64,000 bases of DNA, taken from the NCBI GenBank assembly GCA_000165425.1, contig CT868009.1:124001-188000 (forward strand), in the 5' to 3' direction. The stretch is from Paramecium tetraurelia (Eukaryota). The position numbers and the translations under genes are program-made. Position 1 is the stretch's first letter; the number at the start of each line of letters is the position of its first letter. The notes under the pieces were generated by a model. That model saw only the letters and a list, made by a program, of their open reading frames with translations. It was not told the DNA's origin and did not search any database. Shown here piece by piece: positions 1 through 64,000 of this stretch.

Positions 1-798
1 ATTAAAAAGTTTAATTATAGCTACTTAAGATATTGGAGGAGATCTTTGTACAATACTACTTAGATAAAGATTTGATTACTATTCAAAGGGAAGTCATAAA
101 TTAAGAATAATAAAAAGTAATCATTTTAATTGATTACTCTAAAACTATGGCATTCAATTAAATTTAAATCTCATAGACCTATTGTAAATATATTCTATAA
201 AGAGTATACAAATCAACTTCAGTGGGATTATATTTATTTAATGAAATTCTATTCGAAGCATTTAAACTATAAAATTAAATGTACACCTAAGATCTATATT
301 CTTAAATATTGGATAAACTGTTATTGCCTCCAGGAGGAACCAGTCAATTGTTTGAAGTCATCAAACAAAGCGTTAAACTATTTCGTAATTCTGATGAAAC
401 TAAATTTGAAAATTATTTGTGCTTATTCACAGAGTTTTAATCCTAAAACATAGAGCAGAATTTTTATGAAATAAGAACTCTTTTGCATTTCAATAAAATT
501 AAGTTGGTCGTCTTTTAAATTCAGAATTCTAATAGAAATATCTAAATTGCTTAACATATGAGTGATTATTGTAATGGGCTTTTAATACAAAACGAAAAAT
601 AAATAACGAATTGGTTAGATTCTTTAGGCCATACAAAGGTTTAACATAGTCATTACTTTGAGTTTTGGTGAATTAAATTTATAATGTATATAAATTTTAT
701 ATCATTTTTATTGATTTTTAATCAAAGACAAATATATATAATGTTAGGTATTTACTATTATTTCAAAAATATCATTTATTCTGAATATATCATTAAAT

Positions 799-1742
799 TC
801 AAGGGTTCTCCTATTAAATTTCTTTCTGGGATGATTCCTCTATAACCTCTTGGGTTTCATTAAATTCCTAACTTAAAAACCTCTGCTTTATTGAAATATT
901 TGATAGAGGAATTTATGATCCATATCTCTAATGCTTCTACTGTTGCTTCAATCTAAGAAATAATGATTACCATTAATACTTGGTTTCTTGTAATAGTTCA
1001 TTTTCAATACTATCCTTTTCTAATTGAAAAAATGAATGTTTTCTGCTAGAATCATCTTCCTCTAAAATGATCTATTTAGTTTAAGCTGCAATTTTCTATC
1101 AGAATTAGTACAATACATCCTTATTCTTTAAATTCTGTTTTCTTAATTGGGATAGTAGTATTGTATGATTCTAAATCGATCTCTGTTTAGCTTAAAGAAC
1201 GTGCTATTTTAGATTTTCTTCTACGTTCAAGACGCATTTGGAATGTGTCAGTTTGAGATGCCATTTCGTTTTGTATCATAGTTTATATTTACTTAACTTG
1301 ATTAGTGTGATTATTAACTATTTCTTTAACTTGGGCCTCAATCACAAATATGAAACTTGTACCTCTTTAGATTCAGTTTAGCTGTAGATTAGATCAAGTT
1401 CAATACGTTTTGATTCTTCTTCGAATTTAGCTCTCTTATTTATAATTTATTCTTTTGATAATAGAAATTCTTCGTTTTCTCTTTGAGTAGTAAACAGAAT
1501 AAGAGCATTGAGTTTTTTTTAGAAGAAAAAGCTCCGTTTATCTTAGATGGATTCATAATATTCTATTCCAATCTATTTAGTATAGCAATGGCAATTACCA
1601 TATAGAGTGAGATTAACTATTATAATTGAGAAAGCTGAGTCTATTCATTGCTGTCGATTTCCATTTCAAGCTTGAGAATTTGATCAGCGAAGTCTTAGGG
1701 AAGACTTTTCTTAGATAAAAAATCCAATCCGAATTTAAACAT
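799..1742 (-). CDS. Hypothetical protein, ciliate-type (MFKFGLDFLSKKSLPQDFADQILKLEMEID...LISLYM/IGIEYYESIQDKRSFFFQKKLNAL...QQENP*)
   Basis: Reads open under the ciliate code from ATG (cat 1740-1742) to TGA (tca 799-801), with a 26-nt GT..AG intron after LISLYM. The middle was only spot-checked. Confidence 0.75.
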
Positions 1743-1763
1743 TTAATTTTTTTATATATATTA

Positions 1764-4700
1764 ATGAAATTAGGTACTGTAAGGAGCTTGTTTGAGTTTA
1801 GAGATACTTCAACAGAAGGGATTTTGGATAATCTCATTGCTTCTGTAGGTATGACATGTGTAAGGGATTAAACGTAGGTTAACTGTAAGGATTAGGACTG
1901 CCTGACATCTGCATAATTTGTAAGAGACAAACTTTGGGAATGTTCAAATCAGGATTTGAGCAGTGGTCTAGTTTCCATTGCGTACTTGGGATTTGTCCAA
2001 CTTCTTAGGCTGAGGTTTCGGCTTATATTCAATCATTGATGATGAATTAAGAAAAAGACACTTTTTCGAAAATATTTGGAAGTGATATTATAATATTCAA
2101 GGTAACTTCGATTTGATTTAATACTAGATCGCATACATAACTTACGATATCTTTTCAAAGATTCTCTTGGTTTGTTAATTCGAATAGCCTAGTGAAGGTT
2201 TAACTTAGTTTAAAAATTATGGAATACAACAAAATAAATAATGTATTTAATTAACCAAAAGTCATTGGGAAGGAGCACATATAAGTGGCATTTTAAGGAT
2301 TTTGGATAACAATTTCAAGATGCCAAATATTGGTAGATTCTATAATTAGACTAGTATAAACAATCCAAAATTTCTATAAAATCTCATAGCAAAATTGCTA
2401 TAAAAAATATCATGTCTAGATAATTCATTTCAGGATCTCAACAAAATAAAATCGAAATCTGACTTTCCTCCTATGAATGATATAATCTATTATCTCAATT
2501 GGCCAATAAGTCTCATTTTCAATTATTTATACAACACAAGCTAATTGGATTTATTGCTAGAATAATTAAATAACTTAGATGATAACATTATCTTGAAATT
2601 ACTCAAGTCCTTGACCTACTACAAAATGAAGTAATATATCAATTGATTCTAGAAACTACAATAAGAGTTTAAATGAATTATTAAAATTGCAGGATTCCAA
2701 CAATTGGTTCAATCTTCCCAAATTCATAATGGCAAATATCTTTATTAAGCAATCCAGTTTTGAGAAGGCCTTTATTATACTAAAAGATCTAATCGTAGAA
2801 TGCTATGATAATTAGACTATTTGGATAACTTTGGTATCGAATATATTAAATAGATTAGTCCAAAATATTTAGGAAACAGAAGATATTTCAAATCAGTCTG
2901 TTATTCTTAAATAGAGCTGTTGCCTTGCCATCTAAACAGACTGTGAAATAAATATGGAATGAAATTAATTTGGTCAATTATAGATTATTGACTCAAAACA
3001 AGTCCATATAATAGATTTCACAACTAGATTAGATATATAAGATTTTGCATCCTTTGTCAGCTGATAAAATTGAATGTTATGTTCAGTTATGTGGATATCC
3101 TTGTATCGATAACTTACTAGTTCGACCCAGATTGAATAATAAGAAGGATCAGAGAGTATTATCTTTATCTAATTGACTATAGCATACTATTGACATGATA
3201 TCGAAACACTCCTCAAAATCAGAATTCAAAGTTAATCAACAGACTTATGAAACTCTAATGCATAATGACCTCTTAGAAATTGAAAGTGAATTATCCAACA
3301 TTCTCCAAGAAGTCATTAAAATCTAAAAAGTTGTAGGATACTAAAAATTAAAATCTTATTTAACTTAGTATTTTTATACTACAGCAAAAGTAGTCTAAAA
3401 ACAAATTGATTAAATCTATGATCCAGGTGAATTCTAAATTGCCATCAAACATCAAAGAAATTTGAATTTAAATGTTAGTTAAATAAGCAATACCAATGTA
3501 TCAATATTATCTTATTTAATTAAGAAAAGCTTATGTAATCCTAGATTGCAAGATGACATAGAAGACTGTGATTCTGATGAAGAATAACCTGAGTTTCTTA
3601 AAAAATAAAAAATCAATAAATCATTTGACTTTACAAATATGGGTCCTAAAATGTACTAGACTCCCCAACATAATAGTAAGATCCCTAAATCTCCATTGAA
3701 ATTCACTAGTATCAAAAAGAAATAGTAACAAATAAAAAAAGCAAATACTATAATTATAGAAAATGCATTTGAAAGTGTTGAGTCAGAAAGGCAAAACAAA
3801 TAATTCATTACCATTGTAAATAGAGTCAATATTTAATAAAATGAAATGATATCATAAGCACCTAAATCAGGTTAAGATGCACAATTATAGAGATCCTTCA
3901 TTTATGGTTTGATTTCTTACTTGAATCAAAATTTAAGCCAATAAGAATCAGTGTAGCTGAATGAACAATTAAAAAGAAGAAAAGAGCAGATCCATAATCT
4001 CCTATCAGGAATGGTAGAAACAATTAATAAAATACAAACGGAACTAGATTCATTATTCTACCCTTCACAAGAATAAAACAGATAACTGAATAATTAATAA
4101 AGCTCTCAGATAAATTCGACGAATGTCTAACAACAAACAAACACATCCTCACCGTTGTTTAAGTCTAATCTAAAGAAGGCTTTGTAGACAAAGTAGCATT
4201 TGGGAGGATAAGTAGAATTGAAGGAATTTTATATTGTACAACCTTTAAATGAAGACGAACCAGACAAAGAGAAGATTTATCTCTCTTTTATTAAAGCGGA
4301 ATCAATGTTTTTGTATAAATGTGCTCGTCTAGCATAGAAATTAAAGAGAAATGATTTAAGCTACTCAATCCTATAAAGACTGAGTAGTAGGATTATATCA
4401 GTGTAAATTACAGCACTCTACTTTAACATTATTAAGGACAACAATAAATTGTTGATTAGACAGTAATTATCGTTTATTAACTATTCTTAGAATTCAAAAA
4501 ATGTTGGCTGACTTTTAGGATTGTGGAATCAGCCAAGTAGGATTTGTGCCCTTATGGTTAGAGATGAAAATTGTCAAGATGACAAAGCAATATGGGGCCA
4601 ATCAAATTCTTGCTTTACTCTCTTCATCAGAGACTAACTTTACATTTTATCTAATTAAAAAGATCATTCTAACAACTGACAATTTAATTTGATCATTAAA

Positions 4701-5027
4701 CTCAATTTATAATTATTGATGTCTAAAAATAACTAGATATAGTTGATACTTTTAAATGATTTAAAAATGTTTATCCTGATCCCACCAATCATTTCAATTG
4801 ACTATGCTAACTATCAAAATTAGACTGAAATTAAAATATTTTCCCTTTATTTCTTAGTTATTTCTGACAACAAAAATATAAATCAGAACCCATTATTTTG
4901 AACTATTCATAATGTCTCATACCAAGATCTAGTAATTTCTTACATTCCTGACACTTCTGATATGATCTAATTTTAATTGTTACTAATCTTCTTAATTATT
5001 TTTAGAATACAAATTTATTGCACTTGA
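1764..5027 (+). CDS. Large hypothetical protein (~1000 aa), function unknown
   Basis: ATG at 1764. The frame is restored by tiny introns (gtatgac..cgtag ~1849-1877; gtacttgg..cttag ~1982-2008; gtaacttc..actag ~2102-2127; gttact..tttag ~4979-5005). Ends ...QIYCT TGA 5025-5027. Confidence 0.7.
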
Positions 5028-5044
5028 AATATAATTAATAATAA

Positions 5045-5774
5045 ATGAATTGCTTTTTGGAATAACCATTTTAATATAGATAATCAAGATGTTTATCATT
5101 CAGTCCTTACAATGATAACAATCTCATTAAACAACTTAAGAGATAACTTCATTATCCGCCTTAAAAAGTCATGCAATTAGACACTTATGAATACATGTAA
5201 ACCCCACAATAAGTGGAAACAAATGTGATCAGTTCAGGTAAGTGTGTGCATTTGATAACAATATAGATTCCATATAGCATTACCAAAAGTTAATTGAGGA
5301 CAGAAAAAATTCATTAATTATTGACTCGAATCCAAGAACTTTAAAATAAGAGGCAGCATAAAGTGCAGATATTTATTAATATAAATTAAATATACCAAAA
5401 GTTGTAGTAGCCAAACAATTGAATTAGAATATACTTAGAAAAAAGAAGAAAAAAATAAATCCAATTAATCCCCAAGATTGTAATGATGACGACATCTAAC
5501 AATAGACAATTGTTTTATAAACCAACAATGTGATTGTCTAGACGGAGAATAAGAAGGAAAAAGTTTCCTTTTTGCCATTAATAAAAAAACAAAAATTATA
5601 ACTTGAGGAATAGCCTATACAGAGATCTGCAAGATATCAATAATTAATGGTATTGAAATAGTAATTTAGAAAAAATCTTTTGGCGATTAATTTGTCGAAC
5701 TTTAATCCTTAATCAAAAAGATGGAGAAGCAGCCAATTTAAAAAAGAGAAAAAAAAGTTACTTTTCTTCTCTGA
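5045..5774 (+). CDS. Hypothetical basic low-complexity protein (MNCFLEQPFQYRQSRCLSFSPYND...KKVTFLL*)
   Basis: ATG 5045, one GT..AG intron ~5238-5266, TGA 5772-5774. Confidence 0.65.
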
Positions 5775-6002
5775 AATTTGTAGCTTTGTCTTTGAATCAT
5801 AAATTTATGTACTTAAGTGTTTGTATATAAGATAATTTCACTATTAAAAATAGAATTTTGTAATTTGATTCAACAAAAATATACTCATATTTAATCATTA
5901 ACAATTATATCCATAGTATGGAGAATGGAGAAGAGAGTAAATATATTATAATAAATTAAAATTAATGTTTAATGCAATTTATATTATTATTTTATTCACT
6001 TA

Positions 6003-7917
6003 ATGAAATTAAACACAAGCACATCTAGTGCTCCATTCATTCCACAAAGACCGCTTAGTTAAAATTCATCATTCGTTCAAGGAAGGATGTAGACTCCTCC
6101 AAGAGTTGCTCGATTTGCAGATACATCACCTCATGCATCTTTCGAATTTGAAGATTTGAATTCGTTATCACTCGAAGAAATCAACAGAGAATTAGATTAG
6201 AATAGTATGTTTATTTTTAAGTAGTTAATGAGGTGATCATGTTGCTTAATAGGAGAAAAAGTTTGATTCTAAATAAAAAGCGAAGACTCAAAGAGGAATT
6301 TTCAAATAAAATTGCTGAGTTGAAGCGCTATCAATATGAAGATTATGTTCAAGATTTACAAAGAGTTGAAGATCCATTGATATAATCACTCATGCAATAG
6401 AAAAGCTTACCGAAAATGCAAAAGTTGTTAGGGAATGTAATGAGAGATCAATAAGATCGCAAAGTTATGGAATTGAGTAAATCTTAGGAATTCTGGTAGT
6501 ACAATAAAAATGTTGAAACAGAAATTGACAATCTTCTCAAAAAGCTGAAATATTTTGATAATGAACTCGAAAAAGATAACAATGAGATCTATGAAATTTG
6601 CAGACAGTTAGACACTATAGATGATAATATCAGAGACTTGCTTATCACAAAGGTAGATGACAATGTTTAAAGAGCAGAACCTTTATTCGCAAATAAACAG
6701 AGGTAGTAATCAATCCTGAATGGGAAGCTGAATTAGAGAAATAAATTGAAGGATGAAAAGATGAATTTAATATACAAAATCATAGAAGAGTTATAGAGAT
6801 TAAGAGGGTTGAGATAGGAAAGGATAAATAAACTAAATATTGTATTTGGAGATGAAGAAAATATCTAAAATTAGAATTACTAAGGATTACAAAATGTTTA
6901 AGGTTCATAATAGAATTTAGATCAACCGTAGCCATCAAAGTTATAGGCTTATATGGATTTTATGGAATAATTTGATAACATAGCTTAAATGAGAGATCAA
7001 ATATCTAAATTGGAATAGGCTGAATAAGCTTTACTAAATGACTTGGATAAGTTGTATAGAGAAAGTGATTAAGTTTTCAGTGAATTAATTAGAAGGATAT
7101 CAGAGGAAGCAAAGACATTCAATGAATGGACAGAGAATCTTAAAAGAAGGATTAGATATATAAAAGCAAATGAATATTTCTTCTCGTAAACAAATTTACC
7201 TGAACAGTAAAATGGATTAGTCAATTCTTTACAGTTGGATTTGAAGGAGGTTAGCAGGAAATTTAAAGAAAATATGAATTATTTGAAACCATTGATTGAA
7301 GAAGATGCCACAATTAGAGCAGGTTTAGAAAAAACAGGAAGTACTATTTAATAATTTAAAAACATGATATTGTACATATTATTTTTGACTTCTTAAGGGC
7401 TATTTAAAATGAAAAGGAGAGGAGAAGAGAGTTACTTTAAATTTTGGAGAATTGTGCCAGATTGAGATAAGAGGAGGATATGTAATTTAGCAGGAGTTAT
7501 TTTTAGGAAAACTGAATAATTGAGGAATATTGAATTAGAAATAAATAAAAAATTACAGTAGAAACGTAATTTGGAAGAAGATTTAGATGGGGTATTAGGT
7601 GATGCTGATTTAAATACTTTCAAAAAAATAGGTATTGCCATTAAAATATATGGTTAGAGTCCTTATTACATGATTATGATTAAGAGTTGGTCCATTTGAA
7701 CAACTAAAAAAGAAAAATAATGAAGGAGATTGAAGAGATCAATCAGTCTGTCATCAATCTGTTGGCACGAATAAAAAGTGATTATGATGATATTCTGAGG
7801 GAAATACTTCCAAAAGATTGGACTAATACATATGATTTGAAGAAAATCACGGATTTAAAAAGAATGAAGAATTACTTAAAAAAGACATTTAAACGCTTTG
7901 GTATAATGTCAGATTGA
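6003..7917 (+). CDS. Coiled-coil protein with Pro/Ser-rich N-terminus
   Basis: MKLNTSTSSAPFIPQRPLSQ... followed by E/Q/K/L-rich heptads and tiny introns. Ends KRFGIMSD TGA, matching the end of track ORF 7720..7917. Confidence 0.75.
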
Positions 7918-7950
7918 ATTCAATATTGTTATATTATAGTGATCATTTAT

Positions 7951-9318
7951 TCATACCCAATTAGGATTACGTTCTTCTTAATTTTTACACCACATCTTAA
8001 TATTCAGATTATTAATTGATAAACTTATTTAATAATTCATTCCTTAATAATCTTCCTTTGATATTTCCTTAAAACAGTTCCTATTTCGTAGAAAATGATA
8101 CTATAGATACTTTCTTATGGCTTTTAGTCGTAAGTAATTATTACTAAGACCTATTAATACTTAAACTATTCTATTAAAGATTCAATTATTTTTCAGGAGT
8201 CTGTTTTAACTTGAAAAAGCGAGGGTTTGCTAGCTTAGCAAATCGAAAGTGCTTAGTACTTGTTTAATTGAGTTATTATTATGATGATATTGATTATTCA
8301 ATGGGTTACTCTGGGAATATCCTTTATAATGTCTTTTTCATCTAAATACTTTTCTGAGTCTATTTAATCTCATTAGTTCTTTTGGATACAAAGCTCTTTC
8401 GTATATTAGGTAAGATCTAGTTGAGAAAATAAACTCCCTCAAAAACTAGTACTGCTCCTTCATCACTTATGCATAGAGCCTGCGATTTTCTAGTTTAGAA
8501 GAAATTCACACATTCAAAATCTCCTATCAATTATCCAGGTGTGTAGATGTTAATAGATTTCGTGTTGGTTTCTGTTGTTTCTCTTAACTCAAAGATTCCA
8601 CTTATCACTAAAAACACTTATGATGCCTTTTAATTTTGATTATACAGTGTGTCTTAGCAGCAGAGATGCTAGGTAAAACTGTTGAGGAAGAATTGCTTTA
8701 CTGTAGTGAATGGCAGGGTCCTAAACAAATGGAATGCATATATCTGTTAGAGCAAAACATTTATTTTGGATATCTCGTGTGTTAACATATTGATTTTAAA
8801 GTCCAACTTGGAAATGACGGCTGCTTTACAAACAGATTTGGTCTTAACTATCAGGTTTGGGCTTGCTTCCTAAATATGGAATACATATCTGCATAACAAT
8901 CATTCCCAAATACTATTAAAGCAGATCCGAAATGTTTTGTACACAACAACTCTTATTCATTAGATTGGACACTCATTTCTCCTGTTAATAAAATTACTAA
9001 TTGATCCTGATTCTCTCTGCCTCTCAAGTAAACTATTTGATTTTTTTTCAATTGTTCGAATTTCATCAGCTAACATACTCAGCCAATTTATACTTAGCAA
9101 CATTCCCACAAATAATCTAAAGACGAGCTTCCTTTGAAATATAAATGAGATCGCATGAAATTCATCAAACGTGAATTGTCCTCATTAGTACGTCTTAGTT
9201 CTTCCATCTTTAGCACCCTTATACAAGACAATATAATGTTTGGATTTCTCATAACATGCTAATCGAGTCTTCTAATATCATCCTCGTTTAAATCTGTCAT
9301 TGTACCTTAATTTTGCAT
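7951..9318 (-). CDS. Cyclic-nucleotide-binding (cNMP/Crp-fold) domain protein, probably two CNB domains
   Basis: Translation contains LFRTLPFTTVKQFF...LYNQNQKASQVFLVISGIFEL...IYTPGQLIGDFE...RKSQALC, a CNB-like pattern, plus an earlier degenerate copy (KKNQIVYLRG...LVILLTGEMSV). Confidence 0.7.
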
Positions 9319-9960
9319 TAATAATATTAATAAAAAATCATTTAAGTAGGTATTTTAATGACAGATTTTATTTAACCACTCCTCCTAATTTTGATATTAT
9401 CAAACTAGATATTATTAAATATTTTGTACATTTGTCTAATATCCATTGGATTAATGTTAGTTTCACAATCATATAGAATCTCATCCATAAATCTGAATAG
9501 AAATGGATTAAATACTATTATTAAGAGGAAATATGGAGATTTCTATAATATTTTTCATATTTTGAAACTCAGCATCTTCACCTTGAATAATACATCAGTA
9601 TTTGATGTTTATTAGAATTCAGTAATAATAAATTATAATCAAATTATTTCTTAATTCCAACATATACTAGTAAATAATAAATATCATTTGTCTGTGTAAT
9701 CTATGAATTATTAAAAATAATAATATAAAATGAATATGAACTAAAATTCGGATGAGTGCAGTTTAATAAAATAAATGGAGAACCTTGCACTTAGACGTAA
9801 ACCTCATTATATTTTCACTAAATAAGAGAACAAGATTTCAATAAATAAAATTGACTTAAACACACTTTTAAAAGAACTCTTACGAGATGATTGAATTAAT
9901 TGATATCACTTCAATAAATATATATATAATATGTTTAGAAACTAACGAAATTGATATAAC

Positions 9961-10673
<713 letters not shown>

Positions 10674-11635
10674 AATCAGAATATATTAAAAATTTATTAT
10701 TAATATTTATTATCATCAATAATTCTAACAACTGTGATATATTTTCATATGATCAAATCAATTTATGTGGAAAGAAATTTTGTAGATTTATTTTAAATCC
10801 ATATAAATTACTTTGTTTTTAATTACAATATGTGGAATATTAATAGAGCATATAAAAGATTCCATAAATATATTATACATTTTGCATCATATCTTCATTC
10901 ATCCCACTTTAAAGCAATAATAAAAGTAAATATTGATTATTGTAAAATAATATTATAATATATCAAGATAGTATTAAATCTATATATAAGATAATTAATG
11001 AATTTCCATAAAAATATGATATTTATTTCTTTATATGTATAGGATAAACAAAAATATAGTAATTTTCAAAATTCTAATTGGATAGATCGATTAGAAATAT
11101 AAAAGTTTATATTTATTCTCTTAATTTTCTATAAACCTTATAGATGAGAACACACTAAAGTACTCTTTTCATTTTACTCTATTGACCAGCATTTCAGAAA
11201 GGATTGATGTCCCTATTCAAAATAATACTCTTAACAATATGATTCTAAACTAAAGAATGTATGAACATTGATTATTTATTATAATTATAAACGAGATGAA
11301 TTTATAAATCATTTATAATTTATAATTCATAAATTTAATGAATTAAAATGTTGCCATACAATAATTTTTAGAATTTTTAATTTCCGCTATGCCATTCAAA
11401 AATCTAATTGTAGACCAGTATCCTGGAGCGTTTTGGAACAACGTTATTTTGGTACTCCATGTAAAAGCACTAAACTTGTAACATTTATTTCATTAAAATT
11501 AGTGTTTATCAATAGAAAATACACATTTTATTTGAAACTGATTAGAATATTTTGATAAAAATAACAGAAATGTCTTATGACCTTCAATAACATATATTTT
11601 TGATTATGAATTAATTATATATTTTTTAGTAATTT

Positions 11636-13022
11636 ATGAATAATTTATCTTTTGATGATATACTCTCTACGCGAATAAAATTTGGTAAGGTTTAGATGCA
11701 AACATTTCTAATCATCAGTCTAATTGATTTGCTTGATGGATCAGAGTTCATGTTTCTGCAATTATTGAATGCAATAATTTATAAGGAATGGTCTCTAAAT
11801 TTGGGCTAATTGATCGTCTTAGCAACAGTATTCAATTTGGGTCAGTTTATTGGGGCTTGGATTTGTGGTTAATTCTCAGACTATACGGGACGTAAGACAA
11901 TGTTAATTTGGTCATGCTTACTCTAAGTATTAAAGAATTGTAATATTGTTCATAGCAATGCTTCTTACAGCATTTGTGTAGGATTTACCACAATTACTAA
12001 TATTAAGGTTTTTCTTTGGATTGCTCTTTGGCATAGCATTGCCAATATCTTCAATACTGATGGCAGAAGTGACTCCTCTTCACGTAAGAGGATAATTTAT
12101 CGTCACTTTACAAATGATGTATGTAGTGGGCAGAATGTGGATGTTATTGCTAGCCTTCATCTACTTGGATTCAATAGCAACGGGGAATTGGAGAGCCATA
12201 GCGGTTACCAATAGTATACCATGTTTTATATGTCTGATTGGCAGTATTATATATTTGCATGAATCGCCCCGTTTTCTTATTACTCAAGGGCGTATCAAGG
12301 AAGGAGTCGAAGGGATTAACTTCATGGGGCGATTGAACGACAAAGATTACGTTGACTTATCAGATGATGAAGTCTAAGCACTTTTAGAATGGAAAAAGGA
12401 GACATTCGAATAATAATATGAAGAGAAGAGTTTTAAAGACTTGTTTAATGAAGAAAATTTACCGATCACTTGGAGAGCATATTCATTAAGTATCATTTCA
12501 ATGTTGATATATTCTGGACTCTATATCATCATACCATTCCTATTTGACGAGGAGGAAAAAACGTTGTTGGACCTACTATACACTGTTTTGATAGAATTGC
12601 CAGCAGTCTTAGTTGTGGTCTGTTTAATCGATAAGATCGGAAGATTGCCAATCATACTGATAGGAACAGCAACATCTATGATATCGGTTTTTATAATTTG
12701 GTATTGGAGAGCCAAATATCTATTGTTAGGTTTGGTTGCCTTCAAATTTTTTAATCGAATGACTTTTCTTTCATTCACTCCTCTTGTATTAGAATCCTAT
12801 TCCACTATCTATAGATCTTTGGGAATAGGTACAACAATTGCTTTTGGTAGGGCAGCTGGTTTTTTATCTCCAGCTATAATACTACCATTATATTAGAAAG
12901 ATAATTATAGTCCTTTTTTAGTTTCAATTTTTATCATGTTTGTAATGATAATCATATTTGCAACGTATCCTAAGGATTTAACGAGAAAACCACTCGATAT
13001 TAAATATGAAAAGGTGGATTGA
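11636..13022 (+). CDS. Major facilitator superfamily transporter (SV2/SVOP-like)
   Basis: Many hydrophobic helices; MFS motifs SDYTGRK, LMAEVTPLHVRG, HESPRFL, IDKIGR and ESYSTIYRSLG. One intron ~11926-11955. Confidence 0.9.
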
Positions 13023-13078
13023 GATACAGAATATTTCATCTATAAATGTGTTTATTTTGGATTTCTTTTAATATATAA

Positions 13079-13434
13079 TCAATTGTCTTTTTCAATACTA
13101 AAATTTTATTGAGGCATTCTTAAACAATTTTCTATTTATATTTCATTTATTTACCCAATGCAAATTTTACATCCTAAAATGCAAGTTTTGGTTTTGAATT
13201 TTTTAAGTCTTCATTTTATTATTAACGCTTTTAACTCACTCTCATAGACTCTTCTAGCAATTTATTCACAAATTCATTTCCAATATCAATAATCATTTAT
13301 CTAGGCTTTTCATCAAATTACACCACTTCCTCAAATCCCATCTATTTTATTAGCATATCTAATCCTTTTGAATCAAAAAAGGTAAACTCTTCATTTTGAG
13401 GAATTTAAGCATTCTAACTTGGTGCTTGATTCAT
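13079..13434 (-). CDS. Small histone-fold protein, TAF12-like
   Basis: SKGLDMLIKQMGFEEVVQFDEKPRQMIIDIGNEFVNKLLEESMRVSQKR...KLAFQDVKFALENCLRMP follows the TAF histone-fold helix pattern. One 23-nt intron at 13132-13154. Confidence 0.6.
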
Positions 13435-14134
13435 AATATATATATTTATAATACAAATTTATTTTATTTTATAATTACTTTTTAAGAAATACTATTTTAA
13501 CTCAAAACTTTAAGGTGTCTAAAAACCATAAAGTCATGATGTAATTCCTGAAATATAAGAATTATATATTTTACTATTATAAGGAGATATAAATAAATTT
13601 AAGGCTTCAGGCTTCACATATTTTATTGAATTTATTCGAAAACTTCAAGATGATTAAAATATCCATTTTTTCTAATTATGAGTGATAAATCATTTGAAAA
13701 AAACACCAGTTCCTTCTAATTTGAATTACTTTATGATTTGAAAACTATCATTCTTCAATAATTTTATAAAGTAAATAATCGATCCAATTACAGTAATATT
13801 ATTGATCTTTCTTAAATATATTTTATATTTTTTATATCTTTAGAGCCATATAAATTGCTTTGAGACTATGGAAATGTAATAACTAATTTTATTAATAGTT
13901 TAAACTTCCATTGATTGCATTTATATATAATCAATTTAGTTATTTCGTTGTTTTATAAAAAATACAATTACTATGATTATGCAATAAAGCAATTTAATGA
14001 TATAAATGATACATTCATAACCCTATTGGTTAATGGGCTATTGAAGTTTTTAAGTAATTTCCATTAATTTTATATTTACTATATATTATAATTTAATTAT
14101 TGTTCCAATAATAATAGAATTATTTGAATAATTT

Positions 14135-14613
14135 ATGCTAAGGGAATTAATTTGATATTAAATCTAAATTGAATTTACAAATTTCCAAGTTTATTAATCC
14201 TATCTATTTGAATTATCATCAATTTATCTTAATGACCATAAGCAAAGATATTTTATTCCTCATTGCATTAAATATTAACCGATGTTGGTATTGGTTATTC
14301 CTCTAGCTAACACAAATTCCAATTTATATAATCTGGAGTCTTCCAAAATTCCAAGAATGAGGATTTAAATTATATAAAAGTTGACTTTTTATCTAAAAGT
14401 AAATTAAATATTTTTTATCCATTTCCATTAGCTAGTATGAACGATAAATATTTAAGTTTTCTTTTAGAATCAATAGAAAAAAATAAAATTGAATTATCTT
14501 AGCAATAAATGAATTTGGATGCATCAGAACTTATTTCTAAGACATATGTTAAAAAATTAGCTAAAAAGGACTTGGCTTATTTGATTCTTTAATACCGAAA
14601 CATAATTTGTTGA
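14135..14613 (+). pseudogene. Candidate pseudogene: ~150-codon frame with a TGA at codon 7
   Basis: ATG CTA AGG GAA TTA ATT TGA, then an open frame (assuming one 23-nt GT..AG intron ~14284-14306) to TGA 14611-14613. Confidence 0.35.
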
Positions 14614-14752
14614 ATTATTTTTAAATAATAAATATTAATTATCATAATATCATAGCATTCAATTTGAGATCTTAAATTTATATGATAGGAAGTTTTGTAA
14701 TATTTTCTATTAAATATATATATATACATATTAATATAATTATTTAATTCAT

Positions 14753-15136
14753 ATGATAAATTATACAAGGACAATTAACATTGATGACTCAACAAAACAC
14801 AGATTGAGTACTCAATGTAAGGATAACTTTTTGCAATTCATAATGTTACAGAAAGCTGGGAAGCAGGGTGATTTGAAAATGTTGAATCATTTGAAAAGTG
14901 TTTACCCAAAGGAATTGAAAGCTAAAATTTTAAAAAACGCTACGAATATTGATTACCTCAAACATCATGAATAAAGTGAGAAGATTCTGAGACAACAGGC
15001 AAAGTTTATATTAACGAGTAGAAAACACAATAACTTGACTGATAGACCGAGAAGCAGATTGGATGAATTAATAAAAAAACCATCTAACTTATCTCCAAGA
15101 TGTTTATTGACGACAGTAGACAAATTTAATATATGA
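14753..15136 (+). CDS. Hypothetical 127-aa basic protein
   Basis: Intronless ORF under the ciliate code (MINYTRTINIDD...LTTVDKFNI*), extending track ORF 14753..14974. Confidence 0.65.
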
Positions 15137-15149
15137 GTACTCAATAATA

Positions 15150-16789
15150 TCACTAGAAGGAATGATCATTTTACATAGTTTTGATTATAAATTCTAAGAA
15201 CTCTTATTCTGTTAAGACAGATTTTTATTTTAAATTGGTTTTGCTAAGAATATTATGCCAATTTTTATCGCTAATTCTATTGCCTCCAAATATTCTTCTC
15301 ATTTCCATCATGGACAAGGCATTATCCTTATCCACATCCAATTAAGCGAAGACCAGTTTCAATTTCTCGACTGTCAATAATTTCTTCTTGTCTTGACAAG
15401 CCAATAAGAATTCTGGTTAATATATATTATATTATAATACCAGTATAGTCTAGATAGCCATTTCCATTGGAGTCAATCTTCTTAACCAATTTTTCAATGT
15501 CCTGATCCTCCAACTTGGTACTCGTTTAATATTTTTTATATCCTCTATCTATGATGCAATAAGTACCTTCAATTAGTTCTTAAGTTGAAATTTTGCCATC
15601 TCTATTTTAGTCAAATTCCTAAAATATTTATAAGATCTCTCCCTTCTATTCTTAAGTTAGAGTCATTTAAACTATTTACATGATGATGGCTTCCACTAAG
15701 ACCTCACATTTCTAGAATTTACGAAGATTGGTTAAGGCAGGATTTATTTTCAAGGCCAATTTTTTTAATTTTGCTTTTTCAATCCATCTGTCCTTGAGAG
15801 CATCAGCAGCAGATGGTCGTTGATTTTATGAGAAGTTTAACAGTTTTCTGACAAATTCTTTTGCATCTGGGATTTTATCCCAATCGAAGGTATCTTCTAA
15901 TTTGACTATGCCTCTCATAATAGAATTCTTAATGGATGATGCCATGACACCATCGAATGGCATGGCTCCAGAGAGTAGGAAATGTAAGAGCACTCCAACA
16001 GCCCAAATATCGGATTTAAAACTATAATTTCCATTCAACATTTCTGGTGATTAATAATGTTGATCTCCGACTGGTAGTTATATATATTGTGAGATTTTTT
16101 TGGCAGCCCCGAATTCTACAAAGGTGATATTGAGTTTATCATCACAGAGAAGGGTGTTGTGATCTAATAGTTATGGGAATAATACTCAGAAAACGATAAA
16201 TGATATTTTTTGAATGTAAATACAAAAGTGTGCTTAAAACTTACTCTATGATGATGGCAGCCATTTGTTATGGGTTTTCTCCTCTGGTTATCATCTTACT
16301 CAATAGATTACCGCCTTCATAATCCTCATAAACGATGTAATAGTGTAAACTTTCATTAAAGTATTCGATCATTTTGGCAATATTCGGATGATCCTTGCTT
16401 TTATGCTAAATTTACTAGATATTGCATCATGTGAATGTTTTTCAGGATCAGAACGGGTTCATCTGATTTGGGATCTTCCGTTTTTTTTATGGTTTTGACA
16501 AGCTTTCGAGAATCGGTCTTTTTGCTATAGCACCACTGATAAATCCCATATTCTGTGGACAGAAAAGGATGGGAATCAATCAATATGTATTCGTCCTTGA
16601 ATAAGTTCTTATTTAATTGAAAGCAATCCCCCTAATCGAAAGGCATTTCAGCATAGACAGGGTTGCCTGACCAAATAAATGGGTATACATACTTTCCAAC
16701 ATTTGGTTTTTGGGGATGACTACTTTTAATTTTGAAGTATTTCTGCTGTGAACCTCTTCCTTTTGTTTCTTTGCTATGCATGAACCCAT
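15150..16789 (-). CDS. Calcium-dependent protein kinase-like protein (kinase fold plus EF-hands), predicted pseudokinase
   Basis: MGSC N-terminus; DHPNIAKMIEYF; SPEMLNGNYSFKSDIWAVG; EF loops DQNQDGKISTQE, DSNGNGYLDYTE and DVDKDNALSMME. Catalytic loop reads YRFLNHNT, and EFG replaces DFG. Confidence 0.9.
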
Positions 16790-16813
16790 CAGTTTAAAAA
16801 TAAATTAAAATTT

Positions 16814-19417
16814 ATGTCGAAGTATCGTCCATAAAGAAACAATGAATCTCGAACCAACCAATCCCAAAAATAAGATAGTTCATTGATGGAAAGTGATTCT
16901 CAACAGCAACCGAAGAGTCCCCAATTCACTCAGGAGCAGAAGTAATGAAATATGTGATATCCCTATTTTATAGCACTCTCCCGAGAAGCACCTACAGAAC
17001 ACCAGATGCCAGAGTCAATCACTTCGATGGAACTTCAAATGAAGAAATCTACAAGAAAAAGTAAACACAAACTTATTCTAGAATAAATGAATTGCAAAGA
17101 TAAAATGATGATTTAAGAGAAAAGTATTTACAAGTATCCAGTGAGAATCAAGTCATTATTTAAGAGCAAAGAGAGGAAATAGAACAATATTAAAACGAAG
17201 TTGATAATTTGAAGGAGCAATTGATACAAAAGGAAATTGAAATGAAATAAATATATGAACTCAATTAATCCCTCAAACAAGAAATCAGTGATTGGGAAGG
17301 TATCTTTAACATTTAATAAACAATCCCTAGATGGATTTGATAAACTGGAATAAGACTACAACAATAAACTCAAAATTGAAGACGAATCATAAAAAATACT
17401 AGCAGAAGTCCAATAGTTGAATGAGGAGAATCAGAATTTGTAGGATGAACTCCAAGAAAAGGATAAATTATTTAATCAATGCAAAGAATAACTATAAAGT
17501 GTCTAGTTAGATTTGAATTAATTGCAATAAGACAGTTAGTACAACCAAGAATTATTGAATCAGAAAGACAGAGAAATCTATGAATTACAATAGCAACTAG
17601 AAAGAGATAAGGAACTCTTGAGAAAACAATAGGAATTCTCTAATAAGGTATCCTACATATTACATATTGTAGTAAGATCTCTTAACTAAAGAAATTTAAA
17701 AGTTGAATCAACAACTCAAACAATTGTAAAAGGAGAACCAAGAGTTGAAGAATGAAAAGCAATTGATCTCCTCCGAACTTCAAGAAAATAGGGCCAATCC
17801 TGAATATCTGACCAAAATCAATCTTTTGGGATAGGTACATCATTTCTATGATATCAGGAAGTTGAAAGATTAAACAATACACTAGCCTTAAAGAGTCGAG
17901 AAATTAATGATTATAAAGCCTAGATCACTAGAATGCAAAAGGAAATCTAAAATTTAAGAATGAATGAATTCAAATTACAAGACATGAATATGAGTTTGGA
18001 TAATTTAATTAATCAATACAACAAATTGAAAGACGACAATTAAGTTCTCAAATAGTAGATGGCTCAAAAGTAAATCAAAGTAAATTCAGAATTGGAGAAG
18101 AAAATTTAACTACTTCAACAAGAATGCGAAAAACTTTCTCAATAACTCAATTCTAGTAAAAAAGAGAATGATTACTTAAGAGAACAACTAAATGCATAAT
18201 AGTAATTCGAAGATGCTAACAGATTGTTAAAATAATAAACAGATAAGCAATAAATGTAAATTAAACAGTTAGAAAATGAAAGATAAAGTTTAATGCAAGA
18301 ATATCAACTATTATCAAATAGTTACAATAATTAAAAGTTTAATTATTCTTAACTTCTTTAAGAACAATAAGAAAATAATGATTCAGTATAGTATATTAAA
18401 TAAAAAAATATAGGTTTTTCAATTAAAAAGTGAAATCTAACGATTATAAAAAATAATGCAGGATACGGTTGAAAAAAGCCATGCCAATAACAATCTATAG
18501 GAGGTTGTCAATTAATAACAAAAAGAACTTGAAGTAGCTAATAGACAAATTCCTTTATTGAAATAAACAATTTAAAAGTTAAAGAATGAATTAGACATAA
18601 CTAAAGAGTTTATAACTGAAAATAAAATCGAATAATAATAGTAACTTATGATTCAATAGGATCCGAAATTAATTGATAAATTGTAAAAGTATGAGATACG
18701 GTTTCCGTAATTAGTGGAGGAAATAGAGAGGCTTAATAAAATATTGACAGAGAGAAATGAAGAAATTTTGATTTATAAAAAGAATTCTTTTTAATAGGAT
18801 CAAGTATTGGAGAAAGTAAGTGCATACGAAGGAGAAATTGAAAGATTGCGATAGACAATTCTTTTAAAATAATAAACAATAGATTCATTATAACAATAAA
18901 AAGAGAATCCTGGAGTCTAAGACTTAATATTTAAATTGCAGGATGAAAATAGAAGATTAACAAATTTGGTAAGTGTAAGAAATAATGAAATTGCAGAACT
19001 TAAATTTAAAATATCAGAGTATGAATAGAAACAAAAGTTGTTGGGAGAATCCAATTCTGGTAAGTATGAGTTGCAAAATCTTATGCTAAATTAAGAAATT
19101 GATCAATTGAATTAGAAATTGATAGAGGCGAAGAATGAGATAAGCTCATTGAAATTGACTAAGAATGATAAATTCAATGAAGAAAGAGTAAAAGATTTAA
19201 TAAATGATTTTAGGGAAAAGTATTGACTTAAGAATTAGATAAGTAGATAAGAATAAATAAGGACAATGAAAAAGAATTAATGAGTTTAAGATCAAAATTT
19301 GCAGAAGTTGTAGATGCTGAAAGAAAATTGATTGATTGCAAATGTCTATTAGTTTTATTGTATAATGAAATAGAACGATTAAATCAAGAAAAAGAAAATG
19401 ATAATTTGTTAGTTTGA
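16814..19417 (+). CDS. Long coiled-coil protein (cytoskeletal/cortical type)
   Basis: ATG 16814; Q/E/K/L heptads with recurring EIERL motifs; several tiny introns; TGA 19415-19417. Confidence 0.75.
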
Positions 19418-19442
19418 ATTTATATTTATTTATTTAACAGCT

Positions 19443-20592
19443 ATGGAAAACAATAGATTTTACGCGAATCAATCATGTCAAAAAGAATTAGAGTAGCAAC
19501 TTAAGGATTCATTTTTAGAAAATAAACTCTTAAAATAAGAAAACAAATATTTGTAATTTCTTTATCTAGACAAAATAGATCATCTACTTTTGAAGAATCA
19601 AAGTTTAAATAAGAAGAAACAAGGAAATTGCAATCATTAGTAGTTGAATTGGAAGAGAGAGTATTAACTTTGGAAGAAGAGAATGCTAAGTTATATTCTG
19701 AGATTGGTTACTTGTAAGAATCACATAAAATATTATTTCAGAAGAGGATTCTCATAAACCAACGAGATTTTAGTGAATTAAAAACCTAGTTATACTTAAT
19801 TAGAGCAAGAATTATAGGATTTATAGATATACTTGAAAAAGTTCATTTAGTTACAGGAATCGTAATTAAATGAAATATATTAATAGTTTAATTGAATAAA
19901 TACCAAATATAAATTTATAATTATGTTGGAAAGAAATTAATTAGATATTTAAGAGTTAATTTAATACTAACTAATCAATTCAGAATTTGTAAGATGAATT
20001 AAAATTGATAGAAACAACTTATAAAGAACTTGTCCATTCAAAAGATAATGGCTTGACACACTTATAAGAGATGGCTAAATGTAATAAAAATCTTACTAAA
20101 TTAGAATAAAGCATTAGAGAATCACGAGTTGAAATAGAGAGAATAAGGAAAGAAGTGCAATTAAATTAAATGGATTTAAAGTAATTTGAAACTAAGTTGA
20201 ATGGTTTACAAAATGAGTTTACTTACATAAGTAAAATAGAAACACGAAAAAACAATGTGTAAATGGAGGCTGAGAAACAATTGATAGAATTCAAAAGAGG
20301 AATATTAAGTACGAAAAACTCAAATCATAATGTAACTCTAATGAGAGATACTTTCAAAGATAGAGATACCTATAAAGAATTGATACCAGAGAAATTAAGG
20401 GATTCCTCTAATGTACTTCCAGTGACTTAATCAATACATAGATTTTAGAGACCCCAAATTGAAATTAACGATAGGTATGATGATTATCAAGACATTAAAA
20501 CTCCAATAGAGAAAACTATTGATTAGACGAGGAAGAAATTAAGTAGATAGTTAAGTTAAGCAAGTAGTCTTCGTGATTAAAAATATATTTGA
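19443..20592 (+). CDS. Coiled-coil protein
   Basis: MENNRFYANQSCQKELEQQL...; at least three tiny introns; ends RDQKYI TGA. Splicing it onto the upstream gene gave an implausible frame. Confidence 0.65.
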
Positions 20593-20611
20593 TCATATAT
20601 AATCTTATAAT

Positions 20612-22287
20612 TCATGAAGGAAGTTTTTATAGATACAACCATAATGACATTGGATTGAAGGCTAAATTCTATTATAGTTATTGTTATTGTAGTTGCGATT
20701 ATTACAAATACTGTTATGATTACTCTTGGTTTGGCAGTCTCAATTACACATTATTGGGTATAGAGAATTATTATTCCATTTTGATCTGGTTCTAGATGAT
20801 TAGAAATAAAAGCATACACTTTCTTGTTCAGGCATCGAATTTGAACTTTGGTTGGGAAGAGTACCTGAAATGTGAATAATTTTCCTTATTCTCTCAGGAT
20901 TAACGAGTTACTCAGGTTCCTTAAGTTCCTTTTTCTTCTTTTTTTCTGGAATTTTTGCATTATACTCCTCTTCTAATTATTCTTAATCAATTTAATCATC
21001 TTCTCTTTTATATTTCAATAAAGAATTATAAACTCTGTGGTAGGCTTGCTGCATTTAATCCTATGGTGTATATGAACAATAGTTACTAGATTTTCAATTT
21101 GGATGAAGCCCTTAGGTACATCATTAATATCCATAATAACCTAAACACAATCATTGTTAAGAGGTTCAAGAAATTCTAGAATCTTTTTCATATTCTATTG
21201 AGATTTTGTTTCGTTGGCCTTACAATCAATGTATAGGATGATGAGTTTCTGATCTATCTTCTGAATCCCTTGCAATGCATTGCTGGTAGAGAGGACATGT
21301 TGTAAGGTTTAGATCAAATTGTCAGGCTAAATAATTGGAGTGTAAGTTACTTCTGTAAATTTAATTTTAGCAGAGTTTACATACAATGAGATACAAGCAC
21401 TGAATTTAAGTAGTAAGAAAATGGGATGCTTAACTTTATGCCGTATATTTGGAGCAGTGAAATAATTGATGAGTCCTTCAATAGAATTTTTAATGACTTC
21501 CTAATTGGAGGGCTTGATAATTAAAAACTATTTCTCCAAATTATTGGGTAGAAAAGGGTCGAAATAGGATTGCAATTTTTGGATCTTAATCTTAGTGATG
21601 AAATTACTTTCTGTTTGACGATATCTCTGGCTGATTTTCGGGAATCTACGAATATAGGAGGGGAGATGCGAGAATCCAAAATCTGGGGAAATTCGAATTT
21701 ACTCTGACACAAATACAATGTTATCACAATATGAAATCGTTAATGCTGATCCTATTTTTGAAAATAATTACATCATGATTATAAGAAGTGGTGTTGAACT
21801 TCAGGCCTGAGAAAATGCATTTCCCATTCTCCATATCCACTTTTAAGTTTCCCTTGGCTCCAACCTCCAGCAGATGATGAGTCTTCATCGGAGTTATGAT
21901 CGGCTTGACGATTTGCAGTTTACACTTGCTATAATTTCGATGGATACATATATGTTATTTGGAGGGGCAAGGCGCTCGTTAGTCTAAGGGTCTGTAATCT
22001 AAGGAAAGTGATAACATATAAAACTATACTTCCATTTCCAAGCCAATGTCAGGAAGATTCCAACTTTTATGCCAATTCCACCCCAAATTATCTGAATAAA
22101 TAAATGGTCTGCTCTAATCAATCTTTATGTTGATGATTGGATCGATGGTCCCATTCTCTGCTGGAATCTTAAGAGATATTTATGGACTCAGATTCCAAGA
22201 AGTTTGAGTATCCTTTACTATGCGCTTTACATCGTAATTACAAGGAACCCATTCCCAAATACTCTTATCTTGCTCCTATTTCATCAT
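20612..22287 (-). CDS. Putative Ig-fold (CudA/STAT/CBP60-like) DNA-binding protein with Q-rich C-terminus
   Basis: Core GKCIFSGLKFNTTSYNHD..RFHIVITLYL..DSRISPPIFVDSRKSAR; poly-Q tail ending AFNPMSLWLYLQKLPS*; several tiny introns. The gene model is well supported; the family call is by eye. Confidence 0.6.
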
Positions 22288-23080
22288 TTTTTTTATAAAA
22301 TTTTTACAAGAATTACTTAATACTGATGTGCTTAAATTGTATGATTATTTATATAGGATATTGAATTTAATTCTATATAAATCAAAAAAATAGGAGCCTA
22401 TTCTAATTATTTGTTGATCATTTTTATTTCTCATTTTATACTTTCAATATATTAATTCTGGCTATTCTTACAGGGCTCTTAGTAAGTCATCAACCAACAA
22501 TATTTGAAATGAATTGCAAAATATGTAATGCTAAAACAAAAACTAAAGATATGATCAACAGATTCTAATCTCTATTAAAGAAATAATTTATTTAAATCAA
22601 TGGAATTATTACATCATACATGATCTAGTTGATCTCTTTTACATTTCGATAAGCCTTATTATACTCAGGAGTCAAGATTTATTCATAATTCATTTTGGTA
22701 TATAATATATTACTGTAATACGTCATTGCTTAAAATTAAAAATATTATTTGGAAATAATCAATTTTCTTGATATCAATATAAAATAATAATATTATGATA
22801 GTGATTTCTCATATCAGGAAAGTGCATTATTATTTTGCGTATCCATAAGAGAATTAAAAGAATTATTGTCAGATAATTTAAATCGGCCATTTAATTTGAA
22901 TATCCTATGTACTCACTTCTTTAAACTCTGTTTTCTTATATTAAACTATTTACAACTATTTATTTTAAAAAGAACTAATCAGTCATTCTTGCTTCATCCT
23001 TTTAGCCTTCATTCTTATTAGAATATCTCATTTAAGATAACCACAAGGAAAAACATATTTAATAAATAAATTAATAATTG

Positions 23081-26000
23081 TCATTAATCAATATTTTTAA
23101 ATATCATTTCAATTGAGTGCTATTATACATTTTTAACAAGCGGAATTTTCTTCCTTTGCTGCCATTTTCTGAAGATTATTATTAAAATAGCAGTTATTAT
23201 TATTAGCACTATAAGTGCAATTATAAAATAGTAACCAAAGCTTTAGTTGATAATAACAAATTTCTAATCGTAAAAATAATCTATCTCAATCCTTTCTAGA
23301 TTATACAGAGTAACAGTAGCTAAATTTAATAATTCCTTTACCTATTGCGTGAATTGAATATGTAGTATTAATATAATCAATACCCTAACTCATTAAAGAT
23401 ACATAAGAATCAAGCTGTCTTTTGGATGATATTTGGGTTGTTCTTGTATCAATTGCTTATTTTTGACTCCTCTACTTGGCTTGATCGTTTATATCATAAG
23501 TATCTAAGAAGTAGACAGACTTATCTGAATTAGAGTCTACAAATAGAAGTTGATATTTAATTTATTCAACTTAATATGATGAATTCATCAAATCTATCCT
23601 AAGTGGATCAGCATGGATAATATGTTCATCATCTTCTGTAATTATTTCTGTTATTTGATTTTTGGTGAAATTTGAAAAATCAGGCAGAATTGAATCTTCA
23701 CCAATCAATTCAGCCTTTATTTAGTATTTAACTTCATAATTTATGTGCATTGTTTAATTTTCTATTAATGTTTAAATGGTGTAAATGCCTACTTTTTGTA
23801 CTGGAAAGTAACCAATCAGTTATAAGCTATTCTGAAATAGAATGACTAAAGGAGTATATATTGAATTAACTTGTTCTGGCCTATCGTAACCTTTTATAGT
23901 GACATTCTAAGTAAGATATTACATTTAAATTAATAATCTTCCAACAGTTTTGCAACTGAATGTCCAAATCGTATCATTGCTTGAAGTAACTAATTATTTC
24001 TAGTTTTATTTCAATTAAAAAGGAATTAATTAATTAGTGTCTTTGAAATAATCTTAAGGCTATTTAGAATCTTCCAAATAATAAGTAATAAAATATTCAC
24101 ACTCTGATTCCCCAAATACTCCTATATAATAAATACCCTTCAGGCTCTCATACATATTATTAAATTTTGAAATTGTAATATTCTTCTAATATAAATGACG
24201 GTAAACCCAGTCATGCTTTTCCTCATTTGGGAATTCATCCTTCGATATTATTATCGTAGCATCACAGAGGTTGTTTTCCTATAACAATATTATTAATTCA
24301 GTATCCTCATCTGTAATTTATACTCTATAATAAGCTGTATATCCTTTCGATATTTTACCAGGTAGAAAACTCTTCAATGACAATTGTCTACTTCCCGAAG
24401 AATATATTATAGAATACACACTATTTGAATTAATTGTATAATTAAAGTGAGGAACTTGTCTAATCGTAATTGCTATCATGCATCTATTTGAGGAGTTGAA
24501 TTATTTAGCAACCTCATCCTTAAAAATAGAAACCTAACTAGTATGAAACCCATTGAAATTTTTTGACACCTTAAATAAATTGGATTCGGTTTCAACTTAT
24601 GGATAGGGGTATAATTAATTAGCTTATGCTTAGAAAATAATCACCAATATTTAGAGCTAAACATTTTGATTAAGATTTTTAACAATAATATTGGAATCCC
24701 TTTCATCAATTAAAGAATAATAATGATCACTCTCTTTAGGTAATTTGTGGTAGATAACTTAATCCATATGGAGTGATATTTCATTATTTTCATGAGAGAT
24801 AATTAAAGTATAAAAGCCTGACTTTTTGGTAGATATTTGAATATAAAAAAAACAATAATTTAATTCTAAATCTTCCTTTTTGCATCTTTCTTCTTTCAAC
24901 TTCTCCTTTGGAATTAATAATGTGGACTCATATGTTGTTAGAGTTTCATTCTTTAAAATAACTGAAACTCTTATGCTATTCCCCTTATCTTCAGTGTTTT
25001 TAATTATTGAATAGTCTTGCACTTAATTGTATCTAAATAATAACAATTATCCCATTTATTCAATATAACCAAAGTAATGTTCATTTTCAATTATCTCTTA
25101 AACTTAGCGTTAACTCTAAAACATTGAATGAATAGCTATCTTATAAGTTGAATAGTTGTAATGTTCTTGCAACTCTATTCTTAGAAATACAGCTTATTCA
25201 CCATTCAATTGTTACAAATAAACTTAAATCTCTATAGGATCTGTCCATATAGACCCATTCTTATTTGATGAAGGACTTACAAATCCATGCATCACGATCC
25301 CACCCAGAGGTGATAGAATATGAATACTGATAAGTTGTTTTTTTTTATTGAATGAATTAATTGAATTTAATCTGATATCTAATTACTGTGTGAGGTCAAT
25401 TTTGAATAGGCCCACAGTTTAATTGTTATCATTATTTAGTACGTGAAATTAAGAATCCCCTTCGAATATTTAAGTGTATTCCCAAGGATAGGTGCCCAAT
25501 TATTTCTGATTGTTTGCAATCTTAATTACGACTGTAATTGTAAAAATACCAGCAGTCTAACAATATACTGAAATAAAGTAGACTTGAGGATTCTTTAAGG
25601 TTTCCTAAAGACGATAAATGATAACATCATTGTCTCCAATTTATTCATAGTTGGTTTTATTAGGATAATCTTTAGTAGATGATAAAAGAACGTAAGAACC
25701 CTATATTGATATTAGCATTATTTGCATTTCTTCGAAATTTTCGATAGGATTCAGAACATATTAAAAATATGAGTAAGATTCTTTTGTAACAACACTTTTA
25801 TACGGAGTATTATCCTTCAGTCGTTTAAATTTTAGTTCACTTCGCAAAATAAAAGAGTAAGAACTAAAATTCCTTTCACTTTCGTTCAAATAGATTCCAA
25901 GAGTGTAGAGCCCAATATTTACATTAAAGGCTTAAATGGAAAAATCAGGTTAGAAACTTAGGCTTTACTTATCTTTTTTAGTGAAAATGAATAGTTTTGA

Positions 26001-27413
26001 AGGATCCTCAGATTCAAGTTGATCCTTATTTTTAATATCTATTTCTGGTATTTTTTCATCTTATATTCGGCTTTTTTTTATAATGATTACAACATCATTG
26101 TTTTCAGATTCCATTTATAAGCTAAATTTACCACTCATTAAGTCAGATCTTAGATCGAAAGACACTTAAAGAAATTAATCCTTATAGACTCTCCCCTAAT
26201 AATATATATTTTATTTTATATGCTCAATCTTGTTCTATGGAATAACAATAAATTAATAACTTGATAATTCGTTACCAAAAATGATAATATCGATAGATTT
26301 AATCTGCATATAATTTTTTAAGTCCAAATCTGAAAATTAGATAATGGAAGTTTAGTTTATTTTATATTTGTATTCATAATCTTCAAAGGATAATGGCAAT
26401 TCTTATTTAAAGTTAAAATAGACAGTAATTAAACCTGAATAGGGCTTCAATTATATTGACTAATTGATACATTAAATTAAATTATACCAAATAATTTTAA
26501 GTAATTTCTTATCCATTTTATTTCTTCTCAATTTAATAATGATGAAACGAATTTAAATCCACTTCCCCTGAGATCAGAATATCGTAAGATCTTTTTCTTA
26601 TTCTCTCATTCGTTTTAGTTTTTAATTCAATTAATGATCCTATCTGCGATTCCACTATAATTGTTAAAATGGAAGAATTGTTGATTTCAACCCAAGGTAA
26701 AATAAGATATTTGAGACCATTCAAGAAATCTTTACCCACGTAATCTGACTGTTATGAACTTGGGAGGGTGTCACCCACATTTAAATACATATGAAAAGGA
26801 TTTTCTATCTCAAAGTAATTAATGATAGCGCCTGTAATTTCCAATTCCTCAATATTGAGGGTGTGATCAATTTAAATTTTCACAATCTAACTTGAAGATC
26901 CTTCATTCATCTTAAATCTTAATAGATCATCTAAATAGTTGAATATTGAATTACTCATTGACATTTTTTATTCTAAATCATAATTCACCTTTAAGGTATA
27001 TTTGCAATCTTCAAAACAGGTAATTCCAATATAATAGTGTTTATCAATTTAAATGTCCTTTTTGTCGATGACACACAAGTCTTGAAAATTCATTCTAAAT
27101 TTATACCGCTTCCTTGCGATAAACAATATCCTAGTTCGCTTTGTTCGATTGAATATGGTTCAGGATTTAAGAGGGACAAAAAGATATTGGGATCGCCTTA
27201 AGGAGTCTATTGACTAACAATAATGATGATATCTGCGTTATCCAAGAGCTCAGAAATTTCAAAGTAATAACTGTGGCCAAGTGAGTTGTCAGTCTTGAAA
27301 TTTAATTATCTAGGAATTCAAATAGATTCTTACCCTTCATATGTTTTTCCAATGTTTATAAAATTAGATTTAGCATTAATCAGATATGGAATCAGCAAAA
27401 GTATAAACATCAT
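23081..27413 (-). CDS. Type I membrane protein (~1400 aa) with tandem PPC-like beta-sandwich repeats
   Basis: Signal peptide MMFILLLIPYLINA; module motifs GDPNIFLS..YYIGITCFEDCKYTLKV, with related YTLGI and YYIGVFG motifs later; C-terminal TM FIIALIVLIIITAILIIIF followed by RKWQQRKK. Confidence 0.8.
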
Positions 27414-27613
27414 ATTTATTAATTAAAAATCACTATGTCACCGGAAAGAAAACAAATTATTAATTTTTTTAATTCTTAGAGTTCCACCATAATTTGATAT
27501 TTAAAGAATTAATTTATATTATTATTTTTAATTTATAATTAGCTTTTTAATAGAGAAAGTGAAATAAGTAAATCAATCAAATGATAAATGACTAGAATTA
27601 GTTAAATGATTAT

Positions 27614-28933
27614 TCATGATTTTTCAAATTTAGTTGTCTCTTTAATTTAACCTGCAATCTCAATTAATTACTTCCTAATTACAGCTTTAGAATTCAAATC
27701 ATTTTCTTTTTAAGCTTGACTCATTAGATTCTCGTATTTTTCATTAAGTTCCTTGAGTTAGGATTCAATTTCCTATTGCCTGGAAGTCGACATAGGGGAT
27801 AGAATTTGTTATTGCTTTCTATTCTCTGATCTTCTATCCTGACTGGATTAGTTATAGTTTTGAGTGTTCATCATATCCTCCAAACATTCCCTTATAGCCT
27901 ATTTCAATTAGCTTTATTCTAGTCTTGAACTACTCAACGGAGGAGACATATCCATCCTGGTTATATTTTTTTATTCCTTATAACCTTATTTAAGTTCCCC
28001 TTAACTGTACTTTCTGTTAATGTACCTATGTTATCTTTCTTAATAATCTAATTTGATTTTGACCTGTTGATATTTGAGACTTAAGTCTTTGTAATCCTAT
28101 GTTAATTGCTCAATAATTTATTAGTATTCATTGCATTTTCCAATCAAATCCTGGATTCTTCGACTCATTTGTTCCTCTCTTGCACTCTTATTTCTTTCTA
28201 TCTCATCTATAGTTTTAACATGTTGTTTATCCTTTTCTTCCAGTAATTGTTTAAGTGAATGGATTTATTTTTCAAAGTCATGTAACTTCATTGGAGGATA
28301 CTTTGATTTATAATTAGTAAATTCTTATAGAACCTACTCTTTCTCCATTTCTAAGTATTCTAACTTCTTTTCAGATATTTTTAGTTGTTAATCTTTTATA
28401 TCGAGTTTGGTTTTTAGATCTTAAACAGTTTATTTAATATTATCATCAATTTTTTTATATTTAGTTTTTGGTATGACTCCTTTATCATTTTATTTATAAA
28501 CTGATAATTATCTTAATAAATTTTCATTGGCCATTTGAATTTCTTGTTTTTCATGTTTCAATTCTTCATATTTAATTATCATATCACTGAGTCGATCTTA
28601 ATAGTCTTTGACATGTTGTAACCTTTCAGTTTATGGAAGGTCATTAAATTATGATGGCATGTGAATCCTCTAACTTTCTTGATTTGTTTTTGTTAATAAG
28701 TATTACAATCTTTCGTTTTCGTTCTAAAGATCATATATTTGCTTCTTCAGTTAGTCTGTGAAATACTCAGAGGGATTTTCTATCGATTTCTTTAATCCCT
28801 CATTCTTTAATCCTTCGACTCCCTTCAGTTTATCCTACAACGCTTTGAGTGCTTAAGCATAGGCATTCTAAGATGCAGAAGTAGGATTAGAAGCGAATGC
28901 TCCCAGAGACATACGAGATTCTCTTTCATTCAT
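27614..28933 (-). CDS. Coiled-coil protein with Cep57-like termini
   Basis: N-terminal NAYAQALKALQDKLKGVE and C-terminal QLKELNEKYENLMSQAQKENDLNSKAVIRKQLIEIAGQI flank a long coiled coil. Confidence 0.6.
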
Positions 28934-28980
28934 TGTTATTTGATTATGATATGAATAAAATTATTTATTATGAACAGTTT

Positions 28981-29759
28981 TCATAATAGTTCAATTTATT
29001 CTTTGACTTATTTTTTTCTTGCCTCCCCTTCCTCTTCCTTTTGATGTTTATATTGATTTGCAATGCTGGAAACTGCTATTTTTCTATTCTTATATAGATT
29101 GAATTGTTTCTGAGATAATCTTCGTTTGACTGATGAGTCTCTGACTTTGAAATCGAAGTCCATTTCAAATTTGGTTTAAGTTTGAGATGCTTAAACAGTG
29201 GATCCAAAGTAGATCTTACTTTTCTTTCTTTCTGAGACTCTGATGTCCTTTGAGGATGAATTGTTTTTGAGAAAAGACAATTATTTGGTTTCATCCAGCA
29301 ATGGTTGACTGGAGTTCCTTTTGAGAGAAGGTTTATTGAAACGATTGGTTTTGGATCCAATGTGAGATTCTTCTATGGAGGAATTGATTTATTGTAGACT
29401 TTAATTGGGTTGGATCACAGATAATAAGGATGGATCTAAACATTAAATATTTGATACTCGGTTAATGCTGTCTTCTCATGGGCAAGAGAGGATTCCTAGG
29501 CAAGACTTGTTTCAATATCTTGTGACCTGCATCGTCATCAAGTTCGAATTTGTACTTAACATTTCTGATCTGTTGTTTTTTGGGTTTGGGTTCAGGGACA
29601 TCTGGGATTTTGTAGTATCGAGAGGAGGTAGAAGCCAAGAAGTTCTTTGCTTTCCATTAACTCAAGGTGATCATTTCATTATTGGTTCTTTGTTATATGC
29701 ATGGAGGGTGATGCACAGAATTGATTTGATCAATAATATTTTAATTCATGATACTCAAA
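28981..29759 (-). CDS. Hypothetical basic protein (start at 29759, or alternatively 29674)
   Basis: Open frame MNQNIIDQ..MITLSQWKAKNFLASTSSRYYKIPDVPEPKPKK..., one 22-nt intron ~29436-29457, TGA 28981-28983. Confidence 0.65.
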
Positions 29760-32700
29760 ATCATTATGGCAATAGTTGTGCCCATTTCAATCATCTTGCT
29801 TTTGAGTCTCATCATGAACAGTGTGTTTATACTAATTCAATTACCCAACTCACTTGACTAGGGACAATCTTTAACCAGATCGATATTCAATGAGACTGTC
29901 TCGATTGAATACAGTTACAATAAAATAATGTCCAAATTAATGATCCCAGCCATCAAGGATCTCTTTGTTGCATAAGAATTGCTAGCATAAGACTTTCACA
30001 TTATGTTAGATGAACCCTTCCAATTTTATCAAATCAATTCCACTCTCAACGATCCTGAAATAGAAGAGCTCATCAATCACTTGAAACAATTCAACTCCTT
30101 AATTACAAACAAAATCACTGTACTTTGTGAAAATGGGCTTCTTGCTGTTTATGGAGATTAAAACATTTCAGACTATTACACACTTTGGTAATATTAGGTG
30201 AGAAATTGTGTATCTAAAGATAATTGCATTGTATTGGATGCATATTCACAAAAATGGATTAAACCTGAAGTTTTTCCAGATGGAATGAAATTTACATTGC
30301 TTGTAGCAATTATGGGAAAATATAAATGTAGTATAAGTGAGATGCAAGATTTAGAGATGTTTGTCTCTTTGACGAAATCATGGGATCCCTAAAATATTTA
30401 TAGAGGATTACTCCTCGATTCAGTAATTAATAATATTGTATCTTATTTTAGTATCTTTATTAAGTCAATCCTGATGACGCCCTTGAAATCGGGAACCTAT
30501 CTTTTCTAAGTAGAACATATGTTAATCAAACTGAGAATTGGATCGAGAGTTTGTATGAATCTTTGAATGATTGCGGGTTTCAATTTAAAACATTTGAGTA
30601 TGTTGGAGTAGACCAGATAAAATACATTTGCAGAAGCACTCTATTTTTTGTATCTAATCCCATAGCCCATCACTGTTAAATAGTGGACATCAACGAAAAG
30701 AAGAACTACTCTATTTTGTTTATAGAAACCTTCACTTTGAATTTCAGAAATGAGGCTGCTGGATCACTGGAAGAACCCGATAAAATCAACCAGTATATAA
30801 CCATTCTATTCATTTCCTCCTTAATAATATTTCTATATACATGGAGACAGGGTGTTAAAGCTGGTCTCTCATTTGTTGTTCCCTTACGTTTAATGGGCAA
30901 CAAGATCTTAGAATAGTCTGTTATTGATTTGAGTAAATAAAACTTTATTGTAAATAATTATGATGAATATCGTAATTCAACTGAAATTCGCTAATTTATT
31001 GATGTTGTTATTGATTACGCCAATAGTGTGAAATATCAAAGCAATCAATTTGAATTAAATGCAGAGGGATTAATGTTGATGAGTAATTCCAAAAAATTCT
31101 TCAAAAAGTAAAACAATCTCTCAGCAGTAGGATTATGCTCTAATAACATAGCCAGAATTCACGCAATCAATAAAAGATTCCTTGAAGCCCTTAATGAATA
31201 AGAGGAATCTATTTAAATTGCAGAATAAGAACTACAAAGTCTCCTACAATTAAATGAACTGCATCACAAGATGAGTACAAGTAGGAACTGGTTCAAAGTC
31301 TACGAGTCATTCAAAAGTCGTCTATTGTCTAAATTCGTTGGTGATGACAGAATCTTTGAGAGACTCCAATCCTAAAACTATTAACCCCAACTCTCAAAAA
31401 TGATATCCATGGAGTTCAAACAACGTAGTAATACAATGTAGTAGAATGTCAAAAGAAATTCATATGCAAGTTCGAATACCGAAAGAAATAAGATAAATAA
31501 CCAATTACAAAATTTAAACATCACTTCGATAGCTTTATTGTAGTAAATTGAAAAATCCAACCAATCAGTAATCAAAGAAGACAGTGTAATCGAAGAAGAT
31601 TGTAAAAATATGGTTAAACTCAAATTATTGAATAGACAATACCAACTTCTAAGAATATTGAGTCAGTTTAGTAATGAACATGATCAGTTATTCTTAAATG
31701 AAATTCTTCAATTGCTCTTACAAATGAAATCTGAAGCAGAATAATAAAAGCCTACTTCTGCCTTCCTTAACAATTTATAATTCAATCTATCTTGTCAATT
31801 AGTTTACTTCTATACAAAATCCAATTAGATTTCAAAAGCCAAAGGCTTGCTTAAACATCTTCCAAATCTTCATACTCAATAAATTAATCAAATGACTAAC
31901 AGCATTAATATCTTTACTGAAGTACCTATTATCTTAGTCTAATCAAAAATAACACTTTTAAAGGCTATCATCGATATCAAAATGAATAAGATTGTCTAAA
32001 GTTGTACAAAATTGTTATCGATTCTGTCAATGTCCATGTATGACCCATATCAATACAACTATGCAATTAAATTGCTGCAATAAATATTCTACTCATATCG
32101 ATTAAACACATCCTTATTGGAGCAGTTTCACATCACTAATTAACACATCCAAGCTATTATTTTAATTGATTACACCAATCAAATGACAGTAGAATAGATT
32201 AAATTGTCACATTCCATTACAAAATATATTCTGTCTCTATTTACATGTTAAGATTAAGTAGGACTCTATGCCATAAATTCAACTTTTCATTAGATCTTTC
32301 CTTTATAGCAATACCAATCCTATTTGTAAAATAGTTGTAATCGATTGTTACTACCTCCTGGAGGAGAATCTAATCTGTTGTAATTATTATAATTGGCAGC
32401 AGGTTCATTCTTCCTTAAAAATAAATCAAAAATAAAGGAGGAATATACTTAATTGAATAACTCAAATTAATCAATTCAAAATGAAAGATCAATTTAACAT
32501 AGTTTGAGTAATGCTGGAGATGTGCTTGATAAATATTTATAGACAGACTATCATGACAAGATTGAAGATGAGGAGGAAGTTAAGTCCCAATTAAGGATCA
32601 TCATTCTATTTGCTGAAATGGTTAAGGATTATACATAATAAAACATTGAAATATTAAAGTAAATTATGAACAAAAGGAAAATCCACATCATAGTTGTTCA

Positions 32701-32854
32701 AATTGCTAATTAGAATTTAAATAAAATATATCTAGAAGCTTTGGGTGACTTGACTCCTTAATCTTGTGTTCTCAAATAAAATCAAATTATAAAATACTTT
32801 AAATAAATCAGGCCATCACCATATATTAAGAGAGAATACATAGAATTCTTTTGA
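29758..32854 (+). CDS. Receptor-like membrane protein: TM - extracellular domain - TM - HAMP-like linker - TPR-like region - vWA-like domain
   Basis: TM1 MILKIIMAIVVPISIILLLSLIMNSVFILI; TM2 YITILFISSLIIFLYTW; VVPLRLMGNKI..STEIRQF (HAMP-like); AVGLCSNNIARIH..RFLEALNEQEESI (TPR-like); AIILIDYTNQM..DQVGLYAI..IIILFAE (vWA-like). Confidence 0.7.
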
Positions 32855-33079
32855 ATAAAATCTAAATGATTTTATTTGTAATTAATATACTTTATTTATA
32901 TATTTTTATAATTTCTAATTTATAGTTTAAAGTGAATCTTTAGAAAGAATCAATATTTGGAAAGAGATTTATCCATAAAGAAACAATCAAAAATTGAGGA
33001 ATCGACTGAACTTTAAACTTCAAAATAAATTAATATATTTATATTAAGATATATAATTAATTTAAAAATAATAAATAAA

Positions 33080-35988
33080 TCAAGAAACTGTAGATTTTTT
33101 AAATTAGCTAGGATTTATGGTAGATTTATTGTTAACATTCGAGGCAGTTATCCTGGAATCCTCAATCATAGAAGATCTTGCTTCACTTGCCATAGATTTT
33201 CTATCCTAACTATTAGGGTCTTATAACTAGTCCATCATTTGTTCTGCAATGACACTGGCTGTAGGAGCAAGTTTGGATCGTTTCATTTCTTCATTCTTAA
33301 CTTTCTTTGCTTCATCATCTATAAATTTGATCTAGGATAATAGATAATTTGATGATTGAATATCGTTATTATGATAGGTAGTTAAGATATCTTATAATTT
33401 TATTTGCATTTATAACCACTCTAAAGCCCACTCTTTATTTTCTTTAATGAGAATACATAGTAACATAATGATCTTCTCTTGCACTTAATGATAAGTTAGT
33501 TTTTCCATTAATTTCAACAAATAAGGAACACATTCCTAATTGATCTTTTTCTTGACCTCAGCACTTTTGTGACACATTTTACTCATAACATAGAGAGCCT
33601 CACTTTTCAAATTAACAGACTCTTCCTAATCCAAAAAATATTAGTCAGCTTAAGTAGTGACCATATTATACAATAAAATCAATAAATGATCTATATTTCT
33701 TAATTCTACTTCACTCACTAAACAAACACTTAAGATTTAACATGTTGTAATGAGGCATCTAGCATCATATTGACACCCTTTAATTTATGGTCCTTCTAAT
33801 ATTTTATATAAGTAATCTGTTAAATTTGCTGCCAATAGTTTTTCAATATTTTAGGTAATACTCATTACACAGTATATTAATCTAAATTACGATATTTTAT
33901 TTACTTCAAAGCAAAATGTAATAAAAAATTATCTTTTGTCATTAATTTACTCACAAGTAATCCAGCTCCATCATCATTTAATATTATATATTTAAATTCT
34001 CTCGAGTTTGTACATAAATTGAACAATGATGCACATGCTAAAGTGGCTATGGTTCTGTTATGACTTCTATATAGTGTGATCAATTCAACTGAAATTGGCT
34101 TAAATGCTGTTATCATGGCTTCTGTTAATCCAGTTGTATGTTTGATTTCAGCTTGGAAATTGATAATATGACGGCAAATTGCAACTATCAAATCCACATT
34201 ATCAGATTGTAGAAAGTAACATATTAAACTACTGTATAATCCTGACCTTTCTTAGAGAAGCACTTCCTAAGAAAAGAAGTTCGCTTCAATCAAAGATTTG
34301 GCTATATTCACATTGTATTAATATTTATTTGATGCTAACTCTTCCAATTTCTTAATGAAATTACCCTTCTTAATTGGTCTGCATTCCTTTTTTGGTACTG
34401 CATACAAACAATAATCAAATAATTCCAAGATAATAGTTTTCAGTTCCATACTCACCTTAGCCTATAAAACAGGAACTAAATCTTTGAAACTAAAAGCTGA
34501 CCCCATCAAAAACCCATCAAAGCAGATACCCAAATAATTAGATAGCTTTTGTTACCAAACAAACTTCCTCTCTTCTTCATTCCCTGATTTATCTCTTACA
34601 AATGAAGCCTACTCAAATGCATCAAACAAAGCTTAGAGGTTCTCTTCAATTTAAATACCATCTGTCATATAATCTTTGAGATTGTTTAAAATGAAGCCAT
34701 ACTTCTAACTTAATTCCTTATCCAAAATTAGAAACCTCTCTTTATCGTATAAAACTAAGCGTTAGAATAACAATTTAAGATATTTTAAGGCATAACTCAT
34801 GAACTAGGGGAATATCTTGAATTTATTATAAATGAAGTTCAACGTTTATCTGTTATATAGCAATCTGTCAGCAGACAACTAAATAAAAACTTGATATTGC
34901 TTCTCAAATATGAACATTTTGCATTACAGTGAATCTATTGCATTTCTAAGAACATTTTTAAAAGCGTGTTCTTCCAAATCTTGTTCTAAGGTCAATTTCA
35001 GAAGGTCTCTATCATTAACTAAAACCTACTCTTTGGCATTTTGTTCTTGCCCATATAAGACAAATAAGATCTCTTGATATGTTTCCAAAAGTGGAGGAAT
35101 ATGTATTCTTCTCAAGATAATGATAAAAATATCTTAAATCTAAGTTCTTGCATGCAATTCCCATCCAAACCATTCAGAGATATCATTCATTAAATTAGAT
35201 CTTTTCTTGTAATTATGTGAAGAGATGATCCAATAATCAAGAGACTCCTCTTTTTTATTGGCTTATTCATCTTCCTCTTACTTCTTGCCTTCTTCATCGC
35301 TGTCCTGATTTTTTTGTTCAGTTCCTTATTTTGCACTTTCATCCTTAGAATTGATTCCTTTCAAAACTATCTCTAAGAACATTTCAGAGTAATATTATAG
35401 ATTAGCCTTTTCCCCTAGTTAACTCAATAATTAAGTTGGCAATGGATCCGTTATTTAAACTACAATTTTGCATTGTTGACTTTCCTTATGTACATAGACA
35501 CCATCTTGATATGTTGCTTCATATTCATCCGGTAAGCTAAATGTGTAATTTTTATTTCTAAACATTTATTTGCCCTGTTTAGTAAATATGAGATTAGGAA
35601 GGATGGCTTGTTTTTCTGAGATACTGGATTTGATATCATCTTTGTACATAGGCAGTTGTTTAAATTGAAAATTTTTATGCATAAAATCTGTCATCCAAGA
35701 ATATCTTAATGCTTATATTAGTTGTTTTCTTTCAAGCGCATATACGTCAATAATTATATCAGTATGAATTTAAAACATTGTTGGAACTCTCGTTGATATA
35801 ACAATACCTTTTATTTTGCCATACTCTAAAGACATTTCCACCTTCTCTAATTTGCTTGTTATAAATAATAACCTATCACTCGCCACAACAGCAAAATATT
35901 TCTTTTCACTTGACTATTAAGCTGTACAAAGAAAATCTACTTTGCAATTCAATAATTCCCCAATTGCTTGAATTATATTTCCAATCAT
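33080..35988 (-). CDS. Armadillo-repeat protein with PH-like N-terminus
   Basis: N-terminal KYFAVVASDRLLFIT..MSLEYGKIKGIVIS..FQIH; C-terminal ARM-like helices (IATLACASLFNLCTNSREFKYIIL; EALYVMSKMCHKSAEVKK). Confidence 0.7.
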
Positions 35989-36337
35989 TTATTTCAATAT
36001 ATTTTTATTATAAAATAATGATTTGAATACTATATTTTTATTTTTTAGGTGATAAATAAAATAAAGAAATACTTTCATCTTAAACTTTATCATAGGTATA
36101 TACAACATACGGTTTATTTAATTGTTTCGAATATAATAACTTCTATAATTATTATTATTATGGATTCTCAAAAATGAATATAAAACAATTACCTCTATCT
36201 CTACGTATTCATTGATTCATATGCAAATAAATTCATTATTTCACTGAGATCATTTAAATAAACACATAGAATAATTTATTTTCTGTTTCAACTATTATTT
36301 TTAGAATTTACTAAAAGAATATTAAATTATAAAAATA

Positions 36338-38887
36338 ATGCCTACAGAATGTGTGAAAGTTATAGTGAGAATGCGTCCATTTAATTCAAGAGAGAAGGAA
36401 AATGGAAGTAAACCATGTGTAACAGTGCATGAGGATACCAATAGCGTTGAATTACGTAGTGTAATTATAAATATATATTTGATTGATTAGAGTCAAGATA
36501 ATGAAGTGAAGAATTTTTCTTATGATTATGTATTTGGGGCTGAGACTCCTTAATTATAAATTTATTAGAAAACTGCTTTTAATTTGGTTGAGTCTGTGGC
36601 AGATGGTTATAATGGAACAATATTTGCATATGGATAAACAGGTACATTCAAATATTAAGAAGATTAGGTTGTGGCAAGACTTTTACGATGATAGGAGACC
36701 CAACTAATGTAAGTTCTTTATTCAATTTTAGGAAAACATGAAAGGAATAATCCCAAGAACTTTTGATCAAATAATAAGCATAATCAACAATAACTCGGAT
36801 TCTAATAAGAAGTTTCTCCTTAGATGCTCCTATATTGAGATCTACAACGAAGAAATCCATGATTTATTGAGTAAGGATGCGAAATAGAAATATGAATTGA
36901 AAGAAGGATAACAGGGAGTCTTCATTAAAGATCTCAATATTGCAGTAGTCAGAACAACTTAAGAGATGGACAAGTATATGCAATTGGGCACTCAAAACAG
37001 GTCTGTTGGGGCTACTGCGATGAATAAAGAATCTAGTAGAAGTCATTGTATTTTCACAGTATATATTGAATGTTCCATTACAGATTCTAAAGGAAATGAG
37101 AGAATCACTGCAGGGAAATTGAATTTAGTTGATTTGGCCGGAAGTGAAAGGTAATCCAAAACATAGGCAACAGGAGATCGATTGAAAGAGGCTACAAAAA
37201 TTAATTTGTCTCTGTCTGCGTTGGGAAATGTAATCTCAGCACTAGTTGATGGAAAGACCTAACACATTCCTTATAGAGATTCAAAGTTAACTAGGCTGCT
37301 TCAAGATTCCTTAGGGGGTAATACTAAGACCATTATGATCACTGCAATCAGTCCCTCTGATTTTAATTATGATGAGACATTGTCGAGTTTGAGATATGCT
37401 TCAAGAGCAAAGATGATAAAAAATCAACCTAAAGTAAATGAAGATCCGAAGGATGCCTTATTGAAAGAACAAGCTGAAGAAATCAAAAAGTTAAAGGAAT
37501 TATTATCGAGATAAGCAGCTGGATAGCCTGTATCTTTAGAAGCCTTTCAATAATTTAGTAGACCAGATGACAACAGTAATGCTGAGATTTTTAGATTAAA
37601 GGAAGAGAATGATAGACTAATGAGAGAGAAATAAGGACTCTCACAACCAGTAAATTCAGAGGAAAAATTAAAGGAGTTGCATGAATTTAAAGAAAAAAAT
37701 AATCTACTTTAATAGGAGAAGGATAAGTTTGAATAAGAGATGAGAGAAAAAGAGTAGTAGGCTGAATAAGAGAGACAGGCTAGGCAGAGGTTAGAATAAT
37801 TACTTAAGGAGAAAGAATAGATGATAGTTTAAGGGGGAAAGGGAAGTGAAGATGATAAAAAGAAATACAAGAAAATTAGATAAACTATTGAATAACAAAA
37901 AAAAGAGCATGAAGCTTTGATACAACAATAAGAGCAACAATAATAAGAGATGTTTGAAATTGAGACTAAATATCAGAATGTGTAAGAGGAAGTAGAGAAG
38001 CTAAGAAAACTGATTAAATATTTAAGGAAGAAGTTAGAAGAAGCTACTATAGAATAAAAGGATTTATAATAGGAAGTAGAATATTAAAAGGAAGATATGT
38101 TAGAAACAATAAGAAGTCAGTAGAAAGAGATTAAGCTCTATGCAGGTATGGTCAAGATGATGTTTAGCCAGAGTGAATTAGAATCTATTTAGGCAGCAAG
38201 TGAATGGGATGAAGATGCTCAAGAGTATAAGATCCCTCCCTTCAATTTTAAAGCAAAAAAAGTAAACTTTCCATCTCTACCATATAAATAAGGTAATATT
38301 ATGATAACTTCTAAGCCATGGATCTAATTGAGTTAGAAAAATAAGAAAGGGTGCTTGAAATTAACACTGGTTAGCAAAATAATAAAAGTTACCTTTCAGA
38401 GTAGGAATAAGATAATCTACAAAGAATAATAACTCCTAGAATTCCAAAGAAAGGTATATAATAGAGTAAGTATTAGAATCTCAATAAAAATAAAACACTT
38501 CTAGTTAACCTCAATTGGATAGAGGGTAGTTAGTAGCTGAAAAGATGAGATAGAATTACTAAGTTTTAGAGTAACAAGAAGGAAAACAGCGGTATCAGAG
38601 TGAAATAGTGAATTACCAATTTCCAGAGAAAAAATAAAATTAAAAAATTATTCTCAGTCCTATAGACAATAAGGATACTTCTGTTTACACTTCAAATAGT
38701 TAGTATATTTTTAATGGGAATGCGAGTAATAATAATCTTAGTCAAATCAGTTTGAATAGGAATAAAAAAAGTAAATTTGTTAATTAAAATAGATATTAAT
38801 TTGCAACCACTTGAATAAAAGCCATTATTTGGGTAGAATGATGATTAACATAAAAGAAAATAACACTAGAGAGTGTAATAAATTTGA
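36338..38887 (+). CDS. Kinesin-2 family motor (KIF17/OSM-3-like)
   Basis: [60 protein letters not shown]; kinesin-2 neck [14 protein letters not shown]; coiled-coil stalk. Confidence 0.95.
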
Positions 38888-38915
38888 ATATTATTGTCTT
38901 TTTTAATTTTAATGT

Positions 38916-40044
38916 TCATATGTTTTACTATACTATTGTTTCTTATTGATACTTTTAAACATACTCAATCTATTAGTTATTACGATTGTTGAATCTTTTC
39001 TTTTTATCATATTTATATTTTCTATTTTATTACATCTCAAACTTATCCTCCAAATTTACAGGTTACTATGTTTCTTTCTTATTATATTGTTAATCAGTCT
39101 AATCTTAATATTTGTTTTGATATTATTAATAAGGATACTGTTAGTATTATTCTTATTAATAGAACCCACTGTTAGATTGCCAATATTAAGGTTATTAATA
39201 ATACCCTTCGAAAACTTAGATATTTTAATACCATAATTATAATATCCATATTGAGGTTTACGTTGTTATCTTCTCTCATAAGACGCAGCTGAAAATGAAT
39301 AAGGAATTGTTTCAAAAACAGATCTTAATTCTTGAAACTTCTTTTCAAAATTTGGATTTGTATCTCTTTATTATCTACTTTGATTCTAAATAATTATCAA
39401 ACTTACTTCTAACTTATCCAATTGAGAAAAGTCTTCAAATAAACTCTTCTTGGATTCCTCATTCTTGAATATCTCTGCCATTTTGATTCCGTTTTCCAAT
39501 GTTAACTCAGTGCAATCAATCAAGTCATACACTGATTTAACAGTTTCGTCACTTCCTTCAAATTTTTGGATCTATTTAATATTTTCAAATAACTTAAAAG
39601 GAAGATCCTTCACATATAGCTACAATAAGCGGAGTTGTATACCCATTTTATTTAGAATAAGCCAAACCATTTGTTTTCAATTAGCCAATATTTAAAATGC
39701 GATTTAGGATCGAATCCTGATGTCAATTTGGCCATCCCACTAAAGCAAAGACTGTTTATTTCAGTAAAGAAGAGATATACATCTCCCTATGAAAATGCTT
39801 CATTCAATCGTTCATTCTTTCGCGAAGAGCTGAGACTTAAAATTAAATACTACCTCGTCCATATGCCATATTTCATGGCCCTATGTACATTATCTTCACC
39901 TTAAGTACGAATGATGAAATATTTGCTTTTATCCAAATTCTTAAATTCATGATCAAAATTTATATGTTCCAATGGCGGAAAGGTCTTCCTTATCATATCC
40001 AAATTCTCATATGAAGGAAGTGCCTAAAATTAAGGCTGATTCAT
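38916..40044 (-). CDS. YTH-domain protein (YTHDF-like m6A reader) with Q/N/Y-rich C-terminal tail
   Basis: KYFIIRTQGEDNVHRAMKYGIWTSS..NERLNEAF..VYLFFT..FSGMAKL..KYWLIENKWFGLFQIKWLYVKDLP; two tiny introns. Confidence 0.9.
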
Positions 40045-40398
40045 AAATAAATAAATAAAAGATTTAAAATAAAATAATTTGTGAGAAATTAAATTATTAG
40101 CATCTTCTTATCATTCTTCAAAAATCAGAAATCACTCTCAAGTTAGACTCTCATTCATTTTACCATTCAATAAATATTGTTAATACATAACTCATTCAAT
40201 AAATAATATGCCATTAAATAACATTTATTCTCTTATTTGTATTTAACAGTGCCTCATGTATACATCCCTATGTTAGAACTAAAAATATGCCATTTAAATC
40301 ATATGACAATACAAAATGATGCGAAGTTCTCACTTTAAAAAGCCAAAATTGTAGATGTGATATGATGAAACAATAAATTGCATTAAAAATAATATAAA

Positions 40399-41221
40399 AT
40401 GAGAAATCAAAGGAAATCATAAGTAACTTAAAATATCCAGTTTTATAGAGTCCCTTTAGAACTAATTAATCTGTAATGAGAGATAGCCCAAATACTTAAT
40501 TAGATGAATCAAGCATATCAACCAATAGGGTACCCTAAAATAGGGAATCAACTAGGGCGAGAATGAAGATTAATTAATCTCATAATAATGCTCTAGCGTA
40601 AGGTGGTTAAATTAGAAAATAAATTGCCAATGAAAGAACATCAGCGAAAGGCGGTAATCCTAATGAATTCAACCCAAAGAAATTTGTGACTAAAGATCTG
40701 AAAGTACTTATTGCAATCTATTACAGGAATCTGATATTATAGATATCAAGCAAGTTTTCGATTATTACGATTCTGAATAAGCGGGCATTTTATCACCAAA
40801 TGATTTGGAGTAACTACTTACAAGTTTTGGATATCATCCAACCAAAGAGACTCTTTATGGTATTAAGGACTCTATCATTATCTTTTAGAGATTTTTTCAG
40901 AATTGGATGAGGACGAATTAGGAGGAATCACTTTTGAATATTTTCTGTAAATTCTTAATCAAGACAAATCGAAGTCAGAAAGAAAGGATACAATCAGAAG
41001 AGTTTATAGGAAATACGACAAAAACAATAAAGGTTTCGTAACCCTTCAAGATTTAAGACAAGTCGTCTACAAAGATTTGAAAGAAGAAATCGATGAAGAA
41101 GTCTTAGCAGAAGTAATTTATAGGAATAATAAAGATCTTTAAAAAAACAGACTCTAATCAAGATGGAAAGATGACATTTGAAGATTTCTATAATGTAATG
41201 ACCAAAAAGGTGTATTATTGA
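40399..41221 (+). CDS. Centrin-like EF-hand protein (infraciliary-lattice type) with N-terminal extension
   Basis: FNPKKFVTKDLKESDIIDIKQVFDYYD..DKNNKGFVTLQDLRQV..DSNQDGKMTFEDFYNVMTKKVYY*; four tiny introns. Confidence 0.85.
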
Positions 41222-41249
41222 TATTATTATACAGTGCATATTAATTATA

Positions 41250-41666
41250 ATGTCTTTCTTTATAAATTTGCCACAAAGCACCATAAGAGCATTATCAATA
41301 GGTATTTTTGTTAATTAAGAATTAGATTTCTAAATTTAAGAAGTTTCACCAAAAATCAAGCTAATCAGATCTAGAGCATTTACCTTCAACAAAAGTAATC
41401 TTAAGAAAAACTCATACACCATCTCTCCTAGAAGCAATTTAAGATCACCCAAGATTATTTTAAAACCTATAGCTCACGACTTTCAATTTTTTAAATTGTA
41501 AAGTTGCCTTAATGATTCACCCATCTTAGATAAAAAACTTCCAAAATGTACACCTAAAAAATAATTTAAATTACAACCTACTATTGACTTTAGTGTCTCT
41601 GGATTTGAAACTACTGATGTAGAGATGGAAGATTTCTTGCTTTCATCATATGTTAAAAAATAATGA
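41250..41666 (+). CDS. Small hypothetical S/P/K-rich protein
   Basis: ATG 41250, one 25-nt intron, TGA 41664-41666. Confidence 0.6.
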
Positions 41667-42168
41667 TCCATATATACTTAATTGTTCAATATAAATGAAA
41701 ACATTTAAACAAAAAAGAAGTTCTCTTTATTTATTGAAATAAAAATAAATTTTAATTTTACTAATTAATCTCTAATTATTTAGTTTAGTTATCATTTCTA
41801 TTATCAAATAAATGAATTTTCTCATTTTATAGAGTATTTATTAAAGTTTTAATTTTCTACAATGTTAATAAGTCTTACATATATGAGATGGGTTGATATA
41901 CTAATTAAAAGTATTAAATATCTTTTAAACTCAATTCTAATAACAGAGTACTCATTATAAGTCCAAAATTTTATCATTTTAAATTATAAGAAGTTGATGA
42001 TATAACCAAATAACAATTTTCATAAAAATGAACAGCTCATTAAAATTAATTTTATAAAGAATAAATTATTCATCTATGATTATTAGATTATTTATGACCA
42101 TACTAAAATTGAAAATTTAATTTATAATGAGTTAATGAAAATATAAAAAAAATAATTTTCGGCAAAAT

Positions 42169-44024
42169 TCAATTTTCTAATTCTTTTTCGAGCTCCTAAA
42201 GTAAAATTTAATCAAATTATACTTTTAATTATTATTCTAGCTATTAGATTTCTTCAATCATCAATTATTCATTCTTTTATACTTGCTTTTTTAAATTAAT
42301 GTTCTAAATAAAACTATTTTAATTTACATCTTCTTTTAAATAGTCCACATATTCAAAAGCTATCTTAAATTCTTTTTATGAGGTTAAGTTTTCTTAGATG
42401 TCGAATCGCTGTATTTCTATTTGTTTTTATTCATTTTTATGAGAAGTGTTAAAATTAGATTCTTCAGATAAAAATGTTTTTTTGACTTAATTCATCGTCA
42501 TAAGTAACTCATTATTAAGTATTTCTAATTGTTCAATGTCATTCATTATCGCTTCCTATTTATTAATACAATTAATTAACCTTCTCGTTTCTTAGGACTC
42601 TCAATCTGATTTCAAAATCCTGATACATAGAAGTAGGAAAAGTAATATTGATTTGCCATTGTCTAAATTTCTTCCTTAGAATTTCTTATTCATTCTGATA
42701 GTTTCTACGAAAGATCTATTCTATACGATATGTGATCTCAAGTTTCTATGACTTTGCATTTTTGGCTTTTATTTTTTAACTGAGCCTTGCTGCTATAACA
42801 CTCTTGAATAAGATGATATTTTACTAAATTCTTAACAGTTCCAGCCTAAACTTCTGTGTCTTAAGTCTATTTCAATCCTTTTATTTAATAAAATATAGGA
42901 TAGAGTTGTTTGTTGACTAAATATTTCACTACTTCACAAATTTCTCTGTGAGATTTTTAATCTATTTGTTTCTGCTATCTTTGTAGCATTTTTTAATGCT
43001 CCAATTTAGAGTGCACAGATTATCTAGCTAATTCAATGTCAAATTATTGTAATTACTCTTTAGGTACTGTATGATTAGCTTCTTGACCTAGTGTCTTAAT
43101 GGCTGATATGAACAAAGTTCTCAATGCATTTAATTTACTATCTTATGTAATGTAATGATGTTACTGATGGTATTCGTGAAAATTAATAAAAAATAATGCT
43201 GATTTGAATTAAAATATTAAAAATGCTTTAACTTTTAGAAGGCAATTATTGTTTCTAATTTTTAAGGCTATTTTAGATATTGATAGGTTGCTTATTCTGA
43301 ATCATACAAGTTCAATCGCAATTGCTATAAACCTAAGTTAGTTATTAATTTATTTATGATTTATTTTCGATGTACAGTTTTTAATTTATTGAAACTCCAT
43401 GCCTTTAAAGTCTCTTGCTTTATTAGGATTTTACTTAAAGTGAATTTGTAAAAACTTATCATATTCAAATTTTGTTATTTTAATAGCTTATTGAGTTTGG
43501 ATTCAAAGGTTAGCTGCATCCATTTCCTGAAGATTTGATGAGTAATTGGTTGTTAAGTTGGGGATATTTACTTTCTTAGCTCTTTCTTCAAATGAGATAC
43601 CACATCAACTTTTGCCAAACGGAAAAAGCCCAAACATTTCAACCGTTAATTGTATAATGATATTGCATGCTGAAATCGTAACAGGCCTTCCTATATCACT
43701 CTTTACTATGCTTTGATTTCTTCTTGTTATTTATTTTGAACATAAATGCTACCATTACAAATTAAATTACCTCAAATATTTAAACATCGTAGCTGCTTAA
43801 TTTTTTATTGCATTATTCACAATTTATATTAACCTCTTAAAGCGATCATTGCAAATCCTGAGATCACGATAATTCTAAATTCAAAAATATCCACTTACTA
43901 AATTGTAACTTCTATTATTATAAGCAGAATATGGATTCTTTTTTATTCTCCCATATGATCTGGTTTCTTGAGGTTCCTGCCTTTAAGCAAATCCTAACCC
44001 TTTCACAAAATATTAATTTTACAT
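42169..44024 (-). CDS. Helical protein with Sfi1-like motifs and C-terminal coiled coil
   Basis: ATG 44024, multiple tiny introns, motifs QIFRKWMQL, AWSFNKLK and RKKFRQWQI; ends ELEKELEN TGA. Some internal splice sites are uncertain. Confidence 0.55.
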
Positions 44025-44249
44025 AAATTTTATTTTTTTTAAAAGAAAAGTTGTTAATAAATAAAATTATTCCTAATGCTTATCAACATAATTTATGATT
44101 GTAAATTTTTCAATTTGATGTTAATATATTTTTAAACTTTATTTTTATAAAGATTATTGATTAAAATTTTTATGAAAATTTAAAAATCTCTGCTTATAAG
44201 TTCGCCATAAATCGAATTTGATTTGTGGTCAAATCATTACATCTACTTA

Positions 44250-44511
44250 AGCAAGCAATAAAAATTGTTTTAAAAAAAATTTCATCGATGATTTCATAAT
44301 TGCCTTGTCTCGGGAATTCTTCCCCTGAGCCTGCCTTAGTACCTGAGGGACTTGGGAAGGCTTAGAGTAGGCAAGATGACATTCAAGGGGACGATGGAAG
44401 GAAGAAGGGAATGAAAAAGGTTAGAATCAAAAATTAGCCCCTTATTGATAAACCGGCTGGGCCTGGTAGCCTGGAGAAGGATGTTGAATTATCTAGCAAG
44501 CAATATAAATT
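44250..44511 (+). repeat. Direct repeat AGCAAGCAATA(A/T)AAATT at ~44250-44266 and ~44495-44511
   Basis: Read directly: agcaagcaataaaaatt versus agcaagcaatataaatt. Confidence 0.8.
44299..44505 (+). ncRNA. Candidate structured non-coding RNA (GC-rich island, family not recognised)
   Basis: Markedly GC-richer than the flanks. The 5' and 3' ends are complementary (ATTGC[C]TTGT/GCAAGCAAT). Long hairpin 44329-44372 with G-U pairs; stems GGGAA/TTCCC, AAGGGG/CCCCTT and CCGGCT/AGCC[T]GG. Confidence 0.5.
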
Positions 44512-44596
44512 TTTATAGAATGAATTTTCAATTTTAAAAAAATACGAAAATATGTGATATTAATGAAATAATTATAAAAGTCAATTAAATTTTTAA

Positions 44597-45730
44597 ATGA
44601 AACAAGAGGACACCCAGCTTTTTTAAAAACCTTTAGATAAGTAAAAGAAGCTACTAATTAAGAAAATAATGATATGGGTCAGATAAGGATTCAATTCAAG
44701 AAATATTGGGTTCCATCCATTCTTACTTTGTGCATCAATCAAGCCTGGAGCTTAAAAAAGACATACTACACTTCAAAGCTATCCCAACGCCGAGTTATGG
44801 AGGTGTTTGAGTAAACTAAACCAATAAGATATTAAAACAGAGATATAACAAGAGATCCAGAGTAAGTTAGACGATGTAATAAAAAATTATGATGTCTCAA
44901 TTATAAAAGAGTTTAAGATTAGAGTGAACAATAATTTTGATTTTGCTTACCTATATAAAGAAACAGAAAAAAAGAAACCACAACAGAATGAAAATCTTGA
45001 AGTTCTTGATTTTTAAAATTTAAATCATCCTAATCAATAAGAAAGAGATGAAAGTGAATCTAAATCCTTAGTTAAGCAAATTTTATTGTGTAACACTAAG
45101 CAAGGTTCAATTGCAGATTTTGAGAATAGCCATTACCACAAATTGTCGTAGTTTCTAGAAAAAGTGAAGCCCTTTATTAATTAATCTTCGATTGAATTAA
45201 ATCAATTTTATTAAGGCGTATAAACTTTTCTAGAATCTTAATAAACGACTCCTTTAAAAAAAATGAAATTACATCAAATAGGAGAGGCTGAATAAGAAGA
45301 AGAAAAATAAGATTAAAACAATATAAAATTCCAAAAATAGAATTTATAAGAATAGTAATAGAAGTAGAATTTAAATTTTGAATAAGAAGAATAATTTAAT
45401 CATTAATCTCAATAATAAAGGATGAATAAATTTAACAAATCCCCATAATAACTCTTAGATGAATTAAAGTTAGATGCTTTGAAAACATAACCAGGGTTAT
45501 CATTTTTCTTACCAAATTATGATAAGATGTCGCCTGAGGAAGCTGAAAAGGTCAGAGAAATCGAAGCCAATTATTATAAAGAGCTATACTTTTTAAAAGT
45601 CCTACAACCACAAGATTACAACCCAAAATAGATCTTACTAATTTGGAGGCTTTATTTTGAGCCATAATTTAAGAAGCCAAATAACCTACTCTCACTATAT
45701 TAATAATAAAATATCATTAAAAAAGAATGA
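44597..45730 (+). CDS. Hypothetical 377-aa protein with Q/E-rich centre
   Basis: Intronless 1134-nt ORF under the ciliate code (MKQEDTQLFQKPLDKQKKLLIKKIMIWVRQG...NIIKKE*). Confidence 0.8.
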
Positions 45731-45841
45731 ATATGTTTGTGTAAATATATATATATATATCAAAGGACAACTCTCTACTTTCTCTATAAATTATATGTTA
45801 TTTTTTTTTACATTATATTATTAATAGAATTAAATTTGATT

Positions 45842-46357
45842 ATGGACTAACAAACCGTAATTATAACTGTTAGTTCAGAATATAATGAAGACATAAGGTC
45901 AATAATTTCTTTATATTTTAGCGAAGATGGTTCATAAACAGTTGAAAGTGAGGAGAGATAAGAAAATTAAATATTTGATACTAATATTGTCTAATTTATC
46001 AATGATGAGTAATTTGAATTCTAATTTTTATAAGTTAATTAATCATGCAGTAATAATGATGTACATATTAAAGTTCAAGAGGAGATAAAGGATTTATAAC
46101 AATAATAATGTAATTAAGCCTTAAACGATGTGTAAGAGTTTGTTAGAAACAACTGTTAAAAAGCATATGAAATGATAGAATATATACAAAAAAATAAAAA
46201 TTTAGATAAACAATAAGAAATTATTATGGAGTTTTATAGAGACATATATTTTGTACTAGAAATGTCGAATTCGAATGTCTTGCCGAAAGGTTTGATTGAC
46301 GAATTGGAGAAAAAATTACATGCAACAATTACCTTTAGTTTATTCAATATTGAATGA
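45842..46357 (+). CDS. Hypothetical acidic protein
   Basis: MDQQTVIITVSSEYNEDI..., one probable 24-nt intron, ends SLFNIE TGA. Confidence 0.65.
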
Positions 46358-46489
46358 TTCCAGTGATAATATGCTTAACATAAATTCAAATAATATAAAA
46401 TATTTTAATTCATATATAAATATGTAAATTATATTCATAAACCCATATTTGGACATAATGATAAAATTTTAATATAAATTACTATTGGT

Positions 46490-47581
46490 ATGAATTAAAA
46501 GGAGCGTGTTTTTGTAGATAGAAACAATGAATACGCTGAGAATGAATACTTTGTCGGCTAGAAAGAATCGAGATTTCACTCCAATGATTAATAAATAAAT
46601 TTTTAAGTAGAATCGTAATTAAGCACTCTTAGTTTTATTTTTGATTGGATTACAAATGTAAGACTGCAAAACTTATAATTTAAGGATCAATTACAAGAGC
46701 TAAGATCTCAAGTACTTCACGAGATGAAGCAATTAGACCAGAGTGTTAAAACTAAATATGTTACTACAGCATTAACATACATTTTGATCAAGAATACCGG
46801 TGGGATAAATGAGACAGAATGCATACAGCAATTGCTAGTAAAAATCTAATTTATTATTTATTAGAATAAGTTCAATGTCAAATCAAGAAAATTATTGAAG
46901 TATTTAAGGATGATCAAAGATGATGGTCAAAGAGATATGAATAAGTTATTATAGCAGATTTAGTATTATCAGGAGAAGGTGAGGAAGTATTTTTATGGAT
47001 AAGGACAATCGTTATTGTTAAAATTGAAGAAACCAAAATAAACTTATACTTAGCTGATAGAAGAAATTCTTGAAACTAATAAACAAGTGATGATTAGAAT
47101 ATTCTCTTTGCAATTAGTGAAATAATTTTGTGTAAGCAAACGACCAAGTCGATTGGTAATCAACCTGGGTTACTTTGCATTCTAAATATAATCAATATAT
47201 ATTTTGCCTGGAGAATATGCTAGAATTTTTCGGATATCAATAAACTCATTACGACATTTCTCAAAGGGATTAATTAATCTTTTGTATCAGTTTGTTTTAA
47301 GGATAACTGGTCAAGGAATGGAAATATAATTAAAGTCATGTGAGAGAAGTCCTCAAATTTCACAAACCATTATGAACGAAGGTGAATTCAAAAAGTCACC
47401 CGAGGATACAAGCGTCTCAGAACCTAACATAGAAATTGAAGGATATAAATTGCTTATTATTAGAAAACTACTTAATGAATTTACCACATATTAGTTTTTA
47501 TTTATTGATACTGAAGAAGAGGATGAATTATTTAATGAATGCTAAGAAATTTTGAACTTTTCAACCAATCAAAAAGAGTGA
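46490..47581 (+). CDS. Divergent TFIIB/BRF-like cyclin-fold protein lacking a zinc ribbon
   Basis: Open frame with one 27-nt intron. Repeat 1 KYVTTALTYILIKN..NKFNVKSRKLLKYLRMI; repeat 2 VSKRPSRLVINLGYFAFQIQSIYILPGEYARIFRISINSLRHFSKGL. Confidence 0.55.
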
Positions 47582-48121
47582 TTTTATTTTTTTTGTATAT
47601 GAAGATAGCTCCTATATATTGAGATAAGGCTATTAATATAATATATAATTTCGGTTTAAATGGATAAATTAGGTATATATCTGTCCAGTCAGTAGAAAGT
47701 TCGATATCAAAATCTTAAGTATTTAAGATTGGTCTATGTTATATTTGATTATAATAAAAATAGCCTCGTTTTAGATTCCTTGGCAATTCTTTATGTCTAT
47801 TCTTATGTTGATATTTTTAGCAAATATCCAATGAAATTTTAATGAATAAAAAAGATGAAGTATATTAAGAAATCTTTTCATCCTTTTCTCACTTATGTTT
47901 TATAGTGAGAGTATTATTATTAAGAACATGTTTAACTTAATTTTAATTTAGTGCATTAAAGGATTCTATTTTAATATAAATAATGGTCAGGTTATTGCAA
48001 GTTAATTCAGAGGAGGTAGTCGAAAGAAAGAACTGATGATTTTGAGAAATGGCTATCTTTGATGAGTTTTAAATGAATATTCTCAAAGTTATTATTTTTG
48101 GATATTATTTTATGAAATTAA

Positions 48122-48492
48122 TCAGCATTTCAAATAGTCCTCTAAACTTTCTTAAGCATACTACCCTGTTTTAGCAATGTCGAACACCTTCTAAAAGGAT
48201 TGGTTGCATTTAGCATTTCTTTGTCTACATTATTTAATCAAACAAATTTTTTACACTTTCAAAAAGCAATCAACAAGTGCCAATGCATTGTCTTTACAAA
48301 ATTCAGGTTCTACGTACTTTCCAAGTGGAGTAGATCTGCATAAATTAAAACTCTTTCTCTAGTCTTTGCAAGCATGATTTCCTTTAATTGCATAAATCAT
48401 CAACTACAAGCTAATTGATAATAGATATTAATATTCAACCTTTCATCATTCGTGTAAGTGTACAAATCTTTAGGAATAGCTTGAGAGGCCAT
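48122..48492 (-). CDS. Twin CX9C (CHCH) mitochondrial protein, NDUFA8-like
   Basis: ACKDQRKSFNLCRSTPLGKYVEPEFCKDNALALVDCFLKVQRNAKCNQSFQKVF: two exact CX9C motifs; two tiny introns. Confidence 0.7.
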
Positions 48493-48953
48493 CTTTGAAA
48501 TTAATTTAATTAATCTTTAAAAATATATGAGATGATCAAAATAAAGAAATTAGAGCACTTTTATCAAAAGATGCTAAAATTAATTATTTGTATAGAAAAA
48601 ATTGATTTAACAGATTCTAAGTCCTTTTTCTCCACTTACATGAAAAACATTATTTAAGAATTTCTTAATAAGACATACTTACAACAGTATTATACTATAT
48701 GAAAAGATGATCAATAAAAAGTATAATAAATTTATGATAATTCAAAAGTACTTAATAAAGATTATTTTGTGGTTTAGGTTATGGAGGAATATATTCTTAG
48801 ACTATCAATGGAAAACATTAGTTTGAACCCAATTCATCTTCTATTTTTTACTTTTTTGATTTAATCATAATTACATTTAATGAACTTTAATTTATAAAAT
48901 CTGTTTAGCATATTATTTTCATTATTTTTTAGATATATTTACGTAATCAACTA

Positions 48954-49913
48954 ATGTGCATGCCAATCGGAATTTTGAGATGTGTAGTTTCCATAGAGGC
49001 TTGGATTGTAATGATTTGTGGAATAGCAGCCTTTATATTCACAATGATTATGTAAATACATTATAGTTTAATGCTTCAAGCATATGAGGGAGAATCTGTA
49101 TATAGATCATTTAATATTTAATTAGTGGATGCTGTTTGGGCAGGGAATGCTTACTGCCTTCTGGTTGTTTTCATCGTATATAATAATCAATGGAGTATGC
49201 GGGGTTGTTGGCGGTTAACACAAAAAACCATGTTTGTTGTTAGTGTTCAATGTTGGAAATATCATAATCATTATTGCCTTTATTTTACTTATGGTGATAG
49301 GATATGTGTTGGCAGATGAGACTCGCAAACTTACCGACCAAGATTATTAATAAAATGAAAATACATGTCTTGATCACAGATTTTAATTAAATACTTTGGA
49401 TTGGGAAAGCAAAGACCTTTTATGTTCTATCGAATGCCCGTGTTACTATACGTAAACGAATGGAGCCTTAGCAAAAAACAAAACTAAATGGGCAGATGCT
49501 AAAGATACTACAAAAGTAATTAATAAACACCTAAGATTAGCCTACAAGAGTGTAAGACTGTGAAATCTATTAAAAAACCCAAAATACAACAGTCAAATAT
49601 TTTTCAAATTACCTAGGAGATATCCAGAAAGAAACAGGATGCACGGGATGGTGTGTGCCATATTAAATGCAAATATTTTATGATATCAATGCCAAGGTTG
49701 ATAATGACTAGTATACAATATATATAAATTAGGTTGTATTGCCAGTATGTTGTAATTAGCAAATTAACAGAGATGGGACAATTGATGGGAGACATAGCAG
49801 CCGGAGTCACTGCAGTAATGCTTGTTTTAATTACTCTAACCTGCTGTTTATGTTTCCATCCGGTTAATAAAGATCAGGATTTCTATAAGAAGATGGCACA
49901 TTATGAGAATTGA
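48954..49913 (+). CDS. Tetraspanin-family protein
   Basis: Four TM helices; GVCGVVGGQHKKPCLL; Cys-rich large loop (LCSIECPC, RVQDC, GCTGWC); C-terminal CCLCFHP; three tiny introns. Confidence 0.85.
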
Positions 49914-50334
49914 TTACATCTTCTATTTGTAATAAATTTATGAATTCATTACATTAACAATTATAAACCTATTGGATTGGACTTTAAAATTTATTCACAA
50001 AATTTAAGCAATCCTCTTAAGATTAAAATATAATCCATTATATCTCAGTATAAACTACCACCTGATCATCACAAAGTATTAATATTTTATAATTATAATA
50101 ATTTTTATTGGTCACAACTATTCGATGATATTAATACAATTGCTTGTCAAAACACAATTATTAGCTATTTATAAATTCGCCCCTATGTGAAAAACACAAC
50201 TATGAAACATAGAAAATGGTGACTCTTTTAATTTTAATTTGCTTACATGAATGGCTTGGAGGACTAAATATTATTGTAGCTGCTAAGCAATTTCATATAT
50301 CCATAACACAACAATATTTGATTAATTTTATTAT

Positions 50335-50748
50335 ATGATATTTTCCTTTTTTTATTCAAGTAAAAATAGACTGGATCGTAAAAGACCTCCATTACAACAA
50401 GCAAGATCTGAAAATTAGTCTCCTTCTAATTACCCTCATATTTATTAGACTTAACCCAGAAAATAATAAATAGGTGTTTAAATATAAAAGAATGATAAAT
50501 CAGATGAAACCGATGAAGAAGATATGAAATCAAGCAGAGATTGCTTTCTCTAAATCGGAACTTCTGAAGCAAGCAAACTAATTAATCATAAAAATAGAAT
50601 TAAACTAAGAAGTGTCTCGATGTAGAAAAAACAAATTCAATACATGCAATTTCGAGAATTTGACAATTTGGATTAAATTGCTGAAGAATAACTACAACTA
50701 TAGTTCTAAAATTTAGCAGTTCATGCAAGCTAATTTCAGCATCCTTGA
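50335..50748 (+). CDS. Hypothetical 137-aa protein
   Basis: Intronless 414-nt ORF under the ciliate code (MIFSFFYSSKNRLDRKRPPLQQ...QFQHP*). Confidence 0.55.
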
Positions 50749-51709
50749 TTTTATTATTTTATATTAATGCTTGAAATCTATAAAACATTTAATAACATAT
50801 TTTTGTACTAGGATATGCTTGCAAAATGTATTACGTTTCCCTTATCAATTTAAAAAACCATTAAATTCATTGAATTATGTTGACTCATCCAACCTATTTC
50901 AAAATAATTTAAATTTTCGAAATCCCCATAAGGTTTTGTGGAACTTGCTCGAAAGAAACACTTAATTCCCTTTTGTTACAAAATATTCATAACTCAAAAT
51001 GCATGATTTTTGCAATCATCATATTTTGCATTATTGAATTTTTAAATATTGGACAAATGAAAATTGGCCTATGAAACATAACCCACTTTCTTTAGGTCTT
51101 TTCCTACATCCTAAATGAACAAACCAGTTTAATTTATTATATTATTTTAGGGTATAATGTATATAATTAATTAAGAATCATAAAATAGGTAATTAAATAA
51201 TTGATCATATTTTTACAAATATTAATGTATAAATACACGTTTCCGAATATTAAACAAAATGAAAATACTTAAGTAATTCTTGTTTATGGGATGAAAGAAT
51301 CATTAAAGTATTCTAGTAATTAATTTTCTTGATAATTTTTATTTAAACAATTATTAAAAAATAACTTTTAAATTTTAGTTCAAACTCTTTGAGATATAGT
51401 AATGTATTTATTAAATGATTGGAATTATAAACGAGAGTAGAGTTGAGGGATTTGAGAGACTAGTTCCGTTTATTGGTTTAAATTATTGAATAATGTCTAG
51501 AAGTTAATTTGACGGACTACTCCCTAGGAACTAAAAACGATATTTTCAAATATCACGATATTTTTCAGCTGAAGTAAATAGTCAGAGAATCAATAACACC
51601 GTAAACCGTTTGAGCTCAAGAATTTGCATATTAATATTTAAATTTCATGGGTTTTCCATGAATGTTAACCTATGTTTTTTTAACTACAGACCATAAATAA
51701 TTAAATAAA

Positions 51710-54700
51710 ATGAGTTTTTTTCAAGTGAGCATCATGTTGGGTCTTGTAAATTTAGTGTTTGCAATAACCTCAACGAAACTACCTCAAGGTGGCACTCAAT
51801 TCTAAAATTGCTTGCATGTAGAAAAGGGAAATTGTTAATAATGTTCAGCATTACATTTTTTGTTTACTTTGCCTCGTGATCATGAGAATTTAGGTTTAAA
51901 GGCAGGAACTAGAGTTTGCGTAAAATGGTACTTCTAACAAATATCTCTTAGCCCTTACTTTGGTTATTTAGATGAGAATAACCTGTATTGCGGAGATTGT
52001 ATTGACAATAGTCAAACTTGGGATCAGAATAGACTTTGCACTTATGATTTCAAAACAAAATCCTCTACAATTACTTCCATTTTCCATAAAGTTGAGAGAC
52101 CTGCAAAACAGCTATTTTATATTGTGTAATCTGGCGCTAATGATGTAAAATCTAAATTGTATTTAGTTTAATTCAATAATGTGTGATGGGTGCTCTAACT
52201 TTTGTAAATCAAAGAGCCAAACATGTTTTCCAGTTTCTTAACAATTTTAATATGATTTGAACAATCCATACATTTAATGCGCATAGGGTAATATATGATG
52301 AAATTTTAGGATATGCATTCAATGATGCTATTTAGGGATGTGATTCATGTCCTGACAATTGTTAATCGTGTTAGATTAACATAGTGAGGACATTGGACAG
52401 TGCAGGAAAAATAATTGTAACTACAAAGAAGAAGTGTTTAATATGTAATGCAGGTTTCAGTTTATTGAGTATAAGAATGAAAAGCAATAGAAATATTATG
52501 TAAACATTATGCATGGCTTGCAAAACTGGTTGTAGCTAATGTTACTTTGGGAAAAATCAAGTAAATTTAAACTAAGACCCTTGGGATGACTATAATAAAT
52601 TTGACTCAGTAACTGATCCCAATGAATTGGATTTAGTGTTTATTGATGATCCTGAAAATAATCCTCCTATTTAGACCTTTTTTGATAAATTATGGGAGGC
52701 GCATCAAATTGCATAGAGGTGTAGTGTTTGTACAAGTACTTCCTAGAGCACTTTCATTCCTTCACTTGATAGAATTTCATGTGAAAGATGCGGTACAAAC
52801 TGTAGGAGATGTGAATATGTTTCATATACTTTAACTGAGAATAAATAGTAAAATTGATAATCATTATTTAGTCCAACTCGAGTTTAAAATATTGTTATAG
52901 AAGCAAGTGGTAAAAGTCCTGAACCTGCATTGACTGAATAAGCCAAAGCTCCATATGTCTTTCGTTGTCGAGAATGTGACGATTATACATAAACGTTTGT
53001 GGCTTTGGGGAATGCATGCATGGATTGTTCTAATTTATTAAATTGCAAATTATGTCATAAATAAGGAGACGCTACTTCAGGAGGGGATGCTACATTTTCC
53101 ACTTTGACTCCAGATTTCACTCCTCTTGATAAAGAAGAGTTATCTATTCAAAAATGTTTGGTTTGCCAAGATGGTTTTTATTATAATAAGGCTACGTCAT
53201 CTTGTTAAGCAATACTAATAGTAGATGTCTCTGTTTCAACAGGATGTTTAACGTATGATTTTGTCACTAAGGATTGCAAGAAATGCACAACTGGCTACAC
53301 CCTTTACAAAGATGCAGGAGATGGAATTTGGAAATGTAGTTTTGACTGTTAACAAAACGTGTAAGATTTCTTATGCCAAACATGTGTCAAATAAGGGACT
53401 AAATACAGATGTTTGTAATGTTTAGATGGATATTACGTTGACGTTAAACTCGGCACGTGTAAACCATGCTAGAACAATAATAGCTATTGTAAGAATTGTT
53501 ATACGTTGTCCCTCAAAAGCATTCATCGAACTGATTATTACCTTTATGAATATGACGGAGAATCTGAAATATATGGACCATATTGTTATGCCTGTACGGC
53601 TGGTGATACATAGAGAGGACCTAAATTTAATGAGGATTTGAGAATATGTGAAAAAGGAAAAGATAATTGTGATGATTTCTAAGCCAAAGGAACAAGAGGA
53701 TATTGTGATAAATGCGTAGAGCTTGTTCCAAATATATTTCTAACATCAAAGTCAGCCTCTCTTGATGGAACTGATTGTATACTCTGCCCCGAGAATACTA
53801 TAGGATGCAGAGAGAGGGATTCAACTGAGCTTATGTCTTCAAATAAATACTTCGCTCCTACTGAAGATGGTCTTACTTTATTTTCTTACATAGCATTTAA
53901 ATGCGATCCACTTACTTCTTATCTTGATGCTAATATAGGTAGATGTTAAACACCAAAAGATGGCTATGCATATTTGTATGAAGACACTATCATAATCACT
54001 GCTGATTGCGTTTAAAACTTGCCACACCTTGACTCAGTTTGGAGACTAAATTCCTAATACTCAGATATCACTTAAAAGACAGCAACCTTGATTCTTGAAG
54101 ATGCTGTGTCTACAACCATTAACTCTGCCAAACTTAAAGAATACAATACTAAATCTCTTAGTAAACTCACAATTAATCTAAATTTTAATTTCAATGGTGA
54201 TTAAAATAACAATCGTTGTTACTTCTAGAAAGATACTTTCATCTCAACTAATCTAAGGAAGAACATCTTTGCTTTGAAAGATCTAGAACTTGTAATTAGT
54301 GCACCTGGCATTCCTATTGGGCAAAGAATTCAATGGTATATCATGAATACTGTTTACTTTGAATATTTCACCTCTGTGACAATAAAAGATATTGAAATAT
54401 TGCCAGCAACTGATTTAAATACTTTGAATCTCTACAACAATGTTGAAAGGTATGATAAACCTTTTGGATTTGAATTCTTGAAAAATGAGGGATCAAAATT
54501 CTAAATGGAGAATGTCAAAATCAATAATGGCTATGCAGAAGCTCATTATAATTCAAATGATTATACAACTCCATATAGTGACACTGCATAATCCCTTAAA
54601 AAATATAAGCCATTTTTCACAGTACTTTTGAATACATATAGCATTACATTGAAGAATGTCATCTTTCAATCCCAAAACTATTTAATGGGGACAGATCTAT

Positions 54701-57700
54701 CCTACTAAGCTAAGCCTTTCGGATTGGTGTATGAGAATAATGTTACATTCTAATATCTGAACATAAGATTGGAGAATGTCGTATTTTAGGATTTCGCTGT
54801 AGAAGATCAAGCTATTTTTGAGTTGTAAGACATGACCTTAGTGACAGCTCCAGAGTGGAATAGCAAGATTTATGTGAAGAATGTGCATTTTAAGGATTGC
54901 TACTTTATTAATGATGGAGCATTCCTAAGCACGAAATTGTCTGAAAAGCCAACAGGTATGATCTTAATCGATAATATGTATATGGATAATATTGAATACA
55001 ATAATTCAAGGGGAATAGTAGACTTTTAAACTATGCAGAAAGTCTAAATAAATGGATTCAATATGATTAACAGTCGAGTCAATTACACCACATTATTTCA
55101 CATTACTACTATTGACATGAGCAGAGTTTACATGTACAATACAACATTTACTTATTTTGGCAAGATGGTTTAGACTCAATTCGATATCTTCACAATAAAG
55201 CCAAATGATGTGATATATTCTGGAATGGCTTTGAGTTTTACTGATTTAGAATTCAATAAGATCAATTGTTTATATCCTGCATGCATAATGTAATTGAGTG
55301 GAATTAAGAATGACTATGAATTACCAATAAACATATCGATGAGTAACATTATTGTCTAGCAGATAAATTCACAGGGCTTCAATGAAACGATATGGGAGGC
55401 AGCAACAAGTGCGGCAATCCAAATTTACAAATCTCATATTTTGTAAGTCTAAAACTTTGAAAGTATTTAAAATCCAGATCTGACAATATTCTATACAGAA
55501 CAAGTGGATGATACTACTTTTATCAATTTGAAATGTCGTCAAAACTTTGATTTAAGTATTAGAAATAACTACTGTGTATTTTTGAACAATTTCTACAAGA
55601 AGATTAAAATGGTTGATGTTGAATTGATAAATTTGAATGGAATTGACAATTCATTTATTGGGCTCTCTTCTTGGAATAATTTGGTTTACAATACAAGTAG
55701 TGAAGACTTCAAAGAAGAAATACTATTAGAGAATATAGTAGTTCAATATTGTACGATAACGACGACAGTATTGGCAGTCCCTTCAAGTGCTATTCTGATA
55801 GATTCAACCTAAGAGCAATTAGTGACCATGAAGAACATGAACTTTTATAACAATAAACATTTCTCTGCATCCTATTTAAAGGGAACTCTAAGACCTAGCA
55901 ATCCAACCTTCTTGATTAGAAGTGTTGTAGGTACATTGAACTTGCAGAACTCTTTTTGGAAAAATAATCAAGTAAGTGGGTATGGAGCTGTGTTGTATTT
56001 AGAATGTGGAATTTAAGTGATCAAAAATATTTCAATGCTCAACAGTAATTATGATGCTACATCATTCATTAATTAGAATCCATTTTCTTAAACGATCAAT
56101 AGCTTGGTTGAAGGAGGACATTTGTTTTTAGCTGGTTATAATATTTAATTGTTGGATTCATCGTTTAGTAATTCAACAGGGAAAGTTGGAGGCGGTATTT
56201 ATTTGAAGGCTCAGAAGGAGGGACAAGTCTATTTTAATAACACTTCAATCACAAATGCATTGACTCCGATGGATGGGGGAGTAGTCTCAAGAGGAGGATG
56301 CATCTATGTAGATTCAACCTATTCACAATTGAGTATGCTCATGGAGAACATGGATTTGAAAGGATGTATTGCAAGAGCTGATGGTGGTGGAATTTATGTG
56401 ACTGCTTCAGATAGACAATAGCAATTTACAATTAGAAGCAGTATCATATCAAATTGTTATGGTTTGAGTGGTACATCAATAAAGGTGAAGTTTGATGAGA
56501 GAACTTAAGCAGTACAGAAGACTACATTGGTTGGAGTGAAAATTTCAGGCAATTACACCAATGCTTTGGATTATTTCAGCAATTTGACCAATTTCTAAAT
56601 AATTGAGGAATTCTTGTTGGTTAAACGAATGGCTGCTTTTGAGTAAGACAATGGGCAAGTTGAAGTTCAGAATTGTTATAGTGAAGGACTCTATTATTTT
56701 GGATTTATTTCACTTCAAAATCCTAGTCTGGTAAGATTCAACACTATTGAATCCTAACATAGTGTGTTATCATATAGACCATACATCGAAGTGATTGAAC
56801 CATTGGCAAACCCAATCTTCATAGATTCAGTGCAATTTAGAAATATATCATCTATGAATGTCACTGTTGTTTGCAATGAAGCAAAATTGACTAATGAATA
56901 GAATGCCATTTGTAAGATATTGTAATCTCGAGTTGACTTTCCTGAATATATTATAAATCCAGCCATGATGTTGGTTGATCAGATTACCAAAAGTACACCT
57001 TTAACGATGAGGAATGTCTTCATCAATAGAGTAAAATGCAAGGAATGTTATGGAGGATTAGTTTAAGTAATGAGAGTATCAAATAGTGAAATGAGAGAAC
57101 TAGTTCAATTAAGTGTTTGCAGATGTTCTAATTCAGAGGCAGCATATTATGGATGCTACATGGTTTCATCAGTCTAACATTCTAGTTTATTAAAAAAGGA
57201 AGACTCTCAAATTGGTATTGGCTTTAGTTCTTCATTAAGTTTGGACTCAATATTAACAAAAACAGGGTTGAAAAGCAGAAGGCGAATTCTGTAAGCACAA
57301 TATTCACCATCTGATTACAGTTATGCTGTCCCATTGCCTTCTTATATGGCTCACGTGATAGTAGATTCTTTGAACATACAAGACGTCAGAGCAATTCATG
57401 GTGGAGGTGTTTCAATCTATGGTCTCACTGCAAATATTACAAGTGCCTATTGTACATAGTCCGTAGTGATTGGTCAAGGAGGATGTGTCTATTATGAAGC
57501 ACAAGAAAAAAATAATAAGGTAGTGTATTAGAGATTGAATATTGGATCCAGTGTATTCTTTAGGAATAATGCCAGCATCGGTGGAGCAATCAGAGTCAAG
57601 CAAAGTGGCATCAATGATTGGACTAAGACTTCAAATACTATGCTCTAAAATTATGCCTCATTGTTTGGTAATGATGTTGCTGGATACCCAACACATCTAG

Positions 57701-60019
57701 GAATCATGGTCAATGGAAGATTACAAAACTCAAGTTACATTTATGATAACACAGAATGGCTTCATTATCCATTGGTTATTAAGAGTGGTTAGGAAATGTC
57801 TGGATTTGAAAATCAAACTGTCCTTTTGGTTTTCCTCAATGAAAATAATGAAGCTATGAAGTATTAATTTGAATCTTAATCCAACGTTCATGCTAATCTA
57901 ACAAATACCATTTAAGGAGAATCGTTGAGAATCTTTAATTTGGATCAATAAGGTTTTGTCTACTCCAATTTACAGATATTATTTGACCCCTATCAAAATG
58001 TCACTCTGGATGTTCAATTGAACAGTTCACTTGTCAACATTCCTCGTTACTATAGTCAATACCCATATCAACTCATTGGATTTGATACAGATTACGTTCT
58101 ATAGGCTAGAATAAGATCAGTGGAATGTGATCGAGGAGAAGCGTACAATCCACAACAAGGTTCATGCACTCCTTGTCCGATAGGATAATATGTTCTGGCT
58201 TATAAGGGGATTTGCAAATAGATAGATGATACATCAATGACTTACACCAGGATGAATTAAATTAGCATCAAAAATCAATATTGGAGACCAGACCATTTAA
58301 ATGATTTGCCTGAGAAGTGTAAAAACAAGCCAGTCAATTGTTATGGAGGATTTAATGTTGGAAATGATTTGTGCTATGAAGGTATGATCGGAGCACTTTG
58401 CGAAGAGTGCGATATTTATGGCATATATTGGGATGCAAAATACAGTAATTCAGCCAAATATGAATGCGGTACTTGTTAGGATAGAACAAGGAACCTTATT
58501 ATGATAGTCTTTTTGAGTATATTCACATTGTATTCCACCATTTCCTCAGTAAAGGCAAATTAAGAGAGAATGGAGAATTGTGTCCTTTACGATATATTTG
58601 CTCTACTTGGATGGGCTTCCTCTTAAAAGGCCAGTGGTAATGTTGCAGTATTAATGAAAATATTTAACAATCACACATAAATATTGTCGATTTTGAGTGG
58701 GTTTTAGATAGAAATACCGAATGAAACGGTGGATTCAGTCAACACTGTGAGTATGCCTGCAAAAACAATAGGTAATTCATTGGATTGCTTTTTGGTTGAA
58801 AACACTTGGGGTATAGATCTGATCTACTTCCGTTTAATTTGGTCATTGATTATGTAAGTCATTTACATTTTGATGATGCTCATAATCATTTTTGTGAGTG
58901 TAGCCATAGGCAAAATGTAATTCAAAGTCTAATATTTATACACCATGGCAATATATCTATTTGTATTTCTACAGCCAAATTATGTGATGGAATTCATGAC
59001 ATTGATATCAAGTAGGGTCATCTCAGGTAATTATTACATCATGGCTAATGTATCATACAGATATGACACTTTTAAACATGATTAATGGATAGCTGGTTTT
59101 GGAGTGCCAGGTCTATTGTTGTGGGTGCTTGTATTGCCAACAGCCTTTTGGTACGTATGCTATCAAGGAGCTTAATAAATGAAATTGAATTCCTTTAGAT
59201 TTAGTTAGTCCTGGGGATTCTTTTATCATGAATACAGAAGAGACAGATATTATTGGGAATTCATTAAGATATTTTACCGTTCTTTGATTAGTATTCTGAT
59301 TTGCTATTTCTAAGAGGAAATCATCGTAAAAGTAAGAATGTTCTCTTATTCTAGGGTATTTTGTCTTTTCTTGTTGTGTATGCATATTACGGACTAAGCA
59401 CACACTTCAATCCTTATAATTTAAGGGTGACCAACGATTTAGACTAGTTATCGACAGTGGTCTTATCGTTATCGCTCATAGTGGGTGTCTTCCTTTATAG
59501 AACCATTGACATTGACTTTTATGGTCTGACATATGCAGGGTATGTACTGATTGGCCTTCTGAATGCTGTGTTTTTGCTTTTATTCTTCTACAATCTGTTC
59601 AAGGGGAAGTTGTAGGAGTTTGCACCAAAATTGGATGACGTTCGGGAGAAGGTTAAGGAGAAGTTCCCTCATCTTAATAACAATCCTCGTCTTCGTCCTT
59701 ATCTGCAGAATCAGACCTAGTTGAATCATAAGGCGAGGTTGGAATGGGTTGAGTTGAGCAAGATTGTGAATCGTGGGATTATGTTGTGGAGGGCTGATAA
59801 ATCGAAACCTTTGTAATTCTTCAGAGTGTAATTAATTAATGAAATGTTAGTACTGATGTTCCAAAGAGCGATTACAATACAAAAATTAACTAAATTCATT
59901 AAGAGTTCGGTTCTGAGAGTGATGATTAGAACTTGTTGTATGGTGATGGGCTACATTCAATTTAGATGTCAAAGGAGAACATCTAAGATGAGGGGAAGGA
60001 GAAATATATATATCAATGA
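51710..60019 (+). CDS. Giant surface protein (~2700 aa): signal peptide, furin-like Cys-rich repeats, pectin-lyase-like beta-helix, Cys-rich juxtamembrane domain, multi-pass C-terminus
   Basis: MSFFQVSIMLGLVNLVFA; many CxxC..C..GY/F repeats; GYGAVLY, GGGIY, GGCIY and GGAI motifs; CYEGMIGALCEECD; WGFFYHEYRRDRYYWEFIKIFYRSLI with about seven TM helices. Confidence 0.88.
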
Positions 60020-60057
60020 TATTCACTCTATATTTTAGATATTAATTTTTTTAAATT

Positions 60058-62836
60058 ATGTCAAGTGTTGGTGATGATTCAGACAGCTATGAAAACAAGA
60101 AGCCATCCTCGTACGGTGTAAGTCAATCCATCATATTCTAGTCTGTAATACTTATAGTGTTGACCTTGGCAGGCATAGCCGGATTTACAGCTTATGCTAT
60201 CATGAGTTCAGAAGATTCTAATTCTACCCTCTTGGAAACAGTATTCAACTAGAATGCGGTCCTTGATACGTATTGGAATCAGAAGTTCAATAACACATTG
60301 GCAAAACGAGTACGTGTGAAGGTGAGAATGGATTCAGACAATGAACTTACAGTGAAGATCGGAGATGCTGATGAACCGGGATTCGAACTTCCTGAAGATT
60401 CTGAATATTTCCCAAGAGACTCGAATTCCAAAGATACTAAGGACGGCAAGAGGAGTTATAGAGTGGATTTGAAACAGAATGGATCATTCACTATATATAG
60501 AGTCAAGGACGGAGAGGATATTGACACAATATTTGATTCAGTAGGACATCAATTGATAGTGGCCTAAGATTACACATAATTCGCAACCACACTTAATAGT
60601 AAATACTTATATGGAATGGGTCAAAGAAGAAAGGAACTGCGTTATAAAGGGACAGGCAATTACACCACATGGCCCAAAGATCAATTTGGTACCAATGACT
60701 ATGGTTCACCAGGAAATCAACTCTATGGATACCATCCTATGTGGTTGACCTATGAGAAATCAGGAAACTACCATGTTGGATTCCTGAAGAGCACATCAGC
60801 ATTGTTGACACAAATCGACGAAGCCTAAAGAATGGTCTTCCATGTTGTCGGTGGCAACATAGTTCTTAAATTCTTCTTGGGTCAATAGGAACCAGAAAAG
60901 GTCATCAAAAGTTATCATCGATACATAAATGGATTCGGATTACATCCATTTTGGGCCCAAGGTTATCATCAATGTCGTTGGGGCTATAAATCTACTACAC
61001 AAATGCTAGATGTCTTATAAAACATGGCAACCATTGAACATCCTGTAGAATCTATGTGGAATGATTTAGATTACATGACTAACTATCAAGTCTTTACTTT
61101 GGACACTGAGAAATTCAAAAAAGAAGATATGAAAAAACTGGTTGATAGATCCACTCCTCAAGGAATCCATTGGGTTCCTTTGGTCGATATTGGAATAGCC
61201 ACTAAAACTAAAGCAGAAGAAATAGGAAATGAATTTGATATCTTCCTTAAATCATCTGTTTACTCCAAGGAATCGAAACCATCCAATTTAGAAGGGTGCG
61301 TTTGGCCAGGAGCTGTAGTGTTCCCAGATTTTAACAATCCAAAAAGCTAAGATTATTGGACAAATTGTTCTGAATTGATGAGAGATTAAGGAATGGAACC
61401 ATCTGGTTGGTGGATTGACATGAATGAAATGGCCTCCTTTATCCCAGGAGAAAGAGACACATCTGCAGCCGTAGATGAAGCATGTTATGGAGCCAATCCT
61501 CCTAGTCCTCCCCCAGTCAAAAAAGAAATTGATGATAGACTCTGGTTCCCAGTTCTTGTAACTGGATTCCAACCATTAGCTCATAAGACTGTCAGTTTGA
61601 ATGCAGTTCATTATGGCAAGGAAGACGGAGTCCTTTTGAAAACTCCTGTTAAAGAACAATACTTCCATTCCTTAAACAACTTGGGAGAATAGATTGCCAC
61701 TCATAAGACCTTATAAAAGTTTACAAATAAGACTTTGACCTTCTCTCTTACTCGTGGCTCCATCTATGGTTCAGGAAGATACACTGCCTTATGGACTGGA
61801 GATAATTTGGCTGACTGGGAATTTTTGAGATTGGGTGTTTCTGAATTGTTATCTTTCTAATTTTATGGTATTCCCTTGGTTGGTAATGATCTCTGTGGAT
61901 TTGCTGGCAACACTAATCCTGAATTATGTGCTCGTTGGTTGGCTTTGGGAGCTTGGGAACCATTCGCTCGTAATCACAATGATAATGAGAGCATTTCTCA
62001 AGAGCCATACTCCTTTGCTGAAGCCTATGTGAAGGATGCTTCAGTTGCAGCTTTTAAGAATAGATATTCTCTCCTTAAATGGATGTACTCACTCTTTGTC
62101 AACTCATTTGAACCAGATCTAGGAGCAGGAACAGGTACTATCATATAACCCATTTGGTGGAATAACCCAGACGATGAATTTGCATATTAATTTGAAGATT
62201 CCGAATTCCTTTTTGGTAACACCTTTTTGGTTGCTCCAGTTTTGAGTAGAAGTTCGGATTTTGCCTCCTAAAAGACAACCATTAAAGTGTACTTCCCAAA
62301 AGGTTCTTGGATCAATTGCGATGACTTTAAGACAATTTACACTTATAAGGAGAAAACATCACTAGAATTCACAAGGGCTTTCAATCAACAAGCCTTGTCG
62401 TTCCAAAAAGAAGGGTAATGAGTATTTCCATATTTTTAGTACTCTCGTATTCAGATAAGATCCAAAATAGAGAGCTAGATTGTTAGATTCCAAGTATAGC
62501 ATTTATGCCTTCCTCAACTCTGAAGGAATGGCTGTTGGCCAAATTATGACTCTTTCAAATTTCGATGAAAACGACGATAATAATGTTGCAGCTAAATGTT
62601 GGACCAAAGGTTCCAATTGCATTGCTGTCTACACTATTAAGGCACTCGAGGATAACAAATTTTCAATCTCTATTAAAGGATAAGAAGCTTCAACCATCTT
62701 TGAGCCAATCATCATTCAAAAGGTTATTATTAATAATAAGGGTGAAAAACTGGAATTCACTATTAATGAGGAAGTGACAAAAGCAGGAGAATTCATTATA
62801 CCTTTGACTTCAAATTTGAGAGTATAATAATAATGA
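60058..62836 (+). CDS. Glycoside hydrolase family 31 alpha-glucosidase with N-terminal signal anchor
   Basis: YLYGMGQ; LYGYHP; WAQGYHQCRWGY; WNDLDYM; VWPG; catalytic WIDMNE and WTGDN; GIPLVGNDLCGF; ARNHN. Two tiny introns. Confidence 0.95.
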
Positions 62837-62958
62837 ATTACATATATTTAACTATTAATTGAAATTTCAAGTGTCGATTCTCCCAATTCTATTATCTACC
62901 TATTCACTTTCATAACTATTAAAATCAAATTTTCTTGTCAATATTAAATTTAATAGAT

Positions 62959-64000
62959 ATGATCACAGAACCCAGGGGAAACTATATTGTCAGACTGGAC
63001 AAGATATTGGGGTAAGGATCATTCGGAAAAGTGTTCACTTGTTACAAAAAAGATGATCCAAATGAGGAATTCTGCATGAAAATAATTAAAAAATAAGACA
63101 TATGTGATTCAGATTAGGATTTCAAAAAGAAGCAACTGGAGGCAGAAATGAAAGTAATTAAAGAGCTCAAAAATACAGACAGTGAAAATTTAGTTAAATT
63201 GATTGAGGTGATTGATTCACCTTAAGAATTGTGCATAGTTATGGAATTATGCGAATGTGATCTGTCCATAGAGTATCACAATTTAAAATAAAAAAAATCA
63301 TGGTTCTCAAGATTGGAATAAATCGATATAATAAAATAAATACTTAAAGGAGCCAAAGTCTTAATTGAGAATAAATTCGTTCACAGAGATATCAAACCAT
63401 AGAACATATTGGTGAAAATTGTTAATAAAGGGAAAATAAATTAAAGAAAAATCTATAAAGTGAATTTTATCTCTTATTATTGCTTAGTTAGCTGATTTTG
63501 GTTTCGCTAAAGCTTTAGATGACATTTACAAAAAAGCTGCGTTGACTAGAGTTGGCACCTTCGTCTATTGCGCTCCTGAAATCATAAAAGGTCTGAATTT
63601 TTCTGCTAAATGCGATATCTTCTCCTATGGAGTTGTTTTTCATCAAATTGTTTATGAAGGATAATTTCCAGACAACTATTCAACTTAATATTAAATGTAG
63701 GAATTTATTAATAAAATCGAAAAGCATCCTTACTAATGCAATAAATTGAAAGGGGAATATGGTGATATGCTCAAAGATCTAATTTAAAGGATGTTACTTT
63801 ACAATCAAGATGCTCGAATTTCATTTGAAAGCTTGCTTTCTCATGAAATTGTAACATTGAATATACCTATGATCCAGGATTCTCTATTTATAAAAATGGA
63901 TACACCATTTAATAAGGATTAGATACAATAATAACAGATTGAAAACTAACAATCTAAATATTCCAAAATACAATCACTTATTGATATTTTTTACAGAAAA
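62959..64000 (+). CDS. Ser/Thr protein kinase, truncated by the window end
   Basis: LGQGSFGKV; FCMK; HRDIKPQNIL; ADFG; GTFVYCAPE; CDIFSYG. All catalytic motifs are intact. Confidence 0.92.

Follow-up and report, generated by a model that had tools for sequence, protein, structure and literature searches.

The locus considered here raises the question of why a short intergenic stretch of Paramecium DNA is so much richer in G and C than its surroundings, and whether it encodes an RNA. The window, by which we mean the whole 64-kb stretch of DNA that was analysed, is AT-rich ciliate DNA (GC 0.29) that codes under the ciliate code. Within it, positions 44299 to 44505 have a GC content of 0.464, which ranks first among the 12,759 overlapping 207-nt windows and surpasses the peak (0.449) inside the 16 long ORFs that served as the coding sample for composition. 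There are 15 islands with a GC content of at least 0.42 in 120-nt windows, and 14 of these lie within open frames of 147-2190 codons; the island in question, with an open frame of just 111 codons, is the sole one that lacks a long reading frame. The first-pass annotation, which had singled out this region as the GC-richest intergenic stretch, was therefore right about composition. It was right, too, about the plus-strand gene that it placed downstream (44597-45730), the protein of which (P0001) is matched over its full length by orthologues from P. octaurelia (79%) and P. primaurelia (64%); these orthologues imply that 44597-45730 is a real host gene and also that the searched collection includes Paramecium proteomes.

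The answer that emerges, in which we place high confidence, is that the island is what remains of a Group 4 non-LTR (LINE) retrotransposon of Paramecium after truncation, namely, its first ~235 bp. The feature is a new copy of an already known transposon family, unusual in its 5'-only form. A repeat search found AGCAAGCAATA[A/T]AAATT in two copies, at 44250 and 44495, with a spacing of 245 bp, and the presence of a direct repeat bracketing the island led us to suspect an insertion and, hence, to examine what has been published on Paramecium transposons. The putative SINEs RE1A and RE1B, as given in the available parts of PMC5405496 (Guerin 2017), do not match the island, and it was the search for them that exposed the LINE match: 10-12-nt words of the island, matched in the accessible portion of the TE FASTA supplement of that paper, returned two consensus sequences labelled 'Group 4 non-LTR retrotransposon'. 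The parts of the locus, as we now read them, are the following.

44250 to 44259, plus strand: 5' member of the AGCAAGCAAT direct-repeat pair, putatively a duplicated target site (repeat family D1, spacing 245).
44260 to 44287, plus strand: A/T-rich 5' untranslated leader, ending in TTTCATCG before the ATG; its 5' limit is approximate.
44288 to 44494, plus strand: first 69 codons of the LINE ORF2, which encodes the APE endonuclease and reverse transcriptase; they form the leader that precedes the endonuclease domain and constitute the GC-rich island; assigned by homology.
44494 to 44495, plus strand: breakpoint TA, at which the LINE homology (…GAATTATCTA) ends; its A is the first base of the 3' repeat.
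44495 to 44504, plus strand: 3' member of the AGCAAGCAAT direct-repeat pair, putatively a duplicated target site; it contains the 3' stem arm drawn in the first-pass annotation.
44304 to 44375, plus strand: candidate for a conserved RNA domain at the 5' end of the LINE family, from by-eye covariation in eight printed consensus sequences.
44457 to 44474, plus strand: hairpin CTGGGC-CTGGTA-GCCTGG with six pairs and with compensatory changes in the printed consensus sequences of the family, by eye.
44597 to 45730, plus strand: host gene with orthologues, in the same orientation, 102 nt downstream of the stub and outside the element.

The comparison set consisted of the nine Group 4 nucleotide consensus sequences from the P. 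tetraurelia germline and their nine proteins, as printed in the supplement of PMC5405496. One of the nine, RT17235, which is labelled non-functional, was left out because its divergence is too great for alignment by eye; the first ~245 nt of the remaining eight (RT38354, RT33852, RT31010, RT42890, RT4152, RT47195, RT25765, and RT36327) are collinear, by eye, with window positions 44260-44495. The window and the consensus heads have in common an A/T-rich leader, which in all eight heads comprises 20-34 bases rich in A/T and then T(T)(T)C(A/G)TCG or TTATCG, next TTTCATCGATGATGTCATAATTGG…, and so on through …GGAGGAGGATGTTGAATTATCTA, with the ATG context TCGATGAT.TCATAAT collinear between them. 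At the protein level, the published ORF2 products start M(M)SQLACLGNSSPGPALVPEG…KPAGPGSLEEDVELS (M(M)SQLACLGNSSP…EEDVELS) and go on to IISWNIHNQ, and the window ORF from 44288, read in the ciliate code, is MISQLPCLGNSSPEPALVPEG…KPAGPGSLEKDVELS (…LEKDVELS) and diverges afterwards, so that the N-terminal leader pattern of ORF2, M(M)SQ.AC…RVRFK…EEDVEL, is present in it. Aligned gaplessly with RT38354 over 44288-44494, the window copy is identical at 177 of 207 nucleotides (~86%) and 52 of 69 residues (~75%), and with RT33852 at 47 of 68 residues; the 30 base differences from RT38354 fall 10, 8, and 12 at codon positions 1, 2, and 3. All these counts were made by eye from the printed consensus sequences and could be off by a few.

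According to the available Table S3 of PMC5405496, Group 4 elements are 3264-3274 bp long, with ORF2 starting at nt 23-35, the APE domain at nt 224-242, and a 3' repeat TTA; for RT38354, the start of the APE domain is given as nt 242, which is codon 70. Past the breakpoint, the consensus sequences continue TCATTAGCTGGAAC (…IISWN) and the window continues GCAAGCAAT, such that the homology stops at codon 69/70, precisely at the annotated APE start of RT38354. The retained piece appears to coincide, in these annotations, with a discrete pre-domain module of the transposon protein. The stub resembles the printed Group 4 LINEs in its A/T-rich leader, in the sequence around its ATG, and in the 69 leading codons of ORF2 but differs from them in retaining only ~235 of ~3270 bp, with the APE and RT domains, the C-terminal CX2HX7HX4H finger, and the (TTA)n 3' repeats all absent and with no Pfam match on its ORF. 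It differs also in location: the stub is intergenic DNA of the macronucleus, but of all TE bases 92% are reported to be germline-limited and 8% to reside in macronucleus-destined DNA (PMC5405496), where LINE pieces are thus already documented. No further LINE copy was found within the 64-kb window.

A direct repeat of 10-17 bp brackets the stub. When the gene region was compared with the 270 nt upstream, the local score was 16, against a mean of 11.9 (sd 1.6) in shuffles, 3 of 300 of which reached 16; apart from this 20-nt repeat, local alignment found no decayed tandem copy up- or downstream. From their sequence and placement, the AGCAAGCAAT repeats look like a putative target-site duplication, although 10-mer repeats within 1 kb are not rare. 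Similarity of the left repeat extends to 44266-44269, an extension that is possibly the A/T-rich leader of the element itself; the target-site duplication may be only 10 bp long, since the left copy runs into A/T-rich sequence. With the identification of the stub, the compositional puzzle dissolves: the high GC content of the island is inherited from that part of the transposon and does not reflect a host RNA gene at this site. A false lead to a non-coding RNA is removed, in that an orphan-looking, GC-rich, foldable island in ciliate intergenic DNA proves to be a transposon remnant, and it seems advisable, before a non-coding RNA is called in Paramecium, to compare any GC island that lacks an Rfam match with the germline TE library.

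The form of the remnant presents another facet of the problem. A truncated LINE insertion is usually 5'-truncated, and the stub is the opposite. Indeed, a 5'-only copy with both flanking repeats cannot arise via ordinary 5'-truncating target-primed reverse transcription. The route that we favour, with confidence just short of even, is programmed, TA-bounded elimination of the ~3-kb body. In this scenario, a full-length Group 4 LINE would have inserted in the germline at this locus, and its body, from the breakpoint TA up to the final TA in the (TTA)n tail, would have been removed as a TA-bounded eliminated sequence during the formation of the macronucleus. At the breakpoint, the printed consensus reads TC-TA-TCATT. 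Were a (TTA)n tail to adjoin the repeat, the sequence there would be …TT-A|GCAAGC, and after precise excision TC-TA-GCAAGC would remain, which matches the observed junction. The match of the breakpoint itself to the consensus of IES ends appears poor. The IESs of Paramecium, which are TA-bounded and PiggyMac-dependent in the available accounts, leave behind a single TA, as found at the breakpoint (PMC5405496, PMC3464196), but their reported median length is 51 nt (PMC5405496), far below the ~3 kb of eliminated sequence that the stub would require. The stub, as a macronucleus-retained front end of a LINE, offers a simple test case for the trimming of LINE insertions near genes.

Two other routes have to be weighed against programmed elimination. 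One is internal priming, with reverse transcription begun on the tail-like ATTAT at the breakpoint; we consider this route possible though somewhat unlikely, and it would also explain the recurrence of the same boundary at a second locus (see below). The other, ordinary deletion of the LINE body at a later time, appears unlikely, if by no means outlandish.

The second locus came from a phmmer search with the 69-residue leader against 1.84 billion representatives, which yielded two matches below 0.001. One of these (P0008), a 1469-aa, internally repetitive protein with 11 stretches at 25% identity and unrelated Pfam domains, was set aside as a chance match. The other (P0009) is GSPATT00038485001, a macronuclear P. 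tetraurelia protein of 455 residues (phmmer E 2.3e-9), residues 1-66 of which are the LINE leader (36 of 68 identical in BLASTP, E 1e-19). The homology is lost after DVEL, that is, at the same boundary as in the window to within a codon. From this point on, the two loci differ: the frame of P0009 continues for ~390 residues, Q-rich, coiled-coil-like, and host-like in appearance, whereas the window frame stops after 20 further codons. P0009 is either a gene with a transposon-derived first exon or promoter, or else an artefact of the gene model. An independent second locus that keeps the same module with the same boundary suggests a specific process behind the stubs, either internal priming or programmed elimination at a favoured internal boundary being conceivable.

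The P0009 locus also bears on whether the stub has been put to use by the host. The stub is probably transcribed, in that one run that is recorded as RNA-seq contains 0.89 of the sampled island words. At least half of these words are present in 19 of the 24 listed sequencing runs. A biofilm metatranscriptome run (X20) contains 0.11 of the sampled words and carries no evidential weight. In a separate observation, the small runs X13 and X14 from one sample hold all the sampled words, and X22-X24 from the same sample hold none. It could be envisaged that an internal promoter or start site of the LINE drives or modifies the gene 102 nt downstream. The stub lies just upstream of, and in the same orientation as, 44597-45730; its words occur in the RNA-seq run; the printed elements have a 5' untranslated leader of no more than 22-34 nt, from which we infer that an internal promoter must overlap the retained part; and P0009 is annotated as a single protein starting with the LINE leader. 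Yet, the stub ORF stops at 44555-44557, before the downstream ATG, the loci in question are only two, and the P0009 model may be an annotation artefact, so that exaptation of the stub seems to us distinctly improbable.

A different possibility is that the significance of the island lies in the RNA of the transposon family rather than in the window copy. Taken on its own, the window copy does not fold unusually well: the minimum free energy on the plus strand is -55.78 kcal/mol, compared with a mean of -56.87 (sd 4.54) in dinucleotide shuffles (z 0.24), and 115 of 200 shuffles do no worse, with z 0.59 for the minus strand; the 12 kcal/mol difference between the strands recurs in the shuffles and is, therefore, compositional. 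The pairings listed in the first-pass annotation do exist where it placed them, but its description of the region as extensively base-paired does not hold beyond chance. The picture changes when relatives are compared. Among the eight printed Group 4 consensus sequences, which are reconstructions, four helices show compensatory changes by eye, one of them at synonymous sites. The comparison covered the eight consensus heads and the window, with lower-case letters taken at face value and relatedness ignored, and the by-eye covariation is, accordingly, a lead rather than a result.

A long-range helix joins 44304-44309 with 44370-44375 (CTTGTC/GGCAAG) and is complete in seven of the eight consensus sequences and in the window, with five of six pairs in RT36327. 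Its second pair is T-A in four consensus sequences and the window, G-C in two, and A-T in two, and these are the third bases of an Ala codon (GCT/GCG/GCA) and of CAA/CAC/CAT; two more pairs vary as T-A/T.G/C-G and C-G/T.G/T-A. The hairpin GGGAA-TTC-TTCCC (44312-44316/44320-44324), which had been proposed from the window sequence and turns out to be conserved, has at least four pairs in all eight printed consensus sequences and undergoes two double changes, becoming GAGGA/TCCTC in RT4152 and GAGG/CCTC in RT25765 and RT36327. A third helix, 44331-44335/44355-44359 (CTNNC/GNNAG), is complete in seven of the eight with six combinations of its two variable pairs and carries one mismatch each in RT33852 and in the window (G.A in the latter). 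The fourth is the hairpin 44457-44462/44469-44474, with all six pairs in six of the eight consensus sequences and the window, five of six in RT31010 and RT42890, and changes of the types G-C/A-T and C-G/T-A. In addition, the start-codon region could pair with ATGACAT in a 7-bp helix (44291-44297/44376-44382) that is intact in seven of the eight, with wobble changes only, and is broken by one mismatch in the window copy. Both the long-range helix and the GGGAA hairpin recur in the centroid structure that ViennaRNA gives for the window copy.

Only one of the four helices conserved in the printed family sequences is exactly a stem drawn in the first-pass annotation, and the rest of that model fares unevenly. 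The pairing of the two ends, ATTGC[C]TTGT with GCAAGCAAT, is not shared by the relatives, its 3' arm lying in the flanking direct repeat; the long hairpin 44329-44372 and the AAGGGG/CCCCTT stem (three of six pairs in RT38354) are not conserved by eye in the printed consensus sequences, and the suggested pseudoknot is not supported. Where CCGGCT was paired with AGCC[T]GG, a hairpin is indeed conserved, at 44457-44474, but in a different register. The overlapping 89-aa ORF, which had been named together with a lack of compensatory stem changes as evidence that would count against an RNA, is homologous over its first 69 codons to the ORF2 leader, and compensatory changes are nevertheless apparent in the printed relatives.

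These patterns suggest that the 5' RNA of the Group 4 LINE family may be structured, and a cis-acting element is plausible. The conserved helices may form a Y-shaped fold with the start codon at its base and a separate hairpin just before the endonuclease domain. Such a 5' domain could serve in protein binding, as does the 5' RNA of R2, in translation control, or in definition of the 5' end. The closest precedent would be provided by R2 retrotransposons, in which a structured 5' RNA overlaps the start of the ORF, and HDV-like ribozymes are found at the 5' ends of R2, RTE, and L1Tc elements. The likeness to the stub would lie in a conserved structure at a non-LTR 5' end that overlaps the ORF start; HDV-like ribozymes, however, adopt a nested double pseudoknot, whereas the helices of the stub would form a Y-shaped domain, and there is no Rfam ribozyme match. 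The full proposal, namely, that the first ~200 nt of Group 4 LINEs are coding and yet form a conserved, cis-acting, multi-helix RNA under RNA-level selection, and that the stubs are kept by a specific process, perhaps as host promoters or first exons, is one that we advance tentatively, inclining to doubt rather than to belief. No mention of a 5' RNA element of Group 4 LINEs was found in the available portions of PMC5405496, and, if true, the covarying helices of the 5' leader, along with a second stub that continues into a host ORF, would represent a novelty among ciliate LINEs.

The view from which the analysis started, that of a functional non-coding or cis-regulatory RNA, survives in its second half, as a plausible cis-acting RNA of the transposon, and not in its first. 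An independent structured RNA gene of ~205 nt, with a terminal stem and with transcription ended by the T5 run at 44511-44515, would be in keeping with the composition of this GC-richest intergenic stretch, with the lack of a T4 run inside it followed by the T5 run, and with the island words in the RNA-seq run. Against it stand the end-to-end homology to the coding 5' end of the printed LINE sequences, the origin of the 3' arm of the terminal stem in flanking repeat DNA, the shuffle-level fold (z 0.24), and the results of the searches for RNA genes: Rfam gave no gathering-level matches in the whole window and, at E <= 10 on 501 nt and 225 nt, only chance-level miRNA-like and similar matches; ARAGORN found no tRNA; and no snRNA-type PSE within three mismatches was detected between 43546 and 46672. 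Such a gene is already largely refuted and strikes us as extremely improbable.

Several specific RNA classes had been entertained, and the motifs behind these leads proved to be variable coding positions of the LINE leader. The template of ciliate telomerase RNA is the complement of G4T2/G3T3 repeats; neither CCCCAA nor CCCAAA, nor the complement of either, occurs here, and there is no Rfam Telomerase-cil match. For RNase P/MRP, CUUGGGAAGG resembled CR-I, a resemblance already remarked upon in the first-pass annotation, and AGAAGGAU with AUCUAGC could be drawn as CR-IV/P4. Neither RNaseP_nuc nor RNase_MRP matched at E <= 10 on 225 nt, nor did the CR-V consensus, and the CR-I-like GGGAAGG is simply the codons G-K-A of the LINE leader, which vary among the printed relatives. 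The criteria given in the available text of PMC13184271 are CR-I, CR-IV, and CR-V forming P4 and, for MRP, a GARAR P8 loop and a 6-nt CR-IV; a GARAR pentaloop with a closing stem is absent from the locus. A reading of UUAGUAC…CUUGGGAAG as a 5S-rRNA-like loop E found no 5S match and was superseded by the LINE homology. The Arisong/PM01 small RNAs of ciliates possess a 3' tail, GUUC, that is conserved, along with a PSE 50-60 nt upstream, according to the accessible part of PMC3177221, and both GTTC and GAAC are absent from 44205-44559. C/D and H/ACA snoRNAs, hammerhead ribozymes, and Pol III A/B boxes were likewise dismissed, as their diagnostic motifs are missing or occur in the wrong order.

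Hardly more credible is a functional gene for a small protein of 89 residues (44288-44557), for which the frame open from ATG to TGA and a codon score of -0.083 per codon (in-frame coding windows, 0.049, sd 0.094; off-frame, -0.311, sd 0.169) might be adduced, but which has no Pfam match and no similar protein of 48-156 residues in the collection that contains Paramecium proteomes, the 69 homologous residues of which are the pre-domain leader of a transposon protein of ~1068 residues in the published set, and in which the 10/8/12 distribution of differences from the printed RT38354 gives no sign of purifying selection. The window ORF (P0002) may, all the same, represent a small protein or the 5' part of a transcript, and its apparent lack of relatives is explained by the restriction of that search to 48-156 residues, which excluded the long LINE proteins.

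Searches for a foreign origin were consistent with this outcome. The island had no match in E. coli genomes and two only in plasmids, of 29-37 nt at E 0.7; two exact-pattern scans of a metagenome collection returned no relatives; six 17-20-mers of the island were not found as printed sequence in the literature; and a search with the 57-aa ORF read under table 11 gave no candidate. An exact 23-nt match of island positions 44453-44475 to a Nesterenkonia MAG (L001, 301-323), with no further similarity around it, was rejected as a chance hit in a GC-rich genome. The matching segment of that MAG is located just upstream of an apparent tRNA gene.
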